Under the pieces are notes generated by a model that saw only the letters and a program-made list of their open reading frames with translations, was not told the DNA's origin and made no database searches. A program made the position numbers and the translations under genes. From a virus (taxonomy: Duplodnaviria > Caudoviricetes), in IMG/VR virus record IMGVR_UViG_3300036861_000320, positions 1-43,933 of that record: a DNA stretch of 43,933 nt; one strand, written 5' to 3'. Shown here one piece after another: positions 1 to 43,933 of the stretch (positions are counted from its first letter, which is position 1; every line of letters begins with the position of its first letter).

Positions 1-140
1 GTTATCGCCCATGAGCTGGATTTGCGCCGGGGTCGAGTTGCCTGTCCCTAACCCTGTTGTTAGAATCAGGGCTCCAGCGGCCTTGTCGGTGGCTCCCGAA
101 GTCGCCCCACCGGACTTAAGAGTTAAGCTATTGCCAGCCG
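1..140. repeat. Terminal direct repeat, left copy (139/140 identical to 43794-43933); probable circular assembly overlap
   Basis: Direct comparison of both ends; single difference G127 vs A43920, synonymous (AGC/AGT Ser) in the minus-strand fibre gene that spans the junction. Confidence 0.95.
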
Positions 141-708
141 TATTAGCTGTCGGGTGACGTTCGACACCGATAGTGCCCGCCGCGTTTCCTTTGATCCCAA
201 TGTTCATTGTGGGGGATACGCCCATGAGCCCGAGAAGACCAGTCGTCAACAGAGTGACCTGGTTGGTGTTCACGCCGTTGGTGCGAAGGAAGAGGGTATG
301 ATTGGTGGAACTTCCCAACACGGCGCCCGCCGAGTCCACGTACGTGAACATCTCGACGTTGTTGGTGCTGTCTCGCAGAATAGAGGACGTTGCCCCGGCG
401 GCACTAACATACAGATTAGCCGTAAAGCTTGGAGCATCCGCTCCAGCCCCAACGTGAAGCGTGGCTTGCGGAGATGCATTACCAATCCCCACAAACCCAC
501 TGTTGAGGATACGAGCGGCTTCCGTGGCACCGTTATTGCCGACCTGGAAGATGATATCCGCGCCGGCGGCGCCGATCCCGCTAGTGCTCCGGAGACTCAG
601 GGTTGACGTGGTAGATGTGCCACCGATCACCAGAGGCGTGGTGACCGACGTGCCGACGGTCAAAGGACCGGTAAGAGACGTTGTACTAGGGAGGACGAGG
701 ATGCGCAT
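1..708 (-). CDS. Tail fibre-like virion protein, N-terminal part (continues at 43793-43374; ~375 aa in total)
   Basis: Not in ORF track because it runs off the end. ATG at 708 gives a stop-free frame MRILVLPSTTSLTGPLTVG...RILNSGFVGIGNASPQATLHVG...AQIQLMGDN that joins the MGDNVLATG ORF at the right end; G-x-V-G-I-G...P...LHV motif is typical of phage fibres. Confidence 0.75.
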   Translation of the reverse strand, partial: MRILVLPSTTSLTGPLTVGTSVTTPLVIGGTSTTSTLSLRSTSGIGAAGADIIFQVGNNGATEAARILNSGFVGIGNASPQATLHVGAGADAPSFTANLYVSAAGATSSILRDSTNNVEMFTYVDSAGAVLGSSTNHTLFLRTNGVNTNQVTLLTTGLLGLMGVSPTMNIGIKGNAAGTIGVERHPTANTAGNSLTLKSGGATSGATDKAAGALILTTGLGTGNSTPAQIQLMGDN

Positions 709-709
709 G

Positions 710-1054
710 CTAGTAACTCACTCCCACCACGGTTACAGTGATGGACTCGGAGCCACCGCCACCGCTATGGGTCACCCCGATGTAAGGGCAGTTCTCGACA
801 ATCACGTCTTGCCCGGCTGCGGCAAAGGCGAGCAGGCCACTTTGCCCGTGGAGGGTATGGTAGTTCGTGCCGTCATAGGAGCCGACAATCAACACGGTTG
901 CCCCGTTGAACGTGCCTTGAACGGTGACGCCCTTGTCAGGGTAGCGGACGCCTATCTGGGAGGGGCCGAAGGTGTCAGCGGCCACTGCGGTGACCCACTG
1001 AACCTGTATGCCATGGTACTGTGGGAAGGTGGTTCTTCCGGGGATGACTGCCAT
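710..1054 (-). CDS. Small virion structural protein (hypothetical)
   Basis: 114 aa, beta-rich G/T/V composition, tightly packed in the structural operon. Confidence 0.6.
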   Translation of the reverse strand: MAVIPGRTTFPQYHGIQVQWVTAVAADTFGPSQIGVRYPDKGVTVQGTFNGATVLIVGSYDGTNYHTLHGQSGLLAFAAAGQDVIVENCPYIGVTHSGGGGSESITVTVVGVSY

Positions 1055-1055
1055 G

Positions 1056-1646
1056 TTAGTCTACTTTCTGGGCTCGTTTCGCTGCCCGAGCGTGGGCGGC
1101 CATGTGCACGCCCTTGTGTCGGAGAAGGGTCTCTTCGCCGCACGCGTCACAGAGCCAAATCTTGATTCTAGGGTCTGTAGAAGCGTCTATTTTCGCTTCA
1201 GGAGTGGAAGACTCATCTTCGTACTGGCTGGAAATTTTAGGGGCCTCATTCTCACTACAGTCAGCGGGTTTCCCCAAAAGCTGGGCTTTCAACTCGTCCG
1301 GGAGGGACTGGAGGAGCGCCAAGAGATCGGCGGGGACTTGCCCCAGGGTCTGAATGCGGTCTTTGGGGAGGCTCAGGCCTACGGCCTTGCGGGACTCAGG
1401 AGTCAGGCGTTCGTAAGCTTCCCAGAACCAGGTGGGAGCGGCGTCCGGAGCAACTTCTTGCCCTGCATTCAGGTAAATCTTCCCGTGCTGGACATAGTAG
1501 CGCTGCTGGTCGGTGTAACGAACCTGACCATTGGGGAGCTGGACTTCCTTGGCGTTGGCCAGGATCACATAGTCGGCCACGTGCTCAACATAGGGAATAC
1601 CGGCGGGGGTCGTACGGGCCACATCCACTTGGTAGGTAAAGCTCAT
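1056..1646 (-). CDS. Hypothetical protein with C-terminal C2H2-like zinc finger
   Basis: 196 aa; CDAC-x12-HMAAH near C terminus; GAGG upstream; operon packing. Confidence 0.6.
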   Translation of the reverse strand: MSFTYQVDVARTTPAGIPYVEHVADYVILANAKEVQLPNGQVRYTDQQRYYVQHGKIYLNAGQEVAPDAAPTWFWEAYERLTPESRKAVGLSLPKDRIQTLGQVPADLLALLQSLPDELKAQLLGKPADCSENEAPKISSQYEDESSTPEAKIDASTDPRIKIWLCDACGEETLLRHKGVHMAAHARAAKRAQKVD

Positions 1647-1705
1647 AGGGACCTCAAGGTAGGGGCAGGGGGAAAACCCCTACCCGTTGGTTGATCCTAA
1701 GGGAC

Positions 1706-2857
1706 TTAGGCGTAGGCTATCGCGTACAGGGTCGTAGCTGCGGGAGCATCCACGGTGGTCAGCTCGCCCTCACCGCGCTGCGGAAAGTATCGGAAGTCGT
1801 AGTTGACGAACCAGTTCTCCGGAAGGGAGGTTGAGGCAGAGGTCTGGGCTGTCGTGATGGTCTGAGCCATCATGTCGTACTTGCCAATCAAGTTGGCAGC
1901 CGTGACGCCTGCGCCGAGCTTGGACTGGGTGTAGTTGGTGGTCTCCAAGTTGATGACTTGGTTCCCGAAGCCGGGAAGCATCATGGAGCCCTTGGCCGTG
2001 GTGGTCAGGCCCCAGGTGTAGACCTGGGAAGTCAGGGACAGGGAGGCTTGATCGATGAACGTGACATTCGGGTTGGGGAGCCCGGCGTACTTGAGGTAGG
2101 TGACGACGGCGGCCTTGGCGTCATTGCTGGTGGAGGTCAGTGTCGTAGCAGCCGAGTTGTTCACGTCCACAATCAGGAGGTTGGCGGAGCCAGCGGCGTG
2201 GGAGAAGGTCTGCGCAGCAGCGGTTGCAGCAGTCTGGTACACCGTGCTGATCAGGGCGGCACGCGAGGCAGTGTTCACCCCGGCAGAGGCCAAGGTTACG
2301 ACCTCATTTATCGCCATGTTCGCTTGGCTGAAGAACCCGGTCGCCTGCTGAGGGACATAGGTCACCTTCAGAGCCGTCAAGCTGTCAGCGGCGGCTACCG
2401 TTACTGCACCGGTCAGCCAGTTGACAGTCATCTGGCCTGCGGCCACGGTCACCGTGTGGGGGACAAGGAGGAGTGGAGTGACAACCGCGCTAATGGTGCC
2501 TTCGGCCATGATGATGTAAGCGGGCTTGTAGGCCAGGGTTCCCGCATTTGACGTCAATGTCACGGCTTCCGTGTGAACGATGGCGGGCACATGGTTTGTG
2601 CTGTAGCAGCGGAGTGTGGAGCTGGCGTAGTCGGGCTTCCAGGACACGCCGGGGGTGCCCACGTCTTCCAGGATCTGGAGGAAGTTCAGGGGGGACTTAA
2701 GGCCCAAGGAGGCGGCAGACGGGAAGGCCAGCCCACCGGAAGGGTATGTCTTGGCGGCATCGCCGAACACTAGCTTTACTAGGTGCTGGCGCTGCTTGCC
2801 ATAAATCTTGCGGTCAAGAATCGTTGTGGTAATGTCGGTATTGGCGAGGGCAGCCAT
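1706..2857 (-). CDS. Head decoration/virion protein with large Ala/Thr-rich insertion
   Basis: 383 aa; AAGGAG RBS; N-terminal FGDAAKTYPSGG motif resembles small capsid-associated proteins; lies downstream of capsid genes. Confidence 0.55.
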   Translation of the reverse strand: MAALANTDITTTILDRKIYGKQRQHLVKLVFGDAAKTYPSGGLAFPSAASLGLKSPLNFLQILEDVGTPGVSWKPDYASSTLRCYSTNHVPAIVHTEAVTLTSNAGTLAYKPAYIIMAEGTISAVVTPLLLVPHTVTVAAGQMTVNWLTGAVTVAAADSLTALKVTYVPQQATGFFSQANMAINEVVTLASAGVNTASRAALISTVYQTAATAAAQTFSHAAGSANLLIVDVNNSAATTLTSTSNDAKAAVVTYLKYAGLPNPNVTFIDQASLSLTSQVYTWGLTTTAKGSMMLPGFGNQVINLETTNYTQSKLGAGVTAANLIGKYDMMAQTITTAQTSASTSLPENWFVNYDFRYFPQRGEGELTTVDAPAATTLYAIAYA

Positions 2858-2979
2858 GAAGGCTCCTTGTAGGGGTTAAGCTCGGCTAGGGACAAAGTGG
2901 GAAGGCAGGGCGCGGAACTGAGGCTTGGGCGTACCGCGCATCTGCCATGGAGTCGGTACTTATCAATAACTACCTAGAA

Positions 2980-3447
2980 TTAGGCAGTGGCAGTCATGGT
3001 CGTGGAACCGGAGAGCGTAAGAACGTTGGCCGGGGTCTCATAAATCGCCTCAACCCACAGAGTGATGCTCGCAGCGGTCACGCCTGCGGCGCCATCGGTC
3101 ACTTCGGCGATAACTTCCTGGCCGGGGTACACAGTCACGGGGGACGTGGGGACGTGGTAGTACACGGGCTGAGCGCTACCAGCCGTAAAGGCCGTTGTCA
3201 CAGGAATCGTGATCGTGAACACCGTGCCGTCTGTACGGCTGGTGTCACTCTCGGTTGTGGGGCGGAGATCGCCTTTAATGGTACCGGCATTACTGCAATC
3301 GGCATTGAGAGAGATTGCGGCCATGCGGACAATGTGTGGGACGCAAACCGGACCCCACGCGGCTACATCGCCTGTACTCTCAAGAGTAACAAGGCGCTCG
3401 CCGGTAGACTTGCGCATGACTGCTTCGGAACGATGAATCGTATACAT
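2980..3447 (-). CDS. Minor capsid/cement-like protein
   Basis: 155 aa beta-rich protein directly after the major capsid gene; AAGGA RBS. Confidence 0.55.
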   Translation of the reverse strand: MYTIHRSEAVMRKSTGERLVTLESTGDVAAWGPVCVPHIVRMAAISLNADCSNAGTIKGDLRPTTESDTSRTDGTVFTITIPVTTAFTAGSAQPVYYHVPTSPVTVYPGQEVIAEVTDGAAGVTAASITLWVEAIYETPANVLTLSGSTTMTATA

Positions 3448-3491
3448 GAAACTATCCTTATAGGTGAGCGGACCGCATGATGCGGCGAGAT

Positions 3492-3507
3492 GAGCCCCGA
3501 AGGGCTC
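3492..3507 (-). promoter_or_regulatory. GC-rich cUUCGg hairpin after the major capsid gene (mRNA-stabilising or attenuating)
   Basis: Minus strand GAGCCC-TTCG-GGGCTC; no U tract, so not a clear intrinsic terminator. Confidence 0.45.
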
Positions 3508-3525
3508 ACCGGACTCAAAGGGAGA

Positions 3526-4485
3526 CTATGTGGAGGTGATGTGCATAACGCGGGGCCTTCCAGCCGACACGCTATCTGTCTTCAGGGACATTTCCAGCTG
3601 GCAATACCAGGCCAAACTCTTGATTCGGCCAAAGTCATCGGGCTGGCCAGGGATTATCTGGGGCTCGGCAGACTCGATCATCACAACGGCGTCATCACCG
3701 AAGATCAAGCCTTCGCCTAAGACGGAGCCAGTACCCAGGCCCGTGTTCAAACCAACGCTGCCGACCGTGGTTCCACCATGGTTGCACTCAACCAGGCGGA
3801 CTTGCTCGATCTTGCCAGCTTCACTGTTAAACTTGGCTTCGGGGCTGGTGTACTTCTGCCACTCTTCCCAATCTGGATCATTTTTAATACCACGGATACC
3901 AAGGGTCCGGAAGATGCCCATATAGCTGCCATCAACCATCGGGGCCTTGTAGGTGTCAAACAGAAGATCGCGGATTGCCGCAACGTGGTACACGTTCATG
4001 TTGGCCAGGGCAGCCGTGGGGGCCGTCCCGTTGGTGGCTGTGGAAGACGAAGCCGCACCCGTAGGCGTGTACTTCAGGTTGGTCAACTTGAACGCTCGGC
4101 AGGCCCGACCGTCCAGAAACAACTTCATCTCTTTCTTCAGACTGCGCTGGATCGAGCTACGGAGATCGAACACGCTCAGGTCATCAGCCAGACGTGACCA
4201 CGTAAGAGCGTGACCAAACTCGCCGACCGTGACAACCTTGGCGTCTACCGTGTGGCTGCCTTCTGGCACGCGGTCGGTTTCCGACAGGCTGTAGTCCGAC
4301 AACTCGGTTGGGTTGGCTTCGCCAGGTATGGTCACAGACTGACCCATCCCGGTGCCGAAGGGTTCCGGGCTCACGTGAGCCATGAACACGCACTCGGCTA
4401 TTGCCGCTTTGTAAATCTGGCGGGAAACTTTGGTAGTGCGAAGGGCGCCAGTATTTGGGGTACTGGTGAATTGATACAGTGCCAT
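3526..4485 (-). CDS. Major capsid protein (HK97 fold, N4-gp56-like family)
   Basis: 319 aa after scaffold and portal; G-x-G-x-S-V-T-I, LSETDRVP, EAGKIEQVRLVE and DDFGRIKSLAWY resemble N4-gp56-type capsid proteins. Confidence 0.85.
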   Translation of the reverse strand: MALYQFTSTPNTGALRTTKVSRQIYKAAIAECVFMAHVSPEPFGTGMGQSVTIPGEANPTELSDYSLSETDRVPEGSHTVDAKVVTVGEFGHALTWSRLADDLSVFDLRSSIQRSLKKEMKLFLDGRACRAFKLTNLKYTPTGAASSSTATNGTAPTAALANMNVYHVAAIRDLLFDTYKAPMVDGSYMGIFRTLGIRGIKNDPDWEEWQKYTSPEAKFNSEAGKIEQVRLVECNHGGTTVGSVGLNTGLGTGSVLGEGLIFGDDAVVMIESAEPQIIPGQPDDFGRIKSLAWYCQLEMSLKTDSVSAGRPRVMHITST

Positions 4486-5234
4486 TACTTATCATCTTTC
4501 GGAATGTTGTACTGGGCACGGCGGCGGCGCTCAGCCTGGGCGGCTAACACGGCGCTGAAACCCACGTACCGTCTTTTGGGGGGTTCCTCGGTCTGCTGAG
4601 GGCGGGCCGGGGGCGTTGGATTAGAAGGGCGCTCGGATTGAGCGGTGCCTTTGGGGAGGGGCTTGCCACTCTGGGGCTTGCCCAAGAAAGCTTTGGCTCT
4701 CGTGGCAAGTTCTCGCTGAGAGTCCGCAGGGGAAAGGTCTTTCAAGTCCTCAAAGTGCTTCTGCACGAGGAATTGAACCACCTCTTCATGCTCGGCAAGG
4801 TCCTTGTTGTCACTAAAGAACTTCCCCCAGTACTGCTGCCGGGCCTGTGTGGCCTGATACTCGTTACGCATCTCGGCTTTTAGCTCCTCACGGAGCTTCT
4901 GCTCGCGCTTGGCAGCGGCCTTGGTGGGAGATTGGAAAAACTCCAAGTCGTCGTCCTCATCCTGGGATGCCGGGGGGCTTGTCGGGCGGGCGTCCTGGGG
5001 CTGCTTGCGCAGTGTTCCCAACTCGGTGCCCATCTTGGAGATTTGACGCTGGTAGTCACTTTCACGGGCTTCAATTGCGGCGGCAACGTCCTCGGTCACT
5101 TCCACGGTCTTGCCGGCGAGTCGAACGCGGACAAGTTTGGGTGCCTGAGGCTCATCATCGTCTTCGTACAAATCCTCTGGGGTCTGGTCGGGCTGTTCCA
5201 ACTCTTCGCTGGGGTCCTGGTCAAACTGTTCCAT
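4485..5234 (-). CDS. Capsid scaffolding protein
   Basis: 249 aa, acidic N terminus, coiled-coil, basic C terminus, stop overlaps capsid start. Confidence 0.75.
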   Translation of the reverse strand: MEQFDQDPSEELEQPDQTPEDLYEDDDEPQAPKLVRVRLAGKTVEVTEDVAAAIEARESDYQRQISKMGTELGTLRKQPQDARPTSPPASQDEDDDLEFFQSPTKAAAKREQKLREELKAEMRNEYQATQARQQYWGKFFSDNKDLAEHEEVVQFLVQKHFEDLKDLSPADSQRELATRAKAFLGKPQSGKPLPKGTAQSERPSNPTPPARPQQTEEPPKRRYVGFSAVLAAQAERRRRAQYNIPKDDK

Positions 5235-5248
5235 TGGGTGGGGTCTCT

Positions 5249-5461
5249 CTATTTGGCTTGGCGGATACGCTGAGCTAGGTCGCTCGGCAGGGACCGGAGA
5301 GCAGCAATCATTGCGATCCCGGAAAGAGCTTCCTGGGCAGTAATCGTTGCGTTCCGGTGGGAAGTGAGAAGGCGGTCAAGGGTTTTGGCTACCCGGTCTT
5401 CAACCAGGCTTTCCAATAGGGCTGGAAACGGCCCAGGATGGTCCAGGTTGGGTTCTGACAT
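5249..5461 (-). CDS. Small helical protein between portal and scaffold
   Basis: 70 aa, conserved podovirus gene position. Confidence 0.55.
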   Translation of the reverse strand: MSEPNLDHPGPFPALLESLVEDRVAKTLDRLLTSHRNATITAQEALSGIAMIAALRSLPSDLAQRIRQAK

Positions 5462-5467
5462 AGGGGG

Positions 5468-5887
5468 TTACCGGTAGATCAGGGGGAGGGTCAGGAGGGA
5501 ATCCTGGGCCGTCTGGGACTCGGCATTACGGAGTTCTGTGCGCAGCATGTGAATCAGGTGAAGACAGTCGTCATTAGCCTTCTTGGCGAATGTCACGAAC
5601 TGGAGCGGGTCAGTAATTGTCTCAGCGTTGTTGGCGTACCAGGTGGTATAGGCATCGAGGGCCTGATCCAGGTCAGTGACATTGGCGTAGACACTGCGGA
5701 GAGCCATAATTCCATCCCGTAGTAAGTGGAGCAAGTACACCCGGCCATTCATGGCAAGGCGCAAGAACTGTTGAGCGGACTCAAAGGAAACGACACGGGC
5801 TTCGTTGAAGCGGTACCACTCTAGATAGTCCAAAAGACACTGATCCAGGTCTGTGTACTTTGTGCCAAAGGTCAGAACGTGTGCCAT
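5468..5887 (-). CDS. Hypothetical protein with two tandem ~60-aa repeats
   Basis: TDLDQCLLDYLEWY...LLHLLR and TDLDQALDAYTTWY...LIHMLR. Confidence 0.65.
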   Translation of the reverse strand: MAHVLTFGTKYTDLDQCLLDYLEWYRFNEARVVSFESAQQFLRLAMNGRVYLLHLLRDGIMALRSVYANVTDLDQALDAYTTWYANNAETITDPLQFVTFAKKANDDCLHLIHMLRTELRNAESQTAQDSLLTLPLIYR

Positions 5888-7927
5888 TTATAGTCCTTGT
5901 GGCGGTTGCTGCATGGAATTAATCTCAGCCTGTGCTTGTTGGGTGGGGCTGCCCGGCATCTGAGAAGGCGAGTTCTGCAACTGCTGCTGACCCTGGCCTT
6001 GGCCACCTTGACCGAACATCGGAAGCTGAGCAAGCCGCTCCTGGAGGGACGCTTGTTCCTCAGGGGTGATTTTCATATCGTCAGGATCAAGATTGACCGA
6101 TCTTAACAGGTGATAGAAGAGTTTCTTTGGAGACATCTCGGTCATCGCCACCTGAGCCAGCATGGCGGACTGGGACATAGCGCCCAGGGCAGACATCACT
6201 TTCTGAAACTCCCGCGTACGGGCCAGCATAGAGGACAGCCCGGACACCCGGAACCGGGCTCCCTGGCCATAGGTCTGGTAGCGGCGGGCGGGGGACATTT
6301 GGGCAAGGGCCGCAGCCACGTCCGGACCAATGCAGCCCGCCACATCTTCAGCGTTCCAGTCGTCAGCGTTCTGAAGCATCGTGAGCCATGCCAGGCGAAG
6401 AACCCGGCGAATACCAGCCTCCAAGTCAGCGACAATGGAGTCAAAGAACATGCTACTGGACTGGTCGGCAGAGGCCACAGCGGTCGCAGACACCTCTTTG
6501 CGAGGAGTCATGCCACGAGCAGTGTCCGACAACATGGTTGCGGCAGCGAACTCCCGGTCCATGAGGTTGTACACACCCATGGCTTCCGGGGGAACGGTGC
6601 CGGAGGGGGTGTTGAGCATTACAGGCACCCCGTCAGGCTGCTCATCACTTACCAACAACACGGCTCCCATAGGACAGCCGTTGGCAAAATCGTCAGCGTT
6701 CTCAACTCGGCTCATCTTGATCTGGCGGTTGCCGTACACGGAGCCAATCCCGCCGTCCACAATTAAGTTGTACAGCTCGTTCATGGAAAAATTGATCCGC
6801 ACGGCGTGGTCAAACAGGGCCTTGTGGAAGGTCGAAAACGGCACTCTGAGCAGGGCCACGGCAACAAACGGACTCTCCTGATGCCAGTACGGGTTGGGTT
6901 CGGGCTTGCGGATCAGGAATTGCTTGTTGGCCACGGCGCAGCGACAGTTACGGTGAACTACATGGCCATCGGAGTCCAAAATCGTGCCCCAGAATTCCAG
7001 GATCTCCACTTCCTTACGAAAGTCGGGCCGAACGGTCTGAATCTGATCGGTTTCGGTCTCCAACTCCGCCTCGGTTTCAAAATCCACAAAACTGCCAACC
7101 AACTGCTTCACGGCTTCAGGATCGTAGGCCCCGGCTTCGGCATCCTCAATGACTTGGTGGAGGTCCTTGCGGGTCCGGTGGACTTCGTAAAGACCCCGGC
7201 CTGTAGGGTCGGGAAAGTAGTCCATAGGGCGCACCAGCTCGACGAGTAGTCGCCACACGGAGCCCTCTTCCATTACCAAATCTTCACCGGTCTGTACCAC
7301 AGTCTGAATAAGTTGCCCGGTAATGGGGTCTGAAAACGCCTTGGCCTCAGTTATCGGCTGGACAGTTAAACGGCGGGTCGGGACGAACGTGCCACACACC
7401 TTGAAGATCATCGAAGCCTCCAGGGCGCCGACCTTTACCCCGTCGCTTACGGAAGTAGGGAAGTCAAGCACGCCAGGTGGGAGTTCTTCGGGGTCTTCCA
7501 GGCGATGCCGCAAGAGTTTGACAACACCGCCATCAGTGAGGGGTCCGCCAATCAGCGAAGGGTTCGGGGATAACTCCACGGAAAAGTAATTGCCAAAGCC
7601 AACAAGGCCACGCTTCACGAAGGCAGCAAGTTGCTCCAGGGCCATCGGGACCTTTGGGATGAACTCAGTGGACTGGCCTTTGGTCTTGCCAGAGAAATCC
7701 TGCCGGCAATGAGCGGCATCTTGGTTGAGTTGGTTAAGTTTGTCTCGCGTCTCACGGGCGTCTTCGGATTCGTCTTTACACCGGGTCACGTACTGGACCA
7801 CAGTCAAGCCGTCGTAGCCCGCTACAGGGACGTCCTCACCGGGGGCCACGTCCATAGCCGGGTCGGTCGCATCCGTCTCTTCGTCTATAGGGGCTTCTAA
7901 GAGGTCTTCCGTACTGTACTCAGCCAT
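5888..7927 (-). CDS. Portal protein (P22/T7-like podoviral)
   Basis: 679 aa after TerL; VRPMDYFPDP, ILEFWG, NPYWHQESPF, SATAV motifs and Gln-rich C-terminal tail. Confidence 0.85.
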   Translation of the reverse strand: MAEYSTEDLLEAPIDEETDATDPAMDVAPGEDVPVAGYDGLTVVQYVTRCKDESEDARETRDKLNQLNQDAAHCRQDFSGKTKGQSTEFIPKVPMALEQLAAFVKRGLVGFGNYFSVELSPNPSLIGGPLTDGGVVKLLRHRLEDPEELPPGVLDFPTSVSDGVKVGALEASMIFKVCGTFVPTRRLTVQPITEAKAFSDPITGQLIQTVVQTGEDLVMEEGSVWRLLVELVRPMDYFPDPTGRGLYEVHRTRKDLHQVIEDAEAGAYDPEAVKQLVGSFVDFETEAELETETDQIQTVRPDFRKEVEILEFWGTILDSDGHVVHRNCRCAVANKQFLIRKPEPNPYWHQESPFVAVALLRVPFSTFHKALFDHAVRINFSMNELYNLIVDGGIGSVYGNRQIKMSRVENADDFANGCPMGAVLLVSDEQPDGVPVMLNTPSGTVPPEAMGVYNLMDREFAAATMLSDTARGMTPRKEVSATAVASADQSSSMFFDSIVADLEAGIRRVLRLAWLTMLQNADDWNAEDVAGCIGPDVAAALAQMSPARRYQTYGQGARFRVSGLSSMLARTREFQKVMSALGAMSQSAMLAQVAMTEMSPKKLFYHLLRSVNLDPDDMKITPEEQASLQERLAQLPMFGQGGQGQGQQQLQNSPSQMPGSPTQQAQAEINSMQQPPQGL

Positions 7928-8102
7928 GTTGGCTTTCTAAACGCTGGTGGGGTGGGGTATAGGAGGGTTGTCGAACAGTGGGCCGGTTCTGAGCAGCGCG
8001 AATTTGGGCAAAAAGGCAAGCAGCGCAGAGGCGGAAGTCACGGAAGGAGGCGGGCATTTCGTTGAAACACGCCTTGCACTGGGGGGCTTCCCGATCAACC
8101 AT
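7920..8102 (-). CDS. Small CxxC...CxxC protein between TerL and portal
   Basis: MVDREAPQCKAC...CAAC; GGAGG RBS; overlaps both neighbours. Confidence 0.55.
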   Translation of the reverse strand: MVDREAPQCKACFNEMPASFRDFRLCAACLFAQIRAAQNRPTVRQPSYTPPHQRLESQHG

Positions 8103-9636
8103 TCTGGCCTCCATAGGAGGGCATGGGGATCGAAGCATGCTGCCGCGAACCTTGGCGCTCCCGCTTGGTGCCGAGGGCCTCGCTGGTCACAGGTTGCTCA
8201 CGGGTTACCCAGTATCCAAAGGCGTCTGAAGTATGGGTGCGGTGAAAATACGGATCGGACCGATTGTACGTCTTTTTGATGCCGCCTTTAGCATCCCGAA
8301 GCACGCCCTCAAGGTCAGCAATCAATTCCTCGCAGCTTGGATCAACCTCTACACCAATTTCACCGTACTCGTCTTTCAGGGCACGGTTCACGGCGTTCAC
8401 CCGCTCAGGTTGGCCAGGGTTGCTTACGGGGGCCTTGTACACAACCGGGACGGGATAACCCCGCATCTCAGTCCGTATTAAGTCATAATAGGATTGGGCG
8501 CTTTGACCGGAGCGGTTATTACCAGTCCCGTCCCCGTATACCCAAACTTCGGCACGGTGAGAGGGGTACTCTTGCCGAAACCAACGGGCCATATCGACAA
8601 CTGACCCTTCCTCAATAATCAGTTCTCGGTAGACGCGGAAAACACGCCCATGTCGTTGGCCAACCAGACTAACCATTGGCTCAACGTTGAAATCAAGCAT
8701 CCAGCACAGAGGCCGTCTTGGTTCCAGAGGCCCGGTGTCCCGCACATGCATGCCGTAGTTGAATGCACCGTAGGCACGGGCTCCTGACAAGCCTGGAAGT
8801 AACTCGCCATTGAGTCGTATACGTCTTTCAATAGAGCCTTCTGGGTACTTGGCCTCAAGGATCGCTACCTCCTGGGGGAGTAGGTGGGGGTTGTCGTAGA
8901 TGGAAGCTTGAAAAATGCGGCAGGTGGCGGGCTTGCCGTCTAGGACGGGCTTGGCTTTCTCGGTGTACACCCAGGTCACACCGCCAATCTGACCTTCTGG
9001 AGGAAGCAAGGTACAAGTGCCGAACACCCGGAGTCGTCTACCGGCCTCGATACGTAGCGTGGCCTCTTGGTAGATCAGTTTCGGGGGCTCTTCATCAAAG
9101 TGAATCCAGTCTTTCCCTGCTCCCTGGAAGGTCTCCCGACCGTCCGAGCAGCCCTTAAAACCAATGATCGAGCCATTCTTGAGTCGTAAAATCTTGTCAG
9201 AAACACGCCAGCCGTCACTCCCTTTGGGTATCTCCCGATCAGGAATAAACGGGGTGTGGGAGGCGCCAGCGGGGACAAAACCGTTGTCAAAATACTTGGG
9301 GGCGGTGACATCACGGTTCAGGTTGGCGGTTAGGGCGACCACCCAACCTGAGGTAGCCCGGTCAAACACCGTGCAGGAAGGGCCAATAGCAGGCTTGATT
9401 TCGCTCTCGGGCAAGCCGAATCGCGCCAATTTCGCGCCACAATAGGCCCCAACGTCGGTTTTACCGGCGCGGTTAGCCCAGAGTGCCCAGTTCTCATACC
9501 ATTCAGTGCCCATCACAGAAGCAATAAATTCAGACTGCTTCTTGTGGGGTTTCCACGTGAACAGCGGGTCGGTGGCCCGGCGCTCCTGAAAGGCTTTGGT
9601 AAGAAGATACTGGCGTTCGAGGGTGGTTCGATCCAA
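8095..9636 (-). CDS. terL: Terminase large subunit
   Basis: Walker A ANRAGKT, Walker B WIHFDEEP, DNPHL, RNase H-like nuclease motifs LDFNVEP and HTSDAFGY. Confidence 0.92.
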   Translation of the reverse strand: MDRTTLERQYLLTKAFQERRATDPLFTWKPHKKQSEFIASVMGTEWYENWALWANRAGKTDVGAYCGAKLARFGLPESEIKPAIGPSCTVFDRATSGWVVALTANLNRDVTAPKYFDNGFVPAGASHTPFIPDREIPKGSDGWRVSDKILRLKNGSIIGFKGCSDGRETFQGAGKDWIHFDEEPPKLIYQEATLRIEAGRRLRVFGTCTLLPPEGQIGGVTWVYTEKAKPVLDGKPATCRIFQASIYDNPHLLPQEVAILEAKYPEGSIERRIRLNGELLPGLSGARAYGAFNYGMHVRDTGPLEPRRPLCWMLDFNVEPMVSLVGQRHGRVFRVYRELIIEEGSVVDMARWFRQEYPSHRAEVWVYGDGTGNNRSGQSAQSYYDLIRTEMRGYPVPVVYKAPVSNPGQPERVNAVNRALKDEYGEIGVEVDPSCEELIADLEGVLRDAKGGIKKTYNRSDPYFHRTHTSDAFGYWVTREQPVTSEALGTKRERQGSRQHASIPMPSYGGQNG

Positions 9637-9740
9637 GGTGGGGCTTTCAGAAGGGGCTCACTCCATAGACCGACACCGAGGCCAAAACAAGTGTGGGGTC
9701 TTTCACTCTCGGATTAGGTGTGAGCTATTTAGGGAGGGCT

Positions 9741-10172
9741 TTAGAGGGCTCTAAGGCGGGCGACAAGGCGTTTGGAGCGGTTACCGACCTGGCCATACCA
9801 GCGGGAGGCCACTAGGGCCGTGGCGGCCTTGTCGTAGTCCTTAGAACGGAGAAAAGAGAGGGTATTCTTGAACTTCAGGAGGCCGGTAATGCCAAGGTTG
9901 TAGGCAAGATTCGCGAGTATTTCTTGTACTTCATCGGGGAATGTAAGCCAGCCGTCAATCTCGCGCTTGCAATCGACGATGGTGCGGGCAAGATCGTAAT
10001 CAAAGAAGATATCGCACTGCTCTTGAGTAATCCTGTCACCCACATGGAGCAGGTCAGCCGGGCGAACCAGGTGGCCAACACCGACCGTAGGGAAGCCTTG
10101 CGTGTCCTTATAGACTTTCAGACGTACGCCTTCGTCTTCCTTAAGCTGTTTTCTGAGGCGTTCTAAGTCCAT
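9741..10172 (-). CDS. Endolysin, T4-type lysozyme (GH24)
   Basis: Catalytic E-x8-D-x5-T (EGVRLKVYKDTQGFPT), VGVGHL, YNLG, SRWYGQVGNRSKRL. Confidence 0.92.
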   Translation of the reverse strand: MDLERLRKQLKEDEGVRLKVYKDTQGFPTVGVGHLVRPADLLHVGDRITQEQCDIFFDYDLARTIVDCKREIDGWLTFPDEVQEILANLAYNLGITGLLKFKNTLSFLRSKDYDKAATALVASRWYGQVGNRSKRLVARLRAL

Positions 10173-10353
10173 CAGTCATCGCCGTATGAGAGTACCAACC
10201 AACCGATAGGCCCTTGGGATGGGTCTTGAGGGTGTAAAAACTTCCTGGAGCAAGAAGCCGCTCGGCATCAAGAATCGCATGCATATATGCTACATCAAGG
10301 TCATCGCCAGCCGGGTAACCACGACCGTATTCACGTACATCTGACCAGTTCAT
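10141..10353 (-). CDS. Hypothetical protein
   Basis: 70 aa, overlaps neighbours in the operon. Confidence 0.5.
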   Translation of the reverse strand: MNWSDVREYGRGYPAGDDLDVAYMHAILDAERLLAPGSFYTLKTHPKGLSVGWYSHTAMTDGLRTPQKTA

Positions 10354-10634
10354 AGATACTGTCCTAGTTGAGGGAATTCCAAGGAAATGTCGTTGGTGGA
10401 CTCATCAATATCTTCGCCGTCTTCCTCGTCATCTTCACACAACTCATGCTCGTTCATCTCCAGGTTGATGCCGTGGGTCAGGCGGGAAATCAGGCCAAGG
10501 CACTTCACCCGATCACCCCACCAGACGTCTTGACGGGCTGCGCCCTTGGGCGTCAGGGAAATCACACCACTGGAGCCGCGGGCGCCCAGTTCAGTCACCA
10601 ACTCGTTGGTTGTTGCACTACTCAGATCGGTCAT
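10350..10634 (-). CDS. Hypothetical protein with acidic C terminus
   Basis: 94 aa, DLSSATTNELVTEL start, operon packing. Confidence 0.55.
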   Translation of the reverse strand: MTDLSSATTNELVTELGARGSSGVISLTPKGAARQDVWWGDRVKCLGLISRLTHGINLEMNEHELCEDDEEDGEDIDESTNDISLEFPQLGQYL

Positions 10635-10803
10635 TTTTCGCTACCGGACTCGGGGCCAAGTGAGTAATAAAGGCGATCACACCAGCGATCAGGGCAGAAG
10701 TCAACGGGTTGGCCACCACAGCGTCTTGAACCACGGGAACCACGGCGGGAGCCACGGCGACCACGAACGGCAACACGGCAGGGATAAGCTTCTTCCAATC
10801 CAT
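10618..10803 (-). CDS. Holin-like small membrane protein
   Basis: GAGGAG RBS before ATG 10803; two hydrophobic segments and charged C terminus; upstream of the lysozyme. Confidence 0.55.
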   Translation of the reverse strand: MDWKKLIPAVLPFVVAVAPAVVPVVQDAVVANPLTSALIAGVIAFITHLAPSPVAKNDRSE

Positions 10804-10830
10804 ATACAACACTCCTCACAGCAAATAAGC

Positions 10831-10877
10831 GGCCAGCGATTTCTTTTTAAGTGCGCCACTGGCCGGGCTCTACACTT
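10831..10877 (-). ncRNA. Predicted H-type pseudoknot with A-rich loop
   Basis: AAGTGT/GCACTT and GGCCAGTGG/TCGCTGGCC interleave; loop AAAAAGAAA. Confidence 0.45.
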
Positions 10878-11144
10878 TGCGCCGGGCCGGGGCAGATTCC
10901 CGACATCTCTGTTTCAAGGCCACTACTCCCCAAACGGAATGACGGCACCTTACGGGGAGCGCATCACAGGCCGTCATTGCACAGCGGCCAGGGTCGGGCC
11001 GGGCTGGTACCGACCATCTCAATTTCAAAGGCGAGGTATCCCGCAGTAGCAACAGGCATCTACCATTTATGCAGACCTTACCGCCTGTGACGACCTGCGC
11101 CCAGGGTCGAACCCTTTTAGCATCTTCTCTTAGACGACCGGCAC
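10878..11144 (-). ncRNA. ~266-nt structured RNA closed by a tRNA-like acceptor stem, with two copies of a ~100-nt domain
   Basis: GTGCCGG/CCGGCGC closing stem, D-arm-like GTCT-AAGAGA-AGAT, two units CGACCCTGG...GTAAGGT...CC(T)TTGAAA-NN-GAGATG(G)TCGG; no credible ORF. Confidence 0.6.
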
Positions 11145-11146
11145 AT

Positions 11147-11223
11147 AAACCCTGGTGGGACTTGAACCCACGCCCGCTGGATCAGCATAGCGTCCACCGC
11201 TCTACCCACTGAGCTACAGGGTC
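11147..11223 (-). ncRNA. tRNA-like RNA with an 11-nt anticodon loop (no assignable anticodon, no encoded CCA)
   Basis: GACCCTG-TA-GCTC AGTGGGTA GAGC-G-GTGGA CGCTATGCTGA TCCAG-CGGGC-GTGGG TTCAAGT CCCAC-CAGGGTT-T. Confidence 0.8.
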
Positions 11224-11228
11224 AACAA

Positions 11229-11320
11229 CGCACCAGGACCGGACTCGAACCGGTAAATGCCCCCGCAGTCCGCGTGGACCAGGCCGAAGCCTGCCGCTCG
11301 ACATTGAGCTACCTGGTGCG
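11229..11320 (-). ncRNA. tRNA-like RNA whose anticodon arm is replaced by small tetraloop hairpins
   Basis: (CG)CACCAGG-TA-GCTC AATGTC GAGC-GG-CAGGC TTCG GCCTG-GTCC ACGC GGAC-TGC GGGG GCA-TTT-ACCGG TTCGAGT CCGGT-CCTGGTG(CG). Confidence 0.75.
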
Positions 11321-11325
11321 CATCT

Positions 11326-11499
11326 CTACTTACTTTTCTTACTCGACTTCTTGCCCGTAGGCTTCCAGCCGTGATCGACTGCATTCAACAGCCGCTGCTG
11401 AGCCTCGGCCTTTTCCTTGGTCGTGCCCTTGGCGTGCACGCCATTGGGGGTCTTCACCTCGTACTCACCATTCTTTTTCTTGATCACTTTGGCGGGCAT
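11326..11499 (-). CDS. Small basic hypothetical protein (57 aa)
   Basis: Below ORF-track cutoff; AAGGAG RBS; MPAKVIKKKNGEYEVKTPNGVHAKGTTKEKAEAQQRLLNAVDHGWKPTGKKSSKKSK. Confidence 0.7.
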   Translation of the reverse strand: MPAKVIKKKNGEYEVKTPNGVHAKGTTKEKAEAQQRLLNAVDHGWKPTGKKSSKKSK

Positions 11500-11538
11500 T
11501 GAAACTCCTTGGGTGGATCTCTCGTTTTGCCGTCGAGC

Positions 11539-11685
11539 CTACGCTCGCATCAGCGCGGACACGGCTATAACTTCATCTTGCCTCTGGCGGCGGAACCGGC
11601 GGTGGGCCTCACGCTTCACAAACCGCTTGCGGGCTGAACTGGCGTGGCGGCACTGGAAACAGCGGCAAAACTTATATGGATTCAC
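11539..11685 (-). CDS. Small Arg-rich protein with CRCxxC (48 aa)
   Basis: GTG start; MNPYKFCRCFQCRHASSARKRFVKREAHRRFRRQRQDEVIAVSALMRA. Confidence 0.45.
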   Translation of the reverse strand: MNPYKFCRCFQCRHASSARKRFVKREAHRRFRRQRQDEVIAVSALMRA

Positions 11686-11839
11686 AAGCCTTGCCTTTCT
11701 CTACAATTTTGTGTACGAGCGTATAGCCAAGGCCTAAGCTTCGGGCCGGACCCAGGGCGTGGCCGGCGATTTGCTACGCGCGCCCTGGTGGTGGGAGCGG
11801 AGCCAGAAGGCCAGGAACCCGTAATGCCAGGTAAATCAA

Positions 11840-12163
11840 TTACTTCAAGGGATCGCCGTTGGATGATCCATCCAAGCTAGGCTTTAAAGCTGCGATCTCG
11901 GCGGCCAGCTCGGCATCAGACATGGCATTAATGCTCATCGAGACGGACGCCTCAACCTCAAGCTTTTCATTGTAGCCACCAAGGCGTGCCACAATCGCTA
12001 AGGCCTGCGCCCACCGATCAGGGTTCTTTTCCGCCAGGAAGGCAATGGCCTGGTCGGACGGGGCGTTAATTAAAAACTTGAGCACTTGGTCTCGGAACGG
12101 CGAGCGAGAGAGATTGGCTAGTTGCTGCGCTATCGTGGCCGGGTCAATTTGCGGGGCTCCCAT
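11840..12163 (-). CDS. Putative terminase small subunit
   Basis: 107 aa helical; KLEVEA...MSDAELAAEI C-terminal pattern common in TerS; heads the late operon. Confidence 0.45.
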   Translation of the reverse strand: MGAPQIDPATIAQQLANLSRSPFRDQVLKFLINAPSDQAIAFLAEKNPDRWAQALAIVARLGGYNEKLEVEASVSMSINAMSDAELAAEIAALKPSLDGSSNGDPLK

Positions 12164-12179
12164 GAAGCATCCTAATGAG

Positions 12180-12440
12180 TTATTGAGGAGAGAATTGAGC
12201 GAGGTAAGGGTTGCGGCTGACTATCCAGTTATCGATCAACTGTGTGCTTGACATCCAGCAGCCGTTCGGGAGCTTTGCAGCAGGGAATGAATGCTTGCGC
12301 ACCCAGGAGCGTAACGTGGTGGGGTTGCAGCCCAGATAATCGCAGATGACTGGCAGACCGTATAGCAGAGTGCGGTCGTAGCGCTTGAGTGCCTGGAAGG
12401 CCTCTGTGGGTGCCTTAAGCTGGCCTTTGAGACGGGCCAT
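12180..12440 (-). CDS. Excisionase/AlpA-like winged-HTH DNA-binding protein
   Basis: ICDYLGCNPTTLRSWVRKHSFPAAKL...W....IDNWI pattern; GGAG RBS. Confidence 0.7.
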   Translation of the reverse strand: MARLKGQLKAPTEAFQALKRYDRTLLYGLPVICDYLGCNPTTLRSWVRKHSFPAAKLPNGCWMSSTQLIDNWIVSRNPYLAQFSPQ

Positions 12441-12544
12441 ACGGGCTCCAGGGGAAAAAGTGGTGAGCAGTGGACATTTGCCGTTTGCTAAGCATTACAT
12501 TAGTGAATGGTGAAATCGGTGATGGTGGTGCGAAGAAAAACTGC

Positions 12545-12667
12545 CTTACACTGAATAGGATGAATTGTATAGGGGCGTTTGTCGCACGGAGTGAATATAT
12601 TTATTTTCATTATTCAGCCTTTCATGCGACATTTACCCCCTGACAATTCATCCTTTTTATATGTATG
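12545..12667. promoter_or_regulatory. Divergent pair of TGCGACA-N11-ACAATTCAT-N9/10-TGTA(A/T)G elements
   Basis: Copy 1 at 12545-12586 (minus), copy 2 at 12625-12667 (plus), AT-rich spacer, in the gap between divergent operons. Confidence 0.7.
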
Positions 12668-12747
12668 CACGTACCACGGGAACCTCTTAGTAGAATGCAG
12701 CAGCAAGAGCCGTATACTTTGGATGTCTAAAATCGTTAGGAGGGGCG

Positions 12748-13035
12748 ATGCTGGTTTTAAGGAAAGACTTGGAATGGAACAAGCTAACACCGACTCAGAA
12801 ACGGATAGTAAGCTCGATACGAGAGCGTGAGAAACAACTAGGCGAGAACAACACTAACGCTGTTCTTAGTGATGCTCAAGCGTTGGAAATCAAACAACGA
12901 CTGTCACAAGGTGAGGAACCAATTGCAATCGCTGAGGCAATGAAAATCTCTCGTAACCTCATAGATGATATACGAGCGGGCAGGAACTGGACGCATATGT
13001 TGATTTCTGTGCCAGAAGCATTGCGAGACATATAA
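12748..13035 (+). CDS. HTH protein resembling the DNA-binding tail of phage HNH endonucleases
   Basis: GENNTNAVLSDAQALEIK...IAEAMKISRNLIDDIRAGRNWTH; AGGAGG RBS; no HNH motif. Confidence 0.7.
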   Translation: MLVLRKDLEWNKLTPTQKRIVSSIREREKQLGENNTNAVLSDAQALEIKQRLSQGEEPIAIAEAMKISRNLIDDIRAGRNWTHMLISVPEALRDI

Positions 13036-13046
13036 GGGGAAAAAGC

Positions 13047-13283
13047 ATGGCATTGCATCGCAAGACGTGCCAAGGTTGTGAATTGTGCGGTAAAGTGCGC
13101 CCGCGTGGCGTTGGTGTCGGCAACACCAAGATCAGTGACGAGCAGAAAGCCGATGTCAAACGCCGCGCGTTGGCTGGCGAGAACCAGCGGCTGCTTGGCC
13201 TGGAGTTCGGCATCAGTCGCGCACAGGTGTGCAACATCAAGCAAGACTACAAGAGCAAGCCGAATCCGCGCTGGAAAAGCTGA
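13047..13283 (+). CDS. HTH protein of the same type with N-terminal Cys cluster
   Basis: CQGCELC then RGVGVGNTKISDEQKADVK...LGLEFGISRAQVCNIK. Confidence 0.65.
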   Translation: MALHRKTCQGCELCGKVRPRGVGVGNTKISDEQKADVKRRALAGENQRLLGLEFGISRAQVCNIKQDYKSKPNPRWKS

Positions 13284-13307
13284 GCGCCCTAGCGTATAGT
13301 TTGACCC

Positions 13308-13340
13308 TGCCTCTATCCACTCGGATAGGGGCATTTTTAT
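13308..13340 (+). terminator. Intrinsic terminator
   Basis: TGCCTCTATCC-ACTC-GGATAGGGGCA followed by TTTTTAT. Confidence 0.8.
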
Positions 13341-13388
13341 TGTCTAAAGACAGGCGCACGCGAGACTTAATACCTAGGAGGCGGGAAC

Positions 13389-13586
13389 ATGACTGGCAAG
13401 GAGCTGCGGGAGCTACGGGAGGGGTGGGGATTGACGCAATCAGGTTTAGCCGATATCCTGGGACTCAAGGGTCAATCAATTTCCGATATGGAGCGAGGAA
13501 AAATGAAGATCAGTAAAAGCGTTGAGAATCATGTGCTTGCGGTCAAAAAGCTGCGGGCATTGAAAGAAATTTTAGATTCTGGCTAA
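13389..13586 (+). CDS. XRE-family HTH regulator
   Basis: LRELREGWGLTQSGLADILGLKGQSISDMERG; AGGAGG RBS. Confidence 0.88.
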   Translation: MTGKELRELREGWGLTQSGLADILGLKGQSISDMERGKMKISKSVENHVLAVKKLRALKEILDSG

Positions 13587-13593
13587 AAAGCCC

Positions 13594-13622
13594 TTGACAT
13601 AAGTTTTAACCGTAGGTACGAT
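13594..13622 (+). promoter_or_regulatory. Strong sigma70-type early promoter
   Basis: TTGACA-N17-TACGAT, upstream of the early small-ORF run. Confidence 0.8.
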
Positions 13623-13666
13623 TCTATCACGATACACGAAACGATCAAACACTGGAGGGTACGAGG

Positions 13667-13855
13667 ATGGCAGAGCGGACGCGGGCGATGGGTGAGGCGA
13701 CACAGAAGTGCCAGTGCTGCGGGGACAGGGTTTTGTCTGCCCTAGCCGTGGCCGAGTTCTGTTCTTCGGACTGCCGCACGCGGGCAGCGCAGATTGATGC
13801 TCAGTGCGCAGTGCTTTACGGTGAAGCTAAGCGTTTCCAACTGGTTCGCAACTAA
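13667..13855 (+). CDS. Small zinc-finger protein
   Basis: CQCCG...FCSSDC; GGAGG RBS. Confidence 0.6.
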   Translation: MAERTRAMGEATQKCQCCGDRVLSALAVAEFCSSDCRTRAAQIDAQCAVLYGEAKRFQLVRN

Positions 13856-13868
13856 CAAGGAGTCGGCG

Positions 13869-13979
13869 ATGAGAACGGCAATCGAGACAGCAAGACAGAC
13901 AGTGGTGGCGACTGTGTTAACAGCGGGCGTAATCGGATGGTTCAGCGCGGCGTGCAGCCTCAGCATGATGGTGTGGTAA
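13869..13979 (+). CDS. Small membrane peptide (36 aa)
   Basis: AAGGAG RBS before ATG 13869; hydrophobic segment. Confidence 0.55.
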   Translation: MRTAIETARQTVVATVLTAGVIGWFSAACSLSMMVW

Positions 13980-14017
13980 ATAACCGGGAGCCTTCGGGCT
14001 CCCTTAAGGAGCAGGCG

Positions 14018-14239
14018 ATGACAAAGTTTTCCGATTTACTCATTGGCAGTGTGTATGAGATTGACGGCGTGCGGTATGTAAAAATTACCAAGACACGTGG
14101 TTGGCTGGTGCCCACAGCCCCCGGCCAGATGGACGCAACGCACCGTGTGCCGCCGGGGACGATGGTTGAGCTGCTGGTAGCCGCCATCCCCATGCTCACC
14201 AATTACCGGGCGCAAGAGGTGGTCGGGTTCCCTGGCTAG
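14018..14239 (+). CDS. Hypothetical early protein
   Basis: AAGGAG RBS before ATG 14018; MTKFSDLLIGSVYEIDGVRYVK. Confidence 0.65.
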   Translation: MTKFSDLLIGSVYEIDGVRYVKITKTRGWLVPTAPGQMDATHRVPPGTMVELLVAAIPMLTNYRAQEVVGFPG

Positions 14240-14261
14240 CGCAGAGAGGAGCCCATACGGG

Positions 14262-14298
14262 GTTCGCCCCGCTAATGCAGTGGGGCGTGGATTGAAAC
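14262..14298 (+). CRISPR. Solitary type I-C-like CRISPR repeat (37 nt), not an array
   Basis: GTT-CGCCCCGCT-AATGC-AGTGGGGCG-TGGATTGAAAC: 9-bp stem followed by the 11-nt I-C handle; intergenic. Confidence 0.75.
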
Positions 14299-14364
14299 AT
14301 GCAGCTTGGCAATGATGGCTTGGTAAACACACGGGAGGGGCACCCCTCCCGAAGGAGCACAGCG

Positions 14365-14514
14365 ATGTACGTGATCGAGTGGAAAATGGCAAATGGGGTG
14401 TGGGCACAGCACAGCACAGGCTGGACCCAGGAAGAGGCCATGTTTATCATCTGGACGAGCGGACTGACCGGTAAGGTGTGTTTCAGGGTCGCAATCGAGA
14501 GGCGGGTTAACTAA
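14365..14514 (+). CDS. Hypothetical early protein
   Basis: AAGGAG RBS before ATG 14365. Confidence 0.6.
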   Translation: MYVIEWKMANGVWAQHSTGWTQEEAMFIIWTSGLTGKVCFRVAIERRVN

Positions 14515-14675
14515 TGTTTGAACTAGCGGTGATTAGTTTGGCAGTGGTGTTTGTCGGGTTGCCTGTGGCGTGTCTGGTGCTGGCTGTCGTAGGTGCTGCT
14601 GTGGCTGTGCCACTGGTGTGGATCGGCTGTATGCTAGCGTGTCTCTTTCCCGTAAGCCCAGAGGAGTCTGAATAA
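14514..14675 (+). CDS. Small membrane protein (53 aa)
   Basis: TAATG coupling; almost entirely hydrophobic with acidic tail. Confidence 0.6.
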   Translation: MFELAVISLAVVFVGLPVACLVLAVVGAAVAVPLVWIGCMLACLFPVSPEESE

Positions 14676-14827
14676 TGGAACTGTATACCTTAGTGCTTAA
14701 TGGCGAAGTGACCAGCGGTCTGACCCTGATCGACGCCTATGCCATCTGGAAAGTGGCCACAGGCAATGCGGCCATGATGAAGGACGAGGAGTTTAACACG
14801 ATGTACCCAGAAACTGTGGAGGCCTAG
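14675..14827 (+). CDS. Small hypothetical protein (50 aa)
   Basis: TAATG coupling, GAGGAG RBS; MELYTLVLNGEVTSG. Confidence 0.6.
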   Translation: MELYTLVLNGEVTSGLTLIDAYAIWKVATGNAAMMKDEEFNTMYPETVEA

Positions 14828-14828
14828 A

Positions 14829-15017
14829 ATGCAGCGGAAAATGGATGGTGGGGAGTTAGCGTTTTGTGGTGGTGTCGTGCACCTTGGCGAGCGGATTAAC
14901 CCAGGGCTAGGGAGTTGGATTGAGGAGTGTGTGCGCCGGGCGATGGAGGACCGTGGGTTAACATATCAACCGATTAAACATGCTAAGAAGCCGCGTGCGA
15001 AGAAAGCGAAAGTATAA
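14829..15017 (+). CDS. Hypothetical protein
   Basis: GGAGG RBS; operon packing. Confidence 0.55.
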   Translation: MQRKMDGGELAFCGGVVHLGERINPGLGSWIEECVRRAMEDRGLTYQPIKHAKKPRAKKAKV

Positions 15018-15018
15018 G

Positions 15019-15291
15019 ATGAGCATCGAGCAGGACAAGATTCGTGTCCGGAATGATCGGTTGTACTTCAATAGATTACAGGCGGCTGCTAAGCGCCTTG
15101 GATTTATAGCAGCGGAAGTAAACGAAAAGTCTGTTCTCCGGGCGCTAGGGATTCGATACATCTTGAGGGATACAGAGTTGAGCGGTGTTTACATTTGCGC
15201 TGAGTCGTTAAGCGAACTGGAGAGCGATATTGATCATCAGCGTTTTCTGTGGGAACAGGTGCATGGGCGTGCCATAGGAGAAGGTGTATGA
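15019..15291 (+). CDS. Hypothetical protein
   Basis: ATG directly after the upstream stop. Confidence 0.55.
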   Translation: MSIEQDKIRVRNDRLYFNRLQAAAKRLGFIAAEVNEKSVLRALGIRYILRDTELSGVYICAESLSELESDIDHQRFLWEQVHGRAIGEGV

Positions 15292-15355
15292 GAGATTTTT
15301 GTCACATAGTCCGGGCGCCGTGAATCGGTGAGGCCTGGATCAGGGCTCCGTGAGA

Positions 15356-15371
15356 TGTGATGTAGCGCACA
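15356..15371. promoter_or_regulatory. CRP/FNR-family-like box
   Basis: TGTGA-N6-GCACA, 9/10 match to TGTGA-N6-TCACA, intergenic upstream of an HTH gene. Confidence 0.35.
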
Positions 15372-15420
15372 ACTTTTTAGAAGGGAGGGACTGTTATCTA
15401 TGGTAGATAGGAGAGGAGAT

Positions 15421-15660
15421 ATGGAGGGGCAGACATTACGTAATGCGAGGATTCGGCTAGGCTGGACACAAGAAGAGATGGCGCAGCAACTTGGAGTCAG
15501 CGCTAGTCATCTTGCTCATTGCGAGCAAGACGAAGCGAGGATCACACCACGACTAGAAAGGCAAGTGCTTATTTTAGATCAGCTTGGTGTTGCATGCACA
15601 GCGGTCAATCGGCTTTGTGCATTAGTTGGAATACTGAGGGAACCTATCCCCAGGGGATAG
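15421..15660 (+). CDS. Second XRE-family HTH regulator
   Basis: LRNARIRLGWTQEEMAQQLGVSASHLAHCEQ; GAGGAG RBS before ATG 15421. Confidence 0.85.
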   Translation: MEGQTLRNARIRLGWTQEEMAQQLGVSASHLAHCEQDEARITPRLERQVLILDQLGVACTAVNRLCALVGILREPIPRG

Positions 15661-15671
15661 TTGGAGTGGAT

Positions 15672-15731
15672 TAAAGTATTGATTTATATAGCCGATACAG
15701 TCTAGTGGAAGCCGGAAACTTCCACTAGACT
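15672..15731. promoter_or_regulatory. IHF consensus site plus perfect 13-7-13 inverted repeat (candidate recombination site or operator)
   Basis: Minus strand AATCAATACTTTA matches WATCAANNNNTTR; AGTCTAGTGGAAG-CCGGAAA-CTTCCACTAGACT at 15699-15731. Confidence 0.55.
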
Positions 15732-15824
15732 TGGCTGAAAAGCACGCAAGTCACCACAAGCGCCTTCTCTGTGCCTGGAATCCTACCATAGATTCCCCTG
15801 GCGCACAAGGCGGGGGGACCCTTC

Positions 15825-16157
15825 ATGTCTGAATACACTGATTTTCTGGCCGTCTTGACGCAGAACCTGATGCCCTTTCAGGTGCCCTACGCTGCCGAGT
15901 GGGCCGACCTCCTGACAGCCCACGCCAGGATCGACCAGTTGCTGAATGAGCTGCACGCCGAACACGGGAGCAGTCTGCGCACGCGGTATGTCCGCCTGCT
16001 CTCCGACCAATCCATCAAAGGGCTTGTGGGCATGCTCGGGTTGGCCGTGGAGCTGTCGCGCAACCCGGCAGAATGCCCGATACGGCTGCTGTTTCCTGAT
16101 GGGACCAATAATTCAATACGTGGCGGATACTGCGTACCGCTGAGGAGAGACGAGTGA
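15825..16157 (+). CDS. Hypothetical protein
   Basis: 110 aa, GTGA overlap with next gene. Confidence 0.55.
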   Translation: MSEYTDFLAVLTQNLMPFQVPYAAEWADLLTAHARIDQLLNELHAEHGSSLRTRYVRLLSDQSIKGLVGMLGLAVELSRNPAECPIRLLFPDGTNNSIRGGYCVPLRRDE

Positions 16158-16366
16158 GCGACCATGAAGTGATCGTTGGAAACGTAGGAATTGTGTACGA
16201 CGGCCAGTCCGACATGGAAGCATCCTACTCTTTTAACGAGTACCGGGCTCAATCCAGGGAGGGGTACGGACGAGCCGCTGGTGAGTCGGTAACATGGTTG
16301 AGAGACGGTGAAATTTACAAAGAGTACATCGGCACACAAGACAATGAGGAACAAGACAATGGCTAA
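16154..16366 (+). CDS. Small acidic early protein
   Basis: GAGGAG RBS; VIVGNVGIVYDG...GESVTWLRDGEIYKEY. Confidence 0.7.
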   Translation: MSDHEVIVGNVGIVYDGQSDMEASYSFNEYRAQSREGYGRAAGESVTWLRDGEIYKEYIGTQDNEEQDNG

Positions 16367-16571
16367 CTGCGAATGTTCAGACATCGGCTGCCCAGGGCAC
16401 CCAGGTAAAGAGTATTGTCCGAAACGGGCAAATGCACGAAACATCCTCTATAGGAGCGATATGGAAGACCGCACTGGCACCGTGATGTGTTCAGTGTGCA
16501 GTGCGGATGCGTACTCGTCCGGACTGTTCACTGACCGCCGGCCATATCCTGGCGCAAGGAGGCAAGATTAA
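16359..16571 (+). CDS. Small Cys-rich protein
   Basis: CECSDIGCPGH...C...MCSVC; GAGGA RBS. Confidence 0.65.
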   Translation: MANCECSDIGCPGHPGKEYCPKRANARNILYRSDMEDRTGTVMCSVCSADAYSSGLFTDRRPYPGARRQD

Positions 16572-16873
16572 TGCGGACAAAATACGAAATTATTAACCAC
16601 GGCTATATGCGCCCTGACTATTTCCAAGGATGGGGAACAGCATACACCGATTTTGATTATGCGGTAACGGGTTGTGGGAACAATGCAAAAGAGGCTTATA
16701 ACGATGCAGTTGAGCAGATTTACCGAATTCACATTGACGGAACGTATGAGATGAAAAGAGTGGTTGAAGCGTTGAAGCTGCCGACCCGACCAAAAGGGAT
16801 TCGCGCCAAGGACAAGGTGCCAGAGAGCGATAGCGAGAGCTATTGGTACGTCGGTATACGGTATAACCTGTAA
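16571..16873 (+). CDS. Hypothetical early protein
   Basis: AAGGAGG RBS, TAATG coupling. Confidence 0.65.
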   Translation: MRTKYEIINHGYMRPDYFQGWGTAYTDFDYAVTGCGNNAKEAYNDAVEQIYRIHIDGTYEMKRVVEALKLPTRPKGIRAKDKVPESDSESYWYVGIRYNL

Positions 16874-16883
16874 AGGGCAAGCA

Positions 16884-17114
16884 ATGAAAACAAAGCTTTA
16901 TCGCAACTTGAAGCCGGGTGACCAGTTTACAGTCGTCGATCTGACATACCCTTCAGCCTACGGGAGAGCAGCGGCAGTGACTGTGACCGGCGTGCGCGAA
17001 GCCGGCCCTGCTTGGTTCACTGGCAAGCGGCAGTGGGAAATTCACGGTACCTACCCTTGGTGGTTCCGTGGTCCGATCATGGCATACAGCACAGACAGAG
17101 TGGAGCTGATCTAA
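16884..17114 (+). CDS. Hypothetical protein (SH3-like beta composition)
   Basis: RNLKPGDQF start; operon packing. Confidence 0.6.
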   Translation: MKTKLYRNLKPGDQFTVVDLTYPSAYGRAAAVTVTGVREAGPAWFTGKRQWEIHGTYPWWFRGPIMAYSTDRVELI

Positions 17115-17479
17115 TGGCAACGACAGTGGTACGAGATTTATATAGGCGGTATCAATTTTTCAAGGCCAACGGTGCCCACATTGGTGGCGAGAAAGCCAAG
17201 TGTGCCTTGCGTTCTGCGAGAGCCGAGATATGGGCGTTTGAACATGACGTTGAATTTCTGTGGGAGGATGATTCACGAGACTATGACGATAGCCTTGGAG
17301 ACCATGCGTACTGGTGTACGGATGAACAGCGGGGGGAATGTCAAGGGCACGAAATAACCTGGTGTCAGGCACGGATGAATGACGAAATAGTTGCATCACT
17401 AGGGGCAATCATTGACGCGGATCGGACGTATCGGCGGGTTGTGCAGGCAGAGCTTGCATGTGAGGTGATGTATGAATGA
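17114..17479 (+). CDS. Hypothetical early protein
   Basis: TAATG coupling at 17114; IVASLGAI...YRRVVQAELA. Confidence 0.65.
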   Translation: MATTVVRDLYRRYQFFKANGAHIGGEKAKCALRSARAEIWAFEHDVEFLWEDDSRDYDDSLGDHAYWCTDEQRGECQGHEITWCQARMNDEIVASLGAIIDADRTYRRVVQAELACEVMYE

Positions 17480-17624
17480 CTCCGTAGACAAGTGTAAGCC
17501 AGTCTGTGGGCCGTGCATCCAGCGGCATCTGAGGGATGTGGCGCTGTGGGTGGTGGACAAGGTATTCGAACCGTGCTGCATATGTCGGCAAAAACAATGG
17601 GTTGTCGTGATAAAGGGGTAAGGG

Positions 17625-17933
17625 ATGGACTACACATATTCAAACGACTACGGAAGTAGAGGTAACTCAAAGTGGACAAAGAGCCAGCATGAATGGGACA
17701 AAGCTGTTGACAAGGGCTTAGCTCAAAACAGTAAAGAAGAAAAGCTCCCGTTTTTCAAACTGTTAGCGAAGATTCGGCATGAGAGCGAGGTCGAGGCTGC
17801 ACAAACAAGACGGTTTTGCTTTATGAGGCCAGTAGCGCGATACGGGTATAGCTGGTCTCCTAATGGCCAAGTGTTTCTCAAGGGGACGCAGGTTAATTTG
17901 GCAAATTACTGGATTGATCGACTAAGGAGCTAG
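17625..17933 (+). CDS. Hypothetical protein
   Basis: 102 aa, purine-rich RBS. Confidence 0.55.
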   Translation: MDYTYSNDYGSRGNSKWTKSQHEWDKAVDKGLAQNSKEEKLPFFKLLAKIRHESEVEAAQTRRFCFMRPVARYGYSWSPNGQVFLKGTQVNLANYWIDRLRS

Positions 17934-17935
17934 GG

Positions 17936-18097
17936 ATGGACCCGCAGGCGTGTTGGCACGAGTTGGTGGAGTTGATGCGCGAATACCACGCGATAGACGA
18001 TATTTGGATTCAGGAGGTTCTTATTGAGGATATTTTGGAGCGACTCAATGCTTTGTACGACTGGTTACAGAAAGGGGGCGATGTACCGACAGCGTGA
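17936..18097 (+). CDS. Small acidic protein (53 aa)
   Basis: AAGGAG RBS; MDPQACWHELVELM...LYDWLQKGGDVP. Confidence 0.65.
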   Translation: MDPQACWHELVELMREYHAIDDIWIQEVLIEDILERLNALYDWLQKGGDVPTA

Positions 18098-18166
18098 GAA
18101 GAGTCCGGTTGGAAGCCTGAGAACAACCAACCGGACGTACAACAATCAACAGGAGACCTCAAGTAT

Positions 18167-18352
18167 ATGTCAGAAGCGCATCCACGTCAAGTTCCCCCTG
18201 TGCGCTCGAACGTGCAACTCCGCTGTCTCGAATGCCAGCGACTCTACTGGCCCGAGCATAGCCAGCAAGACACGTGTAGCACGGACTGCTGTCGAATCTA
18301 CGTACAAAAACGCCGCTATACACACAGGGGAAACAACAATGTTAGCAAATGA
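18167..18352 (+). CDS. Small zinc-finger protein
   Basis: RCLECQRLY...CSTDC; AGGAG RBS. Confidence 0.6.
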   Translation: MSEAHPRQVPPVRSNVQLRCLECQRLYWPEHSQQDTCSTDCCRIYVQKRRYTHRGNNNVSK

Positions 18353-18749
18353 CTGGACCGATCAAGACTGGAGCAAACACCGGGAAGTGCTGGCTAGAAA
18401 GTATGGAGAGGACATTGCGCAGCAAGCCATCCTAGCGCTGTGGGAGCAGTTGGCAGAGGGGAAAGACATAGCACGACCGACCGAGTGGATGTCTGTTACT
18501 GCTAAGAATTTCCAGAAAATGCAGTGGAGGCACGAGAGTTGTGTGCCCATGGTGCCGCTAACCGTGGTGTTGGCGTCAGCGGATATTGAGCTGCCAGGGA
18601 GCTTGATTGATACCAATTCGCCTGAAGTGTTGGCGATTAAGGCAGAGGAGGTGCGGCAGCTAGCGGCGCTTCGAGCGCTCGACAGGCGGAAACGCTCCTA
18701 CCTACGCAAGACGGGTCAGATAGAAGCTCTACAAGCGGAGTGTGCTTAA
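18339..18749 (+). CDS. Truncated sigma70/ECF-like protein (region 2 present, region 4 HTH missing)
   Basis: EDIAQQAILALWEQ...EWMSVTAKNFQKMQWRHE matches ECF region 2; SPEVLAI...LRALDRRKR resembles the start of region 4, then the protein ends. Confidence 0.6.
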   Translation: MLANDWTDQDWSKHREVLARKYGEDIAQQAILALWEQLAEGKDIARPTEWMSVTAKNFQKMQWRHESCVPMVPLTVVLASADIELPGSLIDTNSPEVLAIKAEEVRQLAALRALDRRKRSYLRKTGQIEALQAECA

Positions 18750-19600
18750 TGGCTAAAGAATTGACCGTCGGGCACCACCTGGAGCGGTTTTACACTGAGT
18801 GGCAAATACAGGGGCGCAAGTCCATCGACACGGCCCGGAGCCATGCCAAGCCGATTGTGGAACGCTTTGGCAAAGTACCAGCCGTGACTATCAAGACCGA
18901 CGACTTACGCACGTACATTGTGCAGCGCAAGGAAGCCGGGAAGGCCAATGCCACCATCAACCGAGAGCTGGCTGTACTGAGGAGAACACTAGTGCTTGCA
19001 TACGAGTCGGGAGAGCTGGACCGAGTGCCGAAGTTTCCGAGTCTGAAGGAAGAAAACATCAGACAGGGGACGTACACGCGGGAGGAAGTGGACAGGGTCA
19101 TGACCGAGTTACCGCTGCACTTGCAGCCAGTGGTTTTATACGCTTATCTCACAGGTCGGAGAAGAGGGGAGATCTTACAGCTCAAGTGGGACGATATCGA
19201 CCTGAAAGCCAGGGTAATTACTGTGCGGCAGGACACCACTAAGACCGGGGATGTGGACCGTATTCCGCTCCAGGGGGAACTCTACAAGCTACTGCTTGAT
19301 CTCTGGGAGAGACGTAGAGAAGGTGTACCGTGGGTTTTCTCACATAACAAGGAACAGATTGGAGACTTCAACCATACGTTTGCCAGTGCAGCCAGCCGGG
19401 CCGGGCTCAAGGGGAAGCTGTTTCATGATCTTCGGCGCTCCATGGTTACCGATGCTGTTGAGGCAGGAGTTGACCCCTCTGTCGTCATGAAGATCACAGG
19501 GCACAAGACTCTAAAAACATTTATCCGATACCGAATCGTAAAAACTGAGGGGATTCGGACAGCTATGAGTACCCTTGAAGAATATAGAAAGAACAAGTAG
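18749..19600 (+). CDS. int: Tyrosine recombinase/integrase
   Basis: ATINRELAVL, TGRRRGEILQLKWDDIDL, TKTG, HDLRR, GHK, IRY catalytic residues. Confidence 0.93.
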   Translation: MAKELTVGHHLERFYTEWQIQGRKSIDTARSHAKPIVERFGKVPAVTIKTDDLRTYIVQRKEAGKANATINRELAVLRRTLVLAYESGELDRVPKFPSLKEENIRQGTYTREEVDRVMTELPLHLQPVVLYAYLTGRRRGEILQLKWDDIDLKARVITVRQDTTKTGDVDRIPLQGELYKLLLDLWERRREGVPWVFSHNKEQIGDFNHTFASAASRAGLKGKLFHDLRRSMVTDAVEAGVDPSVVMKITGHKTLKTFIRYRIVKTEGIRTAMSTLEEYRKNK

Positions 19601-19622
19601 CTGATCGACGCTAGAAACAACC

Positions 19623-19660
19623 ATGGCGGGCGCCCGTGTGGGCTGACCCGCCATTTTTGT
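19623..19660 (+). terminator. Intrinsic terminator after the recombinase
   Basis: ATGGCGGG...CCCGCCAT stem with inner GCCC/GGGC, followed by TTTTGT. Confidence 0.6.
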
Positions 19661-19677
19661 GTCTGCTCTTTGAAAAC

Positions 19678-19872
19678 TTATTCGTCGGGGTGACGCTCGC
19701 GGTAGGAGTCGCTGTTGAGCCAACAGCGTATCTTGACCTCGCACAGGGCGTTGGATGCTTCCAGGCGCTTCCAGGCCGCTTCTTCCCGGCCATCTTGGTA
19801 GGTGTTCATCAGGTCGTCAACACTGCCGTAGAGGCCGTCTGGCAGGCTTTCCAGCCACTCAGGAATTTGCAT
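19678..19872 (-). CDS. Hypothetical protein
   Basis: AGGAGG RBS before ATG 19872. Confidence 0.55.
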   Translation of the reverse strand: MQIPEWLESLPDGLYGSVDDLMNTYQDGREEAAWKRLEASNALCEVKIRCWLNSDSYRERHPDE

Positions 19873-20203
19873 GCTGGCCTCCTGTGCACACAGGGCACTG
19901 GCAGGTACGGGCCGGGAGCGTGTCGCCCTCATCTCCCCACCAGAGGAACATTGCGGAGCAGGCGATAAGCGCCCCGTGGTGAAAGCCAGTTTCCGGGTCG
20001 TACACTTGGCCGGCCATAAGGGCTAAAAGATGGCGGCCAATGGCGGCAAGGTAGCGGGCACGCTCGACGAGTTTCCAGTTGTACTCGCCGTATTTTTGAC
20101 CACCATGCCGAAGTACCTGGCCTACTTCCCACAGCCAGCCGGGGACCACAAGGTCCAGACGAGATTTACCGCTGTCATGCTTGCGACCGTCTTGTTGGTT
20201 CAT
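19859..20203 (-). CDS. dATP/dGTP diphosphohydrolase domain protein (DUF5664-like)
   Basis: GRKHDSGKSRLDL, G..KYGEYNW, RYLAAIGRHL, DPETGFHH...ACSAMFL. Confidence 0.85.
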   Translation of the reverse strand: MNQQDGRKHDSGKSRLDLVVPGWLWEVGQVLRHGGQKYGEYNWKLVERARYLAAIGRHLLALMAGQVYDPETGFHHGALIACSAMFLWWGDEGDTLPARTCQCPVCTGGQHANS

Positions 20204-20210
20204 GAGCACC

Positions 20211-20669
20211 TCAGAGGTTGAACAGGCTTGTGAGCACGTTAACGGCATCGTCGATATTGTCCACGAACATCAGGCGCGGTAGCCGCTGGAGGAAGGCATT
20301 GTCTCGCAGCTCACTGTCTTGCGGCTCAGCGATAAGCACCATGGGCTTACGGAGCGCCCAGAGGTAGCCCATCTCCATCCACGAGCACTTGCCGGGGTGG
20401 TTGGTTAGCGTGGAGTAGCCAAGGGCTACATCACAGCGCTGGAGGTCAGTTTCGTCTCGTAGGACAATAGCCTCTGATCGGCACAGCAGGTGCTCAGGAT
20501 AGGCTCCGGAGAGCTTCCCGATGCCCTTTAATTCGGCCTTGTGCCGCATCGGGGACAGGACGTCGAACCAGGAACAGAGAACCTTGGTGGCTTCGTTGCG
20601 CCAGCCAATGGCTTGCTCGTAATCAAGCTCTGAGATGCGGCCAAAGAGATAGATTCTAGGTTTACTCAC
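20211..20669 (-). CDS. Nucleoside 2-deoxyribosyltransferase/nucleotide hydrolase-like protein
   Basis: IYLFG...WR...SPMR, RD..DLQRCDV, MEMGYLWALRKPMV. Confidence 0.8.
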   Translation of the reverse strand: MSKPRIYLFGRISELDYEQAIGWRNEATKVLCSWFDVLSPMRHKAELKGIGKLSGAYPEHLLCRSEAIVLRDETDLQRCDVALGYSTLTNHPGKCSWMEMGYLWALRKPMVLIAEPQDSELRDNAFLQRLPRLMFVDNIDDAVNVLTSLFNL

Positions 20670-20744
20670 AGTGCCTCCTTAGATGACATCCAAAGTACAT
20701 GGGCTTGCTGTTAGCACGCTGCTAAAAGCTTCCCCACATTTACG

Positions 20745-20858
20745 CTTACACTTAAAAAAGATGAATTGTATATAGGCTTATGTCGCAGGGTATAAAAATA
20801 AATACTTTTAAATAGTTTGGACATCTGTGTCTATACAATTCATTTTGTTCAATGCAGG
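20745..20858. promoter_or_regulatory. Second divergent pair of the TGCGACA-N11-ACAATTCAT element
   Basis: Copy 3 at 20745-20787 (minus), copy 4 at 20817-20858 (plus, TTGGACA variant). Confidence 0.7.
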
Positions 20859-20890
20859 CAGTGATCGCAACTAACCACCAGGAGGCACAC

Positions 20891-21712
20891 TTGACCGTAT
20901 CTATAGATGATGTAAAGGTAGGCGCGATATTTAGTCCTTACCCCACGACCGCATTCCAACGCTGTCCACGCATGTGGGACTATGCCAAGCGTTGGCAGCC
21001 CAGGGACGAAGGCGGCAAGACAGCGATGCTGATCGGCACCGCCGTGGCCCTAGGCCTGGAAGATTGGTACAACGGCAGGCGCGAGCCCGATCAAAAAGCC
21101 GTTGCGGAGCTGGCGTTGCGGGCAGCGGCTGAATGCGCTGAGGCGCAGTACCAGGAGGGTTCAGATAGATCGCTGGAAGGCGTCGTGACGCTGGTACGCC
21201 GGGGCGTAAAGCATGGGATGGCCACCGACTTAGGACTGAAGGAGATTCTCGGCGTTGAGAAATTCTATGGCCGCACCAAGCCCGACCTTGTTGGCCGGAA
21301 TCGCGATGGCCGCCTGGTCGTGATTGACCACAAGGTAAAGATGAACCTGGACGACAGGTACAAAGAAAAGGAGCTTCTGAAGTTCGATACGAACAACCAG
21401 ATGATGCATTACGCCTGGACCGTTGCCCAGGACATGGGTGAGCCCGTGTACGAAGTGATCATTCACCTGATTGTGTTGGCTCCCAGGGTATACACCGAGC
21501 TGCACCCCATCAGAATCGACCAGGAGCACTTGGCCTTCTGGCTGGAGGGGGTGGCGAAGGACTGGGAGTCAATGGCCCACAACGACAACCGGCCCCGGTT
21601 CAGTGCGTGCATGGACCCATGGCCTTGTGATTATCGAGCTGGCTGCCATACCTTCAATGGCCAGGAATCGAAGTTCAATGTGCTTTATGACCCTAAAGAA
21701 AAGAGGTTTTGA
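20891..21712 (+). CDS. PD-(D/E)xK exonuclease (Cas4/RecB-like)
   Basis: FQRCPR, KPDLVG, VVIDHK, QMMHY, C-terminal C..PWPC.Y..C; GGAGG RBS before TTG 20891. Confidence 0.85.
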   Translation: MTVSIDDVKVGAIFSPYPTTAFQRCPRMWDYAKRWQPRDEGGKTAMLIGTAVALGLEDWYNGRREPDQKAVAELALRAAAECAEAQYQEGSDRSLEGVVTLVRRGVKHGMATDLGLKEILGVEKFYGRTKPDLVGRNRDGRLVVIDHKVKMNLDDRYKEKELLKFDTNNQMMHYAWTVAQDMGEPVYEVIIHLIVLAPRVYTELHPIRIDQEHLAFWLEGVAKDWESMAHNDNRPRFSACMDPWPCDYRAGCHTFNGQESKFNVLYDPKEKRF

Positions 21713-21936
21713 TGGCCTTAGATACTGACCTGACCAAGTACTCGACTGATCTGACCGCTGCCGCGACTGTGGTAGACAAGGCAACGTTTCAAATTCAGAC
21801 CTACCCGCAGCTGTTCGGGCTGGTTTTTACAAGCGAGCGAATGGCCGCGCTTAAGGCGGAGCTGAACGCCTTGGCAGCCGCTTTTGGCAACGCGGCAACG
21901 TTTGTGGTGGCCCTCAAGGCTATGACCACCAAATAA
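21712..21936 (+). CDS. Small helical hypothetical protein
   Basis: GAGG RBS, TGATG coupling. Confidence 0.6.
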   Translation: MALDTDLTKYSTDLTAAATVVDKATFQIQTYPQLFGLVFTSERMAALKAELNALAAAFGNAATFVVALKAMTTK

Positions 21937-21945
21937 GGAGGACGG

Positions 21946-22776
21946 ATGCCCTTAAAGGCGATGACCACTGAGCTACGCAATAAGCGACAATCTAGGGTGC
22001 TTGTGTTTGGTCCACCTAATAGCTTTAAGACATCCAGCGTACTACAAACGGCGTACTACCCGTTGCACTTAATCAGTCCGCCAGGCGAGGAGGGGTTTTG
22101 TACGATTCCAAGTAACGTGCCTGGTCTGAATGCACTGGTGTGGGAGCAGGACCCGAGTGCCCCGCAGACGTATAGCTCGATCAAGAGTGAGGTTGAGGGG
22201 GCGACATACAAGGCCTTGGCGGGGGACTACGGCCCGATTCGGACCTTATGCATCGATGGCTTCCACCAAATGTATAAGGTGTATCTGAACTTAGCAACTG
22301 ATGGAGCCTTTGGTCGCGGTGATGATTTTGAGGCCAAGTTGTACACCAAGGCTCACGAGATGGCCAATAAGTTCCTCACGAACATTACGCAGTCGCCGGT
22401 TGAGTACGTAATCGTGACCACCTGGAACGAAAAGGAGGCCGACCGACCGAAGAAACCAGGTGAACGGGCTTCTGATATCGATTCCCACGAATACCCTGCC
22501 CTACCAGGGAAGATGGCGAAGAACATTGTGGGGATGTTCTCGGTGTTGGTCTTCAGCCGAGTGACCAACAAACGGCTCCCTGATGGTCGAATGGTCGGGG
22601 AATGGCTCTTGAGGCCGGACAAAGACGTATGGGGAGCCAGCGTCAAGTGCGACCCGCGATTGATAGCCAAGCTCCCGACTACCTGCCCTCAGGACTTCCG
22701 GGGCTTGTACAAGATCATCGGGGCAGCGCAACAGGAGGCAGAGAAGGAAAATGAGAAGTGCCAGTCAGTGGCGTAA
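21946..22776 (+). CDS. AAA_24/Sak4-like P-loop ATPase (recombinase)
   Basis: VLVFGPPNSFKT, TLCIDG, YPALPGK; adjacent to exonuclease. Confidence 0.75.
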   Translation: MPLKAMTTELRNKRQSRVLVFGPPNSFKTSSVLQTAYYPLHLISPPGEEGFCTIPSNVPGLNALVWEQDPSAPQTYSSIKSEVEGATYKALAGDYGPIRTLCIDGFHQMYKVYLNLATDGAFGRGDDFEAKLYTKAHEMANKFLTNITQSPVEYVIVTTWNEKEADRPKKPGERASDIDSHEYPALPGKMAKNIVGMFSVLVFSRVTNKRLPDGRMVGEWLLRPDKDVWGASVKCDPRLIAKLPTTCPQDFRGLYKIIGAAQQEAEKENEKCQSVA

Positions 22777-23080
22777 GTGGTGTTACGAACTTGGGTGGGC
22801 GACCATTGGCCAGGGCACGGTTCAAGCCATGTTGGCAGACCTAATGACCCTGGAACGGCAGCTGGAGGAAGCCGACTGTGTATCCATTGAGAAGGACGAG
22901 CAGCGGTACGACCTGGAGCGGCAGGTTGCGGAGTTAGAGGAGTCAGAGCACCGTTGGCGTCAGGAGTATAAAGATGCAGAGCAACAGATACATGCGCTCT
23001 GTGATCGGGTAGAGGAGTTGACGAAGCGGTTGGCCGACGTAGAGGGCGATAACGAGATTTTACAACAATGGGACGATTAA
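22751..23080 (+). CDS. Coiled-coil hypothetical protein
   Basis: Heptad-rich acidic 109 aa. Confidence 0.6.
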   Translation: MRSASQWRKWCYELGWATIGQGTVQAMLADLMTLERQLEEADCVSIEKDEQRYDLERQVAELEESEHRWRQEYKDAEQQIHALCDRVEELTKRLADVEGDNEILQQWDD

Positions 23081-23090
23081 GGAGCGGTAT

Positions 23091-23654
23091 ATGAGCGAGC
23101 AAGAGTTTGGCATGGGTTTTGACGCCGGGTTTGACCTTCCGGAGTCCAACGGGTTCCAGACGGAAGCCACTCCGGACTTCACGGTCCAGGCCAATGGCCA
23201 GGCGTTTGAGACTGAGGACGAGGAAGTGGACCTGTGGGCTGGTACCCTGGACCACGAAGCCGACACTCAGGCGATCAAGGATGCCCTACCCCCGGCAGGC
23301 TACTACGAGGTAGCGGGGCTGACGGGTACCCGCTCGGTTCGGGAAGTGGAGGGGCATAAACGGCCCACGATACGTTACTTCGGCATGGGTGTGCGGTACG
23401 TGGATGGCAGCGAGTCTAAGGCCCGTATACGGTTCAGCATTTGCCATGTGCCGTTCACCAAGGCCAATGGCAAGAAGAGCTGGGACTACCAGATGTACTT
23501 GGCAGCCAAGAAGGCGTATTTCACGGCCAACCAGGCGCAGCCGGCCACTATTGACGAGCTGGACGAATTCCTGAGCACGGCCACGGTAAAGGCCCGTATC
23601 ACACATACTGACGATGACTATATGGTCGTCGGATTAGACGGGGTACGTGCCTGA
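23091..23654 (+). CDS. Putative ssDNA-binding protein
   Basis: LPPAGYYEV motif, acidic N-terminal tail, position after Sak4-like gene. Confidence 0.45.
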   Translation: MSEQEFGMGFDAGFDLPESNGFQTEATPDFTVQANGQAFETEDEEVDLWAGTLDHEADTQAIKDALPPAGYYEVAGLTGTRSVREVEGHKRPTIRYFGMGVRYVDGSESKARIRFSICHVPFTKANGKKSWDYQMYLAAKKAYFTANQAQPATIDELDEFLSTATVKARITHTDDDYMVVGLDGVRA

Positions 23655-23863
23655 TGCCTCGTTTACTCGATGGCCGGTCCTTCCACTTCGATGACTGTAT
23701 CGAGGATGGCTGTTGTGTTGAGTGTGGCGAAGCGCTGGAGTTCGATGCCGAGTTCGGCGAGGACTTGGTAGCCCTGGTCCAAGCCGAGTGTTGTAACCTG
23801 CGGTATGTATTGAAGCCCACCATGGTTGTGGTGGAGCATTGGGAGACAGGGGATGAGGGTTAG
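23654..23863 (+). CDS. Small acidic zinc-binding protein
   Basis: CCVECG...ECCNL; TGATG coupling. Confidence 0.55.
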   Translation: MPRLLDGRSFHFDDCIEDGCCVECGEALEFDAEFGEDLVALVQAECCNLRYVLKPTMVVVEHWETGDEG

Positions 23864-25682
23864 GGATCAGAAGGCTTGTGAGGGTTGTCCTTTGCGGGGC
23901 AGTGGCGAGCAAGCCTTTGTCCCCGACCAACTGAAGGAAGGCGCTCTGCTTCACCTGGTGGCTCAGACCCCCGACGAGCTGAAGCAGTCCTTCCCTAAGG
24001 TTGAGAAGCAGTATCTGCCCCTAGCCGGGGTCCGGGCCGACCAGGTCAGTTTAAGCTGTGCCGTGCGCTGCACAGCCGACCTACCCGCGCCCGTCACCCC
24101 GGCGCAGTTTGACGCCGGAAAGAGAGGAGTGCTGGAGAATGCTATTGGGTTTTGTGATCGGGCTCATAGTCGGGTTCGTGGTGGGGGGAGTCTGGGCTTG
24201 CTACAGAATTGCAAGCTTGTGATTACCCAAGGCGACCTGGCGCTCTACGCAGCTACGGGCCAGCTCCGAAGCGCCCATGAGTGGAGAGGGTACATAGTGC
24301 CCTATAAACCCCTCTCGGACTCTTGGATGAATAGTGTTTGGATGCCTGGCCAGAAGGATTTGCCGGTGTTGGTAACGTTGAGGTTAGCCGATCTGTTCGG
24401 TTTGCCTCAGCTTGCCTACCCTACAATGGCAGACTGGCGTAAGGGCCGGTGGTTTTTAGAGGGCAAATGGCCAAAGAAGCCACCAGAAGTTATTACAACC
24501 CCGGATGCTCGGATGTTCACTTCCCCGGCAGCCTGGGATACAGAGTGGAACCCCGCAACAGGGCAATTCTTACGGTTTAGTGTAGCAACAGGAGAAGGTC
24601 GGGTTTATGCCGTGGAAATGTCAGACCACATTGTGCCTAGATTGCAGTATATCTATAAACAGAAAGGCCAAGCGCTGCCGACAGTGCGCCCAGAATCTTT
24701 GGAAAACCCCCAAACCAATTTGTCAGGACTGCGGGGTGTCGTTAAAGACGCACAGTCTGAAAGTGAAGCGATGCAAGGCCTGTTACGCCAAAAGTCGGTT
24801 AGGCCGGATGGCTCTTTGTCATTCAGAGCAGGAGAACTACTGCAACGGGATGTGCAAGAAGTGTTACGAGAGCACGCCAGAACGGAAAGCCCGAGTGTCA
24901 TTTCTTCGGCGGTTAAGACGATACAACCTTGCCGAGGAGCAACTTTTAGACATGGTGGCTCGGCAGGATGGCAGGTGTGCAGTCTGCCAGAATCCGTTTG
25001 GAGAGAGAACCGGGATGATCGGGAATGTCGATCATTGCCACGAAACGGGGATGGTTCGGGGTTTGTTGTGCCACCCCTGCAATGCAGCGTTGGGGCTTCT
25101 GGGGGACAGTTTGGAGACGATCAGAGCGCTTCTGAGGTACAAAGAACGGTCGTTATCGGGCAGAACATCATTGTCGATTTGCCCAACCTCAGCCGAGTGT
25201 TCTCAGTTGGAAGCGTCATAGAAGTACATGACGGAATGTTGGCTCACAGCGTGCTCTGGAGCGATCTGCCTCATTCACTCGATTTCTTGGCAAGCATTTA
25301 TAGCCCGATTAATAGGCACAAGCATCTCTACAATAGGTCGCCTATTCAGTACGCGGGAATGGACGCCTACGTACAACTAAAAGTGTGGGAGGCTTTAGCC
25401 CAGGAGTTGGAGAAAGACCCCCAGAGCAAAGCAATCTACGAGGAAGAGATGATCCCGCTTTGGCCAATCATTCTAGAGTCCCAAGAAGCAGGCCTCAAGT
25501 TGGATCAGGACCGGGTCCGGGAGGCCCTGGAGTGGCACCAGGCGCAGCAGGAGGCGGTGGTGAAAGAGGCTCAAGCCCTTTGCGGCTACCCCATACTGCT
25601 GTCGAGTCCGGAGCAGGTGAGCACATGGCTATACGAGGTCGAGAAACTAGGGGTGAAAAGGAGGGGTAAGCGTGGCGCTTGA
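23853..25682 (+). CDS. polA: Family A DNA polymerase, N-terminal subunit: degenerate family-4 UDG-like domain, 3'-5' exonuclease with ~175-aa insertion, thumb start
   Basis: CEGCPL...CAVRC; ExoI WDTEW, ExoII GQNIIVD, HDGMLAH, ExoIII YAGMDA; GLKLD and SSPEQVSTWLY. Confidence 0.8.
   Translation: MRVRDQKACEGCPLRGSGEQAFVPDQLKEGALLHLVAQTPDELKQSFPKVEKQYLPLAGVRADQVSLSCAVRCTADLPAPVTPAQFDAGKRGVLENAIGFCDRAHSRVRGGGSLGLLQNCKLVITQGDLALYAATGQLRSAHEWRGYIVPYKPLSDSWMNSVWMPGQKDLPVLVTLRLADLFGLPQLAYPTMADWRKGRWFLEGKWPKKPPEVITTPDARMFTSPAAWDTEWNPATGQFLRFSVATGEGRVYAVEMSDHIVPRLQYIYKQKGQALPTVRPESLENPQTNLSGLRGVVKDAQSESEAMQGLLRQKSVRPDGSLSFRAGELLQRDVQEVLREHARTESPSVISSAVKTIQPCRGATFRHGGSAGWQVCSLPESVWRENRDDRECRSLPRNGDGSGFVVPPLQCSVGASGGQFGDDQSASEVQRTVVIGQNIIVDLPNLSRVFSVGSVIEVHDGMLAHSVLWSDLPHSLDFLASIYSPINRHKHLYNRSPIQYAGMDAYVQLKVWEALAQELEKDPQSKAIYEEEMIPLWPIILESQEAGLKLDQDRVREALEWHQAQQEAVVKEAQALCGYPILLSSPEQVSTWLYEVEKLGVKRRGKRGA
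24607..25221 (+). CDS. Endonuclease VII-family homing-type endonuclease with zinc-finger repeats, nested in the +1 frame of the polymerase gene
   Basis: YNL...QDGRCAVC...VDHCHETGMVRGLLCHPCNAALGLLGD; multiple CxxC; AGGAGAAGG upstream. Confidence 0.92.
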   Translation: MPWKCQTTLCLDCSISINRKAKRCRQCAQNLWKTPKPICQDCGVSLKTHSLKVKRCKACYAKSRLGRMALCHSEQENYCNGMCKKCYESTPERKARVSFLRRLRRYNLAEEQLLDMVARQDGRCAVCQNPFGERTGMIGNVDHCHETGMVRGLLCHPCNAALGLLGDSLETIRALLRYKERSLSGRTSLSICPTSAECSQLEAS

Positions 25683-25845
25683 GCGGTGCCCTGGGTGCAT
25701 GGAATGGAAAGAGTTGGGTGAATCATGTTGGTGTGAGGATTTCACGTATGCCGTCAATAGGAGAAGAAACGCTACTTCGGCTGCGTCACGAGGGTTGGGA
25801 GAGCGATCTCTTAGACCTGCGGCTTCGGTGGAAAGAGTTCGATAA
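25672..25845 (+). CDS. Small Cys-rich ORF between the two polymerase halves (57 aa)
   Basis: AAGGAGG RBS then GTG; MALERCPGCMEWKELGESCWCEDF. Confidence 0.45.
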   Translation: MALERCPGCMEWKELGESCWCEDFTYAVNRRRNATSAASRGLGERSLRPAASVERVR

Positions 25846-26860
25846 TGCCCGGAAGGTTCTGGCTCCCTTGGTTGGCCTGGAGCGGGTTTACCCTCGCTAT
25901 TTGCCAACGCAGAAATCAGGCCGCTGGTCCACGACCAAGCCCAACCTTCCGGGGTTCTCTGAGAACTGTATCAATCCTCAATGCGAGCGGGAGGATGAGC
26001 ACCGGGCCAGTAAGGGCTGCTGGAGTCTGAGGGATGTGGTTGTGCCCGATCCTGGCACGTACTTTATCAAGTGGGACTGGAGCGCGATAGAGGCCAAGCT
26101 AGCAGCGGCGTACAGTGGAGACGATGAGGACTTAGACCTGTTCGCCCGAGGTGCGGACATCCACACAGTGACGTATTGCAAGATGTACAGGTATCCGCTT
26201 CCCCCGAACCTCATGAACCCGCACACCAGTTCGGAGTGCGAAGCGTGGCGGGCTCAAGTGAACTGGCAGGGCAAGAACGGCTGGCAGCGAAGCGGGGCAA
26301 AGATCAGCAGATACAACCTGGCCTACGGGGTCGATGAGCGGTCTATCCATGCGTCCCCGGCTGCTGCGCAGTTGGCCCGTGAAGCCGGGATGGACAAGAA
26401 GCAACTGGAGGCCGTGGCCAAGGCGTACCTAGACAGTAAGCCGAAGTTGAAGGCCTGGAAGCGGAAGGTGTGGGGCCAGATTATGGCGACCCATGAAGTC
26501 CGGACACCCCTGGGGAGGAGGAAACGGTTATTTGTGACGACCGAGGAGTATACGAACTACAAGCGGACGGGCAGAGCTGGCAGCGCCTGCAAAGAAGGGT
26601 TGAACCATCTGGCTCAAGGGCAAGTGGCCGGGATGATGAATCGAACGATCATCGCCATCAAGCAGCGCTGGCCCTGTTCCAGGCTGGCCTTCCAAGCGCA
26701 CGACGGGCACTTGTCCGTCTGGCCCGAGTCCGTGAATCCCTGGCCCGAGATCAGAGAAGTAGTCGAGCGTGAATGGGACTGCGGGAATGGCCGGTCGATT
26801 AAGTCCACCGCTGACTGGGAACGGATCAACAGCGATGGAACGCATGAGGACCTACGCTAA
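25748..26860 (+). CDS. polA: Family A DNA polymerase, C-terminal polymerase subunit (alternative start TTG 25679)
   Basis: SGRWSTTKPNL, motif A WDWSAIEAKL, DIH, motif B RSGAKISRYNLAYG, TPLGRR, NHLAQG, motif C QAHDG. Confidence 0.9.
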   Translation: MPSIGEETLLRLRHEGWESDLLDLRLRWKEFDNARKVLAPLVGLERVYPRYLPTQKSGRWSTTKPNLPGFSENCINPQCEREDEHRASKGCWSLRDVVVPDPGTYFIKWDWSAIEAKLAAAYSGDDEDLDLFARGADIHTVTYCKMYRYPLPPNLMNPHTSSECEAWRAQVNWQGKNGWQRSGAKISRYNLAYGVDERSIHASPAAAQLAREAGMDKKQLEAVAKAYLDSKPKLKAWKRKVWGQIMATHEVRTPLGRRKRLFVTTEEYTNYKRTGRAGSACKEGLNHLAQGQVAGMMNRTIIAIKQRWPCSRLAFQAHDGHLSVWPESVNPWPEIREVVEREWDCGNGRSIKSTADWERINSDGTHEDLR

Positions 26861-27045
26861 TGGATGAGACTTGCGGCAACTGTAATGAAGGCTGGGTGTG
26901 CGAGCGCCACCCGTACCTTCCCTGGGAGCACGGGGACTGCGGAGGAGCGGGGGAGCCCTGCGACTGCAACCCTGGGGGGCAGGTCTGTTTTGAGCGCATC
27001 TATGCAACCACAGAGGAGCTGAGGCGATGCAAGTGCGGTTTGTGA
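26860..27045 (+). CDS. Small Cys-rich protein
   Basis: CGNCNEGWVCERHP...CGGAGEPCDCNP; TAATG coupling. Confidence 0.65.
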   Translation: MDETCGNCNEGWVCERHPYLPWEHGDCGGAGEPCDCNPGGQVCFERIYATTEELRRCKCGL

Positions 27046-27212
27046 CAGCTCAGGAGTTGCGCCTGATCCAGCAAGATCGGCGTTTTGTGTGGTGGGCCTG
27101 GTACGTGCTCGTAGGCGACAAGGCTCCGGGTGAGGTTGGGTGCCTCAACGGGGTACGGTATGCAATCAAGGAGACGAGGGGGTTGAATGGCAGAACTCAG
27201 CAAGACGGCTAG
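27027..27212 (+). CDS. Hypothetical protein
   Basis: GAGG RBS; operon packing. Confidence 0.5.
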   Translation: MQVRFVTAQELRLIQQDRRFVWWAWYVLVGDKAPGEVGCLNGVRYAIKETRGLNGRTQQDG

Positions 27213-27402
27213 AGCATCGATGAACGCAGGCGAGGGATCGAGGAAGCGGACCCCGATAGCGTTTGTGTTCGAACATCGGGTAGGGAAGATGCAGACCAAA
27301 CCCTGGCGAACATTCTATGTAGCGGACGAGGCGGAAGCCTACGCCGAGCAGGACCCTGAACGCTTTTACGTCATCAAATGGCTAGAAACCCGCAGGAAGT
27401 AA
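27187..27402 (+). CDS. Hypothetical protein
   Basis: GAGGGG RBS; operon packing. Confidence 0.5.
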   Translation: MAELSKTARASMNAGEGSRKRTPIAFVFEHRVGKMQTKPWRTFYVADEAEAYAEQDPERFYVIKWLETRRK

Positions 27403-27633
27403 ATGGGGAGGTTTCACATTGACACACCCACGGCCCACTATGAGGTAGACACGCATGAAGCCGCTTGGGTGCTGATCCAATCGCTATGGAAGGAAGGGTA
27501 CGGGGAGCCAGTCGAGTGTAACGACACCCGCTACACCAAGAAGGCCGAATGGGACGCAGCAGTTAAAAAGGCGCAGAACAAACAGCTGGAGGCGGCACGA
27601 GTCGCCAAGAAAGGAACGAAACGTGGACATTAG
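27403..27633 (+). CDS. Hypothetical protein
   Basis: ATG directly after upstream stop. Confidence 0.55.
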   Translation: MGRFHIDTPTAHYEVDTHEAAWVLIQSLWKEGYGEPVECNDTRYTKKAEWDAAVKKAQNKQLEAARVAKKGTKRGH

Positions 27634-28090
27634 GTTAGAGTTCGCCGAATGTGACGATCTGGAAGTCTTCCAGGCTGACGAGGGCGAGAGCGGCTACGAG
27701 ATAAGCTCTGTCCAATTTTACACGCACCGGAATGCAGACGGTCGTCGGGTAAAAACCATCACGATTACTGTAGCCCAGGAGCAAATCGAGGAAGCGGCAG
27801 TGGATGAGACCGCGGACTTGTCCGACGACAGCTACGAACTCGGCTACTCGGACGGGCATGAAGACGGCCTGAATGCTGGGCAGAATGTGGAATCCGTGGT
27901 CAATAGCTCCTACGAGCACGGCTACGCGGAAGGTTTACAAGACGGGAGTAAACATGGGCAAGACGTCAAAGCCCCTGACCATTGTAGTACATCCGGTCCT
28001 ACAAGCCTATACGGAGCTGGTGCGGCAATTGGAGTCACTCCGGAGCCAGGGACATCGAGTAGTCTTTTTGACCGATGGAATCGACGGTGA
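27623..28090 (+). CDS. Acidic protein with GxxxG repeats
   Basis: YELGYSDGHEDG and YEHGYAEGLQDG; AAGGA RBS. Confidence 0.6.
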   Translation: MDIRLEFAECDDLEVFQADEGESGYEISSVQFYTHRNADGRRVKTITITVAQEQIEEAAVDETADLSDDSYELGYSDGHEDGLNAGQNVESVVNSSYEHGYAEGLQDGSKHGQDVKAPDHCSTSGPTSLYGAGAAIGVTPEPGTSSSLFDRWNRR

Positions 28091-28277
28091 GTACGTAGCG
28101 AACGCAGATTTGGTCCTTGGCCCGAATTGTTGGCGCATGTTCGGGCCGTTGACCAAGTACCTGGATGCGTCAATCAAGGCGGCCCGTCTGGACGTGTACG
28201 GGCCTCCCAAGAAAGGGGTACCCAATAGAAACCAGGCCGCACAAACCGACGATCTACCAGATTCGACGGCAGTGTGA
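27954..28277 (+). CDS. Hypothetical alpha/beta protein overlapping the previous gene
   Basis: GGGAG RBS before MGKTSKPLTIVVHP. Confidence 0.5.
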   Translation: MGKTSKPLTIVVHPVLQAYTELVRQLESLRSQGHRVVFLTDGIDGEYVANADLVLGPNCWRMFGPLTKYLDASIKAARLDVYGPPKKGVPNRNQAAQTDDLPDSTAV

Positions 28278-28301
28278 ACACGGGATAAAGGGCGAGCCCC
28301 G

Positions 28302-29237
28302 GTGCACAGCCGAGGCTACCCATGGAGTCTACTACGGGCACTACTGCATGCCACACGCTTACGTGGTGGCCAAGAAACGGAGCGAGCCATCGAACTGATA
28401 CAGCTTACAACGCACGTCTCAGAAAGTCAAGAAGTTTATATCGCCCCCCTCGGGGACATTCAGTTCACCGGGCGTCCCGAGGACATCGCCGGGAACCACT
28501 TGAAGCGCCACATTGCGTACTGTCAGTCTCGGAATGCCTATTATATAGGTACCGGAGACTACGTGGATCTGATGTCACCTTCGAATCGAGCCCGGCTCAA
28601 GTCGGCGGGCCTTTACGACAATACGCAGCGGACCATTGAGGACAAGGCAAAGGAACTGACGAATGCGCTGTATACATCTTTCCTGGCGGGAACGACTGGC
28701 CAGTGGTTGGGTTTGGTGCACGGCCACCATTGGACCGATTGCGGGGACGGACAAACGACAGACCAACGCTTGGCTGACCTTCTGGGAACACACTATCTGG
28801 GAACGTGCGCATATGTCCAGCTCATGTTTCACGGCCCCGGAGCCCGACTTGGACACCTCAACCTGTGGGTCCACCACGGGACAGGAAGCGGGCGAGCCGG
28901 CGCAGCCTTGAACAAGTTGGAGGTCCTGAGCGCCAACTGGGAGGCCGATGCGTTCATAATGGGCCACACAACGAAGCTCTCAGTGGCCCCGATATCCAGG
29001 ATTTACCCCGAATTCAAGTCGGGTGTTGGCACGCTGCGCCACAAGCACATCTACCTGGTGAACGCCGGGGGGTGGGCCAAGGGCTACGGCGCAGGCAGCC
29101 AGCGGGAAGGCAGGCCGGGTGGTGACTACGTCGAGCAAGGGTTAATGGCACCGGCTGCATTAGGCGGCTCGTTGCTCAAAATAACAGCCCATTGGAAAGG
29201 CAGAACGTGGGCTCCAGAAATGAGAGTGGAGATCTGA
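28302..29237 (+). CDS. Calcineurin-like metallophosphoesterase (start uncertain)
   Basis: PLGDIQ, GDYVD, HGHH, HHG, MGHT motifs in the expected order. Confidence 0.8.
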   Translation: MHSRGYPWSLLRALLHATRLRGGQETERAIELIQLTTHVSESQEVYIAPLGDIQFTGRPEDIAGNHLKRHIAYCQSRNAYYIGTGDYVDLMSPSNRARLKSAGLYDNTQRTIEDKAKELTNALYTSFLAGTTGQWLGLVHGHHWTDCGDGQTTDQRLADLLGTHYLGTCAYVQLMFHGPGARLGHLNLWVHHGTGSGRAGAALNKLEVLSANWEADAFIMGHTTKLSVAPISRIYPEFKSGVGTLRHKHIYLVNAGGWAKGYGAGSQREGRPGGDYVEQGLMAPAALGGSLLKITAHWKGRTWAPEMRVEI

Positions 29238-29399
29238 ATGAAACAATATACCGTTACCAGAACGATAAAAGAAGTGTTTGCTGTTGTCGCTGCTTCCGAA
29301 GAAGAGGCCAAGAACTTGTGTTGGGGTACGAACGACACAAAGCACATACAAATCATGCGTGTGTCAACGACTACGGACACCGAATGTAAGGGGGTCTGA
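29238..29399 (+). CDS. Small hypothetical protein (53 aa)
   Basis: MKQYTVTRTIKEVFAVVAASEEEAK; similar pattern to 30211-30393. Confidence 0.6.
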   Translation: MKQYTVTRTIKEVFAVVAASEEEAKNLCWGTNDTKHIQIMRVSTTTDTECKGV

Positions 29400-29701
29400 T
29401 GCATCAGGCTTTGATAGCAGTTCTAGAAAAGGCGCAAGCCGCCGACCGGGCGTCCATGGATGTCCGAGCACGGAAAGCGCTGCGCTACTCGAATGTGAAG
29501 GAAAAGACGCCGGTAACGGTAGCAGTCGATGTCCGAGCGCTGGCAGCTCCAGGCCGCGCCGACTCGGACCCTGGATTCAACCAAATCCGCCTGACCCTGT
29601 ACCTAGAGGACGCCCTGAAATTGGCTCTGGCCTTGATCGATAAATTAGACGAGGCCGGCACCGCAGCAGTCTACGCCCATCTCAAAAGGAGCGAGTGGTA
29701 A
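29399..29701 (+). CDS. Hypothetical protein
   Basis: TGATG coupling. Confidence 0.55.
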   Translation: MHQALIAVLEKAQAADRASMDVRARKALRYSNVKEKTPVTVAVDVRALAAPGRADSDPGFNQIRLTLYLEDALKLALALIDKLDEAGTAAVYAHLKRSEW

Positions 29702-30214
29702 ATGAGAAAAGAAGCCGAGATGACCAAGCACAACTTTGTTGACCTGGCGGACCAGCCCGCTGCTCCCCAGGTCCTCCTGGTAACGGTTAACCACACCTAC
29801 AACGGGGCAACAACGAGTCACCAGGCGGCCTTCCGCGTGGATGAGGTCACCCAGGACCCTGATACTCTGGACACGATTGGCGTCCGAGCGGGCAAAACGG
29901 TCGTGGCTTTCTCCCAGGATTTCCCGTGGATGCTTGTGGATAGCGTTTACTTGGAAACCTACACGGTCGCCGAGGCCCGCGAGGCTGTCCGCCAGGACAT
30001 CGTAGACCGGGTGCACGTGGCCAAGGACCAGCAGCGGATTTACGAGGCTGCCCAGGGGGGACAATCCTTACCCGACCTGTACACGCACGAGACCTTGCAG
30101 CCAGAGTCGGGGCCAGAGTCGCAGCCAGACTCAGATGAAAAGCGCGGCCCCAAGAAGCCATTTGACATCAATAAATGGTTTTCGGGCCAGTTCGGCGATG
30201 AGGAGACCAAATGA
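29702..30214 (+). CDS. Hypothetical protein
   Basis: 170 aa, AAGGAG upstream, operon packing. Confidence 0.6.
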   Translation: MRKEAEMTKHNFVDLADQPAAPQVLLVTVNHTYNGATTSHQAAFRVDEVTQDPDTLDTIGVRAGKTVVAFSQDFPWMLVDSVYLETYTVAEAREAVRQDIVDRVHVAKDQQRIYEAAQGGQSLPDLYTHETLQPESGPESQPDSDEKRGPKKPFDINKWFSGQFGDEETK

Positions 30215-30393
30215 ACCTGTACCGCGTCGTGACGACCACTGTGACCGAGTACGTTGTACGGGCCGAAACCGCCGGGCAAGCGGAGCTGCATATCCGCTGT
30301 GCGACTGATGCGGTGGACTCCATGACGATCTCGGAATCCGTGTCGGCCTGGTCCGAGCCGGTGCGGATCGTTGGAACGGAGTACGCAGGATGA
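30211..30393 (+). CDS. Small hypothetical protein
   Basis: ATGA overlaps at both ends; GAGGAG RBS. Confidence 0.6.
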   Translation: MNLYRVVTTTVTEYVVRAETAGQAELHIRCATDAVDSMTISESVSAWSEPVRIVGTEYAG

Positions 30394-30755
30394 GCGATTG
30401 GACCCTACGCCTCCCGTACCCACCAAGTGTGAACGGCTATTGGCGGGCCTTCCGAGGCCGCCAGATTCTCAGCAAGCGAGCCCGCGAGTACCGGGCCAGT
30501 GTGGCCGAAGTGGTAGCTCAGCAGTGGGGTGCAGGAAGCCTCGTCGACCCCTCTAGCCGGCTCAAGGTTGCCTTCCAGGTCTTCCCCCCTACCCGGAGAC
30601 GGATGGACCTGGATAACCTCCCGAAGGGGATGCTAGACGCCCTCACGCACGCCGGGGTGTGGGGGGATGACAGCCAGATTGACGACCTACAGGTCACCCG
30701 ACAGGACTGTCAGGGCAAACCTGGTCATGTCGTTTTCACCATGAGGGAGCTGTAA
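30390..30755 (+). CDS. rusA: RusA Holliday junction resolvase
   Basis: LPYPPSVNGYWR, PPTRRRMDLDNLPKGMLDAL, WGDDSQI. Confidence 0.92.
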   Translation: MSDWTLRLPYPPSVNGYWRAFRGRQILSKRAREYRASVAEVVAQQWGAGSLVDPSSRLKVAFQVFPPTRRRMDLDNLPKGMLDALTHAGVWGDDSQIDDLQVTRQDCQGKPGHVVFTMREL

Positions 30756-30913
30756 TGAATGCTGCTGAATGGACCGAAGAACTCCAAGGTTGGTACATCC
30801 CCGCCCATCCGATTTGGGAAGTGATCGAGGACCTGCGGAAGGCCGAGGAGCGAATGGCACCACGGACGCCCAACACCAACCCTGATCTAAGTCTCTGGGA
30901 CTAAGGAGTTGGA

Positions 30914-31123
30914 ATGCCATTCCGAGTAGTACTCAAGAACTGGTCAAGCGGAGATTGGTCTCAACTTTGGATTGTGGATTTGACCGGAGACCCCGTGCTG
31001 ATCCACGAGGGGCACTCTATACCCGATTTCGCTTGGAGCCAGGTTCTAACGTTTGTCGGCGTAGCATTTGAGGAACGTGAGATAAACGACCCCGATGGGT
31101 CAAAATGTGGAGAAACCTTATGA
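30914..31123 (+). CDS. Hypothetical protein
   Basis: AAGGAG RBS. Confidence 0.55.
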   Translation: MPFRVVLKNWSSGDWSQLWIVDLTGDPVLIHEGHSIPDFAWSQVLTFVGVAFEEREINDPDGSKCGETL

Positions 31124-31395
31124 TTGAAGTCGTTACCGGCATCGCTACCCTGACTCTGTTGATCGGCCTGGCCTTGGGCCTTGCCCTGGCTTCTGCACTG
31201 AGGAGAAATTAATGTACGAAAGCACCCTAGGTGATTTCATCAAGTGGCTCCAAACCCTGGAGCCCGAGACCGAAACTAGAATCACTATTTCCAACGTGGG
31301 TTTTGACACGGAACCGGAGCGGACCAGAGTTAAATCCCAACCATTGTATATCGAAATCTCCGGCCTTGCACTGGTCCTGGACTAAGGAGAAGTTG

Positions 31396-31518
31396 ATGGT
31401 TGACTGTTTGATCGGGCTCGGGTTTGCCCTCGGCTGCCTGGCGCTTCTGATCGTCCTGGCGGCCCCACCGGACCCCAGGGAGCGAGAGCGCTGGACTGAT
31501 CCACGGCACTGGTTGTAG
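31396..31518 (+). CDS. Small membrane peptide
   Basis: AAGGAG RBS before MVDCLIGLGFALGCLALLIVLAA. Confidence 0.5.
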   Translation: MVDCLIGLGFALGCLALLIVLAAPPDPRERERWTDPRHWL

Positions 31519-31520
31519 GC

Positions 31521-31576
31521 AAAAGAAAGCCCCGGTTCGCCTCTGCAAGAAGTTCGCATGCGTCCGGGGCTTTTCT
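31521..31576. terminator. Probable bidirectional terminator between the convergent operons
   Basis: AAAAGAAAGCCCCGG...CCGGGGCTTTTCT with A/T tracts on both sides (large loop). Confidence 0.55.
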
Positions 31577-31686
31577 GCGTCCGCCAGCAACGGTGTCAAA
31601 CCGTGCAGGGAGCTGTACTGTAATGAATCTGAGAGGGTTTACCGGAAAGACTTACCGTTGCACTACCCAGGAATTTTAACGGCCTT

Positions 31687-32025
31687 CTAGCTGTTACATT
31701 CATCTACTTTATGGCAATCCATGGGGACCGGTGGCGGCTGGACCACCCACAGTGGCCAGATCCAGAAAATTATCGCACCCATGGTGGCGCCGTACAACCC
31801 GGCCTTGGTCCCAGTGAAGAACGGAAGTTTGTTGCTGACAAAACCGGCGATTATTCCCGCCACGGTGCCCCAGACCTTGGCCCGAATCGCCATGTGTTCT
31901 AGAAGTGTGACCCGGCTCTCGTGGTCCTTAAGGCAAAGCCGCACCTCGGTTGCTATCTCTTTGAGGGCATCTAGCTTAGCGAGCACGGTGCCTTGAAACT
32001 CGCCACGCTCCAGCTCATCACTCAT
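31687..32025 (-). CDS. Holin-like membrane protein (coiled coil plus two hydrophobic segments)
   Basis: DHESRVTLLE coiled coil followed by two TM-like stretches; GAGGA RBS. Confidence 0.5.
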   Translation of the reverse strand: MSDELERGEFQGTVLAKLDALKEIATEVRLCLKDHESRVTLLEHMAIRAKVWGTVAGIIAGFVSNKLPFFTGTKAGLYGATMGAIIFWIWPLWVVQPPPVPMDCHKVDECNS

Positions 32026-34243
32026 TGTCGTCCTCAGGTTTCCCGCCTAGTAAACGAGCGGCAGTGGTTAAAGCCGCCAGGTCTTGAGGCCGCAGGCTCT
32101 GTTTTCCCGCTGTGATGCTGTCGGCGATTTGCCGGCCTTTTGGTGTTGCCATGAGAATCTGGGAGATCCAGTGCGGGGCTGTGCCCAGGACCGCGCCCGC
32201 GGCCCGAATCCAAGCGGAGTTGGCCCCTGCAAATGGGTAGGTGACGTTCGCCACTTCCGCGCCAGCCATCTTCCCAAAGATTGCATGGGAGATCGGGAAC
32301 GGCCCTAAGTTGGGCTTGGTCGGCTCCGGGGCTGATCCCGAGTACGGGGGACGAACATTGCTGTAATCTGGCTTGGCTTCCTGCGGTCGTACCGGCGCGG
32401 TCTTGTAAACGGGCCGCTCGAGGTCTGGCGGCTCCGGGGTGCTTGGGTAGTCCACTCCTGAGTAGTCCGGCTTGACAGGCTCGGGTTCCTCCCTAGTGGC
32501 CCCCATCCTTCGGATAAGCTTCGTTTCGGCTTCGGAGTAGTTTGGCGTTTTGGCCGGTTGTTTGGTGACCGGGCGTCCCACTGGCTCTGTCGGTAGCTTG
32601 TCAATCTCAGCGTGGACTTGCGCCCACTCCTCTGGGGTTACGCTAGTAGCGAATTTATTGGTCTTAGGGTCGGAAAGCTGGTTGATCCGATCCCGTATCT
32701 GCGGGGTCTTGACTCGGAACTCCCCCGGTGCCGGGTTAGTGGTGTTTGAGTCCACGGCGCTCTGGATTTCTTCAATTGTCTTGGCTCGACTCCAGAGCCT
32801 CTGCCCCTCAAAGTGTTTGCCAACCGCCGTGGCCGCGTCTGGGTTGCCTGCTGCTTGCTTTGTTAGCATCTGCCCAACTGTGTCATACATCTCCACAGCG
32901 GCTTTGTACTGTTTTCCAGAAGCTTTCCCGACCGCCCGGCCTAGCTCTTGATGCACGTCAATCAGATCACCAAGCGGTCTTGGTTCCCCGCCTCCCCACT
33001 TCTGGAGTCGGCTGATAACCCCGGACATGGGGCTGTAAGGGTCCACCGGGCTCTCTAAATCAAGCCCGGCAGCCTTCGCCGCCTTGTTGAGCGGCGTCAC
33101 GTCCACTACTGGAGCTTTCTCTGCCGCTGCGCTGGACTCCTTGTAGGCCGCCCGGTAGTCCCCGGCGTCTATCCCGCCTGTGGCGTTCTGGGAGGTCTCG
33201 GCTGCCGCTTTGTTGTGCGCGGCTACCCGCTGATCCCTGGCCATCACCCGTTGAGCGATCAGGGCGTCTTTTTGCTCGTTGCTCAAGTCCGTGCGCCGGT
33301 GGATATCCGCCACTTCATCGCGAAACTCGGTAAGAATCTTCTGCCGGGCTTCTTGCCGGCTCTGGGCCTGCTCGGCTGTCTTGGCCTGTGCCAGCGCGTC
33401 AGCCGCTCGAATTTCGCCCTCGGCCTTGCGTTGGGCAGCCAGTTTTTCTTGTGCGAACTTGGCTTCAGCCCGCGTATTCGCCTGGCCAACCGTGGCCGCT
33501 TCCTTGTTGTTATACACAGCCCGCTCGGTCAGTTCGTTGCCGTACGCCGTGCTCCGCGCCTTGTTCTCAGTGGCCGCTGCAGCTTCGGCTGCCGCCATGT
33601 CCTCTGCCCGGCCTACCATTGCTTCGTCAACCTTCTGCCGGTGCTCCAGGATGTCTGCCGCTGTCTTCTCGTCTGCCCGTTGGTAAGCCCGCCTGGCTGG
33701 CCCGGTGCCCGCTTTCAGGCCCCCTAAAGCCCCTCGAACACCTATAGGAGCAAGGAGGCTGGCAGTGTCCATTGTGGTCCAACCCAAAGGCTGACCTTCG
33801 ATTGCATTAACCGCCCGGTTGGCGACTACGTTCCCTACGCCCTCGCCCACTGCGGAAGCAACTGAGCCGAGTAAAGGACGGGCAGCTTTAAGCGCCTGTC
33901 CAGGCAGGGAGCCAACGACTGGTAAGGCCATGCTGAGCCCGGCTTCTAGGAGCCCTTTTTGTGACGCAAGCGATTTCTCTTCAAGCGTCTGGTTCTTGAT
34001 ACCCCGGCCAGGTTGACTGGCCAGCCATTTCTCGGCCTGCCCGACGTTGGCTTGTCGGACTTGAAAGACGTCTGGTAAAGTGAGCCCCTCCATTCGGTCA
34101 CTGCCGTAAACGAACTCTTCCCGCTCGGCTGGAGTGGCCTGATGGTAGGCGAGTAAGACTTTCCCCTTTTTGTCAGCATCCGCCTTTTGGAATTCCTCGC
34201 TGTGAACAAGAGCCTCAAGCACTTCATTTCTGTACTCAGCCAT
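32018..34243 (-). CDS. Internal virion/DNA ejection protein
   Basis: 741 aa, Ala-rich helical, Pro-rich KPDYS/TPNYS repeats; podoviral position. Confidence 0.6.
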   Translation of the reverse strand: MAEYRNEVLEALVHSEEFQKADADKKGKVLLAYHQATPAEREEFVYGSDRMEGLTLPDVFQVRQANVGQAEKWLASQPGRGIKNQTLEEKSLASQKGLLEAGLSMALPVVGSLPGQALKAARPLLGSVASAVGEGVGNVVANRAVNAIEGQPLGWTTMDTASLLAPIGVRGALGGLKAGTGPARRAYQRADEKTAADILEHRQKVDEAMVGRAEDMAAAEAAAATENKARSTAYGNELTERAVYNNKEAATVGQANTRAEAKFAQEKLAAQRKAEGEIRAADALAQAKTAEQAQSRQEARQKILTEFRDEVADIHRRTDLSNEQKDALIAQRVMARDQRVAAHNKAAAETSQNATGGIDAGDYRAAYKESSAAAEKAPVVDVTPLNKAAKAAGLDLESPVDPYSPMSGVISRLQKWGGGEPRPLGDLIDVHQELGRAVGKASGKQYKAAVEMYDTVGQMLTKQAAGNPDAATAVGKHFEGQRLWSRAKTIEEIQSAVDSNTTNPAPGEFRVKTPQIRDRINQLSDPKTNKFATSVTPEEWAQVHAEIDKLPTEPVGRPVTKQPAKTPNYSEAETKLIRRMGATREEPEPVKPDYSGVDYPSTPEPPDLERPVYKTAPVRPQEAKPDYSNVRPPYSGSAPEPTKPNLGPFPISHAIFGKMAGAEVANVTYPFAGANSAWIRAAGAVLGTAPHWISQILMATPKGRQIADSITAGKQSLRPQDLAALTTAARLLGGKPEDDNE

Positions 34244-36594
34244 TATTTCGATGCCTCAGCCAGAGGGTTCGGTCGTTTCTTTGGTTGGCCACTCGGGGTT
34301 GGCCCGGCGTCCGGTTCCGAGAGTGACGGGGACGCCGTCTGGGGCTTTGGTGTGGTTGGCGCTAAGGTCGGCTCTCCCACGTCCCAAACCTTGGGCACAA
34401 ACGTCCCGTTTTCTCGCATGGCTTGATTATGTTGTTGGGCGTATCGGGTAGCGAGTTGTAGGGCCTTATTGAGCCTTGCCCGGAAAATAGGCGGGTCATC
34501 GGTGTCACGCGGAAGTTCGGCAACCACCCGCTCGAACTCGGTCGCTGTCAGTGCCTTGCCGCCAACGGTAAATGCCTTGTCAGTTATGATCTTATCAAGC
34601 AGGAGGCGTTGGGCTGTTACGTCATCCTTGGCGCTAATGCCGAACATCTGCTTGAAACGCTCCACTCGCCCGGCGATTGGCCCGGTGGCGATTGTCCCGT
34701 ATTTGTTCGCCAGCTCCTGAAGGTTCGTTACAAATTCCTTTCGGGCACCCGCCTGATCGACTTGGGTATCGGACATCGGCTCCACCTGGTGGTACAGGCC
34801 CGAGGCTTTGAGGTCGGCCCGCGTGGAGCCCACCGGGGCCGGGTTCCCCTCGGCATCCCGGTACTTGTTCACGTCGGGAATGATTTGGTTGGCGTTGGCT
34901 GCCTCGGCTACCCGTATTTGCGAGGGTTCGGCAATCGCCACATCCGACCGCTTCTTCTTCGCCTCTTCCTCGCGCTTGAACTGGGCGAGTCCGTTGTAGA
35001 TTTGGGCTTTATTCAACGGATCGAGCTGATTGTAAGGCACCCCTGCCTGGGATTTGGCGTAGTCGTCCAGGTCGGTCGAAACGTTTGTATTGAACTTCTT
35101 ATCCAGGGACTCCCGCCGCTTCAGCTTGGCATCAAGAAGCTTCGCCCGGTTGTCGTACATTTTGTTGATTTCTTCAACACCCGACGCCGGGCCGATATTT
35201 TCCATCCATTGCACATCTTGAGCGATTGATTTATCCAAAGCGTTGAGGGTTGCCTGCGCCTCTTTCGGGGCACCTTTGATTGGCTCTCCCTGGTAGCCAG
35301 GGAGGGAGGTGTACTGGCGCATGCCGCGTTGTACGTATCCCTGGGTCTCCTGGATGCTCGGCACGGCATTCCCCGCCCGCTGCACCCGGCCCTCGCCAGC
35401 GTTGTACCCGGCAAACTGAAGCTCCGGCTTCCCTGGAAACATCGTATTGAGTTGAGTGTAGTATTTTAGTGCTCCAGCAATTGCCTGCCGGTCGTCTGTT
35501 GGGTCCTGGACGCCGTATTGTTGAGCCGTAGCAGGCATGAATTGCAGAACCCCTCGTGCCCCTTTGGGGCTGGTAGCCGTAGAGTCGTACCCGTTTGTTT
35601 CAATCGCTGCGGTCGCCTTGACCATCTGAACGACATGAGGGTCTGCACCCATCTGTTGGCCGATCTCGTCAACCATGCCCTCAAACGCCTGCCGCCGGTC
35701 GGAGCGCTGGCTCTGTTCCTGCGGACTGAGGGCTGCCGATTGACCCCCTTGGAGGGTGCCCACGGGGGGCATAGGGGCATTCTGATACGTAGGAAGGGTA
35801 GAGGTACCTTCGGACGGTAGAGCGCCGTCCTGGGGGTTTAGAGAGCGCTCTAACAGCTTGTTTATGAGCTGGCCCTTCTTGGTCTCAACTGCATGCTTTT
35901 CAGCATCGGTTTTCTGCTTCTTGATCCGTGAGAACGCCTCAAAGAACTTGACTGCTCCGGCTTGCGTTCCGTTGACCAGCTTGCCGGTTTCCTCAGGCGA
36001 CAGCCCAAGCTCCGTGGCGAGCATTTGGGTGGTCTGCTTGGCTACTGCCAGGTCTTCTTCGTCGGCTTTCTTGAGGAAGTCCATCATGAGCGGGTCCATC
36101 TGGATGCCCTGGGCTCCGTAGAACCGCTCCAGGGTCTTGACCAGTGGGCCGCGTTGGCCAGGGTCGGTTGCCTCGATTGCCTTGTAGATGTTGCCTTCGG
36201 TGACGGCGTTTTGGCGGGCGTTGAGGTCCCTCTTGACATTGTAATTTTGCGCCTGGGCGAGGTAGTTTGCCCGTGATCCGCCAGGGTTGAAGGTGCGGGC
36301 CAACCAGCTCGGATTGTAGGGCGCGAGTTCTTCGTAGCTGGAAGGCTTGGGCTGCATCATGGGGGCGTTGCGGATAGCTGATTCCCCGATATAGTCCGGG
36401 GGCTTCTGGTAGGGGCCGCTGGGGCTGTAATCACCGGGGTAGAGGTCCTGGAACCGCTGAGCCTTCCCCTGGGACCAATCCCCCATAGTCATGAGGCTGC
36501 TTGTAGGCGTTAGGGCCTGCGCAGAGGTGTCGGGCTCGTAGAGCGGTCCTTGGTATAACGGTGCGTCGTTTTCGTCGATTGTGTTAAAGCCCAT
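34243..36594 (-). CDS. Internal virion protein with soluble lytic transglycosylase (SLT) domain
   Basis: IETNG, SPKGARGVLQFMPATA, AGYNAGEGRV, ETQGYV; ATG 36594 follows upstream stop. Confidence 0.85.
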   Translation of the reverse strand: MGFNTIDENDAPLYQGPLYEPDTSAQALTPTSSLMTMGDWSQGKAQRFQDLYPGDYSPSGPYQKPPDYIGESAIRNAPMMQPKPSSYEELAPYNPSWLARTFNPGGSRANYLAQAQNYNVKRDLNARQNAVTEGNIYKAIEATDPGQRGPLVKTLERFYGAQGIQMDPLMMDFLKKADEEDLAVAKQTTQMLATELGLSPEETGKLVNGTQAGAVKFFEAFSRIKKQKTDAEKHAVETKKGQLINKLLERSLNPQDGALPSEGTSTLPTYQNAPMPPVGTLQGGQSAALSPQEQSQRSDRRQAFEGMVDEIGQQMGADPHVVQMVKATAAIETNGYDSTATSPKGARGVLQFMPATAQQYGVQDPTDDRQAIAGALKYYTQLNTMFPGKPELQFAGYNAGEGRVQRAGNAVPSIQETQGYVQRGMRQYTSLPGYQGEPIKGAPKEAQATLNALDKSIAQDVQWMENIGPASGVEEINKMYDNRAKLLDAKLKRRESLDKKFNTNVSTDLDDYAKSQAGVPYNQLDPLNKAQIYNGLAQFKREEEAKKKRSDVAIAEPSQIRVAEAANANQIIPDVNKYRDAEGNPAPVGSTRADLKASGLYHQVEPMSDTQVDQAGARKEFVTNLQELANKYGTIATGPIAGRVERFKQMFGISAKDDVTAQRLLLDKIITDKAFTVGGKALTATEFERVVAELPRDTDDPPIFRARLNKALQLATRYAQQHNQAMRENGTFVPKVWDVGEPTLAPTTPKPQTASPSLSEPDAGPTPSGQPKKRPNPLAEASK

Positions 36595-36595
36595 A

Positions 36596-37714
36596 TTACG
36601 CCAATGCCGCCTTTCCCATTGCGCCGCCCGCCCCGCCGAGGAAACTGCCAGCCATACTCCCAACAAACCCGTTACCACTGGGGCCGCCGCCAAGGGCACC
36701 GCCGAAGAACCCGCCGCCCTCGCCACCAATGCCGAGGCCGAGGAAGCCCTTATTCTTGTTGTCTGGGTCGGTCTGCCAGTTGGCGAGTTTGCCCTGCATG
36801 ATTTGGGCGCCAGTCCCAAGGCCGAGGTTGCCTTGCTGAGCGCTCGCGTTAGCGTACAATTGTGCCAGGTTCATGGCGCCAGGGTCCTGGAAGGCTGCAT
36901 TAATGCCGCCATAAAGAGCACCGAGGCTTTGAAGAGGGGAGGTTCGCGTGTTCTGTATGGCGCCTTGGGCTTGTAACGCTGCCTGCTGAGCGTTTAATGG
37001 AATTCCATAGAAGTTTTGTGCGTTCGCTTGCTGCTGAGCAAGGTTGCCTTGCCCCATCATAGAGGCGAGTTGCGCTGCTGAGCCGATTTCGTTGTGTTGA
37101 GCGCTAAAAATGCTCTCGTTTTTACGCTGGTTGAACTCGGCCAAAGCCTGAATACCGGGGGTTGTGGTGTCGTACCCTGGTCCGAAGTTTTTAATGAGAG
37201 AATCCCGTAGCTGCCGTTCTGACTCGTCTAATTGACGTTGGAGATGGGGGTCAACCGGAAGCTCGCCCCGCATGGCGGCAGCACTCCGGTTCAGAAACTG
37301 CCCTTGGAGAGCCTGGGAAGCGGCCCGATTGCTCCGGGGGTCTTCCGACAGAGTGAAATTCCCTTGTGCGTCTTGACCGGGGGTGTACCCCATATTTTGG
37401 TACTGCCAAGGGACTGTCTGCTCGGCAGTGCGAGCCAACCGTTCGGCAGCACTAGACTGGCTCTGAAGGCCCTGGTTGTAGCCCTCTTGCCGAGCCATTT
37501 GGTCGTACACAAGAGGCATAAGACCTTGTTGTGTAGTCCATTGCCAGCCCTGGCGCTGAGCGGCCAATTGTGCTTGCTGCCGGGCAAAGTCTTGAGACCA
37601 CAGCGAGTTATTAATATAGTCTTGTGTGGCAATTGGGTTGATGTTGGACCCCTCAGTACCCATGCCGCTTTCACCGGTAAATAGTTCACCGACACTGCCA
37701 AAAACGCCAGCCAT
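36596..37714 (-). CDS. DNA ejection/pilot protein
   Basis: Gln/Gly/Ala-rich with Gly-rich hydrophobic C terminus. Confidence 0.6.
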   Translation of the reverse strand: MAGVFGSVGELFTGESGMGTEGSNINPIATQDYINNSLWSQDFARQQAQLAAQRQGWQWTTQQGLMPLVYDQMARQEGYNQGLQSQSSAAERLARTAEQTVPWQYQNMGYTPGQDAQGNFTLSEDPRSNRAASQALQGQFLNRSAAAMRGELPVDPHLQRQLDESERQLRDSLIKNFGPGYDTTTPGIQALAEFNQRKNESIFSAQHNEIGSAAQLASMMGQGNLAQQQANAQNFYGIPLNAQQAALQAQGAIQNTRTSPLQSLGALYGGINAAFQDPGAMNLAQLYANASAQQGNLGLGTGAQIMQGKLANWQTDPDNKNKGFLGLGIGGEGGGFFGGALGGGPSGNGFVGSMAGSFLGGAGGAMGKAALA

Positions 37715-37716
37715 AA

Positions 37717-38184
37717 TTAGGATTCCATCTGCAAGGGGACGCGATACACATTGTAACGATTGTTATAGATTTGACGGCACAGTTCGGCTTGTCGTAGCTC
37801 TTCCCAGATTCGCCTACCCGAGGGCTTAAAGTTAGGCATAATGACCGTATAGTGTGCGATTCCAGCGTGCCGTAGGAAATACTCGTAACAGTCAATCAGC
37901 CGAAAAAGCACGGGAACATGGTTTTTGATATCGTACGCTACATGGCAAGGGGAGCCGATTACACCCCACTTCGGGTTGATGCGTGTCGCCATGACGCCGA
38001 CTACTTTGTTCCCTCGGACTGCCAGAATGGTAGGGTAGCTAATCTGAACCTGCTTGTAATCGGGGCAGCCCTCATTGTCGAACGTGTAGCGGGGGTGTTT
38101 CGACTCTTGACGAAAGAATGCATGGCAGGCTTTGTAATCCGCAGGGGTCTGGCACAGCCGGTACTGGGTGCTGGTTGGGTGCAT
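37717..38184 (-). CDS. GNAT-like virion assembly protein
   Basis: ILAVRGNKVVGVM strand pattern; position before ejection proteins as in T7 gp13-like genes. Confidence 0.45.
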   Translation of the reverse strand: MHPTSTQYRLCQTPADYKACHAFFRQESKHPRYTFDNEGCPDYKQVQISYPTILAVRGNKVVGVMATRINPKWGVIGSPCHVAYDIKNHVPVLFRLIDCYEYFLRHAGIAHYTVIMPNFKPSGRRIWEELRQAELCRQIYNNRYNVYRVPLQMES

Positions 38185-38185
38185 G

Positions 38186-40030
38186 TTAGGCCCTGAATGG
38201 GGGTTTGAAGATACGCCAGGAAAAGTTGTAGGGGTTGGCGCCGGGATCAGCGGATATATTGACTTGGAAAGACGTTCCGCCGATGGTGCTAAGCCACATA
38301 AGGCCGACTGCATTGGAGGGGGCCGCTGTCGGGGTAATCACGATATCCGACGCCGCTGGAATATAGCCTAGACCGTGGGTAATAGTGGTATTCCAGGGAC
38401 CGGCGCCTGTAACAATTGAACCGGTTCCGGCTTCCAAGTCCGTGGGGATCGGCTCATTGACAAAAGTTTCACCGAGCCCGAATACCCCAAAGTTAGCATT
38501 GTAACTGTTGGCCAGGGTTGCGGTAAACGTGGTCGTGGTCACTGCTGTAATCGTGGTGATTTCCTGGAGCCCCAGGGGGGTATTCATGATGAAGACCTTG
38601 TCGCCCACTTTCGGAAACGCCGCCGTACCTTGAAGGCCCATATCGCGGGGGGTAATGACCTGGCCAGCCCCGGCATTGGCCGAAGAGGCACTAGTGGAGT
38701 AAAGACGCTGATGATACTTTATGCCCGATAAATTGGCCAAGGAGACGTTCATAAACGGCTGCTCGTTTGCGGTGCCACTATCAATATATTTCGTATTCCC
38801 CGCAATGCGGAGTCCAGCAACCACCGGACTCGTTACGTGGATGCAGGAGGTTTGGCCAGAGGAGCCTACGAAAGAATTATCAACAATTGACCCGCCTAAA
38901 GCATTTTCGATCTGAATGTGGGTGGTAGCCCCGGACGTCGATGAGAACGCGTTTGATCGGATGACTGGAGAATAGTTGGCCCCATAGGTAGTGCCAGCCA
39001 GGGCGGTCGAATTTTTCAAGGACAACGGTATTGAGGTCTGGGACTCAAAGAAATTCCCCTCCACCCGTAGCATACTTGCGTTGGCCGCCCGAATGCCGAT
39101 GGTGCCCGCATTAAAGTTGCTGTTGGAGATATTGTGATTAACGCCCCCATCATCTCGAATATGGACTGCCGTGGTACTCCCGGACAGGACGTTGAACTGG
39201 CAATCCTGAATAGAGATGACGTTTGTAAACTGTGGGTCGGCGCCAACCGTGTGCTCCGGACCGCTCACCAGCCAGATTCCCACGCCGTTTTTCACGAGGA
39301 ATTCACAGTCATGGATCGATGCATGCTCCGTCTGATCTAACAAAAGGTTGTAATTGAACCCTTGAAAAAACATGCGCTCAAATGTAAGGAAGGCGTCCCC
39401 AACATCCACATACCCGTTCCCGCTGTCGGTGGTATTTGCTGTTATGCCAAAATCTCGCAGATTAATGTTTTTGCGCGTGGCGGAATCAATATTACCCGTT
39501 GACTTCATGGCATCGCCCGAGTGGGCTGATAGGAGATACGAAATAAGCGGCCCGGCACCTTGGACGGTGGTGTTGGCGTAGACGGTCAAGGCACTCGTTG
39601 TCTTGTACGACCCTTTTGGAAGGTAGACGACTCCGCCGCCTGCCGTGTTGGCGGCATTTAGTGCCGCTTGGAGGGCCGTTGTATCGTCTGTTGTGCCGTT
39701 GCCCACCGCACCGTACCCCTTAACATTGTGCCACCCGAGTCCAAAGGGGGTCTCATACCACTGGACAATGGTTGGGTCTATAGCAAGCTTGGTGTCATAG
39801 ACGGCGTAGCGAAGCCGCTCAACTTCTCCAGCCAGGGCAGTTGCTAACGACTCACTGCCAACCTCGCCGGGGTCCGTCTTGGTTTGCATCGCAGTGGTGT
39901 TCGCTGAGTAATCGTCCATATGTTGCGGATCAAAATTGTCCACCACATTTTGGTTATCGGCGTTGTATTTGGCTGCCGTGAGAACTTCGCCAGTCGTGCG
40001 GGTATTGATAGTGAATGAACCTGCGGGCAT
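38186..40030 (-). CDS. Tailspike with right-handed beta-helix (pectate lyase-like depolymerase)
   Basis: NVKGYGAVGNGTTDDTTALQAAL...GGGVVYLPKGSY and repeated I.N..F stacks. Confidence 0.85.
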   Translation of the reverse strand: MPAGSFTINTRTTGEVLTAAKYNADNQNVVDNFDPQHMDDYSANTTAMQTKTDPGEVGSESLATALAGEVERLRYAVYDTKLAIDPTIVQWYETPFGLGWHNVKGYGAVGNGTTDDTTALQAALNAANTAGGGVVYLPKGSYKTTSALTVYANTTVQGAGPLISYLLSAHSGDAMKSTGNIDSATRKNINLRDFGITANTTDSGNGYVDVGDAFLTFERMFFQGFNYNLLLDQTEHASIHDCEFLVKNGVGIWLVSGPEHTVGADPQFTNVISIQDCQFNVLSGSTTAVHIRDDGGVNHNISNSNFNAGTIGIRAANASMLRVEGNFFESQTSIPLSLKNSTALAGTTYGANYSPVIRSNAFSSTSGATTHIQIENALGGSIVDNSFVGSSGQTSCIHVTSPVVAGLRIAGNTKYIDSGTANEQPFMNVSLANLSGIKYHQRLYSTSASSANAGAGQVITPRDMGLQGTAAFPKVGDKVFIMNTPLGLQEITTITAVTTTTFTATLANSYNANFGVFGLGETFVNEPIPTDLEAGTGSIVTGAGPWNTTITHGLGYIPAASDIVITPTAAPSNAVGLMWLSTIGGTSFQVNISADPGANPYNFSWRIFKPPFRA

Positions 40031-40045
40031 GGGATTCCTTCGTGG

Positions 40046-41614
40046 TTAAGCGGGTATAGCTACGCGTTCGTCACCGGCGCTGTAATAGAGATAAGCTTTG
40101 CCAATGTTAAAGTCTTCAGCAGCCCCGGCGTTGTAGAAGATGACCGAGAATTCCTTGCCAGAACCGACAATACGCCGCTTTCGGGAGGACAGGAGAGTGG
40201 AATCCCCCAACACATCGGTCCCAAGAATGAAGGTGCCAAGGGCAACGCCACGTGGGTTCATCGAGAACTGTACCGTCTGAGTAATCTTCCCATCCCAGAG
40301 GACGGAGGCCGACAGGTTCCAATTGCCTTTGGGCTCGGCCACAATCTCCAGGAATTTGCCGAGTTTACGCTTCGTGGGCGCCCCGAGGTCGGAGTACGCT
40401 GTCTGGAACGACCCGGTGTACGCCGCGCCGTCCTTGGATCGGGTACTCTGGTCCATATACCATATGAAGGCAGTGGCGTCCCCGGACATCAGGCGCGGGA
40501 TATTGTTTGCGTCTTTACGAAGCCAGAGGGACTGGCAAGTATCACGGGTTGAGTACCGGAAGCGGGGGACATCGGGCCGGTTAAAATCCACCACCAAGCG
40601 TGCCGTATTCGTCGAAGCCCCGAGTTGGGCGAGAGCGAAATGCGCCTCCCGCTTGGCTACATAAAAAGCCGAACGAACTTTGTCAAGTTGGCTAAGATTA
40701 ATGTTCTCGTCAAAAAAGGGCTTAAGCTCGTGAACGTGAGACAGGTCCTTCGCCCCGATCTGCCCATACTCCTGGATACCGGAGAGGAGCTGGAAATTCC
40801 CAGTAGCGTCTAGGAATAGGACATCATCATTGACCTGGAGAGCCGCTAAAGGGCCGGCCCCGCCAATTGTTCGGTTGAGCCGGGCCACCCGCCAATTGGT
40901 GGTTGTCACGCTGCTTGTGTCGATAGCGTAAATGCCAGTGGGGTACTTCCAAATGAGAAGGAGCGACTTGAAACTCATGATTTGAACTATCTTCTCACCT
41001 TCGCCGGGAAACACTGCAACAGAACCGGTTCCAGCTGAGGTGAAGTCCTCATGGTTTGTCGCCAGGCTGTAGTACACTCGGTGGGCCAGTGCCCCCCACA
41101 GGCGGTTCTCGTGGATGCAGCCACCGATTGGTTGGTTGGCGCCCGACCAGTCCGCCGGGGGTGTGGCCAGGTTGGCGGTTGTGGCCCCGTCCGCTGCCAG
41201 AACTTGGACGGCGTTAACCCCGTTAAAACAAAAGAGTTTCCGGTTGCTAGCTATTGCCTCGGCTCCGCCCTCCACAAACACAGGGACGCAATCCCCGGAC
41301 AGGCCACTTACGAGGGTCACCGGGAACGTACCATCGCCCGAGTCCTTCTTCATGACACCGCCATCGAGGTACACCACCATGCGCTGAGTGCCTGTCACCG
41401 GCCACCAGTCCCAACCCCCGAGCACCGATGCCCCACCGGTTACGGCAGTGCTGTTGTACTTGGTGGCTCCCCCTTCCTTGCCCACTGCCCCGTCGTGAAA
41501 CTGGACATTCAGGGCCTGGAGGAGTTGACCAGGCTGAAGGCTGGCAAGGTTCTTTGTCCCGGTGAGGCCAAAGGTCCCCAGAGTTATCTCGCTTATCTCC
41601 CCAGTGAATGACAT
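40046..41614 (-). CDS. Tail nozzle/DNA stabilisation protein (P22 gp10/T7 gp12-like)
   Basis: 522 aa beta-propeller-like; HENRLWG...RVYYS; position after adaptor. Confidence 0.7.
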   Translation of the reverse strand: MSFTGEISEITLGTFGLTGTKNLASLQPGQLLQALNVQFHDGAVGKEGGATKYNSTAVTGGASVLGGWDWWPVTGTQRMVVYLDGGVMKKDSGDGTFPVTLVSGLSGDCVPVFVEGGAEAIASNRKLFCFNGVNAVQVLAADGATTANLATPPADWSGANQPIGGCIHENRLWGALAHRVYYSLATNHEDFTSAGTGSVAVFPGEGEKIVQIMSFKSLLLIWKYPTGIYAIDTSSVTTTNWRVARLNRTIGGAGPLAALQVNDDVLFLDATGNFQLLSGIQEYGQIGAKDLSHVHELKPFFDENINLSQLDKVRSAFYVAKREAHFALAQLGASTNTARLVVDFNRPDVPRFRYSTRDTCQSLWLRKDANNIPRLMSGDATAFIWYMDQSTRSKDGAAYTGSFQTAYSDLGAPTKRKLGKFLEIVAEPKGNWNLSASVLWDGKITQTVQFSMNPRGVALGTFILGTDVLGDSTLLSSRKRRIVGSGKEFSVIFYNAGAAEDFNIGKAYLYYSAGDERVAIPA

Positions 41615-41616
41615 AG

Positions 41617-42609
41617 TTACCCTAAAATGATGCCCGATTCGGTGCGTAGAAGTCCACGTTGCCAGCCGACCATGCGGGGTTTCAGACGGAAATAGTTGCG
41701 GGTCGCAGTCGCGGTCTGATACCGGTTTTCATTCTTGAGGCCCATCAATCCAGCTTGGGCAACACCTGCGGCGGCTCCGGAGCGGCTGTCATCCTTCACA
41801 CCGAACAGGTAGGCCAGCACAAAATCTGCAAGGAGATGCCGCCACTGCTTCGGTAACACGGGTTCTTCTGTTGTACCGGGAGAAGTCAGGAGCGTTGGCT
41901 GGAACAGATATTCATACTCCACACGTAGGTAGGTGGTCTGACTGGGGTGGATGTAGCGATTGAAACGGACCCGCCTCGTCCCCGGTGTGGTCTCTCCGAT
42001 CTCGGCATACATATCGGGGACGCCCACCGCTGACGTGACCAGAGGGTACTCTTCTTCCATACTATCAAGGTCGGACCGGTAAATCTTGTACCGGCTCCAT
42101 TCGCCACCTGTCGAGACATAGGTCCGCATGGGCGCCACAATCCGCATGACATCGGTGGCCAGGTTGTACTCCAGAGGGAAGACGGTGAAGCCTGCCGCCG
42201 CGTTGGTTGTCCCAGTGTAGACGGCATCTAAGGTCGCCGCAGTGCCCCCAGAGGTGTGCGCAGCGATACGGAAAACGTCGGCATGCCCATCGACACGAAA
42301 GTAGTAATTATCGAGGTCCACCGTGGGGCCAGATGAAAATGTGATGCTCGTCGAGTTGAGCGTGACCGACACCGTGCCAGTGTTAATGGCGGGCTTTAGG
42401 GTGAGAACGCCGGGAGTCGATTTCCGCAGCCAGGCCCAATCCTCATTCACGTTCGGAATCAGCTCAGAGCCACCCCGGCATATTTGGTAATACACCATAT
42501 TAAGGTATGTGAGCGCTTCGGCGGCATAATCCGAGGTCCCGTCAGTAGGTTCCCCACTTCTAAAGAGTGCGTCCGCCAGAATGTCGGAAGTCAGGACATG
42601 ATTAGCCAA
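41617..42609 (-). CDS. Head-tail adaptor (tail tubular A-like) with inserted beta domain
   Basis: ALTYLN...EDWAWLR, YNLATDV, EPVLPKQWRHLL motifs. Confidence 0.7.
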   Translation of the reverse strand: MANHVLTSDILADALFRSGEPTDGTSDYAAEALTYLNMVYYQICRGGSELIPNVNEDWAWLRKSTPGVLTLKPAINTGTVSVTLNSTSITFSSGPTVDLDNYYFRVDGHADVFRIAAHTSGGTAATLDAVYTGTTNAAAGFTVFPLEYNLATDVMRIVAPMRTYVSTGGEWSRYKIYRSDLDSMEEEYPLVTSAVGVPDMYAEIGETTPGTRRVRFNRYIHPSQTTYLRVEYEYLFQPTLLTSPGTTEEPVLPKQWRHLLADFVLAYLFGVKDDSRSGAAAGVAQAGLMGLKNENRYQTATATRNYFRLKPRMVGWQRGLLRTESGIILG

Positions 42610-42784
42610 GGGTCAATCCGTCCTCTACGCCAAGGAGTTCTTTCAACACTTCCACGGCTCCACTCGCTGCCTGAAGAAATTGCAGGAGCTGTTGGGCATC
42701 CGTCTGGAGGGCCTGGAGCCGCTCATTGGCGGTCTTTATCTCGGCCTGGAGGGCGTCAAGGCGGGCTTGGGCTTTTGCTTCCAT
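42602..42784 (-). CDS. Small coiled-coil protein (possible fibre assembly factor)
   Basis: AGGAG RBS; heptad repeat. Confidence 0.6.
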   Translation of the reverse strand: MEAKAQARLDALQAEIKTANERLQALQTDAQQLLQFLQAASGAVEVLKELLGVEDGLTLG

Positions 42785-42793
42785 AGCGGGCTC

Positions 42794-43372
42794 CTAAAGT
42801 AGCGTAACTTCTTGGTTACCGAGGTTGAACATTGAAAAGTTGATCCGTAACCGACCTGGAGAAGGGGTAAGGCTGGTATTGGCCACCACGCTTACCACAG
42901 CCGGGTTTGCAGAGCTGATTCCAAAAACCACCGATAAAGACCCTTGGGAAAGGAGCTGTGTAGGTTTCGGGTCAGTGTCAAACACCTTGGTGCTGAACAC
43001 GCCGGCTTTGTTCAGAACCTGAAACGTCAGAATCCCGGTTTCGAGCTGCAAATTGGTTCCGTCGTATGCCTCAATCGTGTATGTAAGGACGACTGAAGCC
43101 GAGGTATCTGCGTTGACCACGATGCTAAGAAGATTAACAGTTATGTTATCAACAAGAGTCTTGAACCCGCCGATAATCAAACCGTTAATTAGAATGTTCT
43201 CGACCATCCCACTGATCAGACCAACTCCGCCTTTCTTGATCGACACCACAGCCCGGCCAAACCCAGACGATTTCCCTGGTAAAAGATTAAGCTGGCTGCC
43301 TTCTTGGTCATTAACGGCTGGAAAATCCGTACCGGCTTGAATATTAAACTGGGAGGCCGACATTAAAAGCAC
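42794..43372 (-). CDS. Stand-alone paralogue of the fibre C-terminal domain
   Basis: ISSANPAVVSVVANTSLTPSPGRLRINF...LGNQ vs ISAANPAVLSVNADTSLTPSTGYPRITF...LGNQ in the upstream gene. Confidence 0.7.
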   Translation of the reverse strand: MLLMSASQFNIQAGTDFPAVNDQEGSQLNLLPGKSSGFGRAVVSIKKGGVGLISGMVENILINGLIIGGFKTLVDNITVNLLSIVVNADTSASVVLTYTIEAYDGTNLQLETGILTFQVLNKAGVFSTKVFDTDPKPTQLLSQGSLSVVFGISSANPAVVSVVANTSLTPSPGRLRINFSMFNLGNQEVTLL

Positions 43373-43373
43373 C

Positions 43374-43933
43374 TTAAGTTATTGCCTGATTTCCAAGCGC
43401 ATTGTAGGCAAATGTAATCCTCGGGTACCCGGTTGACGGAGTAAGCGAGGTATCGGCATTGACGGAAAGGACGGCTGGATTGGCGGCAGAGATCGCCCAG
43501 GTAGTCGATAAAGTGCCTGACCCGAGGGTCTGTTGCGAGCTGGTTTCTGTCGCTGTAGCTGTGACCGAGCCACCTTGGTTGTTGGCATGGAAGTACACTC
43601 GGCCCACTTCAACCTGGGTATTGGCCGAGCCGTCAACTACTTCAATCAAGTAGTCCAAGATCCCACCATTGGCCGTGCCCGAGGCAACGGTAATGGAAAG
43701 GCAAGTGGTGGCAGAGCCGTCGGTCAACACTTTGTACATATTGGGCACATAGCGCACTAGAGCGGTGTGATCGGTCGTACCGGTGGCCAGGACGTTATCG
43801 CCCATGAGCTGGATTTGCGCCGGGGTCGAGTTGCCTGTCCCTAACCCTGTTGTTAGAATCAGGGCTCCAGCGGCCTTGTCGGTGGCTCCCGAAGTCGCCC
43901 CACCGGACTTAAGAGTTAAACTATTGCCAGCCG
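43374..43933 (-). CDS. Tail fibre-like protein, C-terminal part (begins at 708)
   Basis: Frame is open from the window end through MGDNVLATG... to TAA at 43374. Confidence 0.75.
   Translation of the reverse strand, partial: AGNSLTLKSGGATSGATDKAAGALILTTGLGTGNSTPAQIQLMGDNVLATGTTDHTALVRYVPNMYKVLTDGSATTCLSITVASGTANGGILDYLIEVVDGSANTQVEVGRVYFHANNQGGSVTATATETSSQQTLGSGTLSTTWAISAANPAVLSVNADTSLTPSTGYPRITFAYNALGNQAIT
43794..43933. repeat. Terminal direct repeat, right copy
   Basis: Matches 1-140 except position 43920. Confidence 0.95.

What the first reader, a model, noticed from the sequence alone, without database searches (positions are those of the whole stretch)
11229..11320. tRNA mimic with intact acceptor, D and T arms but no anticodon arm
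Seen: canonical U8-A9, GCTC/GAGC D stem, TTCGAGT T loop and a 7-9 bp acceptor stem, but the anticodon/variable region is three short hairpins, one capped by the extra-stable cUUCGg tetraloop. The stems pair fully, which argues for maintained structure rather than decay. Inference: it cannot decode. It may be a decoy for tRNA-elbow-binding defence nucleases or toxins, an uncharged-tRNA mimic, or a processing signal. It is the first of three tRNA-like RNAs spaced only a few nucleotides apart, suggesting one co-processed ncRNA system.
Basis: partly seen in the sequence, partly recalled or inferred. Interest (0 to 1): 0.75.

Follow-up and report, generated by a model that had tools for sequence, protein, structure and literature searches.

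The report
Phage tRNA look-alike, anticodon sealed shut
A soil phage carries a tRNA-shaped gene whose codon-reading loop is predicted to be closed into a tight hairpin, so it likely cannot translate; it likely serves as a decoy for host tRNA-attacking proteins, but no relatives of it were found, so a recently broken tRNA gene is not excluded.

Summary
The element is real and lies on the minus strand (11319 to 11229) of a 44-kb soil podophage that carries an integrase. It folds as a cloverleaf with 22 of 22 Watson-Crick pairs in its acceptor, D, anticodon-position and T stems.

An anticodon-position stem exists, but a UUCG tetraloop seals it (the 7-nt-loop register is 10.3 kcal/mol worse). The variable region is most likely one long arm, not two hairpins. 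The D loop lacks one G of the elbow GG, which weakens an elbow-decoy reading.

The acceptor ends in G-1:C73 (histidine type); read as 8/5 with a G discriminator it is serine-like. Neither neighbouring tRNA-like gene has a usable anticodon loop. Relatives fill this slot with normal tRNAs or with the third RNA alone, so the trio is not a fixed system.

No homologue of the element was found, so selection on it is inferred, not shown. Best reading: a maintained non-decoding tRNA mimic, akin to T5 RNA1-3 and the G-1 irregular tRNAs of Mukai et al.; recent pseudogene about 30%. This scan noted similar RNAs on other DNA before.

The parts
11229..11319 (-). E1, the finding: tRNA-framed RNA gene with sealed anticodon hairpin and long variable arm; no CCA encoded
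11230..11319 (-). E1 acceptor helix: 11319-11312 pairs with 11237-11230; top pair G-1:C73 (7/5 reading) or first pair of an 8/5 fold with G discriminator at 11229
11296..11309 (-). E1 D arm: 4-bp stem, 6-nt loop with a single G; A15 can form the Levitt pair with the U before the T stem
   Evidence: tertiary pairing inferred from tRNA numbering
11280..11293 (-). E1 anticodon-position hairpin: 5 bp closed by a UUCG tetraloop; carries the U-UCG-G of an Arg-like loop one base short
11255..11279 (-). E1 25-nt variable region; preferred fold one 7-bp arm (11279-11259) plus a 4-nt linker
11238..11254 (-). E1 T arm, 5 bp, canonical loop
11147..11223 (-). E2: tRNA body (Rfam 53.8 bits) with an 11-nt anticodon loop; ARAGORN's His(atg) label is an artefact of the enlarged loop
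10878..11144 (-). E3: about 267-nt RNA with tRNA-like ends and two related ~120-nt modules, each ending in a T-arm-like 6-bp hairpin (11015-10997 and 10904-10886); an 81-nt compact homologue lies at L001:2379-2459
11326..11499 (-). 57-aa basic protein gene, stop codon 6 nt upstream of E1; 225 homologues, no Pfam or PHROG family, not linked to tRNAs elsewhere
11721..11760 (-). non-coding motif conserved in L001 and L002 at the head of the slot; candidate promoter or genome-end signal (function not shown)
10618..10803 (-). 61-aa hydrophobic ORF downstream of the cluster, followed by endolysin (9741-10172) and large terminase (8095-9636)

Best explanation
This is a tRNA-derived phage RNA gene whose anticodon loop is predicted to be sealed by a UUCG tetraloop, so it likely cannot decode and likely works as a stable tRNA decoy that competes for host tRNA-targeting defence proteins. 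Shown: the sequence, the predicted cloverleaf, the missing 7-nt loop and the position in a slot where relatives keep tRNA genes. Inferred steps: (1) it is transcribed with the late genes, starting 6 nt after a stop codon; (2) host RNase P cuts it and its two neighbours out, likely leaving G-1 because G-1:C73 shifts the cut; (3) the 3' end is trimmed and CCA is added by the host; (4) it may be charged by a synthetase that needs little anticodon, either HisRS through G-1:C73 or SerRS through the long variable arm and a G discriminator; (5) lacking an anticodon loop, it would neither read codons nor be cut by loop-cleaving nucleases, and would bind and dilute enzymes that grip the tRNA body. Steps 4 and 5 are the weakest. 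I put 'maintained and non-decoding' (this reading plus the processing-signal rival) at about 0.6.
For: Fold and register energies. All 22 pairs of the four stems are Watson-Crick, while the three departures from a normal tRNA are length changes in loops; a toy model gives 0.07 for three, and 0.006 for six, random substitutions all missing paired positions. None of the 3 tRNA-like genes in the genome has a usable anticodon loop. E3's frame is conserved in L001: 25 of 25 and 22 of 23 bases identical, against third-codon identity of 0.51-0.64 in three shared genes, and the L001 copy also has no anticodon loop. Precedents: G-1 tRNA1 species from soil polycistrons of irregular tRNAs were charged by E. 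coli HisRS yet did not insert His (PMC5389517 section 16); HisRS accepts mini- and microhelices (PMC4357726, passages); G-1:C73 redirects RNase P (PMC5499578, passages); T5 carries annotated tRNA-like stable RNAs that fold without an anticodon loop; the AriB authors raise competition by viral tRNAs as a possibility (PMC12409363 section 20).
Against: No homologue of E1, so no covariation. The only other copy (run X2) is identical over the cluster and uninformative. A single recent loss of one loop base could give the tetraloop, since C-UUCG-G is latent in an Arg(UCG) loop. The D loop lacks one elbow G. The G-1:C73 pair would arise by chance about 1 time in 16, and C1-G72 differs from the G1-C72 of the G-1 rows seen. 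No CCA is encoded. The closest relative covering the slot lacks E1 and E2. No sigma-70-like promoter was found. The tRNA nucleases read about recognise anticodon-stem or loop sequence, which E1 has altered, and the published rescue cases work mainly by replacing a decoding tRNA.
Confidence: 0.4

Rival explanations
1. Recently disabled tRNA gene (pseudogene): an atypical phage tRNA lost one base of its anticodon loop and has not yet had time to decay.
For: Singleton, absent from the closest relative and from every collection searched. One deleted base explains the tetraloop. The same 6-nt D loop occurs in a phage tRNA-Trp with a normal anticodon arm (L128), so that lesion need not mark a mimic. 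Local duplications are common here (E2 loop, E3 modules). The slot turns over quickly.
Against: Needs a functional ancestor with a class I D arm, a 25-nt variable region and no A20 (an arginine identity element, recalled). All three genes of the cluster lose the anticodon loop while E1 and E2 keep their body stems. E3's frame is conserved without an anticodon in two phages.
Confidence: 0.3
2. Processing signal or scaffold acting in cis: the tRNA frames are kept so that RNase P and 3' trimming cut the late transcript between the upstream small gene and the lysis and terminase genes and release or stabilise E3. The anticodon is dispensable and was lost.
For: E1 starts 6 nt after a stop codon and the units are 6 and 2 nt apart. 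Acceptor and T helices, which RNase P reads, are perfect. The cluster sits inside a same-strand gene run.
Against: One frame would suffice, and L001 manages with one. A stable tetraloop and a paired variable arm are not needed for cutting. Among 160 terminase loci (74 with at least 2.2 kb upstream), default ARAGORN found tRNAs in only 5.
Confidence: 0.2
3. Atypical but working tRNA that reads CGA through a 7-nt loop opened on the ribosome, perhaps carrying His or Ser (missense, allo-tRNA-like).
For: ARAGORN finds U33, UCG and G37 in a 7-nt register. CGA is 13% of 456 Arg codons in 20 phage genes. Allo-tRNAs with long variable arms translate in E. coli (PMC5389517, passages).
Against: That register costs 10.3 kcal/mol, has one mismatch and two G-U pairs, and pair probability 0.01 or less. 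The elbow is incomplete.
Confidence: 0.07
4. Antisense regulator on a tRNA-like scaffold, in the manner of the RNase P-processed C4 and CI RNAs of phages P1 and P4 (recalled, no call).
For: The phage has an integrase. A 26-nt, 77% look-alike of E1's middle lies at 13764-13789.
Against: Longest perfect complement in the genome is 12 nt, reached by 18 of 100 shuffles. Best duplex is -53.8 kcal/mol, within the range of 12 shuffles (-46.8 to -59.3). No Rfam C4 hit. A host target was not tested.
Confidence: 0.03

Closest known systems
Phage T5 RNA1, RNA2 ('tRNA-like stable RNA with unknown functions') and RNA3 ('putative tRNA-like RNA'), NC_005859; T4 RNAC and RNAD
   Same: tRNA-framed RNAs among phage tRNA genes with the anticodon arm replaced or closed: RNA1 and RNA2 fold with extra hairpins, RNA3 with a 6-nt loop on the stem. 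Function unknown; T4 RNAC and RNAD are late RNAs of unknown function (PMC9697503, passage).
   Different: No sequence match. T5's lie among about 25 normal tRNAs, whereas this genome has no normal tRNA. E1 combines a UUCG-sealed stem, a long variable arm and G-1:C73.
G-1 'tRNA1' species in soil polycistrons of irregular tRNAs (Mukai et al., PMC5389517)
   Same: Soil origin, clusters of irregular tRNAs, G-1:C73, several without full CCA; charged by HisRS but not used for translation. One listed row has E1's D arm with the extra G and a broken anticodon stem.
   Different: The rows seen (supplement parts 23-24 of 26) keep 7-nt loops, short variable loops and G1-C72. They are linked to toxin-antitoxin loci of probable acidobacteria, not shown in a phage late operon.
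Canonical tRNA (Rfam RF00005), nearest label tRNA-Arg(UCG)
   Same: Cloverleaf, U8, A14, U54-A58, C56; 37.2 bits. The D arm type occurs in Asn, Gly, Lys, Thr, Met and His tRNAs.
   Different: No 7-nt loop in the preferred fold, one D-loop G missing, 25-nt variable region on a class I D arm.
Bacterial tRNA-Sec and allo-tRNAs
   Same: 8-bp acceptor plus 5-bp T stem, long variable arm, G at the discriminator in the 8/5 reading.
   Different: No UCA anticodon, 4-bp rather than 6-bp D stem; not 8/4 or 9/3.
YrlA (RF02553)
   Same: Weak model hit, 28.2 bits.
   Different: The hit joins E1's T arm to E2's D arm, the tandem-tRNA false positive named by Chen et al. (PMC4201824, passage). Gathering score is 69; no Ro60 gene found.

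Membership tests
canonical decoding tRNA (RF00005) | covariance score at or above gathering (29 bits) | tested here: met
   37.2 bits in E-value mode; not listed by the filtered gathering scan
canonical decoding tRNA (RF00005) | 5-bp anticodon stem with a 7-nt loop | tested here: not met
   7-nt register 10.3 kcal/mol worse, pair probability 0.01 or less
canonical decoding tRNA (RF00005) | G18-G19 in the D loop for the elbow | tested here: not met
   6-nt loop with one G; normal 7-nt form
canonical decoding tRNA (RF00005) | CCA addition, charging and ribosome use | not testable with these tools
   no CCA encoded; no RNA run listed
tRNA-His type end | G-1:C73 pair | tested here: met
   11319 pairs with 11230, probability 1.0; could be chance, about 1 in 16
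tRNA-His type end | GUG anticodon | tested here: not met
   loop is UUCG
G-1 tRNA1 of irregular polycistrons (PMC5389517) | G-1 tRNA body in a polycistron of irregular tRNAs | tested here: met
   three irregular units 6 and 2 nt apart
G-1 tRNA1 of irregular polycistrons (PMC5389517) | 7-nt anticodon loop and short variable loop as in the listed rows | tested here: not met
   compared by eye with supplement parts 23-24
G-1 tRNA1 of irregular polycistrons (PMC5389517) | neighbouring toxin-antitoxin genes | tested here: inconclusive
   no such family among 50 ORFs scanned with Pfam or 62 with PHROGs; many small ORFs have no family
G-1 tRNA1 of irregular polycistrons (PMC5389517) | histidylation by HisRS | not testable with these tools
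   needs an in vitro charging assay
bacterial tRNA-Sec | 8/5 acceptor-T helix and long variable arm | tested here: met
bacterial tRNA-Sec | UCA anticodon and 6-bp D stem with 4-nt loop | tested here: not met
allo-tRNA | 12-bp branch in 8/4 or 9/3 form | tested here: not met
   7/5 or 8/5; definition from PMC5389517 abstract
YrlA / Y RNA | model score at gathering (69) and Ro60 gene within 4 kb | tested here: not met
   28.2 bits; no Ro60/TROVE hit; known tandem-tRNA artefact
tmRNA | tRNA-like domain plus tag reading frame detected by ARAGORN or Rfam | tested here: not met
phage non-decoding tRNA-like RNAs (T5 RNA1-3 kind) | tRNA frame without an anticodon loop in a phage tRNA slot | tested here: met
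phage non-decoding tRNA-like RNAs (T5 RNA1-3 kind) | accumulates as a stable RNA | not testable with these tools
   no RNA holder listed

The most novel reading that the evidence does not exclude
A small temperate phage has converted its whole tRNA slot into three anticodon-less RNAs built on different tRNA bodies. E1 is a histidine- or serine-chargeable, nuclease-proof decoy. Together they form an RNA-only counter-defence cassette against tRNA-targeting immunity, and relatives show the path from ordinary tRNAs (L002, L003) through one mimic (L001) to three.
Probability: 0.2. Interest if true: 0.8.

Novelty: new member of a known kind. Interest (0 to 1): 0.42.

Why it matters
Phage tRNA-like RNAs of unknown function have been annotated in T5 and T4 for a long time, and tRNAs are now known as common targets of bacterial defence. 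The published escapes that I read replace a decoding tRNA. An RNA that cannot decode separates replacement from decoy action: if E1 rescues phage from a tRNA nuclease, competition is the mechanism. The slot also offers a small evolutionary series from normal tRNAs to mimics. If E1 is a fresh pseudogene, it matters little.

Tried and rejected
Homologue searches for E1, all negative.
- Exact D-arm motif in viral contigs: 24 loci, of which 1 is a tRNA frame (L128, tRNA-Trp).
- Relaxed D-arm plus T-loop pattern: 119 loci from 52 of 64 parts of the collection, 64 distinct segments, 2 called tRNA at relaxed ARAGORN (the same Trp and a doubtful Thr).
- 24-nt motif in metagenome contigs: 0. 6-nt-loop D arm plus T arm in genome contigs: 0.
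- blastn against phages and plasmids: nothing over 37% query cover.
- Terminase-anchored loci: 80 viral and 80 metagenome, with duplicates; the best 80 of 86 and of 122 were kept. Frame scanners found no E1-like gene in them.
- 31 loci of the 57-aa gene family: 0 tRNAs.
- E3 motifs and the 61-aa gene found only L001.
No covariance model was built, for lack of members.

Expression: no RNA holder listed, which is no evidence either way. Run X1 may be the source of the window. X2 differs at 7 of 1501 positions, none in the cluster.

Rejected readings: YrlA (tandem-tRNA artefact); tmRNA; ribozyme or other Rfam family in the cluster (none besides tRNA at gathering); antisense RNA to the phage's own genes; attP tRNA fragment near the integrase (no T-arm motif there); plus-strand reading (folds only as the mirror image and no program calls a gene there).

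Uninformative calls: relaxed ARAGORN with introns gave mostly noise; one search used the wrong ORF; one search used a misplaced structure string; the MAFFT alignment misaligned the 3' halves. No earlier scan note exists on this genome or sequence.

Full report
Setting. The window is a whole 43,933-base virus record, linear, with a CheckV estimate of 48% complete. It is held in two soil metagenome runs, one possibly its source. It encodes a podophage-type head, portal, terminase, endolysin, split family A polymerase, RusA and a tyrosine integrase. The finding lies on the minus strand among the late genes, between a 107-aa ORF conserved upstream of terminase in relatives and the lysis and terminase genes.

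Observation. E1 runs from 11319 to 11229. ARAGORN labels it tRNA-Arg(tcg). Rfam RF00005 gives 37.2 bits in E-value mode, but the filtered gathering scan lists only the neighbour. The fold is better than chance: z = -3.59, and a frame scanner hits 1 of 200 shuffled windows. Acceptor (8 bp), D (4), anticodon-position (5) and T (5) stems are all Watson-Crick, 22 of 22, with pair probabilities of 0.80-1.0.

There is a stem where the anticodon arm belongs; its loop is a UUCG tetraloop closed by C-G. The 7-nt register that ARAGORN uses costs 10.3 kcal/mol and has pair probabilities of 0.01 or less. The 25-nt variable region prefers one 7-bp arm (0.85-0.89) over two hairpins (0.05-0.07; 1.5 kcal/mol worse). 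The D loop has 6 nt and one G. The 7-nt form with GG is ordinary: of 58 loci fetched with that motif, 54 were called tRNAs of named amino acids, 2 undetermined and 2 not called. The 6-nt form with a T arm behind it was found in 0 genome contigs and in one phage tRNA-Trp with a normal anticodon arm. G18 and G19 build the elbow face (PMC4810234, passages), so the elbow is at best partial. U8-A14, A15-U48 and U54-A58 remain possible (inferred from tRNA numbering).

Identity. The top of the acceptor helix is G-1:C73. This pair shifts bacterial RNase P to leave an 8-bp stem (PMC5499578, passages) and is the main HisRS determinant; the anticodon counts much less and minihelices are substrates (PMC4357726, passages). 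Read instead as an 8/5 fold with a G discriminator and a long variable arm, E1 has the features named for SerRS (PMC5389517, passages). No CCA is encoded, so the sequence cannot decide between them, and G-1:C73 could be chance (about 1 in 16).

Neighbours. E2 (11223-11147) begins 6 nt after C73 of E1 and has an 11-nt anticodon loop. E3 (11144-10878) begins 2 nt after E2. It has tRNA-like ends and two related modules (local alignment score 79.5 against 48 +/- 6; 0 of 500 shuffles as high). So none of the three tRNA-like genes has a usable loop, and ARAGORN finds no other tRNA in the genome.

Relatives. L001 (terminase 86% identical) lacks E1, E2 and the 57-aa gene but holds an 81-nt form of E3 with an extended, closed anticodon arm. 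It shares 25 of 25 and 22 of 23 bases with the window where third codon positions share 0.51-0.64. By hand, 0.64 to the 25th power is about 1e-5; this points to selection on E3 or to recent exchange. L002 (72%) has normal Glu, Glu and Asp tRNAs about 40 nt after the same upstream motif. L003 (69%) has His and Glu tRNAs upstream of its terminase. Of 160 terminase loci, duplicates included, 74 reach at least 2.2 kb upstream and 5 hold a tRNA by default ARAGORN. The slot is exchangeable and the trio is not a fixed unit.

Selection on E1. No homologue was found, and X2 is identical over the cluster, so covariation could not be tested. The indirect argument is that three loop-length changes occurred with no broken pair. 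A toy model gives 0.07 for three and 0.006 for six accompanying substitutions all missing stems. Against it, the ancestor is unknown, the D-loop change exists in an apparently normal tRNA, and one lost base would create the tetraloop.

Mechanism. I commit to a processed, possibly charged, non-decoding decoy (0.4). Rivals are a recent pseudogene (0.3), a processing signal in cis (0.2), an atypical decoder (0.07) and an antisense RNA (0.03; one search found no target in the phage). The decoy step has thin support. The AriB study offers competition only as a possibility (PMC12409363, section 20 and passages). AriB and P2-OLD read anticodon-stem sequence (PMC12445682, passages). The general model is cleavage-resistant replacement (PMC10264068, passages), which E1 cannot provide.

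Comparison with what is known. E1 works like, and I file it with, the phage tRNA-like RNAs of unknown function: T5 RNA1-3 as annotated and folded here, and T4 RNAC and RNAD (PMC9697503, passage). That kind is defined by shape, not by a sequence family. The nearest experimental precedent is the G-1 tRNA1 group of soil polycistrons, charged with His but not translating (PMC5389517: section 16, passages, supplement parts 23-24 of 26). E1 is not a member, since its loop and variable region differ. It fails tests for tRNA-Sec, allo-tRNA, tmRNA and YrlA; the YrlA hit is the tandem-tRNA artefact described in PMC4201824 (passages).

Print and earlier notes. Paper searches (listings only, apart from the papers named above) showed no description of a phage tRNA-like RNA with a UUCG-sealed anticodon stem. 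Subscription journals and bioRxiv supplements were not searchable. Earlier notes of this scan describe similar RNAs on other DNA; they are unchecked leads, not support. Arginine identity at A20 and the C4 and CI RNA analogy are recalled and come from no call.

Verdict. A real, well-folded, probably non-decoding tRNA look-alike; a new member of a known but unexplained kind; interest 0.42.

Noticed in passing
window 14261-14298 (+): Single CRISPR-repeat-like hairpin (Rfam CRISPR-DR9, 28.8 bits, below gathering 45) directly before a small ORF; no second full copy among the repeats listed for 10600-15500. Candidate solitary repeat of the RNA anti-CRISPR type (PMC10651486, listing only).
   Followed up: partly
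window 10878-11144 (-): E3 holds two related ~120-nt modules; the second has complementary stretches in a-b-a'-b' order, a possible pseudoknot (seen by eye). It deserves its own study.
   Followed up: partly
L128:751-839 and 408-500 (-): Two tRNA-framed RNAs with G3-U70 and A73 (alanine-type, recalled identity) and anticodon arms extended into closed hairpins, flanking a tRNA-Trp that shares 19 bases with E1 around the D arm.
   Followed up: partly
L001:1-49 (-): Twister-P5 ribozyme above gathering score (41.1 vs 37.6), cut by the contig end; none found in the window.
   Followed up: no
L395 (Bacteroidales MAG), around 401-457 (-): tRNA frame with an 8-bp anticodon stem and 10-nt loop.
   Followed up: no
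L003:448-780: Structured non-coding stretch after tRNA-Glu (z -3.2 and -4.0 against mononucleotide shuffles).
   Followed up: no
window 11326-11499 (-): Widespread 57-aa basic protein family, 225 homologues, no Pfam or PHROG match.
   Followed up: partly
window 18740-19600 (+), 23826-26860 (+): Tyrosine integrase, and a family A DNA polymerase split over two overlapping ORFs.
   Followed up: no
window 12554-12657: 33-nt inverted repeat in the AT-rich gap where gene direction switches; possible operator or origin.
   Followed up: no
window 10878-10913: A 151-base contig in run X2 matches here with 4 differences and continues with similar sequence, hinting at an uncollected relative.
   Followed up: no
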